Positions 1-64,000 of a stretch of DNA of 64,000 bases are shown here, piece by piece; the first letter of the stretch is position 1; each line of letters starts with the position of its first letter. A program made the translations under genes and the position numbers. The notes under the pieces were generated by a model. That model saw nothing but the letters and a program-made list of their open reading frames with translations. It was not told the origin of the DNA and made no database searches. Source of the stretch: an uncultured Acidobacteriota bacterium (lineage in GTDB: Bacteria > Acidobacteriota > Thermoanaerobaculia > Multivoradales > UBA5704); the NCBI GenBank assembly GCA_963700145.1, contig OY969474.1:928001-992000 (forward strand), in the 5' to 3' direction.

Positions 1-132
1 CGCTGGGTCGCCCTGGCGCTGTGTGACGCGGAGGCTGGCTTCCGGCGTGTCAAGGGACATCGGCACCTCGGGGCTCTCGAGCTCGCGCTCGCGGCGATCG
101 AGGAACCGACGAACACCAAGGCCGTGGCATGA
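1..132 (+). CDS. IS256-like transposase, C-terminal 43 aa (partial)
   Basis: Open frame from base 1 to TGA at 130-132. Not in the ORF track because it has no start codon. Confidence 0.65.
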   Translation, partial: RWVALALCDAEAGFRRVKGHRHLGALELALAAIEEPTNTKAVA

Positions 133-184
133 TCAACCGAGCCGCTTTCCCTCTTTCGGCTTTCAACAGGGAACGGGGCATCCC
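1..184 (+). mobile_element. Right end of an IS256-family-like insertion sequence (transposase C-terminus plus terminal inverted repeat), truncated by the window edge
   Basis: Frame 1 of 1..132 reads RWVALALCDAEAGFRRVKGHRHLGALELAL...VA*, resembling the C-terminal RW...EA..FRRVKG tail of IS256-type transposases. It is followed by TTTCAACAGGGAACGGGGCATCCC (161-184), where the neighbouring gene's WD40 sequence stops abruptly. Confidence 0.7.
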
Positions 185-2388
185 CCATCGTTGACCGCGC
201 TCGCATGGCCTTCGAGGGTGCGGACCAATGCTCCGCCGGGGGGCGTGAGACCCGGCGCCAGGGGACGCAACCAAGGCACCGTAGTCCTAGCGCGAGCCCG
301 CGAGAGCAGAGCCCCGATCTCTCCGCCCTCTTTGGAATCGGCGAGCCTCGTCTTCTGAAGCTTGGTCTGCGCCAGCACAGCGAGGATCGAGAACGCGTAC
401 CGCCAAAATCCGATCTGCCGGGCCTCGTAGGGGTAGCGGGTAATGCCCGGCAGGCGGCCGGTGAGCTGCCCGGCGAGCTCCGTGTGGTCCTTCGCCAACA
501 CATGAGCGGAGAGTCTCAGCGCTCCCTGCACGAGTCCTACTGGACTGTCGCCGACGATCGTTTCGAAGTCTCTCAGCAAGGCATTGATGTCGGTGGTCTG
601 CAGCTTCGCCGCGATCCAATCGTAGTCAAGCAGCAATGCCCGCAGCTCGTCGCGACGGTTGGCCTTCGCCAAGTGGTCGCTCAGGCGATACCAGAGGTAG
701 GGTTCGTCGGCCGACAGCGTCCACCAGGCGCGGTGGGTTTCCGGAGTCGCTGGCGCGAGAGACAGGGCGAAGGCATCCAGCAGGCTGGAATGGAGCGTGC
801 CGATATCGTCGGCCGCGAGCTGCAGGAAGTCCCGCTGCAGGTCGTGGAAGCGAAGGCTTGCGGTGCTATCTCTACCCTCGAGATACAACAGGCCCTTCCT
901 CTCCAGGCCTGCGAGCAACCGGCGAGACTCGTAGTCCTGCAGGTCGCCCGTATGCGCCCAGAGCCGGGCGACGACCGGCACAGGCATCAGCAGGTCTTCC
1001 GGCGCTACGGCGAGCTCAAGGTAGCGAGCCCGGACGCCCTCCGGCAGGGCATCGAGACTAAGCCGCAGGGAGGTGAAAACGCTGGCATAAGGATGGTCCA
1101 GGAAGCGTAGGTTCCCCGCTTCCAGGGCCCCCACGATATCGGCCCATGCGGTCCCGTCGCGTACCATCGCACCGGCCACAGAGATGGCGAGCGGCAGGTA
1201 GCCGCAGCGCCTGACGAGCGTCTTTGCCTCTTCCGGCAGCGAACCCGCCGGCTCATCTATCCAGATAGAGAGGAGCGCCAAGGCCTGCTCTTCACTGAGC
1301 ACGTCGAGCTCGATGTTCTCTGCGCCGAGCGCGGTAAGTACGCCGGCGTCGCGCGTCGTAATCAGCGTCCGGCATCGGGCGCCCGTCACCTCAAAGGCGC
1401 GTGCGTGGTCGGTGCGCCACACGTCGTCGAGCACCAAAAGGCTGGCGCGGTCTGTGGAGAGGTCGCGGATCTGGTCACTGCCAGAGGCAACCGAATCGAC
1501 TACCGCCGGTGCGCCCGTGAGCTGTTGGATGAGGCCCGACTGCAGGCTCAGAACATCCGGGCTCTGGCCGAGCGTTAGCCAGTGGATGCCGTCAGGGAAG
1601 GCCAGCCGCACGGACGCGTCGTGCACGAGATCGATGGCCGCGACGGTCTTGCCCAGGCCCCCCTGCCCGAAGAGACCCACCGCGCCGGCTGTGTTTTCCA
1701 CACCCGCGCCGGTAATGCCCACCGCGTCGCGGGATCCAGTGAGCAGGGCGCTTTGAGTGCGGTGGCGGACATCGAGGCGCGGGATGTGATGAGGCCGCTG
1801 CGCCGGCACGCCGAAGAGCTTCCCTGGCACGGGACCGGACGCGGGCAGCAGCGGGGTCGGCCGCGCTTCGTCGCCAAACCGAGCCTCCTGCGTGGTTGCT
1901 ATCCCGGCAGCCTCGGTAAGTCCCGCTACCCTCGCGACTCTGTAGAGTTGGTCGAAAATCTCTGCGAGAGCCTCGTCGCGCTTGTCGCCCCGCAACTGCT
2001 TTAGCGGCCTATCAGGGGATCTTGGCCATTGGAACTCGAGCAGCTCGGGGCACGCTCGCTTCACATTGCTGCTGCCGACGGGCACACAGATGATGACGAC
2101 TTCGTCCGAGGCCGCTGCTTCCAGGATCCGCGGCAATTCCTCGCTCGTGATGAAGTCAGATCCGAGAAAGTCCTGGCTGACGAGGAGGACGGCGATGCGT
2201 GCCCGCGCCAGCCCGTCGCCGATCTCGCGCCGCCAGCGCTCGCCGGTCTGGATGTAGGGGTCCGCCCACAGTCGGCCGCCCTCTTTGTACGACTGCCCCC
2301 AGGGAAAAGGCTTGAGAAAGATCCGCAGCCGCTCGAGCCACACCTCGTCCTTGTGGCTGTAGCTGACGAAGATGGAGTCCCGAGCCAT
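163..2388 (-). pseudogene. TIR + NB-ARC (STAND) + APAF-1-like helical domain protein, WD40 repeats cut off by the IS
   Basis: TIR motifs IFVSYSHKD...LLVSQDFLGSDFITSEELP; Walker A GQGGLGKT; Walker B LLVLDDVW; GYLPLAI; FHDL; LLDYDWIAAKL. The first WD40 starts LVRTLEGHASAVND, then runs into IS sequence and a stop. Confidence 0.8.
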
Positions 2389-2412
2389 GGGTGTCTACTC
2401 CGGCGTTCGGCC

Positions 2413-2625
2413 TCAAGTGCGGTCGTGCTTCTCGCGGATTCCTTCGAGGTCGATACCCTTGGCGATACCGCGTAGCGCGTCGAGCGGGCGCTCGGGGACG
2501 AGAATGATGATCCCGTGCCTCTTAGCGATCATCTGGAAGGCCTGGCCTGCTTCAATGGGCACTGCGTGACGGGTCTCCTCGGGGATCTCGACGCGATAAT
2601 GGGCGGAGACCACGGTCCGTGCCAT
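2413..2625 (-). CDS. AbrB/MazE/SpoVT-type DNA-binding protein (orphan antitoxin-like)
   Basis: MARTVVSAHYRVEIPEETRHAVPIEAGQ fits the swapped-hairpin pattern. TACAAT lies 6 nt upstream of ATG 2625. Confidence 0.7.
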   Translation of the reverse strand: MARTVVSAHYRVEIPEETRHAVPIEAGQAFQMIAKRHGIIILVPERPLDALRGIAKGIDLEGIREKHDRT

Positions 2626-2832
2626 GCCCTCATTGTATGAGGCGCCTGGCGACGCCAAGGTTCTAGCTTGCCTTTATGAGCCGACCGCGGCTCGACGTTG
2701 CGCGTTTTCGCGCGGCGAGTACCACGCCGTTCGTGGTCGTGGTGAGCGGTGCTGCGCTGGCGTACTGCGTGCTGGCGAGGGCCGCTTCGACTAGAATGTC
2801 GTGGGGCACTGGACCGCGGAGCGTCACGCAAG

Positions 2833-3072
2833 ATGTACCGGATCACCCTTGAAATTGAGCAACTGCCTGAAGGTCCATATCTCGGCACGAGCCCGGATCT
2901 CCCGGGGCTCGTCGTGCAGGGCGACAGTGTCCAAGAGGTCCTCAGACTGGCGCCGGATCTGGCCCATGACCTCATCGCCGTAATGCGCGAGACGAACCAG
3001 CAACTGCCGCCAGGCCTCGAGACGGTCACCGTCACCGCCCCAGGTCGCGTCTCCGTCCTCGTTCCTGCTTGA
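2833..3072 (+). CDS. hicB: HicB-like antitoxin
   Basis: YRITLEIEQLPEGPYLGTSPDLPGLVVQGDSVQEVL is a typical HicB N-terminal fold. Overlaps the hicA start (TTGA). Confidence 0.8.
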   Translation: MYRITLEIEQLPEGPYLGTSPDLPGLVVQGDSVQEVLRLAPDLAHDLIAVMRETNQQLPPGLETVTVTAPGRVSVLVPA

Positions 3073-3275
3073 CCTATCGCGAGCTGACCCACCACCTCCG
3101 GCGGTTGGGTTGCGAGCTCAAGCGCCAGAGCAAAGGAAGCCACGAGGTCTGGCACAACCCACGCCACAATCGATCGGCAGTCATCCCGAGACATCCCGGC
3201 GATCTTCCTGCCGGTACGCTGCGGGCGATCCTCAAGGGTCTCGGCATCTCTCCAGACAAGCTGCGCTCCGATTGA
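3069..3275 (+). CDS. hicA: HicA-family mRNA interferase toxin
   Basis: LRRLGC...RQSKGSHEVWHNP...VIPRHPGDLPAGTLRAILK contains the GSH catalytic motif. Confidence 0.85.
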   Translation: MTYRELTHHLRRLGCELKRQSKGSHEVWHNPRHNRSAVIPRHPGDLPAGTLRAILKGLGISPDKLRSD

Positions 3276-3374
3276 GCAGAGCGCGAGCTCCTTTCTTCCT
3301 GCGGGAATAAGTTCTGCATTGGCGCAACTTCGTTCCCAGGCGGGTGCCGTTAAGGCTGCCTGCGGGAGGAAGCC

Positions 3375-3614
3375 ATGCAGCGCCAGCCGGTCGAGTCGTC
3401 GAGCCTTGCGAGCGTGGGGTACGAGGAGTGGACCCGGACGCTGGAGGTGGAGTTCCGCAACGGCGGGGTGTACCGCTACCTCGGCGTGCCGGCTTCCGTC
3501 CATGAGGCCCTGCTGACCGCCGAGTCCCGCGGCGCGTTCCTGAACACTCGCATCAAGCCTTATTACCCCTACCAGCGGGTGCTGCCGCCGGCCGGTCACG
3601 CCGCTGCGGGATAG
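3375..3614 (+). CDS. KTSC domain protein
   Basis: VESSSLASVGY...LEVEFRNGGVYRYLGVP...AESRGAFLN. Confidence 0.9.
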   Translation: MQRQPVESSSLASVGYEEWTRTLEVEFRNGGVYRYLGVPASVHEALLTAESRGAFLNTRIKPYYPYQRVLPPAGHAAAG

Positions 3615-5244
3615 TCAGGAGGAAGGGGCCGAGCTGGAGGCGGCCGCGGAAGGGGGCTTCGGCTATCCAGAAGGAGTTGCCGCGCAGGGCAACGAGGCCG
3701 GGGCCCAGGCGGAGACGCTCACCGGGGGGCTCGGAGAGGACGAAGAGGAGGCGGCGCGTCTCGGGCGGGAGGGCGAGCTGGGAGAGGGCCTTCTGGAAGG
3801 GCTGGTGGCCGCGGGTGGTGAGGGCGAAGTCCTCCTCCGGGACGACGAAGACGACTTGGTACTCCGGCAGGTACCACTGCAGGTGGCGGTGCCAGGGGTA
3901 GAGGAAGCCCTCGGCGCCGGCGGGGCCGCTGCCTGACAGCTCGGCCGTGGCGAGCACCGTCGTCTCCGGCGGGTAGCCGCGCACGATCTCGATCACGCGG
4001 TCCAGCTCGCGCTCGAAGCTCTCGATGGCGCCGCGGTTGAACTCGTGGCGGACCAGCGCCCAGGCGCGCGGCTGGTCGGGGCGGCGGTCGGCGCCGAAGA
4101 GGAAGAGGCCGAGGCCGAGCACCGCGGCGAGGGCGATGCCGGCGACGGCGCGCGCGCGGCCGGCGGCCAGCGCCGGGGCGGCGGCAAGCGCCAGCGCCGC
4201 GAGCAGCGCCGGCAGGTGGATCAGCGTGTAACCGGCCTTGGTGACGTGGAAGAGGGCGAAGAAGGCGAGCGGCGGGAGGGCCCAGACGAGGAGCCAGTCG
4301 AGCCGGCGGGCGAGAAGCCGTAGGCCGGCGGCGACGGCGCGCGGCGTCGCGGCCCAGAGCGTGAGGAGAGCGACGGCGCCGGGGAGCATCCCCTGGAGCG
4401 ACCACTTCACCAGCACCTCCAGGTTGTGCGCCAGCGCCGGCCAGCCGGCGCCGTAGAGGACGGAGGTCTGCGGCAGGAGGGTGGCGAAGTGCTCGCCCGC
4501 GACGCGGCGGTAGACGGCATAGCCGCCGGCCAGAGCCCAGAGCGGCAGGAGCCAGGTGAGGACGAGGGAGGCGGCGAGGGAGGCGCCGGCGGCGAGTGTG
4601 CGCCAGGAGAGGCGGCCGGAGCGCCAGCCGTGGTAGGCGCCGTAGGCGACGAGCGGCGCGAGGAGGACCATCGTCGACTGGCGGAGGCCGCCGGCTAGGG
4701 CGAAGAGGGCGCAGGTGAGGAAGAAGGCGCGAGGGGATTCGGAGGCGCGAATCGCGCCGTAGGCGATGGCGACGGCGAGGCCGCCCTCGACGGCGTAGAC
4801 GAGCGGCAGTTCGGCGTAGAACCAGAGGAGGGGGTTGGTGGCGTAGAGGAGGCCGGCGAAAAGGGGGGCGTTGAACGGCCCCCCGCCCAGATCCTTCGCT
4901 TCGCTCAGGATGACATGGGGGAAAGCGAGGCGAGCGACCAGGAGGACCATGAGGCCGGCGCCGAGGGCGCTGGAGAGGATCGAGAGGGCCACCATCGCGT
5001 CGAGCGGCTCGATGCCTACCCAGGCGAAGGCTTTGAGGAGGGCGATGTAGAGGGGGTAGCCGGGGGGGTGCGGATGGTGAGCGGCGAGGTCGAAGCGCTC
5101 GACGCCGAGGGCGAACTGGACGGAGTCGTGGTCCCAGAGGCGGCGGGCGGCGAAGGGGAGGCGGAGGAGGAAAGCGAAGGCGGCTACGGCGGTGGCCGCT
5201 AAGCACAGGTGCCCCCCGCCCAGATCCTTGCGAGCCCCAGTCAT
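3553..5244 (-). CDS. GT-C-type (ArnT/PMT/DUF2723-like) polytopic membrane glycosyltransferase
   Basis: Luminal motif WDHDSVQFALG...HHPHPPGYPLY and many TM helices. Carries an in-frame repeat-derived peptide VILSEAKDLGGG. Confidence 0.65.
   Translation of the reverse strand: MTGARKDLGGGHLCLAATAVAAFAFLLRLPFAARRLWDHDSVQFALGVERFDLAAHHPHPPGYPLYIALLKAFAWVGIEPLDAMVALSILSSALGAGLMVLLVARLAFPHVILSEAKDLGGGPFNAPLFAGLLYATNPLLWFYAELPLVYAVEGGLAVAIAYGAIRASESPRAFFLTCALFALAGGLRQSTMVLLAPLVAYGAYHGWRSGRLSWRTLAAGASLAASLVLTWLLPLWALAGGYAVYRRVAGEHFATLLPQTSVLYGAGWPALAHNLEVLVKWSLQGMLPGAVALLTLWAATPRAVAAGLRLLARRLDWLLVWALPPLAFFALFHVTKAGYTLIHLPALLAALALAAAPALAAGRARAVAGIALAAVLGLGLFLFGADRRPDQPRAWALVRHEFNRGAIESFERELDRVIEIVRGYPPETTVLATAELSGSGPAGAEGFLYPWHRHLQWYLPEYQVVFVVPEEDFALTTRGHQPFQKALSQLALPPETRRLLFVLSEPPGERLRLGPGLVALRGNSFWIAEAPFRGRLQLGPFLLTIPQRRDRPAAAPAGRGNKA
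4879..4915. repeat. REP-like palindromic repeat, copy 1 (inside a CDS)
   Basis: CCCCCCGCCCAGATCCTTCGCTTCGCTCAGGATGACA; related copies at 5212, 25317 and 27775. Confidence 0.85.
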
Positions 5245-5316
5245 GGGCTCGCTACCCGTAAGGTCGCCTGCCGGAGCAGGCGGTTGGATTGCGGGTTCGC
5301 TACGCTCAGGATGACA
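5212..5316. repeat. REP-like repeat, copy 2, split by a ~66-nt structured insert
   Basis: CCCCCCGCCCAGATCCTT (5212-5229) ... TTCGCTACGCTCAGGATGACA (5296-5316). Confidence 0.75.
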
Positions 5317-5878
5317 GTCCTTGGTAGAAGGAGAGCGCCGTCTCGCCGTAGTGCCGTTCGCTCACTCGCGTGAGGCCGGCGGCCTCCTCGGCGAGCGGCG
5401 CGCGCGCGGAGTGCTCGATTGCTGCCTCGCCGTCCTCCGCCAGCAATGGCGCCAGCCGCCGCAGCAGCTCCGCGTACTCGGTGAAGGCGTAAGGAGGATC
5501 GGCGAAGATCAAGTCGAACGCCAGCTCCCCTTGCTCCACCAACCGGGAGAGGCCGCGCGGGAGCGGCACTCGCCACACTGCAATCTGCCTTTCTTCTCCA
5601 CCCAGCTCTTTGATGTTGGCGCGCAGTGTGCGCACTGCCCGAGCGTCGTCTTCGAGGCACAACACGCGCACGGCGCCGCGGCTCGCTGCCTCGATCCCGA
5701 CCGCGCCACTGCCGGCGAAGAGGTCGAGGAAGCGCGCGCCGGGGAGGCGGTCGCCCCAGATCGAGAAGAGCGCTTCGCGCACGCGGCCTTCCGTCGGCCG
5801 CGCGCCCGGGGGCACCGCCACCGCCCGCCCGCGCAACGCGCCGCCGCTGATGCGCAGGACCGGCCGGCCGCCCTTCAC
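5306..5878 (-). CDS. rsmD: 16S rRNA m2G966 methyltransferase
   Basis: RISGGALRGR...RPTEGRVREALFS, FLDLFAGSGAVGIEAASRGA, DLIFADPPY. Confidence 0.93.
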   Translation of the reverse strand: MKGGRPVLRISGGALRGRAVAVPPGARPTEGRVREALFSIWGDRLPGARFLDLFAGSGAVGIEAASRGAVRVLCLEDDARAVRTLRANIKELGGEERQIAVWRVPLPRGLSRLVEQGELAFDLIFADPPYAFTEYAELLRRLAPLLAEDGEAAIEHSARAPLAEEAAGLTRVSERHYGETALSFYQGLSS

Positions 5879-6576
5879 CGCGGCGGCAGCCGGCCGCTGC
5901 CGCGCCCGAGGTACTCCACGAACTCGCGCCGCAGCTCCTCGCGCAGCACGTAGAGGGTGAGCGGCTGGTCGAGGCCGGTCAGCTCCACGGCCTTGTTGTC
6001 CATGGTGAAGCCGGCGACGCGATAGACGAAGCCGTCCGCCCGCCGCAGCAGGTCGCCGCGTTGCGGCCGGTAGCCCGCCGGAAGCTCGGCCGCGACGCGG
6101 ACGGTGAGGCCGGTCGTCAAGTCGTCAGCGATCCGCAGGAGCTGCGCGAGCGCCAGCGGCAGGGTGTCGTAGCGGCCGAAGTCGAAGTCGCGGGGCGGTT
6201 TGCCGGGGAGCGCCAGCTCCAGCTTGCACCGCTCGACCCACTCGCCTTCGACTCCTTTCGAGAGACGCCGTACCTCGGAGAGATCGACCTGCGCGAGGCG
6301 CCGGACGAAGGCGTCCAGCTCGTCCGGCCCCAGCTCGCGCAGGGCTGACAGCTCCTTCCCAGGCGCCCCCTCGACCAGGCGGACGGTGCCGCGCTCGAAG
6401 AGCGTCACCTCGCGGCGGCCGATCGTGCTGGCGCAGTCGAGGCGGAGGAGCTGGGGAACGCGCGGGGCCGGCGCTTCCGAAGGGGCGGAGCCCGCCTGCG
6501 CGAAAACACGCCCGGCACGTGGGCCGGGCGCTACGAAGAGACACGCGGTCGCGAGGACGAGCGCCGCGCGCTTCAT
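5875..6576 (-). CDS. Hypothetical exported protein
   Basis: Likely start MKRAALVLATAC (signal-like) at 6576, coupled to both neighbours by 4-nt overlaps. The upstream part of the track ORF is a shadow frame. Confidence 0.65.
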   Translation of the reverse strand: MKRAALVLATACLFVAPGPRAGRVFAQAGSAPSEAPAPRVPQLLRLDCASTIGRREVTLFERGTVRLVEGAPGKELSALRELGPDELDAFVRRLAQVDLSEVRRLSKGVEGEWVERCKLELALPGKPPRDFDFGRYDTLPLALAQLLRIADDLTTGLTVRVAAELPAGYRPQRGDLLRRADGFVYRVAGFTMDNKAVELTGLDQPLTLYVLREELRREFVEYLGRGSGRLPPR

Positions 6577-9257
6577 CGCGCTCCTCTCCGCGCCACCGCC
6601 GGCGGCCGCGCCTCGGCCGGCCCTTCGCGGGCCACGTGCTCGAGCGCGAACGCCAGCTCGTCCTCGGGCGCGATCCGCCCGTCCAGCCGCGCCCGGCGGG
6701 TGGCGCGCAGCGCTTCTCCCACCCACGGCCCCGGCGGCACGCCGGCGGCGAGCAGGTCGGCGCCGCGCGCCGCCGGCTCGACCCGCCGCAGCTCGGTCAG
6801 CTCGCGCCGCACCCAGCCGCGCCCGCGCTCGTCCTCCTCGGCCATCAGGAGGAGCAGCTCCTCGCCCGAGAGCCCCGCCAGCGCCTCGGAGACCTCGTGC
6901 GGCGCGACCCGCGGGCGGCGGAGGACGGCGCGCGCCGCGGCCAGCCGCTCGGGCAGCTCGGCGAGCGTGCGCCGGTCCTCCTCCGGCAGCATGAGGCGCC
7001 GCGCCAGCCGCTCCCGCTCCGCCGCCTCCAGCCCGCCGGCGAGCGCCAGGAGCAGCAGCCGCCCGAGCCGCGCCGGCGGATCCGCCAGCCCTTCGAGCCG
7101 GTACCAGTCGTGCGCGGCGAGGGCGCCGCCCAGGCGCGCGCGCGCAGCCGCGTCGAGCGCCAGGCGCGGATGGAGGACGGAGAGCAGCCCCAGCTCCTCC
7201 AGCCGCTCGAGGCCGCGCAAGGCGATCGTGGGGTCGTCGAGGAGGAGCGCCAGCTCCTCGCGCAGGCGGGCGCCGGAGAGCTGGTCGAACGCGCCCTCCC
7301 CCACCGCCACGGCGAGGAGGCGCAGCGTCTCCGGGCTCATCGCGAAGCAGAGCCGCAGCTCCAACCGCACGGCGCGCAGGGCGCGCGTCGGGTCGTCGAT
7401 GAAGGAGAGGCTGTGGAGGACACGCAGCACGCCGTCGCGCAGGTCGCGGCGGCCGCCGAAGTAGTCGATCAGCTCCGGCGTTCCCTCCGGCCCGAGGCGG
7501 AGGGCGAGAGTGTTGATCGTGAAGTCGCGCCGGTAGAGGTCCTGGCGCAGCGGCGACATCTGCACCTCGGGGAGCGCCGCCGGCGCGCGGTAGAACTCGC
7601 TGCGCGCCGTCGCCACGTCGATCTGGAAGCCGTCGGACTCGGTGACGACGGCGGTCAGGAAGGCCTCGTGGACCCGCACGCGCGCGCCCAGCTCGGCCGC
7701 CAGCTCGCGGGCGAAGGCGGGGCCGTCGCCCTCGACGACGACGTCGAGGTCGCGGTTCTCGCGGCCGAGGAGGAGGTCGCGCACCAGGCCGCCGACGAGA
7801 TAGGCGGGGACGCCGAGCCGGCGCGAGACGGCGGTGATCGTCTCGACGCGGCCGCGCAGCGCGGGGGCGAGCGCGGTCTCGAGGAGCTTCCGCACCTGCT
7901 CGCGGCGCTCGCGCTGGCGCTCGGAGCGGCGGTCGATCGCCTCCTCGAGATCCTCCAGCCGCCCGTGCAGGTGCCGCAGCACCTGCATGCGGGTGACGAG
8001 ACCCAGCGCGCGCCCGCTCTCCGGCTCCCCCACCAGCACCAGGCGCGAGCGGTGGAGGGCCATGCGCTCGGCCACCTCGTCGGCCGGGGCGTCGGGCGCG
8101 ATCCATTCGAGCTCCGGCGCCATGACGCGCTCGACCCGGCGTTCGCCGAGCCCGTGCTGGAGCGCGGCGTCGAGGAGCTGGCGGGTGACCGTGCCGACGA
8201 CGCGCCCCTCGGCGTCCACGACCGGTGCGGCGTTGACGCGGCGCGCATTCAGCTCCTCCTTGGCGGCGGCGACGGTGACGTCGGCGGCCACGGTGGCGAA
8301 GCGGCTCACCATGAGATCGGCGGCGCGGGCGGACGGCGGCAGGGCGTGGGCGAGGAAGGCGAGGAGCCGCTCGCGCACCTCGAGCGTCGTGCCGTCGAGG
8401 CGGGCCGAGGCGGCGGTGGGGTGCCCGCCGCCGCCGCCGAAGTCGGCGAGCGCCGCACCGAGGTCGAAGCCGGCCAGCTCGCCGCGCGCGATGAGCGTCA
8501 CCCGGTCCCCCTCGCCGAAGAGCGCGAAGAGGAGCGGCAGGTCGAAGAGCTCGAGGCAGCGCGAGACCAAGGGCGCCAGCTCGTCCACGTACTCGCCGAG
8601 GTCGAGCTCCACGAGGCCGACGCGGTGGCCGCGCAGGCGGTGCACCTCGAGGTCGCGGGTCATACGGTGGAGCACCTCGATGTGCGCGGGGTCGAGCCGG
8701 CGGGCGGCGAAGCGGCGGACGGCGCCGAGGTCCGCGCCCTGCTCGAGGAGCCAGGCGGCGGCGCGGTGCTCGCGCGGCCCGGTCGTCGGATAAGTGAGGA
8801 GGCCGGTGTCCTCGTAGATGCCGAGGAGGAGGGCGGTGGCCTCGGCGGCGCCGACGCCGAGCCCGCGCTCGTGCAGGAGCTCGACCATGAGCGTCGCGGT
8901 CGAGCCCGACGTGGGGTCGACGAGGCCGCCGGCGACCGGCAGGTCGGCCTCAGAGTCCGGATGGTGGTCGTAGGCCCAGACCTCGATCGCCGGGTGCCGC
9001 GCCAGCCACTCGGCGACGACGCCGATGCGGTCGCGCTGGCGGATGTCGCAGAGGACGACGCGGGTCAGCTCGGCGGGGTCGACATCCTTCTGCCGCAGCT
9101 CCTCGAACTCGACGAGCCCCCCTTCGAGCGCCCGGCGCAGCGACTCCTCGCGCGAGCCGGGGAAGAAGAGGCGGGCCTCTGGATGAAGTTTGCGCGCCGC
9201 GAGCATCGCCGCGAAGCCGTCGAAGTCGGCGCCGACGTGGGTGGAGATGAGCTCCAT
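6573..9257 (-). CDS. tRNA nucleotidyltransferase with N-terminal DHH/DHHA1 and CBS domains (CCA/A-adding type)
   Basis: THVGADFDG, YDHH, GGGGHPTAASA, CBS pair, YLVGGLVRDLLLG...DLDVVV, DLYRRDFTIN, SFIDDPTRALR. Confidence 0.9.
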   Translation of the reverse strand: MELISTHVGADFDGFAAMLAARKLHPEARLFFPGSREESLRRALEGGLVEFEELRQKDVDPAELTRVVLCDIRQRDRIGVVAEWLARHPAIEVWAYDHHPDSEADLPVAGGLVDPTSGSTATLMVELLHERGLGVGAAEATALLLGIYEDTGLLTYPTTGPREHRAAAWLLEQGADLGAVRRFAARRLDPAHIEVLHRMTRDLEVHRLRGHRVGLVELDLGEYVDELAPLVSRCLELFDLPLLFALFGEGDRVTLIARGELAGFDLGAALADFGGGGGHPTAASARLDGTTLEVRERLLAFLAHALPPSARAADLMVSRFATVAADVTVAAAKEELNARRVNAAPVVDAEGRVVGTVTRQLLDAALQHGLGERRVERVMAPELEWIAPDAPADEVAERMALHRSRLVLVGEPESGRALGLVTRMQVLRHLHGRLEDLEEAIDRRSERQRERREQVRKLLETALAPALRGRVETITAVSRRLGVPAYLVGGLVRDLLLGRENRDLDVVVEGDGPAFARELAAELGARVRVHEAFLTAVVTESDGFQIDVATARSEFYRAPAALPEVQMSPLRQDLYRRDFTINTLALRLGPEGTPELIDYFGGRRDLRDGVLRVLHSLSFIDDPTRALRAVRLELRLCFAMSPETLRLLAVAVGEGAFDQLSGARLREELALLLDDPTIALRGLERLEELGLLSVLHPRLALDAAARARLGGALAAHDWYRLEGLADPPARLGRLLLLALAGGLEAAERERLARRLMLPEEDRRTLAELPERLAAARAVLRRPRVAPHEVSEALAGLSGEELLLLMAEEDERGRGWVRRELTELRRVEPAARGADLLAAGVPPGPWVGEALRATRRARLDGRIAPEDELAFALEHVAREGPAEARPPAVARRGAR

Positions 9258-9315
9258 CGCCGGGATTGTAGCGCCCGGTGGCCGGGCGTCCCGCGGCGGC
9301 GATCGGGGCGCCGGC

Positions 9316-9465
9316 TCAGTGCCGCTTGAAGAACTGCACGGCGCGCTCGTGCTTCTCGGCGGCGGCGCGGGTCTTGAAGGTGCCGAGGTTGCGGCGCTTG
9401 CCGGTCTTGGGGTCCTTCTTCCGCGAGTAGAGGCGGTACTCGCCGGAGGCGAGCTTGCGGATCAT
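9316..9465 (-). CDS. Small basic hypothetical protein (49 aa)
   Basis: MIRKLASGEYRLYSRKKDPKTGKRRNLGTFKTRAAAEKHERAVQFFKRH*; strong GC3 codon bias. Below the ORF-track cutoff. Confidence 0.75.
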   Translation of the reverse strand: MIRKLASGEYRLYSRKKDPKTGKRRNLGTFKTRAAAEKHERAVQFFKRH

Positions 9466-9472
9466 CGCCGGC

Positions 9473-9916
9473 TCAGCTCTTGGCGCGCGCCCGGGCCGCC
9501 TTCTTGGCGGCGCGCGAGCGGTCGGCCTTCGTGCGGCGGGCCGCGGCGCTCTTGGCTTGCCGCGAGAGCGCCGTCTTCGAGGCCGCGCTGTGACCTTCCT
9601 TCTTGAGCGCCTTGCGGGCCGCCCGCGAGCGCGACGGCGACGGCTTCTTCTTGGCGGCGCCCTTCTTGAGGTCGCGCTTCGCCTGCTCGCGCGTCTCCTT
9701 CGGCGCCTCGCCCTTTTCCGGCGGCGGCAGCTTCACGCCGGCGCGGCGCGCCTTGGAGAGCCCGATCGCGATCGCCTGCTTGGTCGAGCGGGCGCCGTGC
9801 TTGCCCTCGCGGATGTGCTCGATCTCCTCGTGCACGAACTCCCCGGCCTGCGTGCTCGGCGACTTCCCCTCGCGCTTGGCTTCGCGGGCGCGCTCGACAG
9901 TCTCTTTCTCGGGCAT
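9473..9916 (-). CDS. Lys/Ala/Arg-rich putative DNA-binding protein (DUF6496-like)
   Basis: STQAGEFVHEEIEHIREGKHGARSTKQAIAIGLSKARRAG plus a histone-like basic tail. RBS AAGGAG lies before MPEKE. Confidence 0.7.
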   Translation of the reverse strand: MPEKETVERAREAKREGKSPSTQAGEFVHEEIEHIREGKHGARSTKQAIAIGLSKARRAGVKLPPPEKGEAPKETREQAKRDLKKGAAKKKPSPSRSRAARKALKKEGHSAASKTALSRQAKSAAARRTKADRSRAAKKAARARAKS

Positions 9917-9968
9917 GGCAAGCTCCTTTCCTTTCAAGAGCTTGCTGCAAGCGACATGCCCCGGCGCC

Positions 9969-11231
9969 TCAGCCGCCGATCTTCTGCACGATCCGGCGGG
10001 CCAGGATGCGGAAGGTCTTCAGCGTCGGGTCGTAGTCGTTCCAGGCCACGACGCCGCGGCCGGCGGCGTTGAGGGCCACGACAGGGAAGCGCTGCTGCGG
10101 CCGTTCGGCGGAGATCAGGATGTCCGGGCCGATCGGCGTGCCGTCCTCGGCGAGGCGGCGGCCGAAGATCCAGACGTCCCAGTCGTCGTGGCCGGCGAAC
10201 TGGCTCTGGCTCTCCCAGACGGCGAAGAAGCCCCCGGCCCGCCGCGAGACGTCGGGCGACGTCTGGGTCCCCGCGACCTCGGCGTTGACGTGGACCACTT
10301 CCCCGGGGGTGCCGTCGGCGGCGTAGTGCTGCCCCCGCAGGCCGGTGGTGGAGTTGAGGTCGCCGTGCTCGAAGTCGCCGCCCATGTCGGTGCAGACGAC
10401 CTCGAAGCTCCCGCCGGGCGCCATGGCGACCGCGGGGGTGACCTGGCTCGCGGCGAAGGTCTCGCCGGTGTCCAGCGCGAGCTCCTCGCCCTGCGCAACG
10501 CCGTTCGCCGCGAAGCGCTGGATCATGACGTCGTAGAAGCTGCTTTCGCCGCCGTAGGAGAGCCAGACGACGACGAAGTCGCCGTTGGCAGCCATCTCGA
10601 CCTTCGGCTCGATCTGGTCGCGGCGGGTCGTGACGTTGACCTGGAACTCGGAGCCCCGCGGCCTGCCCTCGGCCGAGAACCGGCGGGCGAAGATCTCCGG
10701 CGCGTCGCGGCCGGACTCCGAGGCGTGGGAGCTCTCCCAGGCCGCGACGAAGCTGCCGTTGGGCGCGATCGCCACGTCGGGGCCGCGCTGGTTGCCGAGC
10801 AGGGTCGGGGTGAGCCGGAACGGCGCGCCGAGCGGCTTGCCGGCGGCGTCGAACCGGCGGGCCAGCACGCGGAAGTGGCCGGGGACGTTCTCGGTCCAGA
10901 CGACGACGAAGCGGCCGTTCCCCTGCATGGCGACCCGCGGGCCGAACTGGTCCCAGGGCGGCGTGCTGACGCCAAGCTCGCTCGTGCGCGGCGTGCCGTC
11001 GGCGCGGAAGAGGCGGAAACGGACACGGCTTGGGCCCTCGGGCGGGCCCGCGGTCCAGGCGAGGAGGAAGTCGCCGTTGGCCGCCACGGCGGCGGCGTTG
11101 ACGAGCTCCGACGTCCCGTCCACCGCGGTGATCGCCAGCTCGGGGCCGCGAGGGGTCTGGGCCTCGGAGACGGCGAGGGGGAGGAGGGCGGCGGCGGCGA
11201 GGAGGAGAAGAGTGCGACCCGGGAAGCTCAT
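9969..11231 (-). CDS. Secreted repeat (beta-propeller-like) protein, paralog A
   Basis: Signal peptide; recurring unit EFQVN...Q..P.VAMAANG.FVVVW...ARRF. Confidence 0.75.
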   Translation of the reverse strand: MSFPGRTLLLLAAAALLPLAVSEAQTPRGPELAITAVDGTSELVNAAAVAANGDFLLAWTAGPPEGPSRVRFRLFRADGTPRTSELGVSTPPWDQFGPRVAMQGNGRFVVVWTENVPGHFRVLARRFDAAGKPLGAPFRLTPTLLGNQRGPDVAIAPNGSFVAAWESSHASESGRDAPEIFARRFSAEGRPRGSEFQVNVTTRRDQIEPKVEMAANGDFVVVWLSYGGESSFYDVMIQRFAANGVAQGEELALDTGETFAASQVTPAVAMAPGGSFEVVCTDMGGDFEHGDLNSTTGLRGQHYAADGTPGEVVHVNAEVAGTQTSPDVSRRAGGFFAVWESQSQFAGHDDWDVWIFGRRLAEDGTPIGPDILISAERPQQRFPVVALNAAGRGVVAWNDYDPTLKTFRILARRIVQKIGG

Positions 11232-11312
11232 ACAATTCCTCCGAAAAGAGTCCGAAACGGTCAACCCTGTGCGACAGCGCTGCATTCCACCCGCCCGACA
11301 GGAGAGAGCCCG

Positions 11313-11684
11313 ATGATCCGCGGCGTCCATACGATGTTCTACACCTCGCAGCCGGACGAGCTCCGCGCCTTCCTGCGCGACGTCCTGGGGTTCCCGGCGT
11401 CGGACGTGGGCGACGGCTGGCTCATCTTCGACCTGCCGGAGGCGGACATGGGGTGCCACCCGACCGAGGCCGACGGCCCGCCGTCGGGCACACCGGACAT
11501 CTCCTTCTACTGCGACGACATCGAGGCGACGGTCGCGGAGCTCAAGGCGAAGGGGGTGCGCTTCACCGGCGACGTCGAGGACCATGGCTACGGTCTGGTG
11601 ACCCATTTCCTGATGCCGGGCGAGATCGAGGTCCAGCTCTACCAGCCGCGCTACAGCAAGTCGGGCGGCCAGCCGGCGCGCTAG
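11313..11684 (+). CDS. VOC/glyoxalase family protein
   Basis: MIRGVHTMFY...LRAFLRDVLGF...ISFYCDDIEATVAELKAKGV; RBS AGGAG. Confidence 0.85.
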   Translation: MIRGVHTMFYTSQPDELRAFLRDVLGFPASDVGDGWLIFDLPEADMGCHPTEADGPPSGTPDISFYCDDIEATVAELKAKGVRFTGDVEDHGYGLVTHFLMPGEIEVQLYQPRYSKSGGQPAR

Positions 11685-12946
11685 GGAGGGTTCCGCTGCA
11701 CGATGCGGCGGGCGCGGATACGGAAGGTGCGGAAGTAGAGGTCGGACTCGTTCCAGGCGACGATCCCGCGGCCCTGCGCGTCGAGAGCCACCACGGGACC
11801 CTCCCCGTACTGCGCGCTGATCCGGATGTCGCCGCCGAGCGGCGTCCCGTCCGGGGCGAGGCGCCGGCCGAAGATCCCTTGGCTGCTCGCAGCGGCGCCG
11901 GTGCTCTGCCAGACGACGAAGAAGCCGCCGAGACGCCGGGAGACGTCCGGCCTCTGCTGGCGTCCCGCCACAGCGCCGTTGACGTGAATGGGAGGCCCGA
12001 CGAACGCTCCATCCGCCGCGACGCGCCGGCCCACGATGCCGAGGTACGGGAACTCCTCGGTCGAGGGGTCCTCGTCGCGGTCGAGGTCGCCGAGGTAATC
12101 GGTGCAGACCGCCATGAAGCCGCCGTCCGGCGCCATCGCGATCGCCCCCTGGATCTCGTTGAGGTCGCTCCTGTACTCCGTCTCCAGTGAGAGCTCATCG
12201 CCTCGGCGGGAACCGTTGGCAGCGAAGCGCTGCATCCTGACATCGTAGAACTCCGCCATCCAGGAGTCCCAAGCGATCACGAAGTCGCCGTTAGCGGCCG
12301 CCGCGACTCGCGGCAGCGACTGCTCCTCGCTGGTGCGCGCATTGACCAGGAACTCGGGGCCCAGGGGCTTCCCTGCCGACGAGAAGCGACGGGCGAAGAT
12401 GTCGGGCATGTGGCGGCGGAGCGTCGCGATGTGATCGCTCGACCATGTCGCGACGAAGCTGCCGTTGGCTGCCATGGCCACGTCGGGATCGCGCTGGTTG
12501 CCCTGGAGGTTCGGCGTCAGCCGGAAGGGCGGCGCCAGCGGCGCGCCGCTGGCGCCGAACCGCCGCGCCAGCACGCGGAAGTGGCCGGGGACCTGCTCGG
12601 TCCAGACGACGACGAAGCGGCCATCCCCCCTCATGGCGACCCGCGGCCCGAACTGACCCCAGGGCGGGGTACCGACACCCAGCACGGCGGTGCGCGGCGT
12701 GCCGTCGGCGCGGAAGAGGCGGAAGCGAACGCGGCTCGGACCCTCGGGCGGACTGGCGGTCCAGGCGAGGAGGAAGTCCCCGTTCGCCGCCACGGCGGCG
12801 CCGGTGACGAACTCCGACGTGGCGTCGAACGCGGTGACCGGGATCTCAGGGCCGCGAGGGGTCTGCGCCTCGACGGTGTGCAGGGGAGGGAGAGCGAGAA
12901 CGGCGGCGAAGAGGAGACTGCGGCACGGCGGGCTCATGCGGGGCAT
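11681..12946 (-). CDS. Secreted repeat (beta-propeller-like) protein, paralog B
   Basis: Clearly homologous to 9969..11231 (shared AVAANGDFLLAWTA.PPEGPSRVRFRLFRADGTPRT). Confidence 0.75.
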   Translation of the reverse strand: MPRMSPPCRSLLFAAVLALPPLHTVEAQTPRGPEIPVTAFDATSEFVTGAAVAANGDFLLAWTASPPEGPSRVRFRLFRADGTPRTAVLGVGTPPWGQFGPRVAMRGDGRFVVVWTEQVPGHFRVLARRFGASGAPLAPPFRLTPNLQGNQRDPDVAMAANGSFVATWSSDHIATLRRHMPDIFARRFSSAGKPLGPEFLVNARTSEEQSLPRVAAAANGDFVIAWDSWMAEFYDVRMQRFAANGSRRGDELSLETEYRSDLNEIQGAIAMAPDGGFMAVCTDYLGDLDRDEDPSTEEFPYLGIVGRRVAADGAFVGPPIHVNGAVAGRQQRPDVSRRLGGFFVVWQSTGAAASSQGIFGRRLAPDGTPLGGDIRISAQYGEGPVVALDAQGRGIVAWNESDLYFRTFRIRARRIVQRNPP

Positions 12947-12981
12947 CTCTGGACCTTTCTACGACTGAGCCTCCGGAAGCA

Positions 12982-13827
12982 TCACGCCCGCTCCTTCATC
13001 GCCTCGCGGTGCAGGAACTCCGGCGTCGGGCCGGTGGTCGTCTCGATCGCCGGCAGGTCCATGCCGCGGAGGACCTCCTCGACGGAGGTCAGGCCGACGG
13101 TGGCGGCCTTGACCTCGGCTTCGACGAAGGCGGGGTCGCGGCGGGTGAGGGCCTGCTCCTGGATCAGGAGGATCGAGTTCTCGATCCGCCCCAGGCGGGC
13201 GCGCAGGCCCTCCCGGTTCTCCTCGGCGCGCTGCAGGTTCTCGAGGCGTTTCTTGAGCACGTCCACGTTCTCGGCCAGCGCCGCCTTGAGCGTCTCGGAG
13301 GTCGAAGCCGCCTGGTCGCGCTCGGCCCGCTGCAGCGCCGCATCGATCTCCTTCTTCGGCACCCCCGTGCAGAGGGCGTCGAGCATCTGCTCGTAGGAGA
13401 GGGTGCGCAGGAACACCCAGAGGAGCTTGTTGACGCTGTCGACCTGCTGGTCCTCGAAGAGGTCGTCGAGCCCCTTCTCCCCCGCCCGCGTCGCGGCCAG
13501 CGACCGCTGCAGCTCGCGGCAGCGGTCGCGGACGGCGTCGAAGCGCTGCCGCCGCGACGCGCTCAGCCCCTTGACCAGCTCCTCGGCCGCTTCCTCGCTG
13601 CTCACCGCCTTGCGATAGTCGCGCCGCGCGCGCACCAGGTGCTGGAAGCGCGGGTAGTGCGCCAGCCCGAGGAGGTAGACCAGCTCGGCCGCCGCCACCA
13701 GCGGCCAGACGACGAGCGGCTGCATGGTGACGACGCCCGCCAGGACGCCGCCGCTGAGCAGGATGACGTTGTAGGGGACCTTGAAGGCCTCCCGGATGTA
13801 GTCGAAGATGCCGGCGTCGCGGGCCAT
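12982..13827 (-). CDS. Membrane-anchored coiled-coil hypothetical protein
   Basis: Two N-terminal hydrophobic segments, then a long heptad-rich helical region. Last gene of the ABC operon (4-nt gap). Confidence 0.75.
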   Translation of the reverse strand: MARDAGIFDYIREAFKVPYNVILLSGGVLAGVVTMQPLVVWPLVAAAELVYLLGLAHYPRFQHLVRARRDYRKAVSSEEAAEELVKGLSASRRQRFDAVRDRCRELQRSLAATRAGEKGLDDLFEDQQVDSVNKLLWVFLRTLSYEQMLDALCTGVPKKEIDAALQRAERDQAASTSETLKAALAENVDVLKKRLENLQRAEENREGLRARLGRIENSILLIQEQALTRRDPAFVEAEVKAATVGLTSVEEVLRGMDLPAIETTTGPTPEFLHREAMKERA

Positions 13828-13831
13828 CGCT

Positions 13832-14722
<891 letters not shown>

Positions 14723-14723
14723 C

Positions 14724-15518
14724 TCAGTCCTCCGCGAACCGGTAGGGGAAGAGCCGGCGCTGCGCCGCCAGCAGCAGGCGGTCGATGCCGAAGGCGAGCA
14801 GGCTGATCACGAAGAGCACCCAGTAGATGTGCTCGCGCGGGCCGCGCCGCTGCGCCACCTGGATGATGTAGCCGAGCCCGAACTTGGCGTCGATCAGCTC
14901 GGCGAGCACGATGTAGCCGAAGGCCAGCCCGAAGAGCAGGCGCAGCGAGTTGAAGATGTCGGGCAGGGCGATGGGCACCAGCACCTTCCAGACCACCGGC
15001 CAGCGCTTCGCCCCCAGCGTGTAGGCGGTCTCGACGTAGCGCTCGTCGACGTCGAGGATGGCGCGCGTGGTGTCGAAGATGACGAAGCCGACGCAGGCGA
15101 TGAAGAGGAAGAAGATTTTCTGCTGCTCGCCCAGGCCGAACCAGACCAGGGTGAGCGGGATGAGCGCGGCGATCGGCACGTTGCGCAGGAAGAGGGTCGC
15201 GGGGCGGAGGAACGCTTCGACGGCGCGAAAGCACCCCGCGAGGATGCCGAGCGGCACGCCGATCAGCGCCGCCAGGCCGAAGCCGAGACCGATCCGCCCC
15301 AGGCTCCAGCCGGTCGAGCGGGTCAGCGCGGCGTCGAACCAGAGGCTCTCGAAGCTCGCCAGCACCTCGCCGGGGCTGGGCAGGGTGAGCGGCGAGAGGA
15401 TGCGCTCCTCCGGCGCCCCCCAGGTCAGCCCCCACCAGACGAGCAGCACCAGGGCGACCGAGCCGAGCTGGATCCCCCAGGTCCAGAGCCAGGGGAGGCG
15501 GCGGCGCAGCCCGTGCAA
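14724..15518 (-). CDS. ABC transporter permease (TauC/SsuC type)
   Basis: LPSPGEV, LRNVPIAALIPL, YVETAYTLGA (EAA-like loop). Confidence 0.92.
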   Translation of the reverse strand: MHGLRRRLPWLWTWGIQLGSVALVLLVWWGLTWGAPEERILSPLTLPSPGEVLASFESLWFDAALTRSTGWSLGRIGLGFGLAALIGVPLGILAGCFRAVEAFLRPATLFLRNVPIAALIPLTLVWFGLGEQQKIFFLFIACVGFVIFDTTRAILDVDERYVETAYTLGAKRWPVVWKVLVPIALPDIFNSLRLLFGLAFGYIVLAELIDAKFGLGYIIQVAQRRGPREHIYWVLFVISLLAFGIDRLLLAAQRRLFPYRFAED

Positions 15519-15524
15519 CGACCG

Positions 15525-17222
15525 CTACTCCTGCTCGAGCGGGAAGACCTTGATCTCGACGCGCCGGTTGAGCGCGTGATTGCCCGGCTCGAGCTCCCGC
15601 TCCCAGCCGACGCCGTCCACCGAGAACTGGTTGGGCTGCAGCTTGTAACGCTTGACCAGCTCCTCCTTGACCGCGTTGGCGCGGTTCATCGACAGGTCGC
15701 GCACCGCGCCGAAGGGGATGAAGCCCTTCATCGAGGCGTCGGTGTGCCCTTCGATCGTGATGCGCGCCATCCCGAACTGGCCGGCCAGGCGCCCCACGTC
15801 CTCGAGGACCTTGGTGGAGTTGGGGTCGTAGAGCGTGCCGTCCTGGTTCTTGTAGGCGAGGTCGTAGGAGTTCGGGTAGAAGTGGATGCGCTGGATGTTG
15901 GTGAGGATCTCGGTGGCCTCGGCCTTGATCGCCGAGACCCCCTTCGGCGTGAAGGAGACGGTGTACTCGTCGCGCGAGCTGGCGTAGGGCTCGACGTTGT
16001 CGAGCGCCTTGATGAAGGAGAAGTCCATCACCTGGTCGAAGCGCACGGCGCTGCCGATCGAGCCGAGCTTCAAGTAGAGCGTGCTCGCCGTCTCCCAGTA
16101 GCGCTCGAAGTTCGTGGGGTTGTTCTGGTTGAGGAAAAAGTCCTTGTTCTCGGCGTAGTTGGTCGAGTGGGCATCGCCCAGCATCGCGGCCGCCTCGTCG
16201 GCCGGCAGGTTGTAGGCCCGGGCCATCAGCTCGGCGGCGCGGCGGCGCTTGCCTTCGTCCTTGAGCTCCTCGACGGCGTCGAGGAAGCCGCGCACGATGC
16301 CGTCGACGATTTTCGGGTTGTCGCGCACGAAGTCGGCGCGCGCGAACATGACGTCGGCGATCAGCTTGTTGGCGGTGGCGGTCGAGACCAGCAGCTTGTT
16401 GCCCGGCTGCTCGGCGAGCTTGTAGATGTCGGGCGCCCAGGAGACGCAGGCGGCGAGCTTCTTGTCGGCGTTGAAGGCGGCGGCGGCCTGGAACGCGTCC
16501 TCGGTGAAGCGGAAGTCGACCTCCGAGGGCTGGATGCCGGCGTTGATCAGGAGGTTCAGGATCAGGTAGTGCGACGGCGAGTGCTCGGCGAGGGCGATCG
16601 ACTTGCCCTTCAGGTCCGCCACCGAGCGGATGTTCTGGCGCACCACGATGCCGTCGCCGCCGTTCGACCAGTCGACCTGCAGGAAGGCACGCGGCAGGGC
16701 GCGTGAGTCGGCCTTGAGCTGCTCGTAGAAGAGCGGGATCATGTCGAGCGTCCACGCGGTTACGTGGACGTCGCCGGAGGCGAAGGCGTTGATCGAGGCC
16801 GAGGGGCTGTCGATCGTCTTGATGTCGAGCTTGAAGCCGTACTTCTTGGCGAACAGGCTGTCGGCGTTGGGCGAGGCGCCGCCGTTGGCGTAGAAGATCG
16901 GCGCCCAGCCGGCCCAGACGTTGAGCCCGACGACGACGGTGTTGTCGCGCAGCGGCTTGTAGCTCGCCGCGCCGCGCACCGGCGGCAGCCGCTGGGCCGG
17001 CACGTACTTGTACTCGGAGACGGTGGTGATGCCGGTCGTGTCCGGCGCCTCGACCTGCCCCTCCGGCAGGTCCTCCTTGCTGATCTCGCCGCCGTCCGCC
17101 TTCCCGCCCGGGAAGAGCCAGCCGCGGGCCGACCAGAGCCCCAGCGCCACCAGGCCGATGACGACCAGGACCATCAGGATCCAGGCCGCCGGCTTGAGCT
17201 TCACCTCCGAGGGTTCCGCCAT
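15525..17222 (-). CDS. NMT1/THI5/SsuA-like substrate-binding protein fused to a C-terminal OmpA-like domain
   Basis: N-terminal TM; WAGWAP, DWSNGGDGIVV, DLKGKSIA; C-terminal IHFYPNS...ITIEGHTD...LSMNRANAVK...NRRVEIKV. Confidence 0.88.
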   Translation of the reverse strand: MAEPSEVKLKPAAWILMVLVVIGLVALGLWSARGWLFPGGKADGGEISKEDLPEGQVEAPDTTGITTVSEYKYVPAQRLPPVRGAASYKPLRDNTVVVGLNVWAGWAPIFYANGGASPNADSLFAKKYGFKLDIKTIDSPSASINAFASGDVHVTAWTLDMIPLFYEQLKADSRALPRAFLQVDWSNGGDGIVVRQNIRSVADLKGKSIALAEHSPSHYLILNLLINAGIQPSEVDFRFTEDAFQAAAAFNADKKLAACVSWAPDIYKLAEQPGNKLLVSTATANKLIADVMFARADFVRDNPKIVDGIVRGFLDAVEELKDEGKRRRAAELMARAYNLPADEAAAMLGDAHSTNYAENKDFFLNQNNPTNFERYWETASTLYLKLGSIGSAVRFDQVMDFSFIKALDNVEPYASSRDEYTVSFTPKGVSAIKAEATEILTNIQRIHFYPNSYDLAYKNQDGTLYDPNSTKVLEDVGRLAGQFGMARITIEGHTDASMKGFIPFGAVRDLSMNRANAVKEELVKRYKLQPNQFSVDGVGWERELEPGNHALNRRVEIKVFPLEQE

Positions 17223-17295
17223 CGATCGAGCCTCCGAGAAGAGGGTTGGAACGGCAGCGGCGGATTATGGCACGGCGGGCCGCCGGGCCGCGGGC

Positions 17296-18057
17296 CTAGG
17301 AAGTGGCCGTGCCGGGCGGGAGGATCAGGCGCTGGAGCAGCAGGGTGTCGATGTCGAGGTTCGGGTTGGTCTGGCTGCAGTCGATGGCGCCGTTGCAGCA
17401 GTTCTCGGCGTACTGCCAGAGGAGGATGTCGCAGGGCAGGGGGACGCTGGGGGCGACGATCGTCTCGTCCCAGTCGGCCATGGTGCAGCTGCCGGAGTAG
17501 TACCGCGCGACCCAGGCGCCTTGGCAGGCGATGCCCTGGCCGGCGGCCTGGCTCAAGACGTCCCAGGTCGCGTTGTCACCCTGCCGGGCGTAGGCGCAGG
17601 GGAGGACCTCGACGCGGCCGCCGGAGGCGGCGCGGCTGTGCTCGCCGAGGGTCTGCGCCCAGCCCGTCCAGTAGTCGAGGCCCAGCGAGGGGCTTCCCGA
17701 CGAGGGGGTGCCCTCGATGTCGAGGAACATCAGGAATTCGCTCCCGAGCGACGCCAGGTAGTCGGCGCCGAAGCTGTCGAAGAGGTCGTCGACGTTGCCC
17801 TGGGCATCGGACGTTCCCTGCGCCGTCGAGCCGGCGGTGTCCTTGGTCTGCCGGGCGACGGGCAGCAGGCGGATCCCGTACTGCGCCAACACCGGGTTCT
17901 CTTGCGCGTGCCGGTACTCGACGGTGCCGCTGGTCGTCGGGCTCGTGAAGTAGCGCCCCCACACCGCCGGCGTGCGGCCGAAGAGCGCGGCGGCCGACTG
18001 GACCATGCTGGCGGTGACGGGAGAGGAGCTGTCGGCTCCGGGGAGGCCTTGCGCCAT
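17296..18057 (-). CDS. DUF1906/GH25-like glycoside hydrolase (putative muramidase fold)
   Basis: GADSS, WGRYF, GTSDA, MFLDIEG, LLWQYAEN, IDC; fits a TIM-barrel GH25-like pattern. Confidence 0.65.
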   Translation of the reverse strand: MAQGLPGADSSSPVTASMVQSAAALFGRTPAVWGRYFTSPTTSGTVEYRHAQENPVLAQYGIRLLPVARQTKDTAGSTAQGTSDAQGNVDDLFDSFGADYLASLGSEFLMFLDIEGTPSSGSPSLGLDYWTGWAQTLGEHSRAASGGRVEVLPCAYARQGDNATWDVLSQAAGQGIACQGAWVARYYSGSCTMADWDETIVAPSVPLPCDILLWQYAENCCNGAIDCSQTNPNLDIDTLLLQRLILPPGTATS

Positions 18058-18219
18058 GAGCGCGGCGAATTATGGCACGCGGGGCAGGATACGAGGTGGA
18101 GATTGAGGCGGTAGGCTGGCGATCCAGGCCCTTTGACGGGCGGTAGGGCTTCTTGGGCCGGCGATCCGCTGGTTCTGCCGGCGACTGCATGGCTTCGCGC
18201 AGCGAGCCTACTGCTCGCC

Positions 18220-18449
18220 TGGTGAATGGACGAATTCTTCGGACGAATGGGCCAGGTACGCGGACGAATGGAATCGGTACGCCGCGTACCTGGCCCATTC
18301 GCCGCCAAACTGGCCCATTCGTCGGCCTACCTAGCCCATTCGCCGCCGTACCCAGCCCAATCGTCGCCGTACCTGTACCATCGCTGCCGTACCTGTCCCA
18401 TTCGTCGCTGTACCTGGCCCAATCGCCCATCCATCTGCGCCATTCGCTG
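18220..18449. repeat. Degenerate 20-21-bp tandem repeat array in two opposing blocks
   Basis: 2-3 units like GGACGAATGGGCCAGGTACGC (18220-18282), then 8 units of the reverse complement, consensus CCGTACCTGGCCCATTCGYCG (18284-18449). Confidence 0.85.
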
Positions 18450-18469
18450 GCCCAGACCCTGGCTGGATG

Positions 18470-18592
18470 CCGATATCTTGCCGACGTTCACGCCACAGAG
18501 CGCGAAAAGATCGGGCGAGAGCTACGACAAGCTGATGCGGCGCCTTTCCCACGTACGGGCGGCAGGTCCCTATTCGCGGGAATGAGAACGGA
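18470..18592 (+). pseudogene. Possible antitoxin C-terminal remnant
   Basis: SYDKLMRRLSHVRAAGPYSRE* resembles the ...GPF(T/S)RDE..ER tails of small VapB-like antitoxins. No intact N-terminus. Confidence 0.3.
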
Positions 18593-18594
18593 CC

Positions 18595-22164
<3,570 letters not shown>

Positions 22165-22211
22165 GCCCGGTGTGCTCTGCCGGAAGATGGTATCACCCCG
22201 GAGGGCGGGCG

Positions 22212-22778
22212 CTACGTCGCGACGGTGTTTTTGGCTACGTCCGAACGGCTGTAGCGGCGCAGGTAATCGAGGCTGGAGAGGAGGGTGAAGGCGGCGACCG
22301 CGTAGATCATGGTCTCGGCGATCGGCGCGAGGTCGGGCCAGAGGTCGGAGCCCAGGATGAGGGCCACGGCGGCCACCTGGAGGACGGTCGTCACCTTGCT
22401 CAGCAGCGAGGGCGGGAAGCGCTTGATGTCCGAGGCCAGGTAGAAGATCAGCGCCACCGTCACCAGCAGGAAGTCGCGGGCGATGACCAGCACGGTCACC
22501 CAGATCGGGATCTTGACCGCCGTGGCCAGGCTGGGGATCGACAGCACCACCCAGGCCGAGACCAGCAGCAGCTTGTCGGCGATCGGGTCGAGGTAGGCGC
22601 CGAGGAGGGAGCGCTGGTTCCAGAAGCGGGCGATGAAGCCGTCGAGCGCGTCGGTCACGCCCGCCGCCACGAAGATCAGCAGCGCGCGCGCCACATGGCC
22701 GTCCAGCACCTCGATGATGAAGAGCGGCACCAGCGCCATCCGCACCAACGTCAGGACGTTGGGAATCGTCAGCTTCAT
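22212..22778 (-). CDS. CDP-alcohol phosphatidyltransferase (PgsA-like)
   Basis: TIPNVLTLVR, TDALDGFIAR...LGAYLDPIADKLL. Confidence 0.92.
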   Translation of the reverse strand: MKLTIPNVLTLVRMALVPLFIIEVLDGHVARALLIFVAAGVTDALDGFIARFWNQRSLLGAYLDPIADKLLLVSAWVVLSIPSLATAVKIPIWVTVLVIARDFLLVTVALIFYLASDIKRFPPSLLSKVTTVLQVAAVALILGSDLWPDLAPIAETMIYAVAAFTLLSSLDYLRRYSRSDVAKNTVAT

Positions 22779-24172
22779 GCGCTCCCCAGGACGAGGAGGG
22801 CGCGGCGGATCAGCTCGACCGCCTCGGCGCCGGAGAGCGGCGCGCTGGCCCGGCACTCCGCGGCGGCGTCGTCGAGCAGCCCGCAGGCCGCCGCGCGATC
22901 GCAGAGCGCGGAGCCGGGCGGGTCGGCGCCCCCGGCGGCAACGCAGGGGGCTTGGCGCTCGAAGAGCCAGAGCGTGCGCCAGAGGGCGCGCAGCGCGGTG
23001 CCGCGAGTGACCCGGCTGTTCGGGAAGACCTTGTGCACGCGCGGATCGACGTCGAGGAGGCCGAGGTTCACCGCCCGCACCAGCTCCTCGCGCTGCGGGT
23101 GGCCGAGGACGTCGGTGGCGATGCGCCCCGACGCCGGGCGGGCGTGCCGCACCTCCGGCACCAGCCAGTAGAGGAGCACGGCGAGCTGGGCGCGGGTCAG
23201 CTCGGGCAGTGCGGCCGTCGCCTGCACTCCCGGAGGCAGCAGCGACAGCCGCCAGCGGAACTTGGCGGCGTCGAGCTTGGCGGCGAGCGCCGCGTCGCCC
23301 GGGTTGCGGCGCGCCAGCTCCTGCACGAGCTCCAGCCCCTTGCTCGGGTCGCCCACCTCCAGCTCGAGCTCCGCCCGCCGCTCGGCGAGCCGCCGGTCCT
23401 CGGGGCGGCGCGCGGCCAGCGGCTCGACCGCGGCGAGCTCGGCTTTCGGGTCGCGGCGCGCCACCGCCACCTGGCGCGCCGCCTCGAAGGTCAGCTCCTC
23501 GGCCGGCCCCCACTCGCGCAGGCGCGCCAGCTGCGCCTCGGCCCCGGCGACGTCGCCGGCGCGCAGCGCCTCCTCCACCCGGTTGGCGGTGATCTCGAGG
23601 GCGCGCGTGTGCAGTGCGCCGGTGCGCTCGAAGGCCGCCCGTACGCGCGGGGCGACGGCGCGGTAGGCTGCGTAGGCGACGGGCAGGTCGCCGAGCTTTT
23701 CGGCCGCCCGCCCGAGGAGGAGCTGCGCCGCGACGTAGGTCGGATGGCGGGCGGCGATCGGGGCCAGGCGCGACACCGCCTCACGGTGGCGGCCGCGCGC
23801 GAAGTCCACCTGGGCCAGCAGCACGTGCGCGGGAGCGAAGTCGGGGTCGGCCGCGAGAAGGTCGTTCGCGGTCTCCTCGACCCCTTCGACCATGCCGGCC
23901 GCGAGCAGGCTCTCGTGCGCCTGGCTCAGCAACCGCTGGGTCGCCGCATCGCCCGCGGAGGGGGCGCCGACGACCGGGTCGACCAGGAACTGCCGGTCCT
24001 GCGCCGGCAGGTCGAGCGGCCGCGGCACCGGGCGCGGGGGCGCCGGCGCCGGCTGGCCCGCGCACGCGGCGAGCAAGGCTGTGAGCAGGAGGAGCGCTGG
24101 CCCGGCTCGCCGGCCGGGACGGAGAGCCCTAGGAGCCCTGCGGGGGCGCCGCGGCAAGAGTCGCGATCGCAT
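22775..24172 (-). CDS. TPR-containing lipoprotein with C-terminal SLH-like region
   Basis: Lipobox LLAAC, TPR-like helices, TRAQLAVLL...TDVLGHP...FPNSRVTRG. Confidence 0.65.
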   Translation of the reverse strand: MRSRLLPRRPRRAPRALRPGRRAGPALLLLTALLAACAGQPAPAPPRPVPRPLDLPAQDRQFLVDPVVGAPSAGDAATQRLLSQAHESLLAAGMVEGVEETANDLLAADPDFAPAHVLLAQVDFARGRHREAVSRLAPIAARHPTYVAAQLLLGRAAEKLGDLPVAYAAYRAVAPRVRAAFERTGALHTRALEITANRVEEALRAGDVAGAEAQLARLREWGPAEELTFEAARQVAVARRDPKAELAAVEPLAARRPEDRRLAERRAELELEVGDPSKGLELVQELARRNPGDAALAAKLDAAKFRWRLSLLPPGVQATAALPELTRAQLAVLLYWLVPEVRHARPASGRIATDVLGHPQREELVRAVNLGLLDVDPRVHKVFPNSRVTRGTALRALWRTLWLFERQAPCVAAGGADPPGSALCDRAAACGLLDDAAAECRASAPLSGAEAVELIRRALLVLGSA

Positions 24173-24347
24173 GCTTGTAGACGAGAACCTCTTTGCCGTC
24201 GCTCTCCAGCACCACGGCGAAACGGTCGAAGCGCTTCAACCGGCCGAGGAGACTACGGCCGGTGATCAGCTCAAGGTACATCGGCTGCCCTTCCTTGAGG
24301 CTCTGGAAGAGATAGCCGTCCTGGATGTTGATGTTGTGCTTAGGCAT
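24129..24347 (-). CDS. hfq: RNA chaperone Hfq
   Basis: NIQDGYL...GRLKRFDRFAVVL...LVYKHAIAT; canonical position after miaA. Confidence 0.88.
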   Translation of the reverse strand: MPKHNINIQDGYLFQSLKEGQPMYLELITGRSLLGRLKRFDRFAVVLESDGKEVLVYKHAIATLAAAPPQGS

Positions 24348-25284
24348 GGGCCCTCCCACGACCGCTGGACACGACGACAAGCTCGACGACTTCAGGGATC
24401 CGGGCGTCCGGATCCTGGGCCTCAAACCAGGTCACATCGGGCTCCTTGCGGAACCAGGTCTCCTGCCGCTTCGCGAAGCGGCGGGTCGCCTGGATCGTCT
24501 CGGCGACCGCCTGGTCGAGGGGCCACTCACCGAGCACGTGGCGGGCGAGCTGTCGGTACCCGATGGCTTGGAACGCGGTCTGCTCGGCTCCACCTCGCGC
24601 CAGCAACCCGGCCACCTCGTCCACCCAGCCCCGCTCCACCATCCGCAGGACGCGGTCTGCGATGCGACTGTATAGGACGGGTCGCGGCAGCGTCAATCCG
24701 ATTCGCGTCGCCGAAAGTCGTTCCTTTCCGAAGGGTTGGCGCGATATCCACGCCGCCAGCGGCGCGCCCGAAACGAGCGCCACTTCGAGGGCGCGGAGGA
24801 CGCGCTGCGTGTCGCCCGGCGCGAGGCGCGCGGCGGTCTCCGGGTCGCGCCGCGCCAGCTCGGCGGCGAGCGCCGGCAACCCTTCGTCGGCCAGCCGCTC
24901 GCGCAACGCGCGGCGCGTCGCCGGGTCGCCGGGCGGCACCGCGCTGATCCCCTCGATCAGCGCCCGCAGGTAGAGGCCGCTGCCGCCGACGACGATGGGC
25001 AGCCGGCCGCGGCCTTCGATCTCGGCGATCGCCGCCCGTGCCCGGCGCGCGAACTCCCCCGCCGACCAGCGCTCGTGCGGCTCGAGCAGGTCGAGCAGGT
25101 GGTGCGGCACCCGCCGCCGCTCCTCCGCGCTCGGCTTGGCGGTGCCGATGTCGAAGCCGCGGTAGACCTGGAGCGCGTCGGCGTTGAGGATCTCGCCGTC
25201 GAGCCGCTCGGCGAGCGCCAGGGCCAGCGCGCTCTTGCCGGTGGCGGTGGCACCGACGATGGCGACGAAGGGGCGGGAGGTCAT
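24340..25284 (-). CDS. miaA: tRNA dimethylallyltransferase
   Basis: GATATGKS, DALQVYRGFDIGTAKP, VGGSGLY, AIGY, TRRFAKRQETWF. Confidence 0.97.
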   Translation of the reverse strand: MTSRPFVAIVGATATGKSALALALAERLDGEILNADALQVYRGFDIGTAKPSAEERRRVPHHLLDLLEPHERWSAGEFARRARAAIAEIEGRGRLPIVVGGSGLYLRALIEGISAVPPGDPATRRALRERLADEGLPALAAELARRDPETAARLAPGDTQRVLRALEVALVSGAPLAAWISRQPFGKERLSATRIGLTLPRPVLYSRIADRVLRMVERGWVDEVAGLLARGGAEQTAFQAIGYRQLARHVLGEWPLDQAVAETIQATRRFAKRQETWFRKEPDVTWFEAQDPDARIPEVVELVVVSSGRGRAHA

Positions 25285-25316
25285 AGGGATGGGCAGAGTA
25301 ATCGAAGAGGCCGCGC

Positions 25317-25354
25317 TGTCATCCCGAGCGAGAGCGAGGGATCTGGGCGGGGGG
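25317..25354. repeat. REP-like repeat, copy 3
   Basis: TGTCATCCCGAGCGAGAGCGAGGGATCTGGGCGGGGGG. Confidence 0.85.
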
Positions 25355-25362
25355 CGGCGCGA

Positions 25363-27549
25363 CTACTCAGCGTTCCGCGGAAAGCCCGGCAGATCGATGC
25401 GCAATCGTCCCGCGCCTTCTACCCGCACCCGGATCATTCCGTGCCGGTCGGTGCGCAGCGTCGGGATCCGGCGCTCCGCGAGTCGCTCCAGCACCACGCT
25501 CGACGGGTGGTGGTAAGGGTTGTCGGGGCCGGCGGAGATGAGGGCAAGTCGCGGGCGGACGGCGTCGAGGAAGGCCTCGGTCGAGGAGGTGCGGCTGCCA
25601 TGGTGGGCGACCTTCAGCACGTCGGCGCGCAGGTGTTTACCGTGCCGCGCGAGGAGGCCGTGCTCGGCCCAGGCTTCGACATCGCCGGAGAGCAGCACGC
25701 GCGCCCCCTCCGCCTCGGCGAGCAGCACGAGCGAGCGGTCGTTGTCGCCGCGGCGCTCCCCCACCGGCGGGTGAAGCGCGGTGAGGCGCCAGCGGCCGAC
25801 CGTGCGCCGCTCGCCTGCCCAGAGGAGGCGGAGCGCGGCGCCGGGGACGGCGAGGAGGTCACCGGCGCAGCCGGCCGCCTCCCAGCCTTCGCCCATCCAG
25901 ACCTCGCGCACCGGGAGGTAGGCGGCGATATCCACTAGCCCTCGGCAATGATCGCGATCGGGATGAGTCATCACCACGGCATCCAACCGGCGGATGCCTT
26001 CGGCCGCGAGCGCCGGCAGGAGGACCCGGCCGCCAAGGTCGCCGCGCTCCCAGCCGCCGCCGTCCACGAGGACGGCACGGCGGCCATCGCGCAGCAGGAT
26101 CGCGTCCCCCTGGCCGACGTCGATGAGCGCCATTTCCGGAACGTCGTGGCCGGGGGACGAAGGGCGCGCCGAGACCGCCGCCACAGGCACCGAGAGCCAG
26201 ACGTCGGGCCGCACCTGCGCCGGCCAGCCGAACGGCGCGGCGAGGAGGTCGAGGGCCGGCAGCGCCGCCGCCGCGAGCGCGGGCGCGGCGAGCGCCAGCG
26301 CCGTCCAGAGGAGGGAACCAACGAGGGCGACGGCGGTCCAGGGAACGGCGGCGAGGTTGGCGAGCGGCGCGCCGAGCGTGAGCTGGTGGACGAGCGGCAG
26401 CGACCAGGGGAGCGAGGCGAGCTGCGCGGCGACGCTCGCGGCGAGAGGCACGCGCAAGAGGGCCGGCAGGAGCCGCCAGCGCGCGGCGAGGAGCGGCGCC
26501 AGCAGCAGGAGCCCGGCGGTGGCCGAGACGGTGAGCTGGAAGGAGGGGTCCGCGACGACCGCCGGCTTCTGGAGGACGAGAAGGACGACCGCCCAGCCGA
26601 GGGCGTTGGCCGGCGCCGGCGGCCGCTCGGCGAGCAGCGCGGCGACGGCGAGGAGCGCCATCACCGCCGAGCGCACGAGCGGCGCGAGCGGTCCGACGAG
26701 GAGCAGGTAGCCGGCGAGCGCCGGCAGGAGGAGCGCGAGGCGCGCCCGTCGCGGCAGCCAGGCGCCGGCCAGGAACACCGCGCCGGCCAGCAGCGCGAGG
26801 TGGAGCCCGGAGACCGAGAGGACGTGCGACACGCCCGCCACCCGCAGCCCCCGCTTCCACGCCAGCGGCACGGCCGAGGCGTCCCCGAGCACGAGAGCGC
26901 GGGCCAGCGCCTTGCCGCTGGTCTCGCGGCCGGCGGTGGCGAAGGCCCGCTCCGCGCGTTGCCGCACGCGCCCCGACAGCGCCGCCATCGCACCGGGTGG
27001 TGACTCCTCGCGCAGCAGGAGACGGCTCTTCAGGCGCAGCCGCCAGGGCCCAGGCGGCACGCGCGCCGCATTGGCGAAGCCGGGCGAGCGGCGGAGGTAG
27101 CCCTTGGCACGCAGCGTCGCGCCTAACGGCGGTGGCTCCTCGTCGTCCGGCAGATGCAAGACGAGGTCGAACGGAACGGCGGCGACCCGCTCACCCTGCC
27201 GCCAGTGCAACGCCCGAGCGGGCGCCGTCCACCCCTCGTCATCGCGCGCCCAGTGGCCGGCCACCCGCGCCACCAGCTCCACCGGCCGCCCGCGGTCGAG
27301 CCCCGCCGGCGCTCCTTCCGGCAGTCCCGCATCAACCGTCGCAACAGCGAGCCCGATCGCGAAGGCCGCCAAGCACCACCCGGCGCGCCGCCCGAAAGCA
27401 ACGCCGAGCGCCGCCAACGCCACGAGAAGCGGCACCGATACCCAAACGAGCCGGAAGGCGAGGTCAGCCCCCACCGCCAGCGCCGCCGCCGGCAGCAGCA
27501 TCGGCGCGTTGCGCAGGTCGAAACGTCCGGCAGGAACCAGTGGCTCCAC
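25363..27549 (-). CDS. comEC: DNA uptake channel ComEC/Rec2
   Basis: HVLSVSGLHL, VRSAVM, SFQLT, metallo-beta-lactamase DVGQGDA, THPDRDH, KVAHHGS. Confidence 0.92.
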   Translation of the reverse strand: MEPLVPAGRFDLRNAPMLLPAAALAVGADLAFRLVWVSVPLLVALAALGVAFGRRAGWCLAAFAIGLAVATVDAGLPEGAPAGLDRGRPVELVARVAGHWARDDEGWTAPARALHWRQGERVAAVPFDLVLHLPDDEEPPPLGATLRAKGYLRRSPGFANAARVPPGPWRLRLKSRLLLREESPPGAMAALSGRVRQRAERAFATAGRETSGKALARALVLGDASAVPLAWKRGLRVAGVSHVLSVSGLHLALLAGAVFLAGAWLPRRARLALLLPALAGYLLLVGPLAPLVRSAVMALLAVAALLAERPPAPANALGWAVVLLVLQKPAVVADPSFQLTVSATAGLLLLAPLLAARWRLLPALLRVPLAASVAAQLASLPWSLPLVHQLTLGAPLANLAAVPWTAVALVGSLLWTALALAAPALAAAALPALDLLAAPFGWPAQVRPDVWLSVPVAAVSARPSSPGHDVPEMALIDVGQGDAILLRDGRRAVLVDGGGWERGDLGGRVLLPALAAEGIRRLDAVVMTHPDRDHCRGLVDIAAYLPVREVWMGEGWEAAGCAGDLLAVPGAALRLLWAGERRTVGRWRLTALHPPVGERRGDNDRSLVLLAEAEGARVLLSGDVEAWAEHGLLARHGKHLRADVLKVAHHGSRTSSTEAFLDAVRPRLALISAGPDNPYHHPSSVVLERLAERRIPTLRTDRHGMIRVRVEGAGRLRIDLPGFPRNAE

Positions 27550-27594
27550 ACCGGTAGAGACGGAAAAGCCCCGCTAGAACCTGGCAACAACGGA

Positions 27595-27758
27595 GGGTCG
27601 GGCCGGGTGCTCCCGGCCGGGGAGCTCTCCGCAAGCGCCGGCAACCCCCGCCGCAGTCCACCGCCGACCCGGCGCGCAGCGGAGCGCAGGCGCGCGCCCA
27701 CCCCCGGCATTCCACAAGGCGCGCGCCGGTCCCCGGGCGGGAGCACCCGGCCCGACCC
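27595..27758. repeat. MITE/REPIN-like element with 29-bp terminal inverted repeats
   Basis: GGGTCGGGCCGGGTGCTCCCGGCCGGGGA (27595-27623) pairs with TCCCCGGGCGGGAGCACCCGGCCCGACCC (27730-27758), one mismatch. Confidence 0.7.
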
Positions 27759-27774
27759 GGGCCCCGCGCCGATA

Positions 27775-27812
27775 CCCCCCGTCCAGATCCCTCGCTCTCG
27801 CTCGGGATGACA
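27775..27812. repeat. REP-like repeat, copy 4 (inverted relative to copy 3)
   Basis: 27783-27812 is the exact reverse complement of 25317-25346. Confidence 0.88.
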
Positions 27813-27827
27813 AGGGAGGGATGTTCG

Positions 27828-28492
27828 TCAGCCGCCCTGGGCTTCCGGCGAGAAGAGCGACAACACCGGCAGGCGCAGTCGCCTGCGGAGGAACTGGCGG
27901 CGGAGGCGATCGCGAGCGCTGGCGAGGTCTTCTGGAGGGAGCCGGGCGGCGAGGGTGGCGAGAGTCGAATCGACCGCCGCCTCCAGCTCCGCGCTCGCGT
28001 TCTCGTCGAGGCCGGCGGCGGCGGCTTGCAGCAGCTCGCGGTCGAGCTCGGAGAGAGCGGCCTCGACCTCCTCGGATTCCCCCTCCAGCCCGCGCAGGCG
28101 CGCTTCTAGCTCGTCGCGCCCGGCGATCCCCGCCGGCAGCGCCGCCGCCAGGGCAGTCAGACGCGGCGCCACCTCGAGCGGCTCGGCGTCCGTGCGCCGC
28201 CCGGGCGCGGTGAGCTGCTGCACCTCCTCCCAGGCCGCTTCGACCGCCGGCTTGCAGTAGCGGAGGCTGTTGATCCGGCCCTTCGCGCCGCGCTCGCGGC
28301 GGCGGGCGAAGACCTCCTCCAGCACGCGCTGCACCAGCGGCAGCGGCACCCCGTCGCGATGCCAGCGGCGGGCCACCTGCCAGTCGGCCGGCGACAGCAG
28401 CAGCGGCGCGCCGCGCAGCCGCACGAACGTCTCCTCGATGGCCTGGAAGTAGGCTTGATCGGCCTCGGCCTCGGTGTCCGCCTCGCCGTCGC

Positions 28493-28496
<4 letters not shown>
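27828..28496 (-). CDS. Conserved hypothetical protein
   Basis: YFQAIEETFVRLRGAPLLLSPADW...GVPL...INSLRYCKPAV; coupled to coaX. Confidence 0.75.
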
Positions 28497-29310
<814 letters not shown>

Positions 29311-29314
<4 letters not shown>

Positions 29315-30105
29315 GGCTCCACCACCTCCCCCGCCGCCAGCGCCATCTCCTTGCCTCCCGTTTCGAGCCGCAGCCGTCCCAGCGCGTCGAAGCCGCGGAA
29401 GGTCCCCTCGACCTCGCCGTCGGCGGCGCGCAGGCGCAGGCGGTCGCCCGGCGCGTGCTCGCTCATCGCCCGGTAGCGCTCCACCGCCGCCGCGACGTCG
29501 CCGTAGTCCCCGAGCTCCGCGACCACGCCCTCGACCACCGCCCAGGTGAGGGCCGGCAGCGAGACCTCCGGCGCGCCTTCGAGCGCTAGCGAGGTGCCCA
29601 CCCCCGGCGGCAGGTCGTCGCGGCCGTGCGCGCGGTTGACGCCGAAGCCGATGATCGCCGTGGCCTCGTCGCTCCCCGCTCGCAGCCGGCTCTCGACCAG
29701 CACGCCGCCGAGCTTGCGGCCGCCGAAGCGCAGGTCGTTCGGCCACTTCAGGCGACAGGGTGCCGGAAGGAAGGGGCCGAGGGCGCGGCAGAGGCCGACG
29801 CCGGCCAGGAGCGGCAGCGTCGGCAGGGCCGCGACCGGCGCGACCCGGCGCACCAGCGTGGCGTAGACCCCCTTACCGCGCGGGCTCGCCCAGCTCCGCC
29901 CCTGCCGGCCGCGGCCCGCATTCTGCTCGAGGGCGACGATCAAAGCCTCCGGCACCCGCTCGTCCTCCTTCTCGTACTCGCCGGCGATGCGCTGGGCGAG
30001 CGAGTTGGTCGAGCCTACGCGCTCCAGGACGACGAGGTTGGGATCTCCGCCCGGGAGGGGCGGCCGCAGGGCCAGCAGCTCCTCCACGTAGCGGGCGAAG
30101 TCCAT
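29311..30105 (-). CDS. birA: Biotin--acetyl-CoA-carboxylase ligase
   Basis: GSTN, QNAGRGRQGRSWASP, LKWPNDL, KLGGVLVE. Confidence 0.93.
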
Positions 30106-30116
30106 GACCAGACCGG

Positions 30117-32765
30117 CTAGCCGCCCGCGGTGCCGATCGGCTCGAGGGTCGCGAGGATGCGCTCGCGCCGCTCCTTCATCTCCGCGAGGCGGGCGCGGTT
30201 GCCCGCGACGACCTGCGGCGGCGCCTTGGCGGTGAAGCCTTCGTCCCCGAGCCGCCGCTCGGCCTGGCCGATCGCCTCCTCGAGCTTCTCCAGCTCTTTT
30301 TCGAGGCGCCGGCGCTCCTCCTCGCCCAGCTCCTGCGCCGCCGCGCGCGGCAGCGCCACGCCGACGGCCACCCCCTCGACGAGGTCCTGGCGGGCGTCCG
30401 GCGGTGGCGGCGCGAGGTGCAGCGCCTCGGCGCGGCAGAGGAAGCGGATGAGCGGCGCCTGCTCGGCCAGGAAGCGGTCGGTCTCCGGGCCTTTCGTCGC
30501 CCAGACCGCGACCTCCGCCTTGGCCGGCATCCCGCTCTCCGCCCGCAACGCCCGCACCCGCGTTACGACGTCGATCAACGTCCCCACCTGCTCTTCCACC
30601 TCGTCGTCTTCCCACTCCGCCTCGCGGCCCGGATACGGCGCCAGGACGATCGTCTCGGGATGGATGCGCTCGTGCCCCGGCAGGCGCTGCCAGAGCTCCT
30701 CGGTCAGAAACGGCATCACCGGATGGAGGAGGCGGAAGCTGCGGTCGAGGACGGTGAGCAGCACCTCCCCGACGCGCGGCCGCGGCGCCTCCCCGAAGAG
30801 CGCCGGCTTCGCCAGCTCGATGTACCAGTCGCAGAGCTCGCCCCAGAAGAAGTGGTAGAGACGGTGGCAGGCCTCGTCGAAGCGGAAGGTCTCGAGCTTT
30901 TCCCCCACCTCGGCGGCGGTGCGCGAGAGGCGCGACAGGATCCAGCGCTCGGGCACGGCGAGGCCGGCGGTGTCGAGCGCCGGCTGCACCTCCGCCCCTT
31001 CGAGGCGCGAGAGGGCGAAGCGGGTGGCGTTCCAGATCTTGTTGCCGAAGGCACGGTAGCCGGCCATCTGCTCGCGGTGGATCGGGACGTCGCGGCCGGG
31101 GCTGTCGAGCGAAGCGAGGGTGAAGCGGACGGCGTCGGCGCCGTACTCCTCGACCAGGTCCTCGGGGTCGATCACGTTGCCCTTGGTCTTCGACATCTTG
31201 ACGCCTTCGGCGTCGCGCACCAACCCGGTCAGGTGCACGGTGTGGAAGGGGACCCGGTCGGTGAGCTGGAGGCCCATCATCACCATCCGCGCCACCCAGA
31301 AGAACAGGATGTCGAAGCCGGTCACCAGGACGTCCGTCGGGTAGAAGGTGCGGAGATCTTCGGTCTCCTCCGGCCAGCCGAGGGTCGAGAACGGCCAGAG
31401 GGCGGAGGAGAACCAGGTGTCGAGGACGTCGGGGTCCTGGGTCAGCCGCTCGGGCGTGGTCCCGGCCAGCGCCGCCGCCTCCTCGACGTCGTGCGCCACC
31501 CAGACGCGCCCCTCCTCGTCGTACCAGGCCGGGATCTGGTGGCCCCACCAGAGCTGGCGCGAGATGCACCAGGGGCGGATCCCCTCCAGCCAGTGCTCCC
31601 AGGTCTTCTCCCAGGAGTCCGGGACGAGCCGCAAGTCGCCGCCGCGCGTCGCGCCGAGCGCCCGCGCCGCCATCCCGGAGACGTCGCAGAACCACTGCGT
31701 CGAGACCAGCGGCTCGATCGGCTCGCCGCCGCGCTGGCTGTGGCCGACGTTGTGGACGTGGTCCTCGACCTTGACCAGGAGCCCTTCCTCGACCAGGCGC
31801 TTGACCACGCCCTCGCGCGCCTCGAAGCGGTCGCGGCCGGCGAACTCCGCGCCCGCCTCGGGGCTCATGCGGCCGTGGCGGTCGATGACCGTCACGCCGG
31901 GCAGCCCGTGGCGGCGCGCCAGCTCGAAGTCGAACGGGTCGTGGAACGGCGTCACCTTGACCAGACCGCTGCCGAACTCCGGGTCCACCGCCGGGTCGGG
32001 CACGAAGGGCAGCCGCCGGCCGACCAGCGGCAGCACGGCGTGCCGCCCGGCGAGGTGGCGGTAGCGCTCGTCGTCGGGGTGGAAGGCGACGGCGGTGTCG
32101 CCGAGCATGGTCTCGGGGCGGGTGGTCGCCACCACCACCCGCTCGTCGCTCCCCTCGACCGGGTAGGCGACGTGCCAGAGGTGGCCGTGCACGGTGCGCG
32201 ACTCGACCTCGAGGTCGGAGACCGCGGTCTCCAGGACCGGCGACCAGTTGACCAGGTACTCGCCGCGGTGGATCAGCCCTTCACGGTAGAGGCGGACGAA
32301 GGCCTCGCGCACCGCGCGCGACAGCCCTTCGTCGAGCGTGAAGCGCTCGCGGCTCCAGTCGCAGGAGGCGCCCAGCAGGTCGAGCTGGCGGCGGATGCTG
32401 CCGTGGTAGCGCCCCTTCCACTCCCACATCCGCTCGAGGAAGCGCTCGCGCCCCAGGCAGCGGCGCTGGATGCCCTCCTCGCGGAGCTGGCGCTCGACCA
32501 TGAGCTGGGTGGCGATGCCGGCGTGGTCGGTGCCGGGGAGATAGAGGGCCTCGAACCCCTGCATGCGCTTCCAGCGCGTCAGCAGGTCCTGCAGCGTCGT
32601 CTGCAGGGCGTGCCCCATGTGCAGCTTCCCCGTCACGTTGGGGGGCGGGATCATGAGGCAGAACGGGGGCTTCCCTGAGCGCGGGTCCGCCCGGAAGTAG
32701 CCCCCCTCCGCCCAGCGCTGCTGCCAGGCGGCTTCGTAGCTCCGCGGATCGAAGCGCTTGTCCAT
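30117..32765 (-). CDS. valS: Valine--tRNA ligase
   Basis: PPPNVTGKLHMGHAL, TTRPETMLGD, WCISRQLWWGH, KMSKT. Confidence 0.98.
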   Translation of the reverse strand: MDKRFDPRSYEAAWQQRWAEGGYFRADPRSGKPPFCLMIPPPNVTGKLHMGHALQTTLQDLLTRWKRMQGFEALYLPGTDHAGIATQLMVERQLREEGIQRRCLGRERFLERMWEWKGRYHGSIRRQLDLLGASCDWSRERFTLDEGLSRAVREAFVRLYREGLIHRGEYLVNWSPVLETAVSDLEVESRTVHGHLWHVAYPVEGSDERVVVATTRPETMLGDTAVAFHPDDERYRHLAGRHAVLPLVGRRLPFVPDPAVDPEFGSGLVKVTPFHDPFDFELARRHGLPGVTVIDRHGRMSPEAGAEFAGRDRFEAREGVVKRLVEEGLLVKVEDHVHNVGHSQRGGEPIEPLVSTQWFCDVSGMAARALGATRGGDLRLVPDSWEKTWEHWLEGIRPWCISRQLWWGHQIPAWYDEEGRVWVAHDVEEAAALAGTTPERLTQDPDVLDTWFSSALWPFSTLGWPEETEDLRTFYPTDVLVTGFDILFFWVARMVMMGLQLTDRVPFHTVHLTGLVRDAEGVKMSKTKGNVIDPEDLVEEYGADAVRFTLASLDSPGRDVPIHREQMAGYRAFGNKIWNATRFALSRLEGAEVQPALDTAGLAVPERWILSRLSRTAAEVGEKLETFRFDEACHRLYHFFWGELCDWYIELAKPALFGEAPRPRVGEVLLTVLDRSFRLLHPVMPFLTEELWQRLPGHERIHPETIVLAPYPGREAEWEDDEVEEQVGTLIDVVTRVRALRAESGMPAKAEVAVWATKGPETDRFLAEQAPLIRFLCRAEALHLAPPPPDARQDLVEGVAVGVALPRAAAQELGEEERRRLEKELEKLEEAIGQAERRLGDEGFTAKAPPQVVAGNRARLAEMKERRERILATLEPIGTAGG

Positions 32766-32785
32766 CTCGGCGGGGGCGCGCCGCG

Positions 32786-33679
32786 CTACTCGACTTCGCT
32801 CTCGAGCTCGCGCAGGCGCTCCTTGATGACGACCTCCGCGAGGTCCGGGACGACCTCCCAGGCGACGTCCCGGAGCACCCGTTCACTCACCAGCTCGGCC
32901 ACCCGGCGGGCGATGCGCTCGACATCGCCGTCGGAGAGGCCGATCGGGAAGGGGATCTCGCCCTCGTCCACGGCCGACTCGACCGGCGCGGCGGACTCGC
33001 CCGCCGGGGCGCTGGCCGCGGCCTCGGGCGACGGCGATTCCGGCTGCGGCGCCCCGGCCCGCTCCTCCAGCGTGGTCTCGCCGAGCTGCCGGAAACCGAT
33101 CGCGGGGCGGGGCTCGGCCGGCGGGGCCGGCATCGGCATCGTCGGCGCGTCTCCCCAGCGGAAGGGCTCCTCCTCCGGCTCCTCCTCGAGGAACCGGTCG
33201 TCGGGAGGCTGCACCTCGGTCGGCGCCGGCTCCTCCGACTCGAGCGCCAGGCTGGACCACTCCGGCCCCTCGTCGAGCTCCGCTGCCTCCTCGACGGCCG
33301 CCGGCGCCGGGTTGGCGGCCGGGCCGACCAGCTCGCCGACGCGCTCGAGCAGGTCCTGCGAGTCGAACGGCTTCTTGAGGTAGGAATCGGCCCCCGCCTC
33401 GCGGGCTTTCGCCTCGTCGAACGGCTCGAAGGTGCCGACTAGGAGGAGCACCGGCACGTGCGGATGCAGCTCCTTGGCGCGGCGGCAGACCTCGTAGCCG
33501 TTGGCCCCCGGCATGTGGACGTCGGCGAGGACGATGTCCGGGGCTTCGCGGCCGAGCGCGCCGATGGCCTCGTCGCCGTTGCTGACCGCGGTGACCTCGT
33601 AGTCCTCGTCCATGAAGGTCAGCTCGATCACCTTCTGGATGGTGACGCTGTCGTCGGCCAGCAGGATCCTTCGGCTCAT
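32786..33679 (-). CDS. Response regulator receiver protein with acidic linker and conserved C-terminal helix
   Basis: ILLADDS, LADVHMPG, KKPF; C-terminal VAWEVVPDLAE. Confidence 0.85.
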   Translation of the reverse strand: MSRRILLADDSVTIQKVIELTFMDEDYEVTAVSNGDEAIGALGREAPDIVLADVHMPGANGYEVCRRAKELHPHVPVLLLVGTFEPFDEAKAREAGADSYLKKPFDSQDLLERVGELVGPAANPAPAAVEEAAELDEGPEWSSLALESEEPAPTEVQPPDDRFLEEEPEEEPFRWGDAPTMPMPAPPAEPRPAIGFRQLGETTLEERAGAPQPESPSPEAAASAPAGESAAPVESAVDEGEIPFPIGLSDGDVERIARRVAELVSERVLRDVAWEVVPDLAEVVIKERLRELESEVE

Positions 33680-33711
33680 GGTGCCCTCGGCTGGAGGCGG
33701 TCGCGCCGCGG

Positions 33712-34110
33712 CTAGGCCGCCAGGCGCCCGCGCAGGTAGTCGATGATCTGGCGCGTCGAAGTGCCGGGGAGGAAGAAGGCGTCGATGCCGGCGGTGCGCA
33801 GGCCCGGGATGTCCTGCTCGGGGATGATGCCACCGCAGAAGACGAGGACGTCGTCGGCCCCCTGCTCGCGCAGCAGGCGGGTGATCTCGGGGAGCAGGCT
33901 GTTGTGGGCGCCGGAGAGGATCGAGAGGCCCACGGCGTCCACGTCCTCCTGCACCGCGGCGGCGGCGATCTGCTCCGGCGTCTGGCGCAGGCCGGTGTAG
34001 ATCACCTCGTACCCCGCGTCGCGCAGCGCCCGCGCCACCACCTTCGCCCCCCGATCGTGCCCGTCGAGCCCCGGCTTGGCGATCAGGATGCGGTACCTCC
34101 GCTCGCTCAT
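33712..34110 (-). CDS. Cobalamin-binding small subunit of acyl-CoA mutase (IcmB-like)
   Basis: [14 protein letters not shown] (DxHxxG), [14 protein letters not shown]. Confidence 0.92.
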
Positions 34111-34139
34111 CAGGCGAGGGATTGTATCAGGGCGGCGGC

Positions 34140-34565
34140 TCAGCTTTTGGTCACCTGGAGGACGGCGCGGTACTCGCCGCGGGTGACGCGCAGCCCCGAG
34201 GTCTGCTCGGGACGGAGCGCCACCAGCCGGACGGTGTAGCCGGCGTGCGTGGCCTCCTTGGGGCCGACGGTGGTGTTGAGCTCGACGGTCTGCGCGTCGC
34301 CGCCGGCGGCGAGGCGCAGGCGCGCCACGGCGTTGCCGGCGGTGATGCACTGGACATCGACCGGGCAGCGCGAGTCCTCGGGCACGCCGTCGAAGCGCAC
34401 CTCGAGCGCGCCGCCGTCGATCACCGTGCGCTGGCCGATGGCGAGCGTCACGTCCTCGCCGAGAGTGGCCTGCTGCACGCCGCCGTCGCCGCCCGACGGC
34501 GTGCCGGCGCAGGCGAGAAGGAGAAAAGGGATGAGGAAAGCCGGGAGATTGGAGAGGTTGGCCAT
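34140..34565 (-). CDS. Hypothetical lipoprotein
   Basis: Lipobox LLLAC; [15 protein letters not shown] motif. Confidence 0.75.
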
Positions 34566-34573
34566 GGCGGACC

Positions 34574-35077
34574 TCACGCGTGTTGAATGAAGTAGTACAC
34601 GAGGTCGGTCTTCGGCGGCGCGTAGCCCATCTGGCGCAGCATCGAGACGACCTGGCCGCGGTGGTAGCTGGTGTGGTTGACCAGGTGGACGACGGGCTCC
34701 CAGAGCGGCCGCGTGTAGGTGGTGCCCTCGGTCGTCGTCCAGGTGATCGGCGCGGCGAGCTGCTCGTCGGTCAGGGCGGCCAGGAAGGCGTTGACGCCGG
34801 CGGCGTTCTCCTCCCAGCCGGCGATCCAGGACGGCAGGTCGGGGTAGTCCTGCAGCGACGGCACGCGGGCGAGCGGCGGCTGGCCGGAGAAGCGCGACAT
34901 CCACATGCGCTGCGCGCCGAGCATGTGCGCCATGGTGCCGAGCAGCGAGCCGAAGCTGGTGCCGGTGTCGCGCGTCAGGTCCTCGGCGCTGACCGGCCGC
35001 ACCGCCGCCAGGGTGTGGCGGTCGGCCCAGAGCATGTAGAGGAGGAGGTCGCGGGCCGCGCCGGCGGAGATGCTCAT
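34574..35077 (-). CDS. DinB family protein
   Basis: [28 protein letters not shown]. Confidence 0.9.
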
Positions 35078-35081
35078 GCGC

Positions 35082-36824
<1,743 letters not shown>

Positions 36825-36926
36825 GGGCGTCCTCCTGCGGCTCCCCAGTATAGAACGACGGTCGCAATAAACCCCGGGGCCGCAGCGGTTCTAGGCTCGA
36901 AGTCCCACGGAGAGAGGAACCTCGCC

Positions 36927-38009
36927 ATGAGCCATCCGTCGTCGCCCTTCGCCGCCGCTCTGCTCGCCGCCCTGCTCGCGGCCGGCGCGTCCGCCTTCGC
37001 CCAGACGCCGCCTCCGGCCCCCCCGGCCGAAACACCGCCGCCGCCCGCGGCCCAGCCGCCGCAGCCCGAGGCGCAGCCGCCGGCCGCCACGCCGGCGCCG
37101 GCGGCGCCCGCCCAGCCCGAGCCGCTCGCGCCCGAGAAGCTGCCCGCCGTGGTCGCCAAGGTCAACGGCCAGGAGATCAAGAAGGACGAGCTGCTCGCCC
37201 AGGTCAAGGGGGCGCCCGGCACGGTGGAAGGCGGGCTCAACGCCGCCTACGCGCGCCAGGTGCTCGACACCCTGATCGCCCGCACCCTGCTGCGCCAGGA
37301 GGCGCTCGCACAGGGGGTGACGGTGACCGACGAGGAGGTCAAGAAGGAGGTGGACTCCCTGCGCGGGCAGTTCCCCTCCCCCGAGGCCTTCGCGCAGGCG
37401 CTGGCGGCCGAGGGGATGAACGAGGAGCAGCTCCTCGCCCGCGCCCGCCAGGAGTTCCTGGTGCAGAAGTACGTCGAGAGCAAGGTCGCCCCCAAGGTGA
37501 CGGTGACCGACGAGTCAGCGAAGGCCTTCTACGACCAGAACCAGGACCGGATGAAGACCCCCGAGCGGCTCCACCTGCGGCACATCCTGGTCGGGTTCGA
37601 GCCCACCGCCACGCCCGAGGACAAGCAAAAGGCCAAGAGCGAGGCCGACGAGGTGCTTGCCAAGGTCAAGGCCGGCGGCGACTTCGCCGCGCTGGCCAAG
37701 GAGCACTCCGACGACCCGGGCTCGAAGGAGACCGGGGGCGACCTCGCCTGGATCGCCGCCGGGCAGACCGTCGAGCCTTTCGAGAAGGCCGCCTTCGCGC
37801 TCAAGGACCAGGAGGTGAGCGGCGTCGTCGAGACCCGCTTCGGCTACCACGTCATCCAGAGGCTCGAAACCCAGCCCGCCGGGGTGATGCCCTTCGACGA
37901 GGTCAAGGAGCGCATCCGCCAGTTCCTCAAGCAGCGCGACACCCAGCAGGCCCTGCAGGCCGAGATCCAGGCGCTGCGCGCCAAGGGGAAGGTCGAAACC
38001 TTTATCTAA
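36927..38009 (+). CDS. PpiC/SurA-type peptidylprolyl isomerase
   Basis: Signal peptide, VVAKVNG, RHILV, DFAALAKEHSDD, GGDL, FEKAAF, FGYHVI. Confidence 0.92.
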   Translation: MSHPSSPFAAALLAALLAAGASAFAQTPPPAPPAETPPPPAAQPPQPEAQPPAATPAPAAPAQPEPLAPEKLPAVVAKVNGQEIKKDELLAQVKGAPGTVEGGLNAAYARQVLDTLIARTLLRQEALAQGVTVTDEEVKKEVDSLRGQFPSPEAFAQALAAEGMNEEQLLARARQEFLVQKYVESKVAPKVTVTDESAKAFYDQNQDRMKTPERLHLRHILVGFEPTATPEDKQKAKSEADEVLAKVKAGGDFAALAKEHSDDPGSKETGGDLAWIAAGQTVEPFEKAAFALKDQEVSGVVETRFGYHVIQRLETQPAGVMPFDEVKERIRQFLKQRDTQQALQAEIQALRAKGKVETFI

Positions 38010-38085
38010 GCAACGGGGATACACTGGGGGAGGTGTCCGCGATGACGCGGCCCCGATCGGGCCCTCCCGGCCCAGGAGGTGCGGC

Positions 38086-38598
38086 ATGCAGCGATCCCTT
38101 CCCCTCGCAGTCCTCCTCACCCTGCTCGTCGCAACCGGCGCCGCGTCTGCCGCCGAGGTCCACCTGGCCACCACTCTCCGCGGCTTCGAAGAGGTGCCCG
38201 TCGTCTCCAGCGCCGCAGGCGGCACGTTCACGGCTACCCTGAGCGACGACCGCACGAGCATCGACTACGAGGTCAACTACACCCTCAGCGGCCACGTCAC
38301 GCAGGCCCACATCCACATCGGGCAGAAAGACGTCAACGGCGGCATCATGATCTGGCTCTGCTCGAACCTGGCGAGCCCGCCGACGCCGCCGGGGACGCAG
38401 GCCTGTCCCGACTCGCCCGGCACCATCCACGGCACGATCACGGCCGCCAACGTGGTCGGTCCCGGCGGCCAGGGAATCTCGCCCGGCGAGTTCTTCGAGG
38501 CCCAGCGCGCCATCCTGCGCGGCGTGGCCTACGCCAACGTCCACAGCGACCTCTTCCCAGGGGGCGAGATCCGGGGGCAGATCCAGGTAGTGCCCTAG
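38086..38598 (+). CDS. Secreted CHRD domain protein
   Basis: LRGFEEVP, AHIH, YANVHS..FPGGEIRGQI. Confidence 0.9.
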   Translation: MQRSLPLAVLLTLLVATGAASAAEVHLATTLRGFEEVPVVSSAAGGTFTATLSDDRTSIDYEVNYTLSGHVTQAHIHIGQKDVNGGIMIWLCSNLASPPTPPGTQACPDSPGTIHGTITAANVVGPGGQGISPGEFFEAQRAILRGVAYANVHSDLFPGGEIRGQIQVVP

Positions 38599-38606
38599 GC
38601 GCCCGG

Positions 38607-39896
38607 TCAGTCCTCGTCTGCGAAGTCTCCGATGGCCAGCTGGCGCGGCGTCGTGTCGAGCCCTTCCAGCAGCTCGATCTCCTCGCCGGTCGCCGCGCCC
38701 AGCTCCTTGAAGCGGCGGGCAGCGGGGAAGACGCGGGTCTCGAGCGACCCGACCGCCTGGTTGTAGCTCTCGACCGCCCGTTCTAGGCCGCGCTTCATGC
38801 CGACGAAGTGGCCGGCGAGGGTGCGCAGCCGCTCGTAGAGCTGGCGGCCGAGGTCGCTGATCGCCCGCGCGTTCTCCTCGACCTGCTCCTGCCGCCAGCC
38901 GTAGGCGACGGCGCGGAGCAGAGCGATGAGCGTCGTCGGAGTGGCGAGGATCACCTTCTGCTCGACCCCCACCTCGATGAGGCTCGGGTCCTGCTCGAGG
39001 GCGGCGCTGAAGAAGGTCTCGCCGGGTAGGAAGAGCACCACGAACTCCGGCGCCGGATCGAACTGGCTCCAATAGCTCTTCAAGGAGAGCTTGCCGAGGT
39101 GGGCGCGGATCTGGCGCGCGTGGTCGCGCAGCCGCGCCCGCCGCACCTCCTCGTCCGGCGCCTCGAGGGCGTCGAGGTAGGCCTCGAGCGGCGCCTTCGA
39201 GTCCACGACCACGTGCTTGCGATTCGGCAGGCGGATGAGCAGGTCGGGGCGGAGGCGCCCCTCCTCCGTCGTCACCGAGGGCTGCGGGGAGAAGTCGCAG
39301 TAGGCGATCATCCCCGCCATCTCCACCACCCGTTGGAGCTGGATCTCCCCCCAGCGGCCGCGCGTCGCCGGGGCGCGCAGCGCCGAGACCAGCCGGCCGG
39401 TCTCCCGCTGCAGGTCGGCCTGGCTGGCGGTCAGGGTCTGCAGGTGCTCGGCGAGGCCGCTGTAGGCCACCACCCGCGCCGTCTCGATCTCCTGCAGCCG
39501 CTGGTCCACCCGCTGCAGCGAGTCCTTGAGCGGCAGCACGAGCTGGTCGATCGCCTGCTGGCGCAGCTCGAGGTCGCCGCGCGCCTCCTGCTGGTAGGCC
39601 TCGAGCGCCGTCTTGGCGAGGCGGAGGAAGTCGTCGCCGCTGTTGCGGAGGGCCTCGGCCGAGAGCGCTTTGAAGGCGTCGGAGAGCTTGCGCTCGGCGT
39701 CGTCGAGGACGGCCAGCTTCTCCGCCGCGCCCTCGCGCTCCTTCTCGATCGTGGTCTCGAGCCGCGCGACGTCGGCCTGGAGGCGCCCGCGCTCCTCGCG
39801 CAGCCGGGCCAGAGCCCGCTCGCGGACGACCCACGCGGCGAGCGCGCCGAGGGCCGCCGCCGCGGCGACGGCGAGGAGGAGGGTCAGCGCGTCCAC
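38607..39896 (-). CDS. rmuC: DNA recombination protein RmuC
   Basis: RGRWGEIQL, RPDLLIRLP, VVDSKAPL, FVVLFLPGE, ATPTTLIALL. Confidence 0.93.
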   Translation of the reverse strand: MDALTLLLAVAAAAALGALAAWVVRERALARLREERGRLQADVARLETTIEKEREGAAEKLAVLDDAERKLSDAFKALSAEALRNSGDDFLRLAKTALEAYQQEARGDLELRQQAIDQLVLPLKDSLQRVDQRLQEIETARVVAYSGLAEHLQTLTASQADLQRETGRLVSALRAPATRGRWGEIQLQRVVEMAGMIAYCDFSPQPSVTTEEGRLRPDLLIRLPNRKHVVVDSKAPLEAYLDALEAPDEEVRRARLRDHARQIRAHLGKLSLKSYWSQFDPAPEFVVLFLPGETFFSAALEQDPSLIEVGVEQKVILATPTTLIALLRAVAYGWRQEQVEENARAISDLGRQLYERLRTLAGHFVGMKRGLERAVESYNQAVGSLETRVFPAARRFKELGAATGEEIELLEGLDTTPRQLAIGDFADED

Positions 39897-39900
39897 TGCC

Positions 39901-41088
39901 TCAGCCCTTGAGGACCTGCCGGGCGATGACCAGCCGCTGCATCTCGCTGGTCCCTTCGTAGATCGTCGTGACGCGCACGTCGCGGTAGAGGCGGGAGATC
40001 TCGTAGTCGGCGTGGAAGCCGTTGCCGCCGTGGATCTGGAGGCTCTCGGCGCAGGCGCGGTTGGCCGCCTCGCTGGCGTAGAGCTTGGCCTGGGCGGCGA
40101 GGCGGCCGGCCTCCCGGGCGTGCTCGCGCGCGGCCGCCGAGTGGGTGAGGGCGCGGGCGGCGGCGAGCTCGGTCGCGGTCTGGGCGAGCTTGAACTGGAT
40201 CGCCTGGTGCTCGGCGATGGGACGGCCGAACTGCACCCGGTCGCGCGCGTACTCGGCGGCCAGCTCGAGGGCGCGGCGGTGGATGCCGACGGCCTGGGCG
40301 GCGATGCCGAGCCGCGAATGGTCGAGGGTGGCGAGGGCGATCTTGAACCCCTCGCCTTCGGCGCCCAGGAGGTTGCCGGCCGGGACGCGGCAGCCGGTGA
40401 AGACGAGCGGGGCGGTGCGCGAGGCGCGGAGCCCCAGCTTCTCCTCCGGCGCGCCGACCGCGAAGCCCGGCGCGTCCGCCGGTACGACGAACGCCGACAG
40501 CCCGCGCTTGCCGGCCGCCGGATCGGTCCGCGCCACGACGACGTAGTAGCGCGCGTATCCCGCGTTGGTGATCCAGGCCTTCTCACCGTCGAGCACCCAG
40601 GCGTCGCCGTCCCGCACCGCCTTGGTGCGCAGGCTCCCCGCGTCGCTTCCCGAGGAGGGCTCGGTCAAGCCGAAGCCGCCGAGGGCGCCGCCGGCCAGCT
40701 CCGGCAGCACCCGCCGCCGCAGCTCGTCGCCGCCGAAGTGCTGGATCGGCCAGCAGCAGACCGAGTTGGTGACGGAGACCGTCACCGCCGTCGCCGGGCA
40801 GACGCGCGCCAGCTCCTCGATCGCCAGGACGTAGGTCAGGGCGTCGAGCCCGGCGCCCCCCCACCGCTCCTCGACCAGCATGCCGAGCAGCCCCAGCTCC
40901 CCGAGCTCGGCGATCAGCTCCTCGGGGAAGCGGTGCTCGCGGTCGCGCTCGGCGGTGCCGGGGCGGATGCGCTCCTCGGCGAAACGGCGGACCTGCTCGA
41001 CCAGGAGCTCCTGGTCTTCCGTCAGCGCGAAGTCGAGGCCGGGGGCGGTGGGCGCGGGGGCTGGGGCGGTGGGGGCTGCGATGGCCAT
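39901..41088 (-). CDS. Acyl-CoA dehydrogenase
   Basis: FGLTEPSSGSDA, GEKAWITN, R.QFGRPI, IYEGTSEMQR. Confidence 0.93.
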   Translation of the reverse strand: MAIAAPTAPAPAPTAPGLDFALTEDQELLVEQVRRFAEERIRPGTAERDREHRFPEELIAELGELGLLGMLVEERWGGAGLDALTYVLAIEELARVCPATAVTVSVTNSVCCWPIQHFGGDELRRRVLPELAGGALGGFGLTEPSSGSDAGSLRTKAVRDGDAWVLDGEKAWITNAGYARYYVVVARTDPAAGKRGLSAFVVPADAPGFAVGAPEEKLGLRASRTAPLVFTGCRVPAGNLLGAEGEGFKIALATLDHSRLGIAAQAVGIHRRALELAAEYARDRVQFGRPIAEHQAIQFKLAQTATELAAARALTHSAAAREHAREAGRLAAQAKLYASEAANRACAESLQIHGGNGFHADYEISRLYRDVRVTTIYEGTSEMQRLVIARQVLKG

Positions 41089-41102
41089 CGGGGCCGGCGC
41101 CG

Positions 41103-42248
41103 TCAGGCGCGGTTCAAGACCCAATCGGCGATCACCATCTTCTGGATCTCGCTCGTGCCCTCGTAGATCTCGGTGATGCGGGCGTCGCGGAAGTAGCGCT
41201 CGACGTTGTACTCCTTGGTGTAGCCGTAGCCGCCGTGGATCTGGAGCGCCTTGTTGGTCACCCGCTGCGCCATCTCGGAGGCGAAGAGCTTGGCCTGCGC
41301 CGCCTCCAGGGTGAAGCGCTTGCCGGCGTCCTTGGCCCAAGCGGCCTTCCAGGTGAGGAGGCGGGCGGCGTCGAGCTCGGTCTGCATGTCGGCGAGATAG
41401 AACTGAATGGCCTGGAACTCGGCGAGCTTCTGGTTGAACTGCTCGCGCTGCTGGGCGTAAGCGAGCGCTTCCTCGAAGGCGCCCTGGGCGATCCCCACCG
41501 CCTGGGCCGCGATGCCGATGCGGCCGCCGTCGAGGGTGCTCATCGCCACCTTGAAGCCTTCGCCCTCGGCACCCAGCCGCTGCCGCGCCGGCACCCGCAT
41601 GTCGGTGAAGGCGAGCTCCGTGGTGCCCGAGGCGTTGACGCCGAGCTTGAACTCGTGGGTGCCGTGGGAGTAGCCGGGGGTGTCGGCGGGGACGATGAAG
41701 GCGGTGATCCCCTTGTGCCGCTTCGCCAGGTCGATGCTGGCGAAGACCAGGGCGACGTCGGCGTCGGTGCCGTTGGTGATGAAGACTTTGTTGCCGTTGA
41801 GGACGTAGTCGTCGCCGTCGCGGACGGCGGTCGAGCGGAGGCCGGCGGCGTCGCTCCCGGCGCCCGGCTCGGTGAGGGCGAAGCAGCCGAGCTTCTCGCC
41901 GCGCGCCAGCGGCGCCAGGAACTCCTGCTTCTGCTCCTCGCTGCCGAACTTGAGCAGCGGGTCGCAGACCAGCGAGTTGTTGACCGAGAGGATGACGCCG
42001 GAGGTGGCGCAGACCCGGCTCACCTCCTCGATCGCCAGGCAATAGGAGACGGTGTCCATGCCGGCGCCACCGTACTCCTCGGGGACGGTGACGCCGGCGA
42101 GCCCCAGCTCCCCCGCCTGGTCGTAGAAGGAGCGCGGGAACTCGCCCGTCTCGTCGATCTCCTTGGCGCGCGGCGCCACCACCTCTTCGGCGAAGCGGCG
42201 CACGTTCTCGCGCAGCAGCTTGTGCTCTTCGGTCAGCTCGATCTGCAT
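41103..42248 (-). CDS. Acyl-CoA dehydrogenase (butyryl-CoA dehydrogenase-like)
   Basis: [40 protein letters not shown]. Confidence 0.94.
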
Positions 42249-42302
42249 GCGGCGATGGTATGCGCCGGTCGCCGGGAGGGTCAAGGAACTAGAATCCTCG
42301 CC

Positions 42303-42551
42303 ATGCGACGCGACGAGCCGCTCGATTACACCGAGGTCGAGGTCCGCAGCTACCTCCCCACCGGCTGGGACCTGACGCGCGACGGACGCGGGAGCTGGGA
42401 CGCCAAGGAGCGCGCCTGGCGGCTCTCCGTCGTCGACAACGTGGAGTTCGACTGGCCGGTCGAGGTGGAGGCCGACGAGGCGGCCGAGCACGGCCGCCTC
42501 GAGGCGCTCCGCCAGGCGATGGACCGGGTCTACCGCGAGCGGCTGGGGTAG
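42303..42551 (+). CDS. Hypothetical protein (82 aa)
   Basis: MRRDEPLDYTEVEVRSYLPTGW...; host-like codon bias; TAGAAT lies 7 nt upstream. Confidence 0.7.
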   Translation: MRRDEPLDYTEVEVRSYLPTGWDLTRDGRGSWDAKERAWRLSVVDNVEFDWPVEVEADEAAEHGRLEALRQAMDRVYRERLG

Positions 42552-42759
42552 CGCCGCATCACGGCGGGCACCTCCAGTAGACGACCTGCGCGTTGCAGTC
42601 GACGACGTACTTCAGCTCGGACCGGCAGGCCTGCGCGCCGTCGCCGCAGCTCGTGTCAAGCACGCCGTTGATGCGCTCCCATTTGACCAGGCCAGCCCCT
42701 TCCAGGCGTCGGTGCGCGGATGAGCCACTGCTCGTACCAGTAGTGCTCGGTGTACGGGC

Positions 42760-42951
42760 CCGACTGCCGGGTTTCTCGGGCGTGCCGCCGGCGGCGCATA
42801 GGGGAAGACGTCGGGCAGGTAGGCGGCAGCTCGATAGTCGTCAGCATGACGAGCGGCGCCGGGAAGCCGTGACGGCCGCCGCTGCGGTCGATCATCGGCC
42901 TAAGGCAACCGGCCGCGCGCCGTGCGCCTCTGCCACCGCGATCTTCTCGCG
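42760..42951 (-). pseudogene. Decayed duplicate of the pyrE 3' end
   Basis: Aligns with 44231-44425 (REKIAVAEAHGARPV / IDRSGGRHGFP.PLV / PEKPGSR) but carries frameshifts. Confidence 0.85.
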
Positions 42952-43193
42952 TATCGGGCGCAGGCAAGAGGGGGCAGCAAGCGCCTCTCGCTCGCCAACC
43001 CGCGTGGGCAAGGGGAACTCGATTGGCCAGTCGAAGTGACCCGTGACGAGGCTGCGGTTGCTGGGCCGCATTGAAGCCCTCTTCCGGGCCGTGGACCAGG
43101 ACTATCAAGAACGGCTGGGGTAGGGAGCGGACCGGAAGTGGCTGGGGGTTCCTCGGCAACGTTACCTAGGAACCCCCAAGAGGTAGGCAGTGC

Positions 43194-43490
43194 CTATAGG
43201 GGTACGATTACTTCCTTAATGACGTCGCCGTTGGGCCGAACTACGACCAACCTGCAACCTGCTTCCAGGTCCGGCAGGACCGTCTCCAGAAGGGCGACGC
43301 CCGTCTTGACGAAGTTCGTCATCGAGGTGCTTGACTTCCTAGACTGGGCTCGAAGCCGACGATATCTAGATTCCGGGAGGTTCATGTTTAGCCTGCGGAC
43401 AGGTTCACCTGGAACTGCGTCTCCAGGCGGCTCTCCGCCTCCCGGGGTTTCGAGAAGGTCCTTCTCTGGGCTAGGCAGAGCTCTCGTCAT
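43194..43490 (-). CDS. Ribbon-helix-helix (CopG-like) protein
   Basis: RRLNMNLPESRYRRLRAQSRKSSTSMTNFVKTGVALL; RBS GGAGG; low-GC region. Confidence 0.6.
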   Translation of the reverse strand: MTRALPSPEKDLLETPGGGEPPGDAVPGEPVRRLNMNLPESRYRRLRAQSRKSSTSMTNFVKTGVALLETVLPDLEAGCRLVVVRPNGDVIKEVIVPL

Positions 43491-43876
43491 GGTGCACGCC
43501 TCCTTCGGTTTTTATGTCAGTCCTTGGAACGCCTGAAACTCACCTTTGAGTACACATCTTGTGCCCCTTGTATGCCTTCCTCTCTATACATTATGACTGT
43601 AGAGAGACGCCAACTCATTGTCAAGTCTATGCTCTCCTAGGATTTCGCTCTTCGACACTGGCCTACCTCTAGTATTTGCCGAAGCTTCGAGAGGATCGTT
43701 CCTCAGGCCTTGCCCATGCCTTGCCCCCTCAGCCCTTGCACTGAGCAGGCCATGCTATTATGGCATTAGAAGCCCTGCGAACTCATATGTTGGGCGGGTT
43801 GACACGTAGGATTGACGTAGCATAGTCTCATGCGCAATGGAGTAGGTGTCCCCGAGACCAAGGGAGGGCCAGCGCA

Positions 43877-44221
43877 ATGAGACGGGTACCAGACCTGCCC
43901 CTTGAAGGAAGTGGTGAAGTCGGTGAACAACAGCCTCTTGTCACCGTCCAGGACTACTCTGATGATCCGCGCGAGCAAGTCGTGGCAAAGAGCTTGCTGC
44001 GTGAAGTTGGTGGTAACCAGGTGGCGCTTAGGGTTGTAACCATCGTGCTTGGTGGCGGTTACGCTATGGGGTTGCTTCTCATTGGCCTTCTTGGCTACAA
44101 CCTGCAATACCTCCCTCCGCAGCAGCGCATCGACATCCTGAACGGCCTGCTTTGGCCTCTGGTTGGTGGGGCAGGTGCAGCTGCCCTTGCCGCCATTCTT
44201 CGACACTACTTTCGCAGGTAA
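43877..44221 (+). CDS. Small two-TM hypothetical protein
   Basis: RBS GGAGG; acidic N-terminus followed by two hydrophobic segments, ending HYFRR. Confidence 0.6.
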   Translation: MRRVPDLPLEGSGEVGEQQPLVTVQDYSDDPREQVVAKSLLREVGGNQVALRVVTIVLGGGYAMGLLLIGLLGYNLQYLPPQQRIDILNGLLWPLVGGAGAAALAAILRHYFRR

Positions 44222-44224
44222 ACA

Positions 44225-44789
44225 TCAGTTCCGACTGCCCGGCTTCTCGGGAGGAGTGCCGGCTCTACAGAGCGGACAGGCGTCGGACGAGTAGGTCGGG
44301 AGGTCGAGGGTCATCAGGGAGACGAGCGGCACCGGGAAGCCGTGGCGGCCGCCGCTGCGGTCGATGATCGCGCCCACCGCGACCGGCCGCGCGCCGCGCG
44401 CCTCCGCCACCGCGATCGTCTCGCGCGTGGAGCGACCCGTCGTGATGACGTCCTCCACCACCACGACCCGCTCCCCCGCCGCCAGCTCGAAGCCCCGCCG
44501 CAGCGCCATCGCCTCCCCCTGTCGCTCGGTGAAGCGGAAGGGGACGCCGAGCGCCGCCGCCGTCTCGTGGCCGACGATCAGCCCACCGAGCGCCGGCGAC
44601 AGCACCGAGTCGGGCCGGAAAGGCGCCAGGAGCGCCGCCAGCTCCTCCCCCACTCTTCGGGCCCGCGCCGGGACCTCGAGCAGCAGGGCGCACTGCACGT
44701 AGGCCGGCGAGTGGAGCCCCGAGGAGAGGAGGAAGTGGCCCCGCCGCAGCGCCCCGCTCTCTTCGAGCATCGCCCCGAGCGCAGCGACC

Positions 44790-44800
<11 letters not shown>
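44225..44800 (-). CDS. pyrE: Orotate phosphoribosyltransferase
   Basis: GHFLLSSGLHSPAYVQ, VVVEDVITTGRS, IIDRSGG. Confidence 0.95.
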
Positions 44801-46184
<1,384 letters not shown>

Positions 46185-46200
46185 GCGGCGAATCCTAACG

Positions 46201-46229
46201 AAAGAGGCCGGCCCTCGCGGACCGGCCTC
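46201..46229 (-). terminator. Intrinsic terminator after degP
   Basis: Minus strand GAGGCCGGTCC-GCGA-GGGCCGGCCTC-TTT. Confidence 0.65.
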
Positions 46230-46256
46230 CTGGTGAAGCGGGGTGGACGTGCCCGG

Positions 46257-47801
46257 TTACGGCACCCGCACCACCGCGAAGAACGGCTGCACGCGCCCGC
46301 CGCGCGGCGCGATGCGCAGGACGTAGAGCCGCAGGAAGGAGCCGGAGCGCGCCCCTTCGATGACCCGCTCGAAGTCGGCCACGCTCTTGACCTCCTGCCC
46401 GTTGACCTCGGCGATGACGTTGCCAGCGCGCACCCCTTCCTCGTAGAGCGGGCTGGTGGGGCCGACCTCGGTCACCCAGACGCCGTCCACCTCCTCGGGG
46501 ATGCCGTGGGTCTGGCGCAGCGGGTTGGAGAGGTCCTGGTACTCGAGCGCCAGCCAGTCGATCCGGCTGTCGCGCTCCTGCGGCCGCTCCTCCGCCGCCT
46601 GCTCGGCGCCCGGCCGCTCGCGCAGCTTGACGTCCTTCTGCAGGCGCTTGCCGTCGCGCAGCACCTCGAGCGTCACCGTCGCGTCCGGCCCCTTGGCCGA
46701 GACGTAGGTGATGAGGTCGCGGGTCGTCTTCACGGGCCGGCCGTCGACCCCGAGGATGATGTCGCCGTGGCGGATGCCGGCGTCGGCGGCGGGGGTGCCG
46801 TCCTCGACCCGCCCGACCAGGGCGCCTTCCGGCTTGTCGAGACCGAAGGCCTGGGCCGACTCGTAGTCGAGGTTGCCGATCTCGATGCCGAGGTAGCCGC
46901 GGCTCACCTTCCCCTTCTCGCGCAGCTGCGGCAGGATCTCCTTGAGGGTGTTGACCGGCACCGCGAAGCCGATGTTCTCGGCACCCCAGTTGATGGCGGT
47001 GGCGATGCCCACCACCTCGCCCTGCATGTTGACCAGCGGGCCGCCGGAGTTGCCGAAGTTGATCGCGGCGTCGGTCTGGATGAAGTTCTCGAAGGAGATG
47101 TCGCTGATGCCGAGCGACCGTCCCTTGGCACTGATGACGCCGGTGGTGACCGTCTTGTCCAGGTTGAGGGGGTTGCCGATCGCCATCACCCAGTCGCCCA
47201 CGCGCACGCCGTCGCTGTCGCCGAGCTCCAGGAAGCGGAGGCCGCGGCCGGCGTCGATCTTGAGCAGGGCGATGTCGGTGGCCGGGTCGGTGCCGCGGAC
47301 CGTCGCCGTGTAGTCGCGGTCGCCGAGGTGGACGCGCACCGAACTCGCCCCCTCGATGACGTGGTAGTTGGTGATCACCAGCCCGTCGGAGCTGATGACG
47401 AAGCCGCTGCCGCCGGCGTCGGAGCGGAACTCTCCGGGCCCGCCCTCTTCGCCTTCCTCCTCATCCTCCTCACCCGGAGACTGGGGGCCGCGGCGATCGC
47501 GGAAGAAGAAGTCGAAGGGGTCGAACTGCTGCGGCTGCTGCCGCCGGCCCCCCGGCGTGCGGGCGATGGTGGCGGCCTGGATCGAGACGATGGCCGGTTC
47601 GACGGCCTCCGCCAAGTCGGCGAAGCTCGGGAGGTTGCGCAACGGCGAGGCGGTGGCCGCCTGCGTGGCGGAGAGGGACATCTCGGGCGCGGTGATGCCG
47701 GGGGCGGTCATGTCCAGGCCGCCGGCGAGGACCATGCCGAAGGCAACCGCCCCCACGACAAGGAGGGCGGTGAGGAAGTTCCGACTGCGGGGGATGCTCA
47801 T
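46257..47801 (-). CDS. HtrA/DegP serine protease with two PDZ domains
   Basis: GSGFVI, TNYHV, TDIALLK, IQTDAAINFGNSGGPL. Confidence 0.95.
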   Translation of the reverse strand: MSIPRSRNFLTALLVVGAVAFGMVLAGGLDMTAPGITAPEMSLSATQAATASPLRNLPSFADLAEAVEPAIVSIQAATIARTPGGRRQQPQQFDPFDFFFRDRRGPQSPGEEDEEEGEEGGPGEFRSDAGGSGFVISSDGLVITNYHVIEGASSVRVHLGDRDYTATVRGTDPATDIALLKIDAGRGLRFLELGDSDGVRVGDWVMAIGNPLNLDKTVTTGVISAKGRSLGISDISFENFIQTDAAINFGNSGGPLVNMQGEVVGIATAINWGAENIGFAVPVNTLKEILPQLREKGKVSRGYLGIEIGNLDYESAQAFGLDKPEGALVGRVEDGTPAADAGIRHGDIILGVDGRPVKTTRDLITYVSAKGPDATVTLEVLRDGKRLQKDVKLRERPGAEQAAEERPQERDSRIDWLALEYQDLSNPLRQTHGIPEEVDGVWVTEVGPTSPLYEEGVRAGNVIAEVNGQEVKSVADFERVIEGARSGSFLRLYVLRIAPRGGRVQPFFAVVRVP

Positions 47802-47870
47802 GGCCGCTTGAATCTCCTTTCGGCGGTCGCCGATTCTGCTGCCGACTCTAAGGCCGGAAACCTCTTACGA

Positions 47871-47886
47871 AGCAAGTGCCTTGCCA
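47871..47886 (-). promoter_or_regulatory. Putative sigma-54 (-24/-12) promoter of the degP gene
   Basis: Minus strand TGGCAAGGCACTTGCT versus consensus TGGCACG-N4-TTGCW, ~70 nt upstream of the start codon. Confidence 0.55.
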
Positions 47887-47996
47887 CCGCACGGACGGAG
47901 GAGAACGGAAGCTCCGCCGCGTCTTTTCATGCCGAATTGGCACCTGCTGCGAGCGCCGGCGGCAAGGGGGTGCCGTGGCTCCGCGCCCTGTGGCCC

Positions 47997-48025
47997 TTGA
48001 AGCGCGGCCCGCGCTCCGCTACACT
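47997..48025 (+). promoter_or_regulatory. Sigma-70 promoter of the rimP-nusA-infB operon
   Basis: TTGAAG-17 nt-TACACT. Confidence 0.6.
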
Positions 48026-48054
48026 ACCGCGGCCAGCTTGCCCGGACCGGGAAG

Positions 48055-48082
48055 AAAGTGGGCGTTGTTGCCCACTTTTTTT
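48055..48082 (+). terminator. rimP leader hairpin/attenuator
   Basis: AAAGTGGGC-GTTGTT-GCCCACTTT, within a 7-T run, between the promoter and rimP. Confidence 0.7.
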
Positions 48083-48111
48083 GTTTGGGCCGGCGGGGTG
48101 CCGAAGAGACC

Positions 48112-48594
48112 GTGAACGAGGTCAAGGCGAAGAGCGCTCCAGGCCTGTCGCCGGAGCTGGTGGGCGAGTTCGAGCAGATCGCCGGCGGGGCCGGCTGCCA
48201 GCTCGAGCACGCCGAGTTCAAGGGGGGCGTGCTGCGGCTGATCCTGGACCGCCCCGAGGGAGGCGTCAACCTGAGCGATTGCGAGCAGGTCTCGAAGCAG
48301 GTCTCGGCCCTGCTCGACTTGGTGGACTTCGGAAAGGGCCGGTACACGCTGGAGGTCAGCTCGCCGGGCCTCGACCGCCCTCTCTACCGGCCGCGCGACT
48401 ACGCCCGGTTCACCGGGCGGCTGGCGCGGGTGAGCTACAGGGTGCCGGAGAGCGGCGCCAAACGGACGGTCGTCGGCCGCATCGAGGCCTTCGACCCGGA
48501 GCGCGAAGAGGTCGTGGTGGCCGCCGCCGGCGGCGAGCGCCTCCTCTTACACTTGCATGACATTCACGCGGCTCGACTGGAAGTCGAGCTCTAG
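48112..48594 (+). CDS. rimP: Ribosome maturation factor RimP
   Basis: LRLILDRPEGGVNLSDCEQVS, YTLEVSSPGLDRPL; start codon uncertain. Confidence 0.93.
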   Translation: MNEVKAKSAPGLSPELVGEFEQIAGGAGCQLEHAEFKGGVLRLILDRPEGGVNLSDCEQVSKQVSALLDLVDFGKGRYTLEVSSPGLDRPLYRPRDYARFTGRLARVSYRVPESGAKRTVVGRIEAFDPEREEVVVAAAGGERLLLHLHDIHAARLEVEL

Positions 48595-48605
48595 GAAGCG
48601 ACTTT

Positions 48606-50138
48606 ATGCCGACGGCAACGACAGCGGAGATCAACGTCAACGAGATCCTGCGCCAGGTAGCGCGGGAGAAGGACATCGACCTGGAGCGCTGGATAGCAGC
48701 GCTCGAGGACGCGATGGCCTCGGCGGCCAAGAAGCAGCACCGGATCAAGGAGCCGGTGCGGGCGCAGCTCGACCGCGACAGCGGCCACTTCGAGGCGTTC
48801 ATCGTCAAGAAGGTGGTCGAGACGGTCGAGGACCCGCTCGCCGAGTGGACGGTCGAAGAGGCGCGCGACCACAAGGAGGACGCCGAGGTCGGCGACGAGA
48901 TCCACCTCCCCATCTCCACCGAGGGCCTGGGGCGGATCGCCGCCCAGTCCGCCAAGCAGGTGCTCTACCAGCGGGTGCGCGAGGCCGAGCGCGAGAACAT
49001 CTACAACGAGTACATCGACCGTGTCGGCGAGGTGGTCAACGGCACCGTCAAGCGCTTCGAGCGCGGCGACATCATCGTCGACTTGGGCCGCACCGAGGCG
49101 GTGGTGCCGCGCAACGAGCAGGCCCGCCACGAGCGCTACAGCCAGGGCGAGCGCATCCGCGCCGTCATCGTCGAGGTGCACAAGCAGCCCAAGGGGCCGC
49201 AGGTCGTGCTCTCGCGCACCGACCCGCGCCTGCTGGCCAAGCTCTTCGAGATGGAGGTGCCCGAGATCTACGACGGCACGGTGATCATCAAGGCGGCGGT
49301 GCGCGCCCCCGGCGAGCGGGCCAAGGTGGCGGTCTACAGCCGCGAGCGGGACGTCGACCCGGTCGGCGCCTGCGTCGGCATGAAGGGGTCCCGCGTGCAG
49401 TCGATCATCCGCGAGCTGCGCGGCGAGAAGATCGACATCATCGAGTTCAGCGACGACCTGGTGACCTTCGCGCAGAGCGCGCTGGCGCCGGCCAAGATCA
49501 CCCGCGTCTCGGTGACCCACCAAGGCGAGGTCCCGCACCTCGACGTCATCGTCGAGGACGAGCAGCTCTCGCTGGCCATCGGCAAGCGCGGCCAGAACGT
49601 GCGCCTGGCCTCCGAGCTGATCGGCGCGCGGATCGACATCAAGAGCGAGACCGACGTCAAGGACGAAGTGGCCGACGCCCTGGCGCGCATGCTCCAGACC
49701 GCGCTCGGCGACCTCGGCGAAGGGCAGCCGGCGGCGGCCGAGCCGGACGTCTCCGGCTTCCCCGGCATCAGCGGCAAGACCGCCGAGAAGCTCAAGGAGG
49801 TCGGTCTCGGCACGATCGACGAGCTGCTCGCCGCCTCGGCCGAGCAGCTCACCGAGGTCGAGGGGGTGGGGCCCAAGACCGCGCAGTCGCTGCAGGCCTG
49901 GGCGCAAGAGCAGGGAGCCAAGCGGGAGCAGGGAGTGACGGAGACGTTCACCAAGCCGGAGCCGGAGCCGTCGATGGGCGACGACGCCTTCATGGCGGCG
50001 CTCTCGCGCGCCTTCCAGGAGAGCGAGCAGCAGCGCAGCACGCTCGCCGAGAAGACCGCGGAGGCGCAGGCGGATGCCGAGGCGCCGGCGGCCGACGAGC
50101 CGCAGGCCGAGACCGGAGAGGACCGGAGCGGCGAGTAG
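48606..50138 (+). CDS. nusA: Transcription termination factor NusA
   Basis: GRIAAQSAKQV, EVPEIYDG, DPVGACVGMKGSR, LSLAIGKRGQNVRLA. Confidence 0.97.
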   Translation: MPTATTAEINVNEILRQVAREKDIDLERWIAALEDAMASAAKKQHRIKEPVRAQLDRDSGHFEAFIVKKVVETVEDPLAEWTVEEARDHKEDAEVGDEIHLPISTEGLGRIAAQSAKQVLYQRVREAERENIYNEYIDRVGEVVNGTVKRFERGDIIVDLGRTEAVVPRNEQARHERYSQGERIRAVIVEVHKQPKGPQVVLSRTDPRLLAKLFEMEVPEIYDGTVIIKAAVRAPGERAKVAVYSRERDVDPVGACVGMKGSRVQSIIRELRGEKIDIIEFSDDLVTFAQSALAPAKITRVSVTHQGEVPHLDVIVEDEQLSLAIGKRGQNVRLASELIGARIDIKSETDVKDEVADALARMLQTALGDLGEGQPAAAEPDVSGFPGISGKTAEKLKEVGLGTIDELLAASAEQLTEVEGVGPKTAQSLQAWAQEQGAKREQGVTETFTKPEPEPSMGDDAFMAALSRAFQESEQQRSTLAEKTAEAQADAEAPAADEPQAETGEDRSGE

Positions 50139-50172
50139 CCGCTCCCGATTCACGGGGCGGTTCGAGGAGCTT

Positions 50173-52763
<2,591 letters not shown>

Positions 52764-52764
<1 letters not shown>

Positions 52765-53057
52765 TGGTCGTTGGCGTGGCCACCTTCGAGCTGCATATCC
52801 CGTCGGCGCGCAGCCTCAAGGACAAGCGGCGCGTGGTGAAGGCGCTCATCGAGCGGCTCCACCACCGCTACCGCTTGTCGATCGTCGAGAGCGACTACCA
52901 CGACCTCCACCAGCGGGCCGAGATCGGCCTGGCGGCGGTGGCGGTCTCCGCGGGGGAGCTGGAGCGGCTGCTCGAGGAGGTGCGCGGGATCGTGGACCAG
53001 GAAGTGGAGGCGTACGTCACGCGCTGGGACCCGCAGATCCTGGAGGCGACCGGATGA
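52764..53057 (+). CDS. DUF503 (YlxP) protein
   Basis: SLKDKRRVVK...D.HDLHQRAEIG; conserved position between infB and rbfA. Confidence 0.88.
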
Positions 53058-53407
53058 GCCGGCGGACGCAGCGGGTGGCCGACGTCCTGCGCGGGGAGCT
53101 CTCGGACCTCCTCCTGCGGCAGGTGCACGACCCGCGGATCAAGCTGGTCTCGGTGACCGACGTGGACGTCTCGCCCGACCTCCGCCGCGCCGTGGTCAAG
53201 GTCTCGGTGCTGGGGGAGGACGAGGAGCGCACCGGCACGGTCGAGGCGCTGCAGCACGCCCGCGGCTTCCTGCGCCGCGAGCTGGCCCACCGCCTGCGGA
53301 TGCGCGTCACCCCCGAGCTCGTCTTCGAGCTCGACCGCGGCGCCGAGCACAGCCAGAAGATCGCCGAACTCTTGGAGAGCCTGCATGCCCGGGATGAAAG
53401 CTCCTGA
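53054..53407 (+). CDS. rbfA: Ribosome-binding factor A
   Basis: DPRI..VSVTDVDVSPDL, A.GFLR, TPELVFELD. Confidence 0.95.
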   Translation: MSRRTQRVADVLRGELSDLLLRQVHDPRIKLVSVTDVDVSPDLRRAVVKVSVLGEDEERTGTVEALQHARGFLRRELAHRLRMRVTPELVFELDRGAEHSQKIAELLESLHARDESS

Positions 53408-54362
53408 AGACCTGCTCCGCCGCATCCGGCAGGGCAACCGCTTCCTGCTGACCAGCCACGTCAACCCGGACGGCGACGCCATCGGCTCCGAGCTCGGGCT
53501 GGCGCGGGTGCTGCGCGGCCTGGGAAAGCTGGCCGTCGTCTGGAACCGCGACGTCTGCCCCACCGTCTACCACCCGCTCCCCGGCCGCGAGCGCATCCAC
53601 TGCGGCGAGGAGCCGCCGGCCGGTTTCCCCGAGAAGTTCGACGCCGTCATCGTCCTCGAGTGCCCGAGCCTCGACCGCACCGGCCTGGAGGCGCACCTCG
53701 GGACGCTGCCGCTGATCAACATCGACCACCACCTCGGCAACCAGCACTACGGCGCGGTCAACTGGGTGGACTCGGCGGCGCCGGCGGTGGGCGAGATGGT
53801 CTACCGGCTGGCGCAGGGGCTCAAGGCGGCGCTCGATCCGGAGACCGCGACCGCGCTCTACCTCACCCTGGTCACCGACACCGGCGGCTTCCGCTTCTCC
53901 AACGCCACCCCCGCCGCCTTCGAGGCGGCGGCGGCCCTGGTGCGCGAGGGCGCCCACCCCGAGCAGGTCTCGCAGTGGCTCTACGAGAGCCAGCCGCTGG
54001 CGGTGGTGCGCCTGCTCTGCCAGATGCTCAGCTCGCTCGAGCTGCACGAGGGCGGCCGGGTGGCCACCGCCACCTTGACCCCCGAGATGTTCGAGCGCGC
54101 CGGGGCGGCGGCGGGCGACGCCGAGGGGCTGATCGACGTGCCGCGCTCGATCGCCGGCGTCGAGGCGGTGGGCCTGGTGCGCCAGCGCCCCGACGGCACC
54201 CACAAGATCTCCCTGCGCAGCCGCGGCGAGGTCGACGTCGAGAAGATCGCCCGCCACCACGGCGGCGGCGGCCACCGCAACGCCGCCGGCTACACCCTCG
54301 AAGGCGACACCGACACGGTGCGCCGCGAGGTGGTCTCCGACTTGGTCGGCGCCCTCGCCTGA
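53394..54362 (+). CDS. nrnA: DHH-family oligoribonuclease/pAp phosphatase NrnA
   Basis: SHVNPDGDAIGS, NIDHH, TDTGGFRFS, GGGGHRNAAG. Confidence 0.9.
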   Translation: MKAPEDLLRRIRQGNRFLLTSHVNPDGDAIGSELGLARVLRGLGKLAVVWNRDVCPTVYHPLPGRERIHCGEEPPAGFPEKFDAVIVLECPSLDRTGLEAHLGTLPLINIDHHLGNQHYGAVNWVDSAAPAVGEMVYRLAQGLKAALDPETATALYLTLVTDTGGFRFSNATPAAFEAAAALVREGAHPEQVSQWLYESQPLAVVRLLCQMLSSLELHEGGRVATATLTPEMFERAGAAAGDAEGLIDVPRSIAGVEAVGLVRQRPDGTHKISLRSRGEVDVEKIARHHGGGGHRNAAGYTLEGDTDTVRREVVSDLVGALA

Positions 54363-54376
54363 GCCCCCTCCCCTCC

Positions 54377-55303
54377 ATGCAGGACGGCCTCCTCCTCGTC
54401 GACAAGGACCCCGGCGGCACCTCGCACGACGTGGTGCAGCGGGTGCGCCGCCTGCTCAAGCAGAAGAAGGTCGGCCATTGCGGCACCCTCGACCCGGACG
54501 CGACCGGCCTCCTGCTGCTGACCCTCGGCTCCGCGACCCGGCTGACCCGCTTCCTGATCCGCGCCCCCAAGGTCTACGAAGGGACGCTCAAGCTGGGGGT
54601 CACGACCGACACCTACGACGCCACCGGCCGGGTGGTCGCCGAGGGACCGACCGAAGGCCTGACGACCGCGGCGGTGGCGGCGGCGATGGCCGGCTTCGAG
54701 GGCACCTCGGAGCAGCAGCCGCCCCCCTACTCGGCGAAGAAGGTGGGCGGGGTCAAGTACTACGAGCTGGCGCGGCGCGGGGAGGAGGTGCCGCAGGAGA
54801 CCAAGGAGGTCACGGTCTTCGACTTCAAGTCGCTGGGCGAGCTGTCCGAGGCGGACGCCGGCGGCGCCCGCAGCCTCCGCTTCCTCCTCTCCTGCTCCTC
54901 GGGGACCTACGCCCGCTCGCTGGCGCACGACGTCGGGCAGGCGCTGGGCTGCGGCGCCCACCTCGCCGCCCTCCGCCGCACCCAGATCGGCCCCTTCACG
55001 GTCGGCAGCGCGCTGTCGCACGCCGCCCTGGAGGCGCGGCTGAGCGCCGGCGAGGGGCCGGGGGAGGCCTGGGTGCCGTTCGACCAGATCCCGCTCCCCT
55101 TCGGCGAGGTGACCGCCGACCCGCAGCAGGAGCAGCGCATCCACCACGGCCAGACCGTCCTGGTGCGCGAGCTGGCCGGCGAGGAGGGGGACTGGGTGAA
55201 GCTCCTCAACCGCCGGCGGGAGCTGATCGCGGTCGGCACGGTCGTCGAGCGGATCGGCGCCGGCGGGGTCGGCGTCGTGCAGCCGAAAGTGGTGTTCCGC
55301 TAA
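54377..55303 (+). CDS. truB: tRNA pseudouridine(55) synthase
   Basis: KVGHCGTLDPDATGLL, PPPYSAKKVGG, CSSGTYARSL. Confidence 0.96.
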   Translation: MQDGLLLVDKDPGGTSHDVVQRVRRLLKQKKVGHCGTLDPDATGLLLLTLGSATRLTRFLIRAPKVYEGTLKLGVTTDTYDATGRVVAEGPTEGLTTAAVAAAMAGFEGTSEQQPPPYSAKKVGGVKYYELARRGEEVPQETKEVTVFDFKSLGELSEADAGGARSLRFLLSCSSGTYARSLAHDVGQALGCGAHLAALRRTQIGPFTVGSALSHAALEARLSAGEGPGEAWVPFDQIPLPFGEVTADPQQEQRIHHGQTVLVRELAGEEGDWVKLLNRRRELIAVGTVVERIGAGGVGVVQPKVVFR

Positions 55304-55329
55304 GGACTAAACAATCCCCCCGGGGCCTG

Positions 55330-55338
55330 TGCTACAAT
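55330..55338 (+). promoter_or_regulatory. Extended -10 promoter of rpsO
   Basis: TG-C-TACAAT, ~50 nt upstream of the TTG start. Confidence 0.5.
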
Positions 55339-55390
55339 CGGCCCGGGAAAAAAAGCGAAGAGAACGCGTAAAGCACAAGGAGAGAGCGTT

Positions 55391-55657
55391 TTGCAAGAGC
55401 GACAGAGCCGAGAGGGAGTGATCCAGGGCTACCGTGTCCACGACACCGACACGGGGTCCCCGGAGGTGCAGGTGGCCCTGCTCACCCACCGCATCACCGA
55501 GCTGACCGAGCACTTCAAGACCCACACCAAAGACCATCACAGCCGCCGCGGCCTGCTCAAGCTGGTCGGCCGCCGCCGCCGCTTGCTCGACTACCTGAAG
55601 GGGCAGGACCTCGAGCGCTACCGCACGACCATTGAGCGACTCGGGCTCCGCAAGTAG
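55391..55657 (+). CDS. rpsO: 30S ribosomal protein S15
   Basis: [36 protein letters not shown]. Confidence 0.98.
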
Positions 55658-55754
55658 TCCGGACCCCCACCTCAGGACGAACCGCCGCATCGCGGCCCGG
55701 TCCTAGACCCGGCGCGCCCGCTCGGGGCGCGCAACAGAGAGAGAAACCACAACC

Positions 55755-58022
<2,268 letters not shown>

Positions 58023-58243
58023 GCCGTATTTCCGCAGTCTAGGGAATCCCCTAGGCGTCGAGCCTCACGAGGTTGTTCAGTTGGGAGGCTGGGGGTAGTC
58101 CTCCGAGAGCGGACGATTTCTCCGCCCTTGCGCATTTGAGTCAAGGGGGTTGCGTCGCTCTTCAAAGTGCGTAAACTAGCAGCCTCTGTTTCGACGTGGG
58201 GCGAAGTGGGCCAGTCGGTGCTGGCCGGCTCGGAGGAATCTCC

Positions 58244-59224
58244 GTGCAGTTGCGAATCAGCCTCTTCAGCGGCGTCGAGGTCTCGCTCGGGTCGGTCGTG
58301 CAGCCGCGGTTCCCAACGCACAAATCGGCCGGCCTCTTCGCATTCCTGATCCTCCAGCGCGGCCGTTACCACCGCCGTGAGGCGCTGGCGGGGCGCTTCT
58401 GGAGCGAGCACCCCGAGGCCGACGCGCGCAAGGCCCTGCGCACCGAGCTCTGGCGCGTGCGCCAGGTCGTCGAGCCCGCCGGCGTCGCGCCGGGCACCTT
58501 CCTGCAGGGCGACGCCGCGCGCGTTGCCTTCAACGTCGGCTCCGACTACTGGCTCGACATCGAGGAGTTCGAGCGCAAGCTGACGCCGTTCGCGGCCGGG
58601 CGCGGCGAGAGCACCGCGTCGATGCCACTCGACGAGGTGCATGCCGCGCTCGACCTCTACCGCGGCGACCTCCTCGAGGGCCTCCACGAGGAATGGTGCC
58701 TCTACGAGCGGCAGCGGCTTTCGAGCCTGTACGTCAGCGCCACTCAGCGCCTTGTCGACCTACTGATCCAGCACGCCGAATGGGGGCGCGCGGTGGCCGA
58801 GGCGCAGCGCCTGCTCGCCTACGACCCGCTGATCGAGCGCGTGCACCGGCACGCCATGCGCAGCTACGCCGAGCTCGACAACCGCGCCGCGTTCGTCCGG
58901 CAGTACCACCTCTGCGCCGAGGTGCTGGGGCGGGAGCTGGGGGTGGAGCCGTCCGACGAGACGCGGACGCTCTACGAGAAGTTCCAGCGCCAGCGGCACT
59001 GGAACTCGAGAGGCGTCAGCGCGCCCGCGCAGTTCGCTGCCCCGACCGAGCGCAAGGACCCCGAGATGTCGAACGCGCTCAACGAGCTGCAAGACGCCAA
59101 GCGGCGTCTCGCCGGCGCCACGGCGCTGCTTCAGCACGCCATCGACACTGTCGAGCGTCTCACCGCGGTGAAGGTGTCGCCGCCGCCGCGCGCGCTTCCG
59201 GAGACGGTCTTGAGGCGCCGCTGA
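58244..59224 (+). CDS. SARP/AfsR-type transcriptional activator (wHTH + BTAD)
   Basis: LFAFLIL, REALAGRFW, LRTELWRVR, DLYRGDLLEG..EEW...ERQRL, DPLIERVHR..MR.YA, LGVEPS; RBS GGAGG before GTG 58244. Confidence 0.88.
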   Translation: MQLRISLFSGVEVSLGSVVQPRFPTHKSAGLFAFLILQRGRYHRREALAGRFWSEHPEADARKALRTELWRVRQVVEPAGVAPGTFLQGDAARVAFNVGSDYWLDIEEFERKLTPFAAGRGESTASMPLDEVHAALDLYRGDLLEGLHEEWCLYERQRLSSLYVSATQRLVDLLIQHAEWGRAVAEAQRLLAYDPLIERVHRHAMRSYAELDNRAAFVRQYHLCAEVLGRELGVEPSDETRTLYEKFQRQRHWNSRGVSAPAQFAAPTERKDPEMSNALNELQDAKRRLAGATALLQHAIDTVERLTAVKVSPPPRALPETVLRRR

Positions 59225-59325
59225 GGCACTCTTGAGACTGCGGCGTTCTACAGTCCTCACAGCAGCAGCGGCAGTACGAGAGAGGCAGCCACTCCGGGCT
59301 TCGCAGCGGCTGGGCGGCGGTAGGT

Positions 59326-60297
59326 ATGGGACGCTTGACTCGAGTGCTATTTGCGATCGCGCCCGCCGAGGTGACCTTCACGCGGCGCGGCTTCCACCGC
59401 GGCGACGGGGCGGCGGTGGAGCGGCTCGAGCTCGTCTCGCGCACCTTCCTCACCGGCTACCACGCGGCGCTCGGTGAGCCGCGCGCAGCGGCACTCGAGC
59501 TCCGGCTGCCGCGCTTCGACGAGGAGCTGGCCGGCTTCGCCTTCGAAGGCGCGGCAATGGGTCTGGGCATCCTCGACGCGCTGAGCCCCTGGCCGGGAGG
59601 GCGCGTCGGACGGTATCTGGCGGGGCCGGCGGCACCGCACGTCTACGTCGCGCACGTCGGCGTCGGCTGGGCGCTGGCGCGGCTGCCTTTCGCGACGCGC
59701 CGGCTGCTCGCCCCGCTCGATCCTCTCCTCCGCTGGCTCACCTTCGACGGCCACGGCTTCCACGACGGCTTCTTCGACCCGGCGCGAGCCGTCCACCGGC
59801 AGGTGGCGCCCGAGCGACTGCGCGGCTACGCCCGCCGGGTGTACGACCAGGGCCTAGGGCGGAGCCTCTGGTTCTCCGCGGGCGCCGACCCGCGGCGGAT
59901 CGCAGCGGCAATCGGCGCGTTCGCCGCCGCGCGGCGCGCCGACCTCTGGTCCGGCGTTGGCCTCGCCTGTGCTTATGCGGGCGGCGTCGACGCCGGGGCT
60001 CTCGACTGCCTGCGCACCTTGGCCGGCTGGTACCTGCCGCACGTCGCGCAGGGAGCCGCCTTCGGCGCCAAAGCCCGCCACCGCGCCGGGAACCTGACCC
60101 CGAGCACCGACCGCGCCTGCCGCTCGCTCTGCGGCATCGCCGCCGAGGAAGCCGCGGCGGTGACCGACGCCGCGGCGGCGGCGCTGCCCACCCACCCTGC
60201 CGGCGGCCCGTCCGGACACGACGCGGAGCCGCTCTGGGAGAGCTGGCGCAGCTTGACACGGCGGCGTTTCGCCGCCCTGGAGGCGATTCCCGGATGA
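59326..60297 (+). CDS. unbL: Enediyne biosynthesis protein E3/UnbL (DUF1702)
   Basis: VTFTRRGF, GFAFEGAAM, YVAHVGVGWALAR, DGHGFHDGFF, DQGLGRSLWF, DLWSGVGLACAYAGG. Confidence 0.88.
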   Translation: MGRLTRVLFAIAPAEVTFTRRGFHRGDGAAVERLELVSRTFLTGYHAALGEPRAAALELRLPRFDEELAGFAFEGAAMGLGILDALSPWPGGRVGRYLAGPAAPHVYVAHVGVGWALARLPFATRRLLAPLDPLLRWLTFDGHGFHDGFFDPARAVHRQVAPERLRGYARRVYDQGLGRSLWFSAGADPRRIAAAIGAFAAARRADLWSGVGLACAYAGGVDAGALDCLRTLAGWYLPHVAQGAAFGAKARHRAGNLTPSTDRACRSLCGIAAEEAAAVTDAAAAALPTHPAGGPSGHDAEPLWESWRSLTRRRFAALEAIPG

Positions 60298-62258
60298 GCG
60301 CCGGCCGCCCGCTCCGCCGCCACGCCCCCAAGCTCGTCGCGCTCGGCCTGATAGGAGCGCTCTACGGCTTCGCCCGCGAGCCCGTGCCCTCGCCCGCCGC
60401 GGCGGCGGCGCTCGCCGCGCGCTTCCGCTTCGACGCCGCGGCACTGCCCGAGCCTCCCGGCCGGTCCGCCGCCGGCGTGCGGCGGGTGCACCCGACCCTC
60501 GAGCGGATCGCCGGCTGGATCTCCTCGGTCGGCGCGGCGATCGCCCTCGGGGACCTCGACGGTGACGGACTGCCGAACGACGCCTGTCACGTCGACCCGC
60601 GCTTCGACGCCGTGATCGTCGCCCCGCTACCGGGAACCGGCGGCCGTTTCGACCTCTTTACTCTCGACCCACCCGCGCTCCCCGACCGCAACTGGGCGGC
60701 GGCGGCGATGGGCTGCGTCCTCGCCGACCTCAACGAGGACGGGCTCGCCGATCTCCTCGTCTACTACTGGGGGCGGACGCCGGTGGCGTTCCTGCGCCGG
60801 CAAGGGGCGGGCCTCGCCGCCGCGCGCTTCCGAGCGCTCGAGATCGTGCCGGGACGCGAGCGCTGGTACACCAACGCTGCGACCCGCGCCGACCTCGACG
60901 GCGACGGCCACCCGGACCTCGTCTTCGGCAACTACTTCCCCGACGGCTCCCGCATCCTCGACGCCCGAGCGCCGGGGCGCGAGGCGATGCCGGACAGCAT
61001 GTCGCGCGCCGCCAACGGCGGGCGCAACCGGTTGCTCTTGTGGGCAGGGGGCCGGGGCGGCGCCGAGCCGGCGGTCCGCTTCGCCGACGCCTCCACCGCG
61101 CTCGAGCCGGCGCTCGCCACCGCCTGGACGCTGGCGGTGGGCGCCGCCGACCTCGACCACGACCTCCTTGCCGAGCTGTACTTCGCCAACGACTTCGGCC
61201 CCGACCAACTGCTCCACAACCGCAGCCGCCCGGGCCGGCCGGCGTTCGCGCCCCTCGCCGGCGAGCGCGGCTGGACCACCCCCGCCTCGAAGGTCCTGGG
61301 CGGCGACTCGTTCAAGGGCATGGGCGTCGACTTCGCCGACCTCTCGGGCGACGGCCTGCTCGACATCTACGTCAGCAACATCGCCCAGGAGTTCGCGCTC
61401 GAGGAGAGCCACTTCGCCTACGTCTCGACCGGTGCCACGGCGCGGATGCGCGACGGCGTCGCTCCCTACGTCGACCGCAGCGAGCCGCTCGGCTTGGCGC
61501 GCAGCGGTTGGGCGTGGGAGTCGCGACTCGCCGACTTCGACAACGACGGCGTGCTCGAGGCGGTCCAGGCCACCGGCTTCATCCGCGGGGCGGTCAACCG
61601 CTGGCCGGAGCTGCACGAGCTGGCGATGGGCAACGACCGGCTGCTCCACCGGCCCGGGGCGTGGCCCCGTCTCCGCGCCGGCGACGCGCTGTCGGGCGAC
61701 CTCGCGAACGCCTTCTTCGTGCGGGCAGCGGACGGGCGCTACGTCGACGTCGCGCTGCGCGTCGGCCTCGGGCGGAGGCAGGTGTCGCGCGGCGTCGCCA
61801 CCGCCGACGTCGACGCCGACGGCGCGCTCGACCTGGCGGTGGCGAACCAGTGGGAGCCTTCCTATCTCTATAGGAACCGCGGGCGCGGAGCCGCGGCGGC
61901 GCCGTACCTCGGGCTGCGCCTGCTCCTGCCTCTCCGCCCCGCGGCGGGCGCCCACCTGCCCGGCCTAGCGGCGCCGTCGCTGCCGGCGCGCGCCGCCGTC
62001 GGCGCCGCCGCGGAGGTGCGCCTGCCGGACGGCCGCCTTCTCGCTGCCGAGGTCGACGGCGGCAACGGCCACTCGGGCGACCGCAGCCCGGAGCTGCACT
62101 TCGGGCTCGGCGGGCTGCCCCCGGGCGGCCGCGTCGCCGTGGCGCTGCGCTGGCGCGATCCGGTGGGACGCTCACACGGCGCGCGCCTCACCTTGACCCC
62201 CGGCTGGCACACGCTGCTGCTGGGCTGGACCCCTCGCGAGAAGAGGGCTGAGGCATGA
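60294..62258 (+). CDS. unbV: Enediyne biosynthesis protein E4/UnbV (FG-GAP repeats + ASPIC/UnbV)
   Basis: IAGWISSVGAAIALGDLDGDG, YYWGRTP, ANDFGPD, SKVLGGDSFKGMG, NRWPELHELA, VDGGNGHSG.RSPELHFGLG. Confidence 0.9.
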   Translation: MSAGRPLRRHAPKLVALGLIGALYGFAREPVPSPAAAAALAARFRFDAAALPEPPGRSAAGVRRVHPTLERIAGWISSVGAAIALGDLDGDGLPNDACHVDPRFDAVIVAPLPGTGGRFDLFTLDPPALPDRNWAAAAMGCVLADLNEDGLADLLVYYWGRTPVAFLRRQGAGLAAARFRALEIVPGRERWYTNAATRADLDGDGHPDLVFGNYFPDGSRILDARAPGREAMPDSMSRAANGGRNRLLLWAGGRGGAEPAVRFADASTALEPALATAWTLAVGAADLDHDLLAELYFANDFGPDQLLHNRSRPGRPAFAPLAGERGWTTPASKVLGGDSFKGMGVDFADLSGDGLLDIYVSNIAQEFALEESHFAYVSTGATARMRDGVAPYVDRSEPLGLARSGWAWESRLADFDNDGVLEAVQATGFIRGAVNRWPELHELAMGNDRLLHRPGAWPRLRAGDALSGDLANAFFVRAADGRYVDVALRVGLGRRQVSRGVATADVDADGALDLAVANQWEPSYLYRNRGRGAAAAPYLGLRLLLPLRPAAGAHLPGLAAPSLPARAAVGAAAEVRLPDGRLLAAEVDGGNGHSGDRSPELHFGLGGLPPGGRVAVALRWRDPVGRSHGARLTLTPGWHTLLLGWTPREKRAEA

Positions 62259-63187
62259 CGAGCCCAGGGGATCTGCGCCTGCCGGCGCTGCGCCGCTTCG
62301 CCGTCGCCATCACGCTGCTCAACCTGGCCGGCCACGCCGTGCTCGGGTTCGAGCAGTCGTGGGCGCAGCCTCTGGTGGCGCTCGTCGCCGCCTACGTGAC
62401 CGAGCTGCTCCTCGCCGCCGTCGAGGCGCGCGCCGAGGGGCGGCCGGTGCCCTGGACCCGCGGCGGGCCACGCGGGCTCGTCGACGCGCTGCTCGCTCCG
62501 CACATCACCGGGCTCGCCGTCGCCATGCTCACCTACGCCAACGAGCGGCTGGCGCCGGTCGCCTTCGCCAGCGCCGCCGCCATCGCCTCGAAGTTCGTGC
62601 TGCGCGTGCCGATGGGAGCACGGCGCCGCCACTTCCTGAACCCGTCGAACGCCGGCATCACGCTCACCCTGCTCCTCTTCCCGTGGGTTGGCATCGCCCA
62701 ACCGTACATGTTCACCGAGGACCTGGGGCCGGTCGGCGACGTGCTGCTGCCGGCGCTCATCGTCTGCACCGGCAGCTTCCTCAACACCCGCTTCACCCGC
62801 CGCATCGTGCTGGCCGGTGCCTGGCTCGGCGGCTTCGCCGCGCAGGCGCTGCTGCGCGCCTTCCTCTTCGGCACGCCGCCTGCGGCGGGACTGGTGCCGA
62901 TGACCGGCGTCGCCTTCCTCCTCTTCACCTTCTACATGGTCACCGACCCCGCGACGACGCCCGACGACCGGCGCGGGCAGGTGCTCTTCGGTCTCTCGGT
63001 CGCCGCCACCTACGGCATGCTGATGCGCCTGCACGTCGTCTTCGGCCTGTTCTTCGCCCTCTCGATCGTCAGCCTGCTGCGCGGCACGCTGTTCGCCGCC
63101 CGCGCGCTGGCGCTGCGGCGCGCCGCGGCGGCGCGGCGGGTCGAGGGCGTGCTGCCACTGCCCGTGACCGTCGTGCCGCCGCGATGA
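62255..63187 (+). CDS. unbU: Enediyne biosynthesis membrane protein E5/UnbU
   Basis: LRRFAVAIT...LGFEQSW, HITGLAV, RHFLNPSN.GI, AQPYMFTE, FTFYMVTDPATTP. Confidence 0.88.
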   Translation: MTSPGDLRLPALRRFAVAITLLNLAGHAVLGFEQSWAQPLVALVAAYVTELLLAAVEARAEGRPVPWTRGGPRGLVDALLAPHITGLAVAMLTYANERLAPVAFASAAAIASKFVLRVPMGARRRHFLNPSNAGITLTLLLFPWVGIAQPYMFTEDLGPVGDVLLPALIVCTGSFLNTRFTRRIVLAGAWLGGFAAQALLRAFLFGTPPAAGLVPMTGVAFLLFTFYMVTDPATTPDDRRGQVLFGLSVAATYGMLMRLHVVFGLFFALSIVSLLRGTLFAARALALRRAAAARRVEGVLPLPVTVVPPR

Positions 63188-64000
63188 AGGGCGCCGTCGC
63201 CATTGTCGGCATGGCCTGCCGCTACCCGGACGCGCGGAGCCCGCGCGAGCTATGGGAGAACGCGCTCGCCGGCCGGCGGGCGTTCCGCCGCATCCCGGCC
63301 GAGCGGCTGCGGCTGGCCGACTACTACGCCGCCGACCGCGCCGCCGCCGACAGCATCTACTCGACCGAGGCGGCGGTGCTCGAGGGCTACGAGTTCGACC
63401 GCGTCCGCTTCCGCGTCGCAGGCCCTTCCTACCGCGCCGCGGACCTCGTCCACTGGCTGGCTCTCGACGTCGCGGCCGCCGCGCTCGCCGACGCCGGCTT
63501 TGCCGACGGCGCGGGGCTGCCGCGTGAGGCGACCGGCGTCCTCCTCGGCAACACCCTGACCGGCGAGCAGTCGCGCGCCAACCTCTTGCGGCTGCGCTGG
63601 CCCTACGTCCGGCGGGTGACGGCGGCGGCCCTCGCCGAGGCCGGGGTGGAGGAGCGCGGCGCGTTGCTCGCGCGGCTCGAGGCGCTCTACAAGGAACCGT
63701 TCCCGGAAGAGACCGAGGAGAGCTTGGCCGGCGGGCTCTCCAACACCATCGCCGGACGCATCTGCAACCACTTCGACCTCGGCGGCGGCGGCTACACCGT
63801 GGACGGCGCCTGCGCCTCGTCGCTGCTGGCGGTGGCGCAGGCCTGCGGCGCGCTCGCCGCCGGCGACCTCGAGGTGGCGCTGGCCGGCGGCGTCGACCTC
63901 TCGCTCGACCCCTTCGAGCTGGTCGGCTTCGCCCGCACCGGGGCGCTGGCGGCAGGCGCGATGCGGGTCTACGACGCCGGCTCGCGGGGCTTCATTCCCG
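63184..64000 (+). CDS. pksE: Enediyne iterative type I polyketide synthase PKSE, KS domain (partial, runs off the window)
   Basis: ATG 63184 overlaps the unbU stop. AIVGMACRYPDA, FDRVRFRVAG, HWLALDVA, GNTLTGEQSRANLLRLRWPYVRR, LAGGLSNTIAGRICNHFDLGGGGYTVDGACASSLLA (active-site Cys210). Missing from the ORF track because it has no stop codon. Confidence 0.92.
   Translation, partial: MKGAVAIVGMACRYPDARSPRELWENALAGRRAFRRIPAERLRLADYYAADRAAADSIYSTEAAVLEGYEFDRVRFRVAGPSYRAADLVHWLALDVAAAALADAGFADGAGLPREATGVLLGNTLTGEQSRANLLRLRWPYVRRVTAAALAEAGVEERGALLARLEALYKEPFPEETEESLAGGLSNTIAGRICNHFDLGGGGYTVDGACASSLLAVAQACGALAAGDLEVALAGGVDLSLDPFELVGFARTGALAAGAMRVYDAGSRGFIP

Follow-up and report, generated by a model that had tools for sequence, protein, structure and literature searches.

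The stretch analysed here (the window, 64,000 nucleotides) and the sequence beyond its right end carry a six-gene unit, E3-E4-E5-PKSE-E10-AraC, which is almost certainly intact and orthologous to the minimal enediyne polyketide synthase (PKS) cassette of actinomycetes. The host is a soil bacterium of the Thermoanaerobaculia (Acidobacteriota). Taken as a whole, the explanation that we consider probable is that of a PKSE unit on an accessory island, for whose product a linear polyene or polyyne is the favoured, if tentative, reading. What is new here is that a GC-rich island of 46.7 kb, inserted between pnp and a NIF3 gene, carries the cassette, and that the oxidoreductase genes flanking actinomycete cassettes are missing from this island. 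In addition, the cassettes of relatives are accompanied by an MMPL exporter, whereas the host island has a DynU16-family START protein and, adjoining it, an MFS pump.

The cassette and its enzymes

All the cassette genes within the window are on the forward strand. The E3 gene (59326..60297) encodes a DUF1702 protein of 323 aa, matched by Pfam PF08012 over 313 of its 323 residues (4.6e-104), for which a PDB sequence search found no solved relative. The E4 gene (60294..62258, 654 aa) encodes FG-GAP beta-propeller repeats (Pfam FG-GAP_3, 2.1e-26) with a hydrophobic N-terminus and a UnbV/ASPIC domain at the C-terminus (UnbV_ASPIC, 1e-08). The E5 product (62255..63187, 310 aa) is an UnbU-type polytopic membrane protein in which four or more segments of 19 residues are strongly hydrophobic; its sole Pfam signal is sub-threshold (NQR2/RnfD, 23.3 bits against a cut-off of 27.7). 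The first 272 codons of the PKSE gene follow (63184..64000; ketoacyl-synt, 4.6e-45 in Pfam), and the gene continues to genome position 997057. ATGA overlaps are present at all three junctions within the window, namely GGATGAGC, GCATGACG and GCGATGAAG. Open reading frames, Pfam domains and junction sequences thus agree with the initial annotation, which had described four coupled genes in this order, and both PKSE motif strings that it quoted, GNTLTGEQSRANLLRLRWPYVRR and RICNHFDLGGGGYTVDGACASSLL, can be read in the translation. GC3 is 0.88-0.95 in the cassette reading frames and, because it is so high, these frames are considered to be the coding ones.

The rest of the PKSE, which had to be sought beyond the window, is all there: AT, ACP, KR, DH and a terminal PPTase. 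The complete protein (P0001) is a single chain of 1957 aa with its domains arranged as KS-AT-ACP-KR-DH-PPTase. Pfam detects the KS, AT, KR and DH domains, and the ACP is found by the PP-binding model at 25.5 bits, over the cut-off, when its region is scanned by itself. The ACPS model stays below threshold (19.1 bits) on the PKSE; an AF2 structure predicted for the C-terminal 200 aa (pLDDT 94) is matched by Sfp-type PPTases at probability 1.00, and the matches of the fold search at E<=0.001 are filled by PPTases, the best at 1.8e-8. For the AT region, the match to DynE8 (4amo) reaches 7e-63. An alignment of 15 sequences shows no variation at Cys210, His343, His390, Ser670, Ser985, Tyr1378, His1508, Asp1850 and Glu1852, which we take to be the catalytic residues.

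The E10 thioesterase gene, likewise sought beyond the window, is located at genome positions 997044-997469 and overlaps the end of the PKSE gene by 14 bases. Its product is of the CalE7/DynE7/SgcE10 type, with matches to SgcE10 (4i4j) at 8e-41, CalE7 at 1e-40 and DynE7 at 2e-37, while the next hot-dog protein reaches only 1e-6. The residues aligned with Asn19, Tyr29 and Arg37 of CalE7, which presumably have a catalytic role, are identical. Downstream of E10 is a gene for an AraC-type regulator (genome 997499-998425), 38-46% identical to those of other loci. All six genes are open and full length. With the PKS whole, including ACP and PPTase, and E10 next to it, the cassette is indeed complete, as had been proposed: DUF1702, UnbV/ASPIC, UnbU-type membrane protein, PKSE and hot-dog thioesterase genes are found on one strand, which is the gene set of the minimal enediyne PKS cassette as defined in the accessible text of PMC4480864 and PMC9992847.

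Could the synthase instead be a PUFA-type or other iterative PKS with coincidental neighbours? PfaA is the best NCBIfam match of the KS fragment, but with 115 bits it stays far below the cut-off of 1010. In the KS tree, which compares PKSE rows with three modular KS domains from the host genome only, the PKSE rows group together in a 100* clade apart from the modular domains. The host KS falls inside this clade together with the S. globisporus PKSE, in line with the expected grouping. Moreover, E10 matches enediyne thioesterases, and the DUF1702, UnbV and E5 homologues are syntenic in 50-66 of 91 loci. Consequently, such a PKS can hardly be what is encoded here, and the PKSE reading is kept. 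Within the tree the host KS is located outside the actinomycete KS clade, the clade which, in the accessible text of PMC10308959, contains all 11 MIBiG enediyne KS domains. An origin of the PKSE outside the host's group was also considered and is not supported, since a grouping with the family PKSEs is not rejected by the AU test (p 0.676).

An island between pnp and NIF3

The left flank of the island is the housekeeping gene pnp (55755..58022, forward strand), which encodes polynucleotide phosphorylase with the Pfam domains RNase_PH, PNPase, KH and S1. The island itself spans 46,730 bp (genome 986025-1032754); its left part occupies 58025..64000 of the window, without a strand of its own, and it continues past the window end. 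In three genomes of the same genus (G007, G008 and G010) a NIF3 gene is situated 15-165 bp after pnp, and the NIF3 gene of the host is found at 1032734-1033498. The G007 pnp gene is 97.5% identical to that of the host at the nucleotide level. Homology to these genomes stops at window positions 58019-58027, and island DNA has only scattered matches in G007-G010, mostly at the level of paralogues (64-81% identity). The island with the cassette is therefore present in the host and missing at the pnp-NIF3 site in the three same-genus genomes. Its GC content is 74.7%, compared with 71.5% for the genome, which corresponds to the 98.9th percentile of windows. No direct repeat of at least 10 bp was found at the island ends, no tRNA in its right-hand 14 kb (L126), and no integrase was seen. 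Vertical inheritance at the family's usual cassette site is ruled out, because other DNA occupies that site in the host.

A chimeric join between pnp and the cassette is unlikely, because the insertion is clean and lies between genes that are adjacent in three same-genus genomes. Among the Logan read contigs, which are too short for the pnp/island junction, one (X1, record 5) covers 58081-59956 and has 25 more letters before 58029, with 51 bases skipped (31-letter minimum), and another (X3, record 22) covers 58037-58394 without mismatch and stops short of pnp.

Such an island, compositionally atypical and missing in the closest relative, might also carry the cassette as a recently acquired, silent or decaying passenger without a present product. 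The PKSE is read in several frames in 4 of 10 host-family loci, and according to the accessible part of a soil MAG survey (PMC10640626) enediyne-biosynthesis genes are over-represented among accessory genes. However, the six genes of the host are open and full length, their conserved residues are intact, GC3 remains 0.88-0.95, the start/stop overlaps are kept, and the unit has its own regulators. We therefore regard a passenger as quite improbable.

The first gene of the island (58196..59224, forward strand) encodes a BTAD-domain, SARP-like regulator (Pfam BTAD, 2.1e-25). It aligns with the NCBIfam AfsR-type SARP model over residues 17-268 at 3.9e-11, far under the cut-off, and no Trans_reg_C match at E<=0.001 was found in it by Pfam. 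This regulator clusters with no ORF among the other 90 PKSE loci.

Host and distribution

The host placement is based on the PNPase, which is 99% identical to a protein named from a Thermoanaerobaculia MAG; the host thus lies outside the actinomycetes, as the diderm-like gene content had suggested. Such cassettes are not rare, and the case is less exceptional than it first seemed. Of 92 genomes from the host's family, 67 have E5 and 60 have E10, metagenome homologues by the thousands already carry the name "enediyne polyketide synthase", and non-actinomycete PKSE cassettes, in print since 2014, are described in the accessible text of PMC4480864 (Shen et al., 2015) and PMC10308959 (Singh et al., 2023). 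A scan of metagenome contigs with the PKSE protein returned four short PKSE fragments (50-54%) plus one chance match, and no close relative; the six nearest PKSEs had no names in a cluster look-up. Part of the stretch is present in four soil-metagenome DNA runs from three studies; a search for RNA sequencing runs containing it found none.

Gene neighbourhoods and the likely product

We compared 91 PKSE loci (47 actinomycete, 11 host-family and 33 other) together with their flanks of 10-15 kb. It should be noted that the ORF clustering is incomplete, the PKSE itself being clustered in just 79 of 91 loci; since the flanks are short and genes were missed, absence in the following counts means "not found in the flanks examined". 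Among the 47 actinomycete loci, a P450 is a neighbour in 27, a flavin reductase in 23, a GMC oxidoreductase in 20, a CMD-like protein in 18, DUF5987 in 11 and an MDMPI/DinB protein in 10, whereas none of these is seen in the 11 family loci, and each is seen in 0-1 of the 33 others. The host genome has no match to these six accessory proteins, or only 26-34% matches far from the island. The MMPL exporter shows the opposite pattern: 7 of the 11 family loci and 8 of the 33 other non-actinomycete loci have it next to the cassette, as against none of the 47 actinomycete ones. The exporter is not found at the host cassette, and the best match in the genome is 23% identical and 3.7 Mb off. An AraC regulator gene is a neighbour in 24 of the 47 actinomycete loci and in 14 of the 33 others.

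Besides the cassette the island has about 20 further ORFs, most of them without a Pfam or NCBIfam match, among them three di-haem MauG/CCP-like proteins and a pair of E4-like paralogues, of which one carries a fused redoxin. A methyltransferase and an S9 peptidase, one of each, are also recognised by these scans, whereas genes for sugars or aromatic moieties are not seen among the island ORFs. L126:3357-5351, on both strands, and two other gap ORFs have no Pfam match. Because most of these ORFs belong to no recognised family, enzymes of unrecognised type, which might perform tailoring steps, are possible on the island.

That an actual enediyne is made, one of the two possibilities first suggested, is doubtful, because the accessory genes conserved beside actinomycete cassettes are missing, not one of them being present. 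On sequence grounds, a linear polyene or polyyne would be favoured, if tentatively, over a mature 9- or 10-membered enediyne as the end product, because the flanking oxidoreductases and the sugar and aromatic-moiety genes are not seen. Judging by homology, the C-terminal PPTase of the PKSE would put phosphopantetheine on Ser985 of the ACP; KS, AT, KR and DH would then iterate on malonyl units to give an ACP-bound conjugated polyene, and the hot-dog thioesterase E10 would free the chain. In the accessible text of PMC4480864 and PMC9992847, a heptaene is released by actinomycete E and E10 alone. The chain may then be altered at the membrane by E3 together with E4, the propeller protein, and E5, the membrane protein, and export could be by the island's MFS pump in the host and by the adjacent MMPL pump in relatives. 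A study by Gui et al. (2024) reportedly deals with the products of such cassettes.

Outside the cassette, the island also encodes P0243, a DynU16-family START protein. Its residues 9-247 align with 19-275 of PDB 6v04 at 4e-28, over the full length, with a weaker match to CalU16 (4e-6), and its N-terminal motif reads RFSFGDGDFF, in agreement with the RxxFxDGDFF pattern. The accessible text of PMC8488855 defines the DynU16 family by this motif and two helix-grip domains, links it to anthraquinone-fused enediyne clusters and leaves the function of DynU16 itself unsettled. An MFS pump adjoins P0243, and a second SRPBCC protein is found at the island's end. Together with the MauG/CCP-like proteins and the E4-like paralogues on the same 46.7-kb insertion, these genes would fit a true enediyne cluster comprising the whole island, in which tailoring, cyclisation and self-protection are performed by enzymes unrelated to the actinomycete ones. 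However, the P0243 gene is 30 kb from the cassette, and since a DynU16-like gene occurs in only 2 of 92 host-family genomes, against 67 of 92 for E5, it does not accompany the cassette as a rule. In G076, HEAT, DynU16-like and MFS genes form a self-contained triad that stands alone on a separate 6-kb contig, and the unknown ORFs of the island do not recur among the other 90 PKSE loci. We therefore judge a true enediyne cluster unlikely and retain the linear product as the preferred reading.

A broader and speculative picture, possible although we would not call it likely, is that the five-gene cassette of Thermoanaerobaculia and other Gram-negative phyla, usually with an MMPL-type lipid exporter and without cyclising or tailoring enzymes, represents an ancient chromosomal route to a linear polyene or polyyne, which would be delivered to the envelope or the surroundings, and that actinomycete enediynes are a later elaboration. 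The host unit would move between relatives on the 46.7-kb island, with the DynU16-type protein and its pump as perhaps a rudimentary self-protection.

The roles of E3, E4 and E5 are still described as unknown in the literature accessible here, and the accessible text of the 2023 survey (PMC10308959) reports no product from enediyne-type cassettes outside actinomycetes. To learn what the bare cassette makes, a minimal self-contained version could offer the simplest system: it comprises six genes including a regulator, lacks accessory oxidoreductases and occurs widely within one family of soil Acidobacteriota. It could also show of what use the product is to a Gram-negative soil bacterium. Furthermore, MMPL exporters in non-actinomycetes versus oxidoreductase sets in actinomycetes offer a testable divide that would separate makers of polyenes or polyynes from those of true enediynes.

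Comparison with known systems

The C-1027 (sgc) cassette was compared through the locus of Streptomyces globisporus JCM 4378 (L045), a strain of the species that makes C-1027. The five genes and the AraC gene are common to both, with the same PKSE domain order. Identities are 39% for E3 (47-50% to non-actinomycete loci), 43% for E4 (54-55% to L021 and L024), 50% for E5 (59-61% to non-actinomycete loci), 51% for PKSE, 50% for E10 and 38% for AraC. The neighbours of the L045 cassette, namely flavin reductase, DUF5987, GMC oxidoreductase and MDMPI/DinB, are all lacking on the host island; E10 is 6 kb from the PKSE in L045, compared with the 14-base overlap in the host, and the host phyla differ. 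For calicheamicin (CalE8/CalE7) and dynemicin (DynE8/DynE7), as well as for SgcE10, the AT and E10 of the host match the solved parts; however, neither 10-membered-specific nor sugar genes are seen on the island, and beyond these matches only the DynU16-family gene, at a distance, connects it with dynemicin-type clusters. The PUFA synthase PfaA is also an iterative type I PKS with KS, AT, KR and DH that makes polyunsaturated chains, from which the host PKSE differs by its single ACP, its own PPTase and its E3-E5/E10 partners. A further parallel is with the published non-actinomycete cassettes, which in the accessible text of PMC4480864 and PMC10308959 are likewise complete and have no known product, and among whose hosts that text does not name Acidobacteria. 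Non-actinomycete relatives have lipid-type exporters beside the cassette; the host copy, without an MMPL neighbour, is distinguished by its strain-specific island, its BTAD regulator and its DynU16-like/MFS pair.

Composition of the cassette

The window belongs to a genome assembled as one contig of 5,455,767 bp (completeness 95.4%, contamination 0.9%), and positions 59326-64000 are occupied by four plus-strand frames with GC3 of 0.88-0.95. According to Pfam, the first frame (E3) encodes 323 aa with DUF1702 at 4.6e-104, the second (E4) 654 aa with FG-GAP repeats and a C-terminal UnbV_ASPIC domain, the third (E5) 310 aa with only a sub-threshold NQR2/RnfD match, and the fourth, which runs to the window end, begins with the N-terminal ketoacyl-synthase domain of the enediyne-type polyketide synthase (PKSE). 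ATGA overlaps are present at each of the three junctions. The frames, the Pfam matches and the junction sequences bear out the order E3-E4-E5-pksE with ATGA overlaps read in the initial annotation, and the two ketosynthase (KS) motif strings quoted there are both present in the PKSE translation.

The PKSE gene extends beyond the window to genome position 997057 and encodes 1957 aa (P0001). KS, AT, KR and DH domains were identified in it by Pfam, and the AT-KR interval scanned alone is PP-binding (25.5 bits, cut-off 20.8). The 4PPT_N and ACPS matches in the C-terminal 198 aa are both sub-threshold; therefore, the last 200 aa were folded as a model, which was built from an alignment of 40 PKSE C-termini and reached a pLDDT of 94 and a pTM of 0.90. 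In a Foldseek search of this model against PDB, all the matches listed at E<=0.001 are PPTases (PcpS, PptAb, PptT, Sfp, etc.), 34 in number, with a best E-value of 1.8e-8 and probability 1.00 throughout. Nine residues, which we take to be catalytic, are invariant in a 15-sequence PKSE alignment: Cys210, His343, His390, Ser670, Ser985, Tyr1378, His1508, Asp1850 and Glu1852. The E10 product (P0002) is a 141-aa hot-dog protein overlapping the PKS stop by 14 bases, and it matches SgcE10 (4i4j) at 8e-41, CalE7 (2w3x) at 1e-40 and DynE7 (2xem) at 2e-37, the next hot-dog protein being at 1e-6. E10 is followed by an AraC-type regulator (genome 997499-998425) with a GGAGGAG motif ahead of its ATG.

The PKS is not truncated, and the ACP, the PPTase and E10, whose absence the initial annotation had named as grounds against its claim, are all found past the window end. 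The cassette is defined as E10/E/E5/E4/E3 in the main text of two publications (PMC4480864; PMC9992847), and all five genes are found here; therefore, the cassette is complete. Its identity is secure: it is real and was correctly recognized from the window.

Insertion into the host chromosome

The host had been supposed to be Acidobacteria-like rather than actinobacterial. The PNPase encoded just upstream of the inserted DNA shares 99% identity with a protein assigned by NCBI to a Thermoanaerobaculia MAG, and among its best 120 matches all the named ones at 78-83% identity are from Thermoanaerobaculia or Acidobacteria. This agrees with the supposition, and the host is not an actinomycete.

In G007, another genome of the host genus, nucleotide identity to the source genome is 97.5% across pnp and 96.9% across 12.8 kb farther on. 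The NIF3 gene lies 15-165 bp after pnp in three genomes of the genus (G007, G008 and G010), and at 1032734-1033498 in the source genome, so 46,730 bp (986025-1032754) have been inserted in the latter. The DNA of this island is missing from all four other genus genomes, save for scattered, mostly paralogue-level matches elsewhere (64-81% identity). The GC content of the island is 74.7% (98.9th percentile of windows) versus 71.5% for the genome, that of the cassette is 76.8% (99.5th percentile), and the tetranucleotide distance falls in the top 5.5% of windows. Neither a flanking repeat nor an integrase was found at the island ends, nor a tRNA in its right-hand 14 kb. Short contigs from public data do not reach across the pnp junction. 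A chimeric assembly could also join pnp to foreign DNA; the clean insertion between two otherwise adjacent genes argues against it.

On the island, a BTAD regulator precedes the cassette, and the AraC-type regulator is followed by six ORFs that are sparsely annotated or not annotated at all, namely one whose C-terminus is weakly MauG-like, a tandem paralogue pair, a TPR protein and two without match. The tandem paralogues (L009:14153-15796; 261 and 276 aa) match no family of Pfam or NCBIfam and cluster with nothing but each other across 91 PKSE loci. Mid-island are a methyltransferase, an S9 peptidase and then two E4-like paralogues on the minus strand (L010:7679-10909), namely a 351-aa UnbV_ASPIC-redoxin/AhpC fusion and a 700-aa FG-GAP protein. 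Next come a DHOR-type di-haem protein, a PQQ_2 propeller and a 1196-aa protein (L010:15515-19105) in which a CN-hydrolase domain is fused to cytochrome c motifs and a pair of di-haem CCP_MauG domains. Counting the MauG/DHOR-like proteins at L009:12452-14026 and L010:12905-14518, the island encodes three such di-haem proteins in all. The right end encodes a HEAT protein, a di-domain protein of the SRPBCC type (P0243; 250 aa), an MFS pump, a DUF6923 protein and a Polyketide_cyc2 protein of 144 aa.

Over its full length, P0243 matches the dynemicin-cluster protein DynU16 (PDB 6v04) at 4e-28; it also matches CalU16 at 4e-6 and contains the RxxFxDGDFF family motif. The triad of HEAT, DynU16-family di-domain START and MFS genes (L126:64-3423) recurs in the same order in the family genome G076 (L127:971-4209), with identities of 80%, 59% and 60%, respectively, and is absent from the other family genomes. 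However, the link of P0243 to the cassette is only suggestive, because this type of START protein occurs in just 2 of 92 family genomes and the triad of G076 stands free on a separate short contig.

Phylogeny and distribution

Among 8000 scored candidates in the protein database, 7336 proteins match the KS region at E<=1e-20. The best 120 matches are 66-84% identical, and many of them carry the JGI name 'enediyne polyketide synthase' or belong to MAGs assigned to Thermoanaerobaculia, Pyrinomonadaceae, Chloracidobacterium, Isosphaeraceae and Chlorobi. When single genomes representing each species were scanned, they gave at least 586 PKSE-encoding loci, and the 80 retained come from Actinomycetota, Acidobacteriota, Planctomycetota, Verrucomicrobiota, Cyanobacteriota, Poribacteria, Bacillota, Pseudomonadota and others. 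Cassettes of this class are already in print and auto-annotated in public data: the main text of Shen et al. (2015; PMC4480864) counted 61 in GenBank, of which Actinomycetales account for 54, and in that of Singh et al. (2023; PMC10308959), 160 of the 210 enediyne KS domains from metagenomes fall outside the actinomycete lineage. Acidobacteria are absent among the hosts named in these two main texts. A literature search for 'enediyne polyketide synthase' together with 'Thermoanaerobaculia' gave no joint mention among the matches listed, and two articles that mention both an enediyne and Acidobacteria or Acidobacteriota do not connect them.

A KS tree of 105 rows was built by an IQ-TREE quick search (LG+G4), with three modular KS domains from the source genome as outgroup. 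A single clade (support 100) unites all the PKSEs against this outgroup, and the KS groups with them, as had been claimed, and not with the modular KS domains. Of the 47 Actinomycetota-labelled rows, 46 form one clade (support 99) nested among non-actinomycete rows, a nesting that hinges on the long outgroup branch. The PKSE of a MAG labelled Bifidobacteriaceae (L027) lies outside this clade and groups with that of Pedosphaera (Verrucomicrobiota; support 100); misbinning or mislabelling may account for this.

P0001 groups with two metagenome proteins, P0003 (84% KS identity) and P0004 (81%), with support 100. In the free tree this trio stands apart from the clade with the family PKSEs (support 95). 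However, holding the trio and the family PKSEs together was not rejected by the AU test (p-AU 0.676), and the constrained tree is 10.6 log-likelihood units above the free tree. Therefore, the cassette is best read as belonging to the Thermoanaerobaculia-type group, within which it is divergent, and not as imported from a distant phylum, the test being compatible with grouping among the family PKSEs.

Of 92 genomes of the host family, 60 carry the E10-type thioesterase and 67 carry E5; among the 56 of high quality the counts are 39 and 43, respectively, and E10 is present in 10 of 11 genera. With the source genome counted, E10 occurs in 32 of 401 genomes of the class sample, one match being from an unpublished genome, and in 5 of 401 of the phylum sample. 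In the other genomes of the host genus, E10 was found in one of four, on a 4-kb contig, and E5 in none. Two of them, both without E10 and E5, contain DNA 68% identical to the E3 gene (G009:C324:3163-3809 and G010:C195:122182-122900).

Across 10 family loci, the order E3-E4-E5-E-E10 is colinear in seven and inverted relative to E10 in two. On contig C2 of G085 (L117-L118), the E10-type thioesterase and an MMPL gene adjoin ligA and BrkB; PKSE and E3-E5 were not found within 15 kb of E10, and E5 is on a different contig. The PKSE match is split into two to six pieces or frames in four of the 10 loci (G005, G048, G055 and G074; L111-L114, L109-L110 and L119-L120), which reflects either broken genes or assembly indel errors. 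An MMPL transporter follows E10 in seven loci, and six or seven share housekeeping surroundings, with a GT2 glycosyltransferase and an M50 peptidase among the genes of one flank and BrkB, ligA and msrB among those of the opposite flank. None of the 10 has flanks matching those of the cassette in the source genome. There, the usual family site from M50 peptidase to BrkB/ligA/msrB (L135:3800-19100; genome 5248800-5264100) holds a 15.3-kb low-GC (56-72%) mosaic in place of the cassette of other genera, with a DDE transposase (DUF772 + DDE_Tnp_1), a beta-lactamase-family protein, a BNR protein and a hydrolase-GNAT fusion; no recognizable cassette remnant was found in it.

Neighboring genes and putative product

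ORFs were clustered over 91 PKSE loci with flanks of 10-15 kb: 47 actinomycete-labelled, 11 of the family (source genome included) and 33 others. All the neighbor counts are lower bounds, because the clustering recovered PKSE itself in only 79 of the 91. An AraC-type regulator adjoins the cassette in 24 of the actinomycete, 1 of the family and 14 of the other loci, and that of the source genome is 38-46% identical to regulators at other PKSE loci, so the conserved unit really comprises six genes. In the actinomycete loci, P450 (27), flavin reductase (23), GMC oxidoreductase (20), CMD-like protein (18), DUF5987 (11) and MDMPI/DinB (10) recur, whereas within the same flanks each is found in none of the family loci and in at most one of the others. 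In the source genome, this accessory set has no match, or only matches of 26-34% at distant positions. The MMPL exporter, by contrast, is present in 0 of 47 actinomycete, 7 of 11 family and 8 of 33 other loci.

By homology, PKSE would load its own ACP and act iteratively to give an ACP-bound polyene; the chain would be released by E10 and then acted on by E3-E5 at the membrane, and the product exported. The initial annotation had proposed an enediyne or polyene-derived metabolite. A finished enediyne is unlikely, since the actinomycete accessory set is missing. For the same reason a linear polyene or polyyne is favored, as a leading candidate at a little under even chances; what these two readings leave falls to a silent gene set or something unforeseen. 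According to Gui et al. (2024; Nat Chem Biol), the five-gene cassette alone reportedly yields an iodoheptaene, a diiodotetrayne and pentaynes; if so, the bare cassette would be a polyyne maker. The family-wide prevalence, the island setting, and the exporters of non-actinomycete loci as against the oxidoreductases of the actinomycete loci are all useful leads toward this bare-cassette chemistry.
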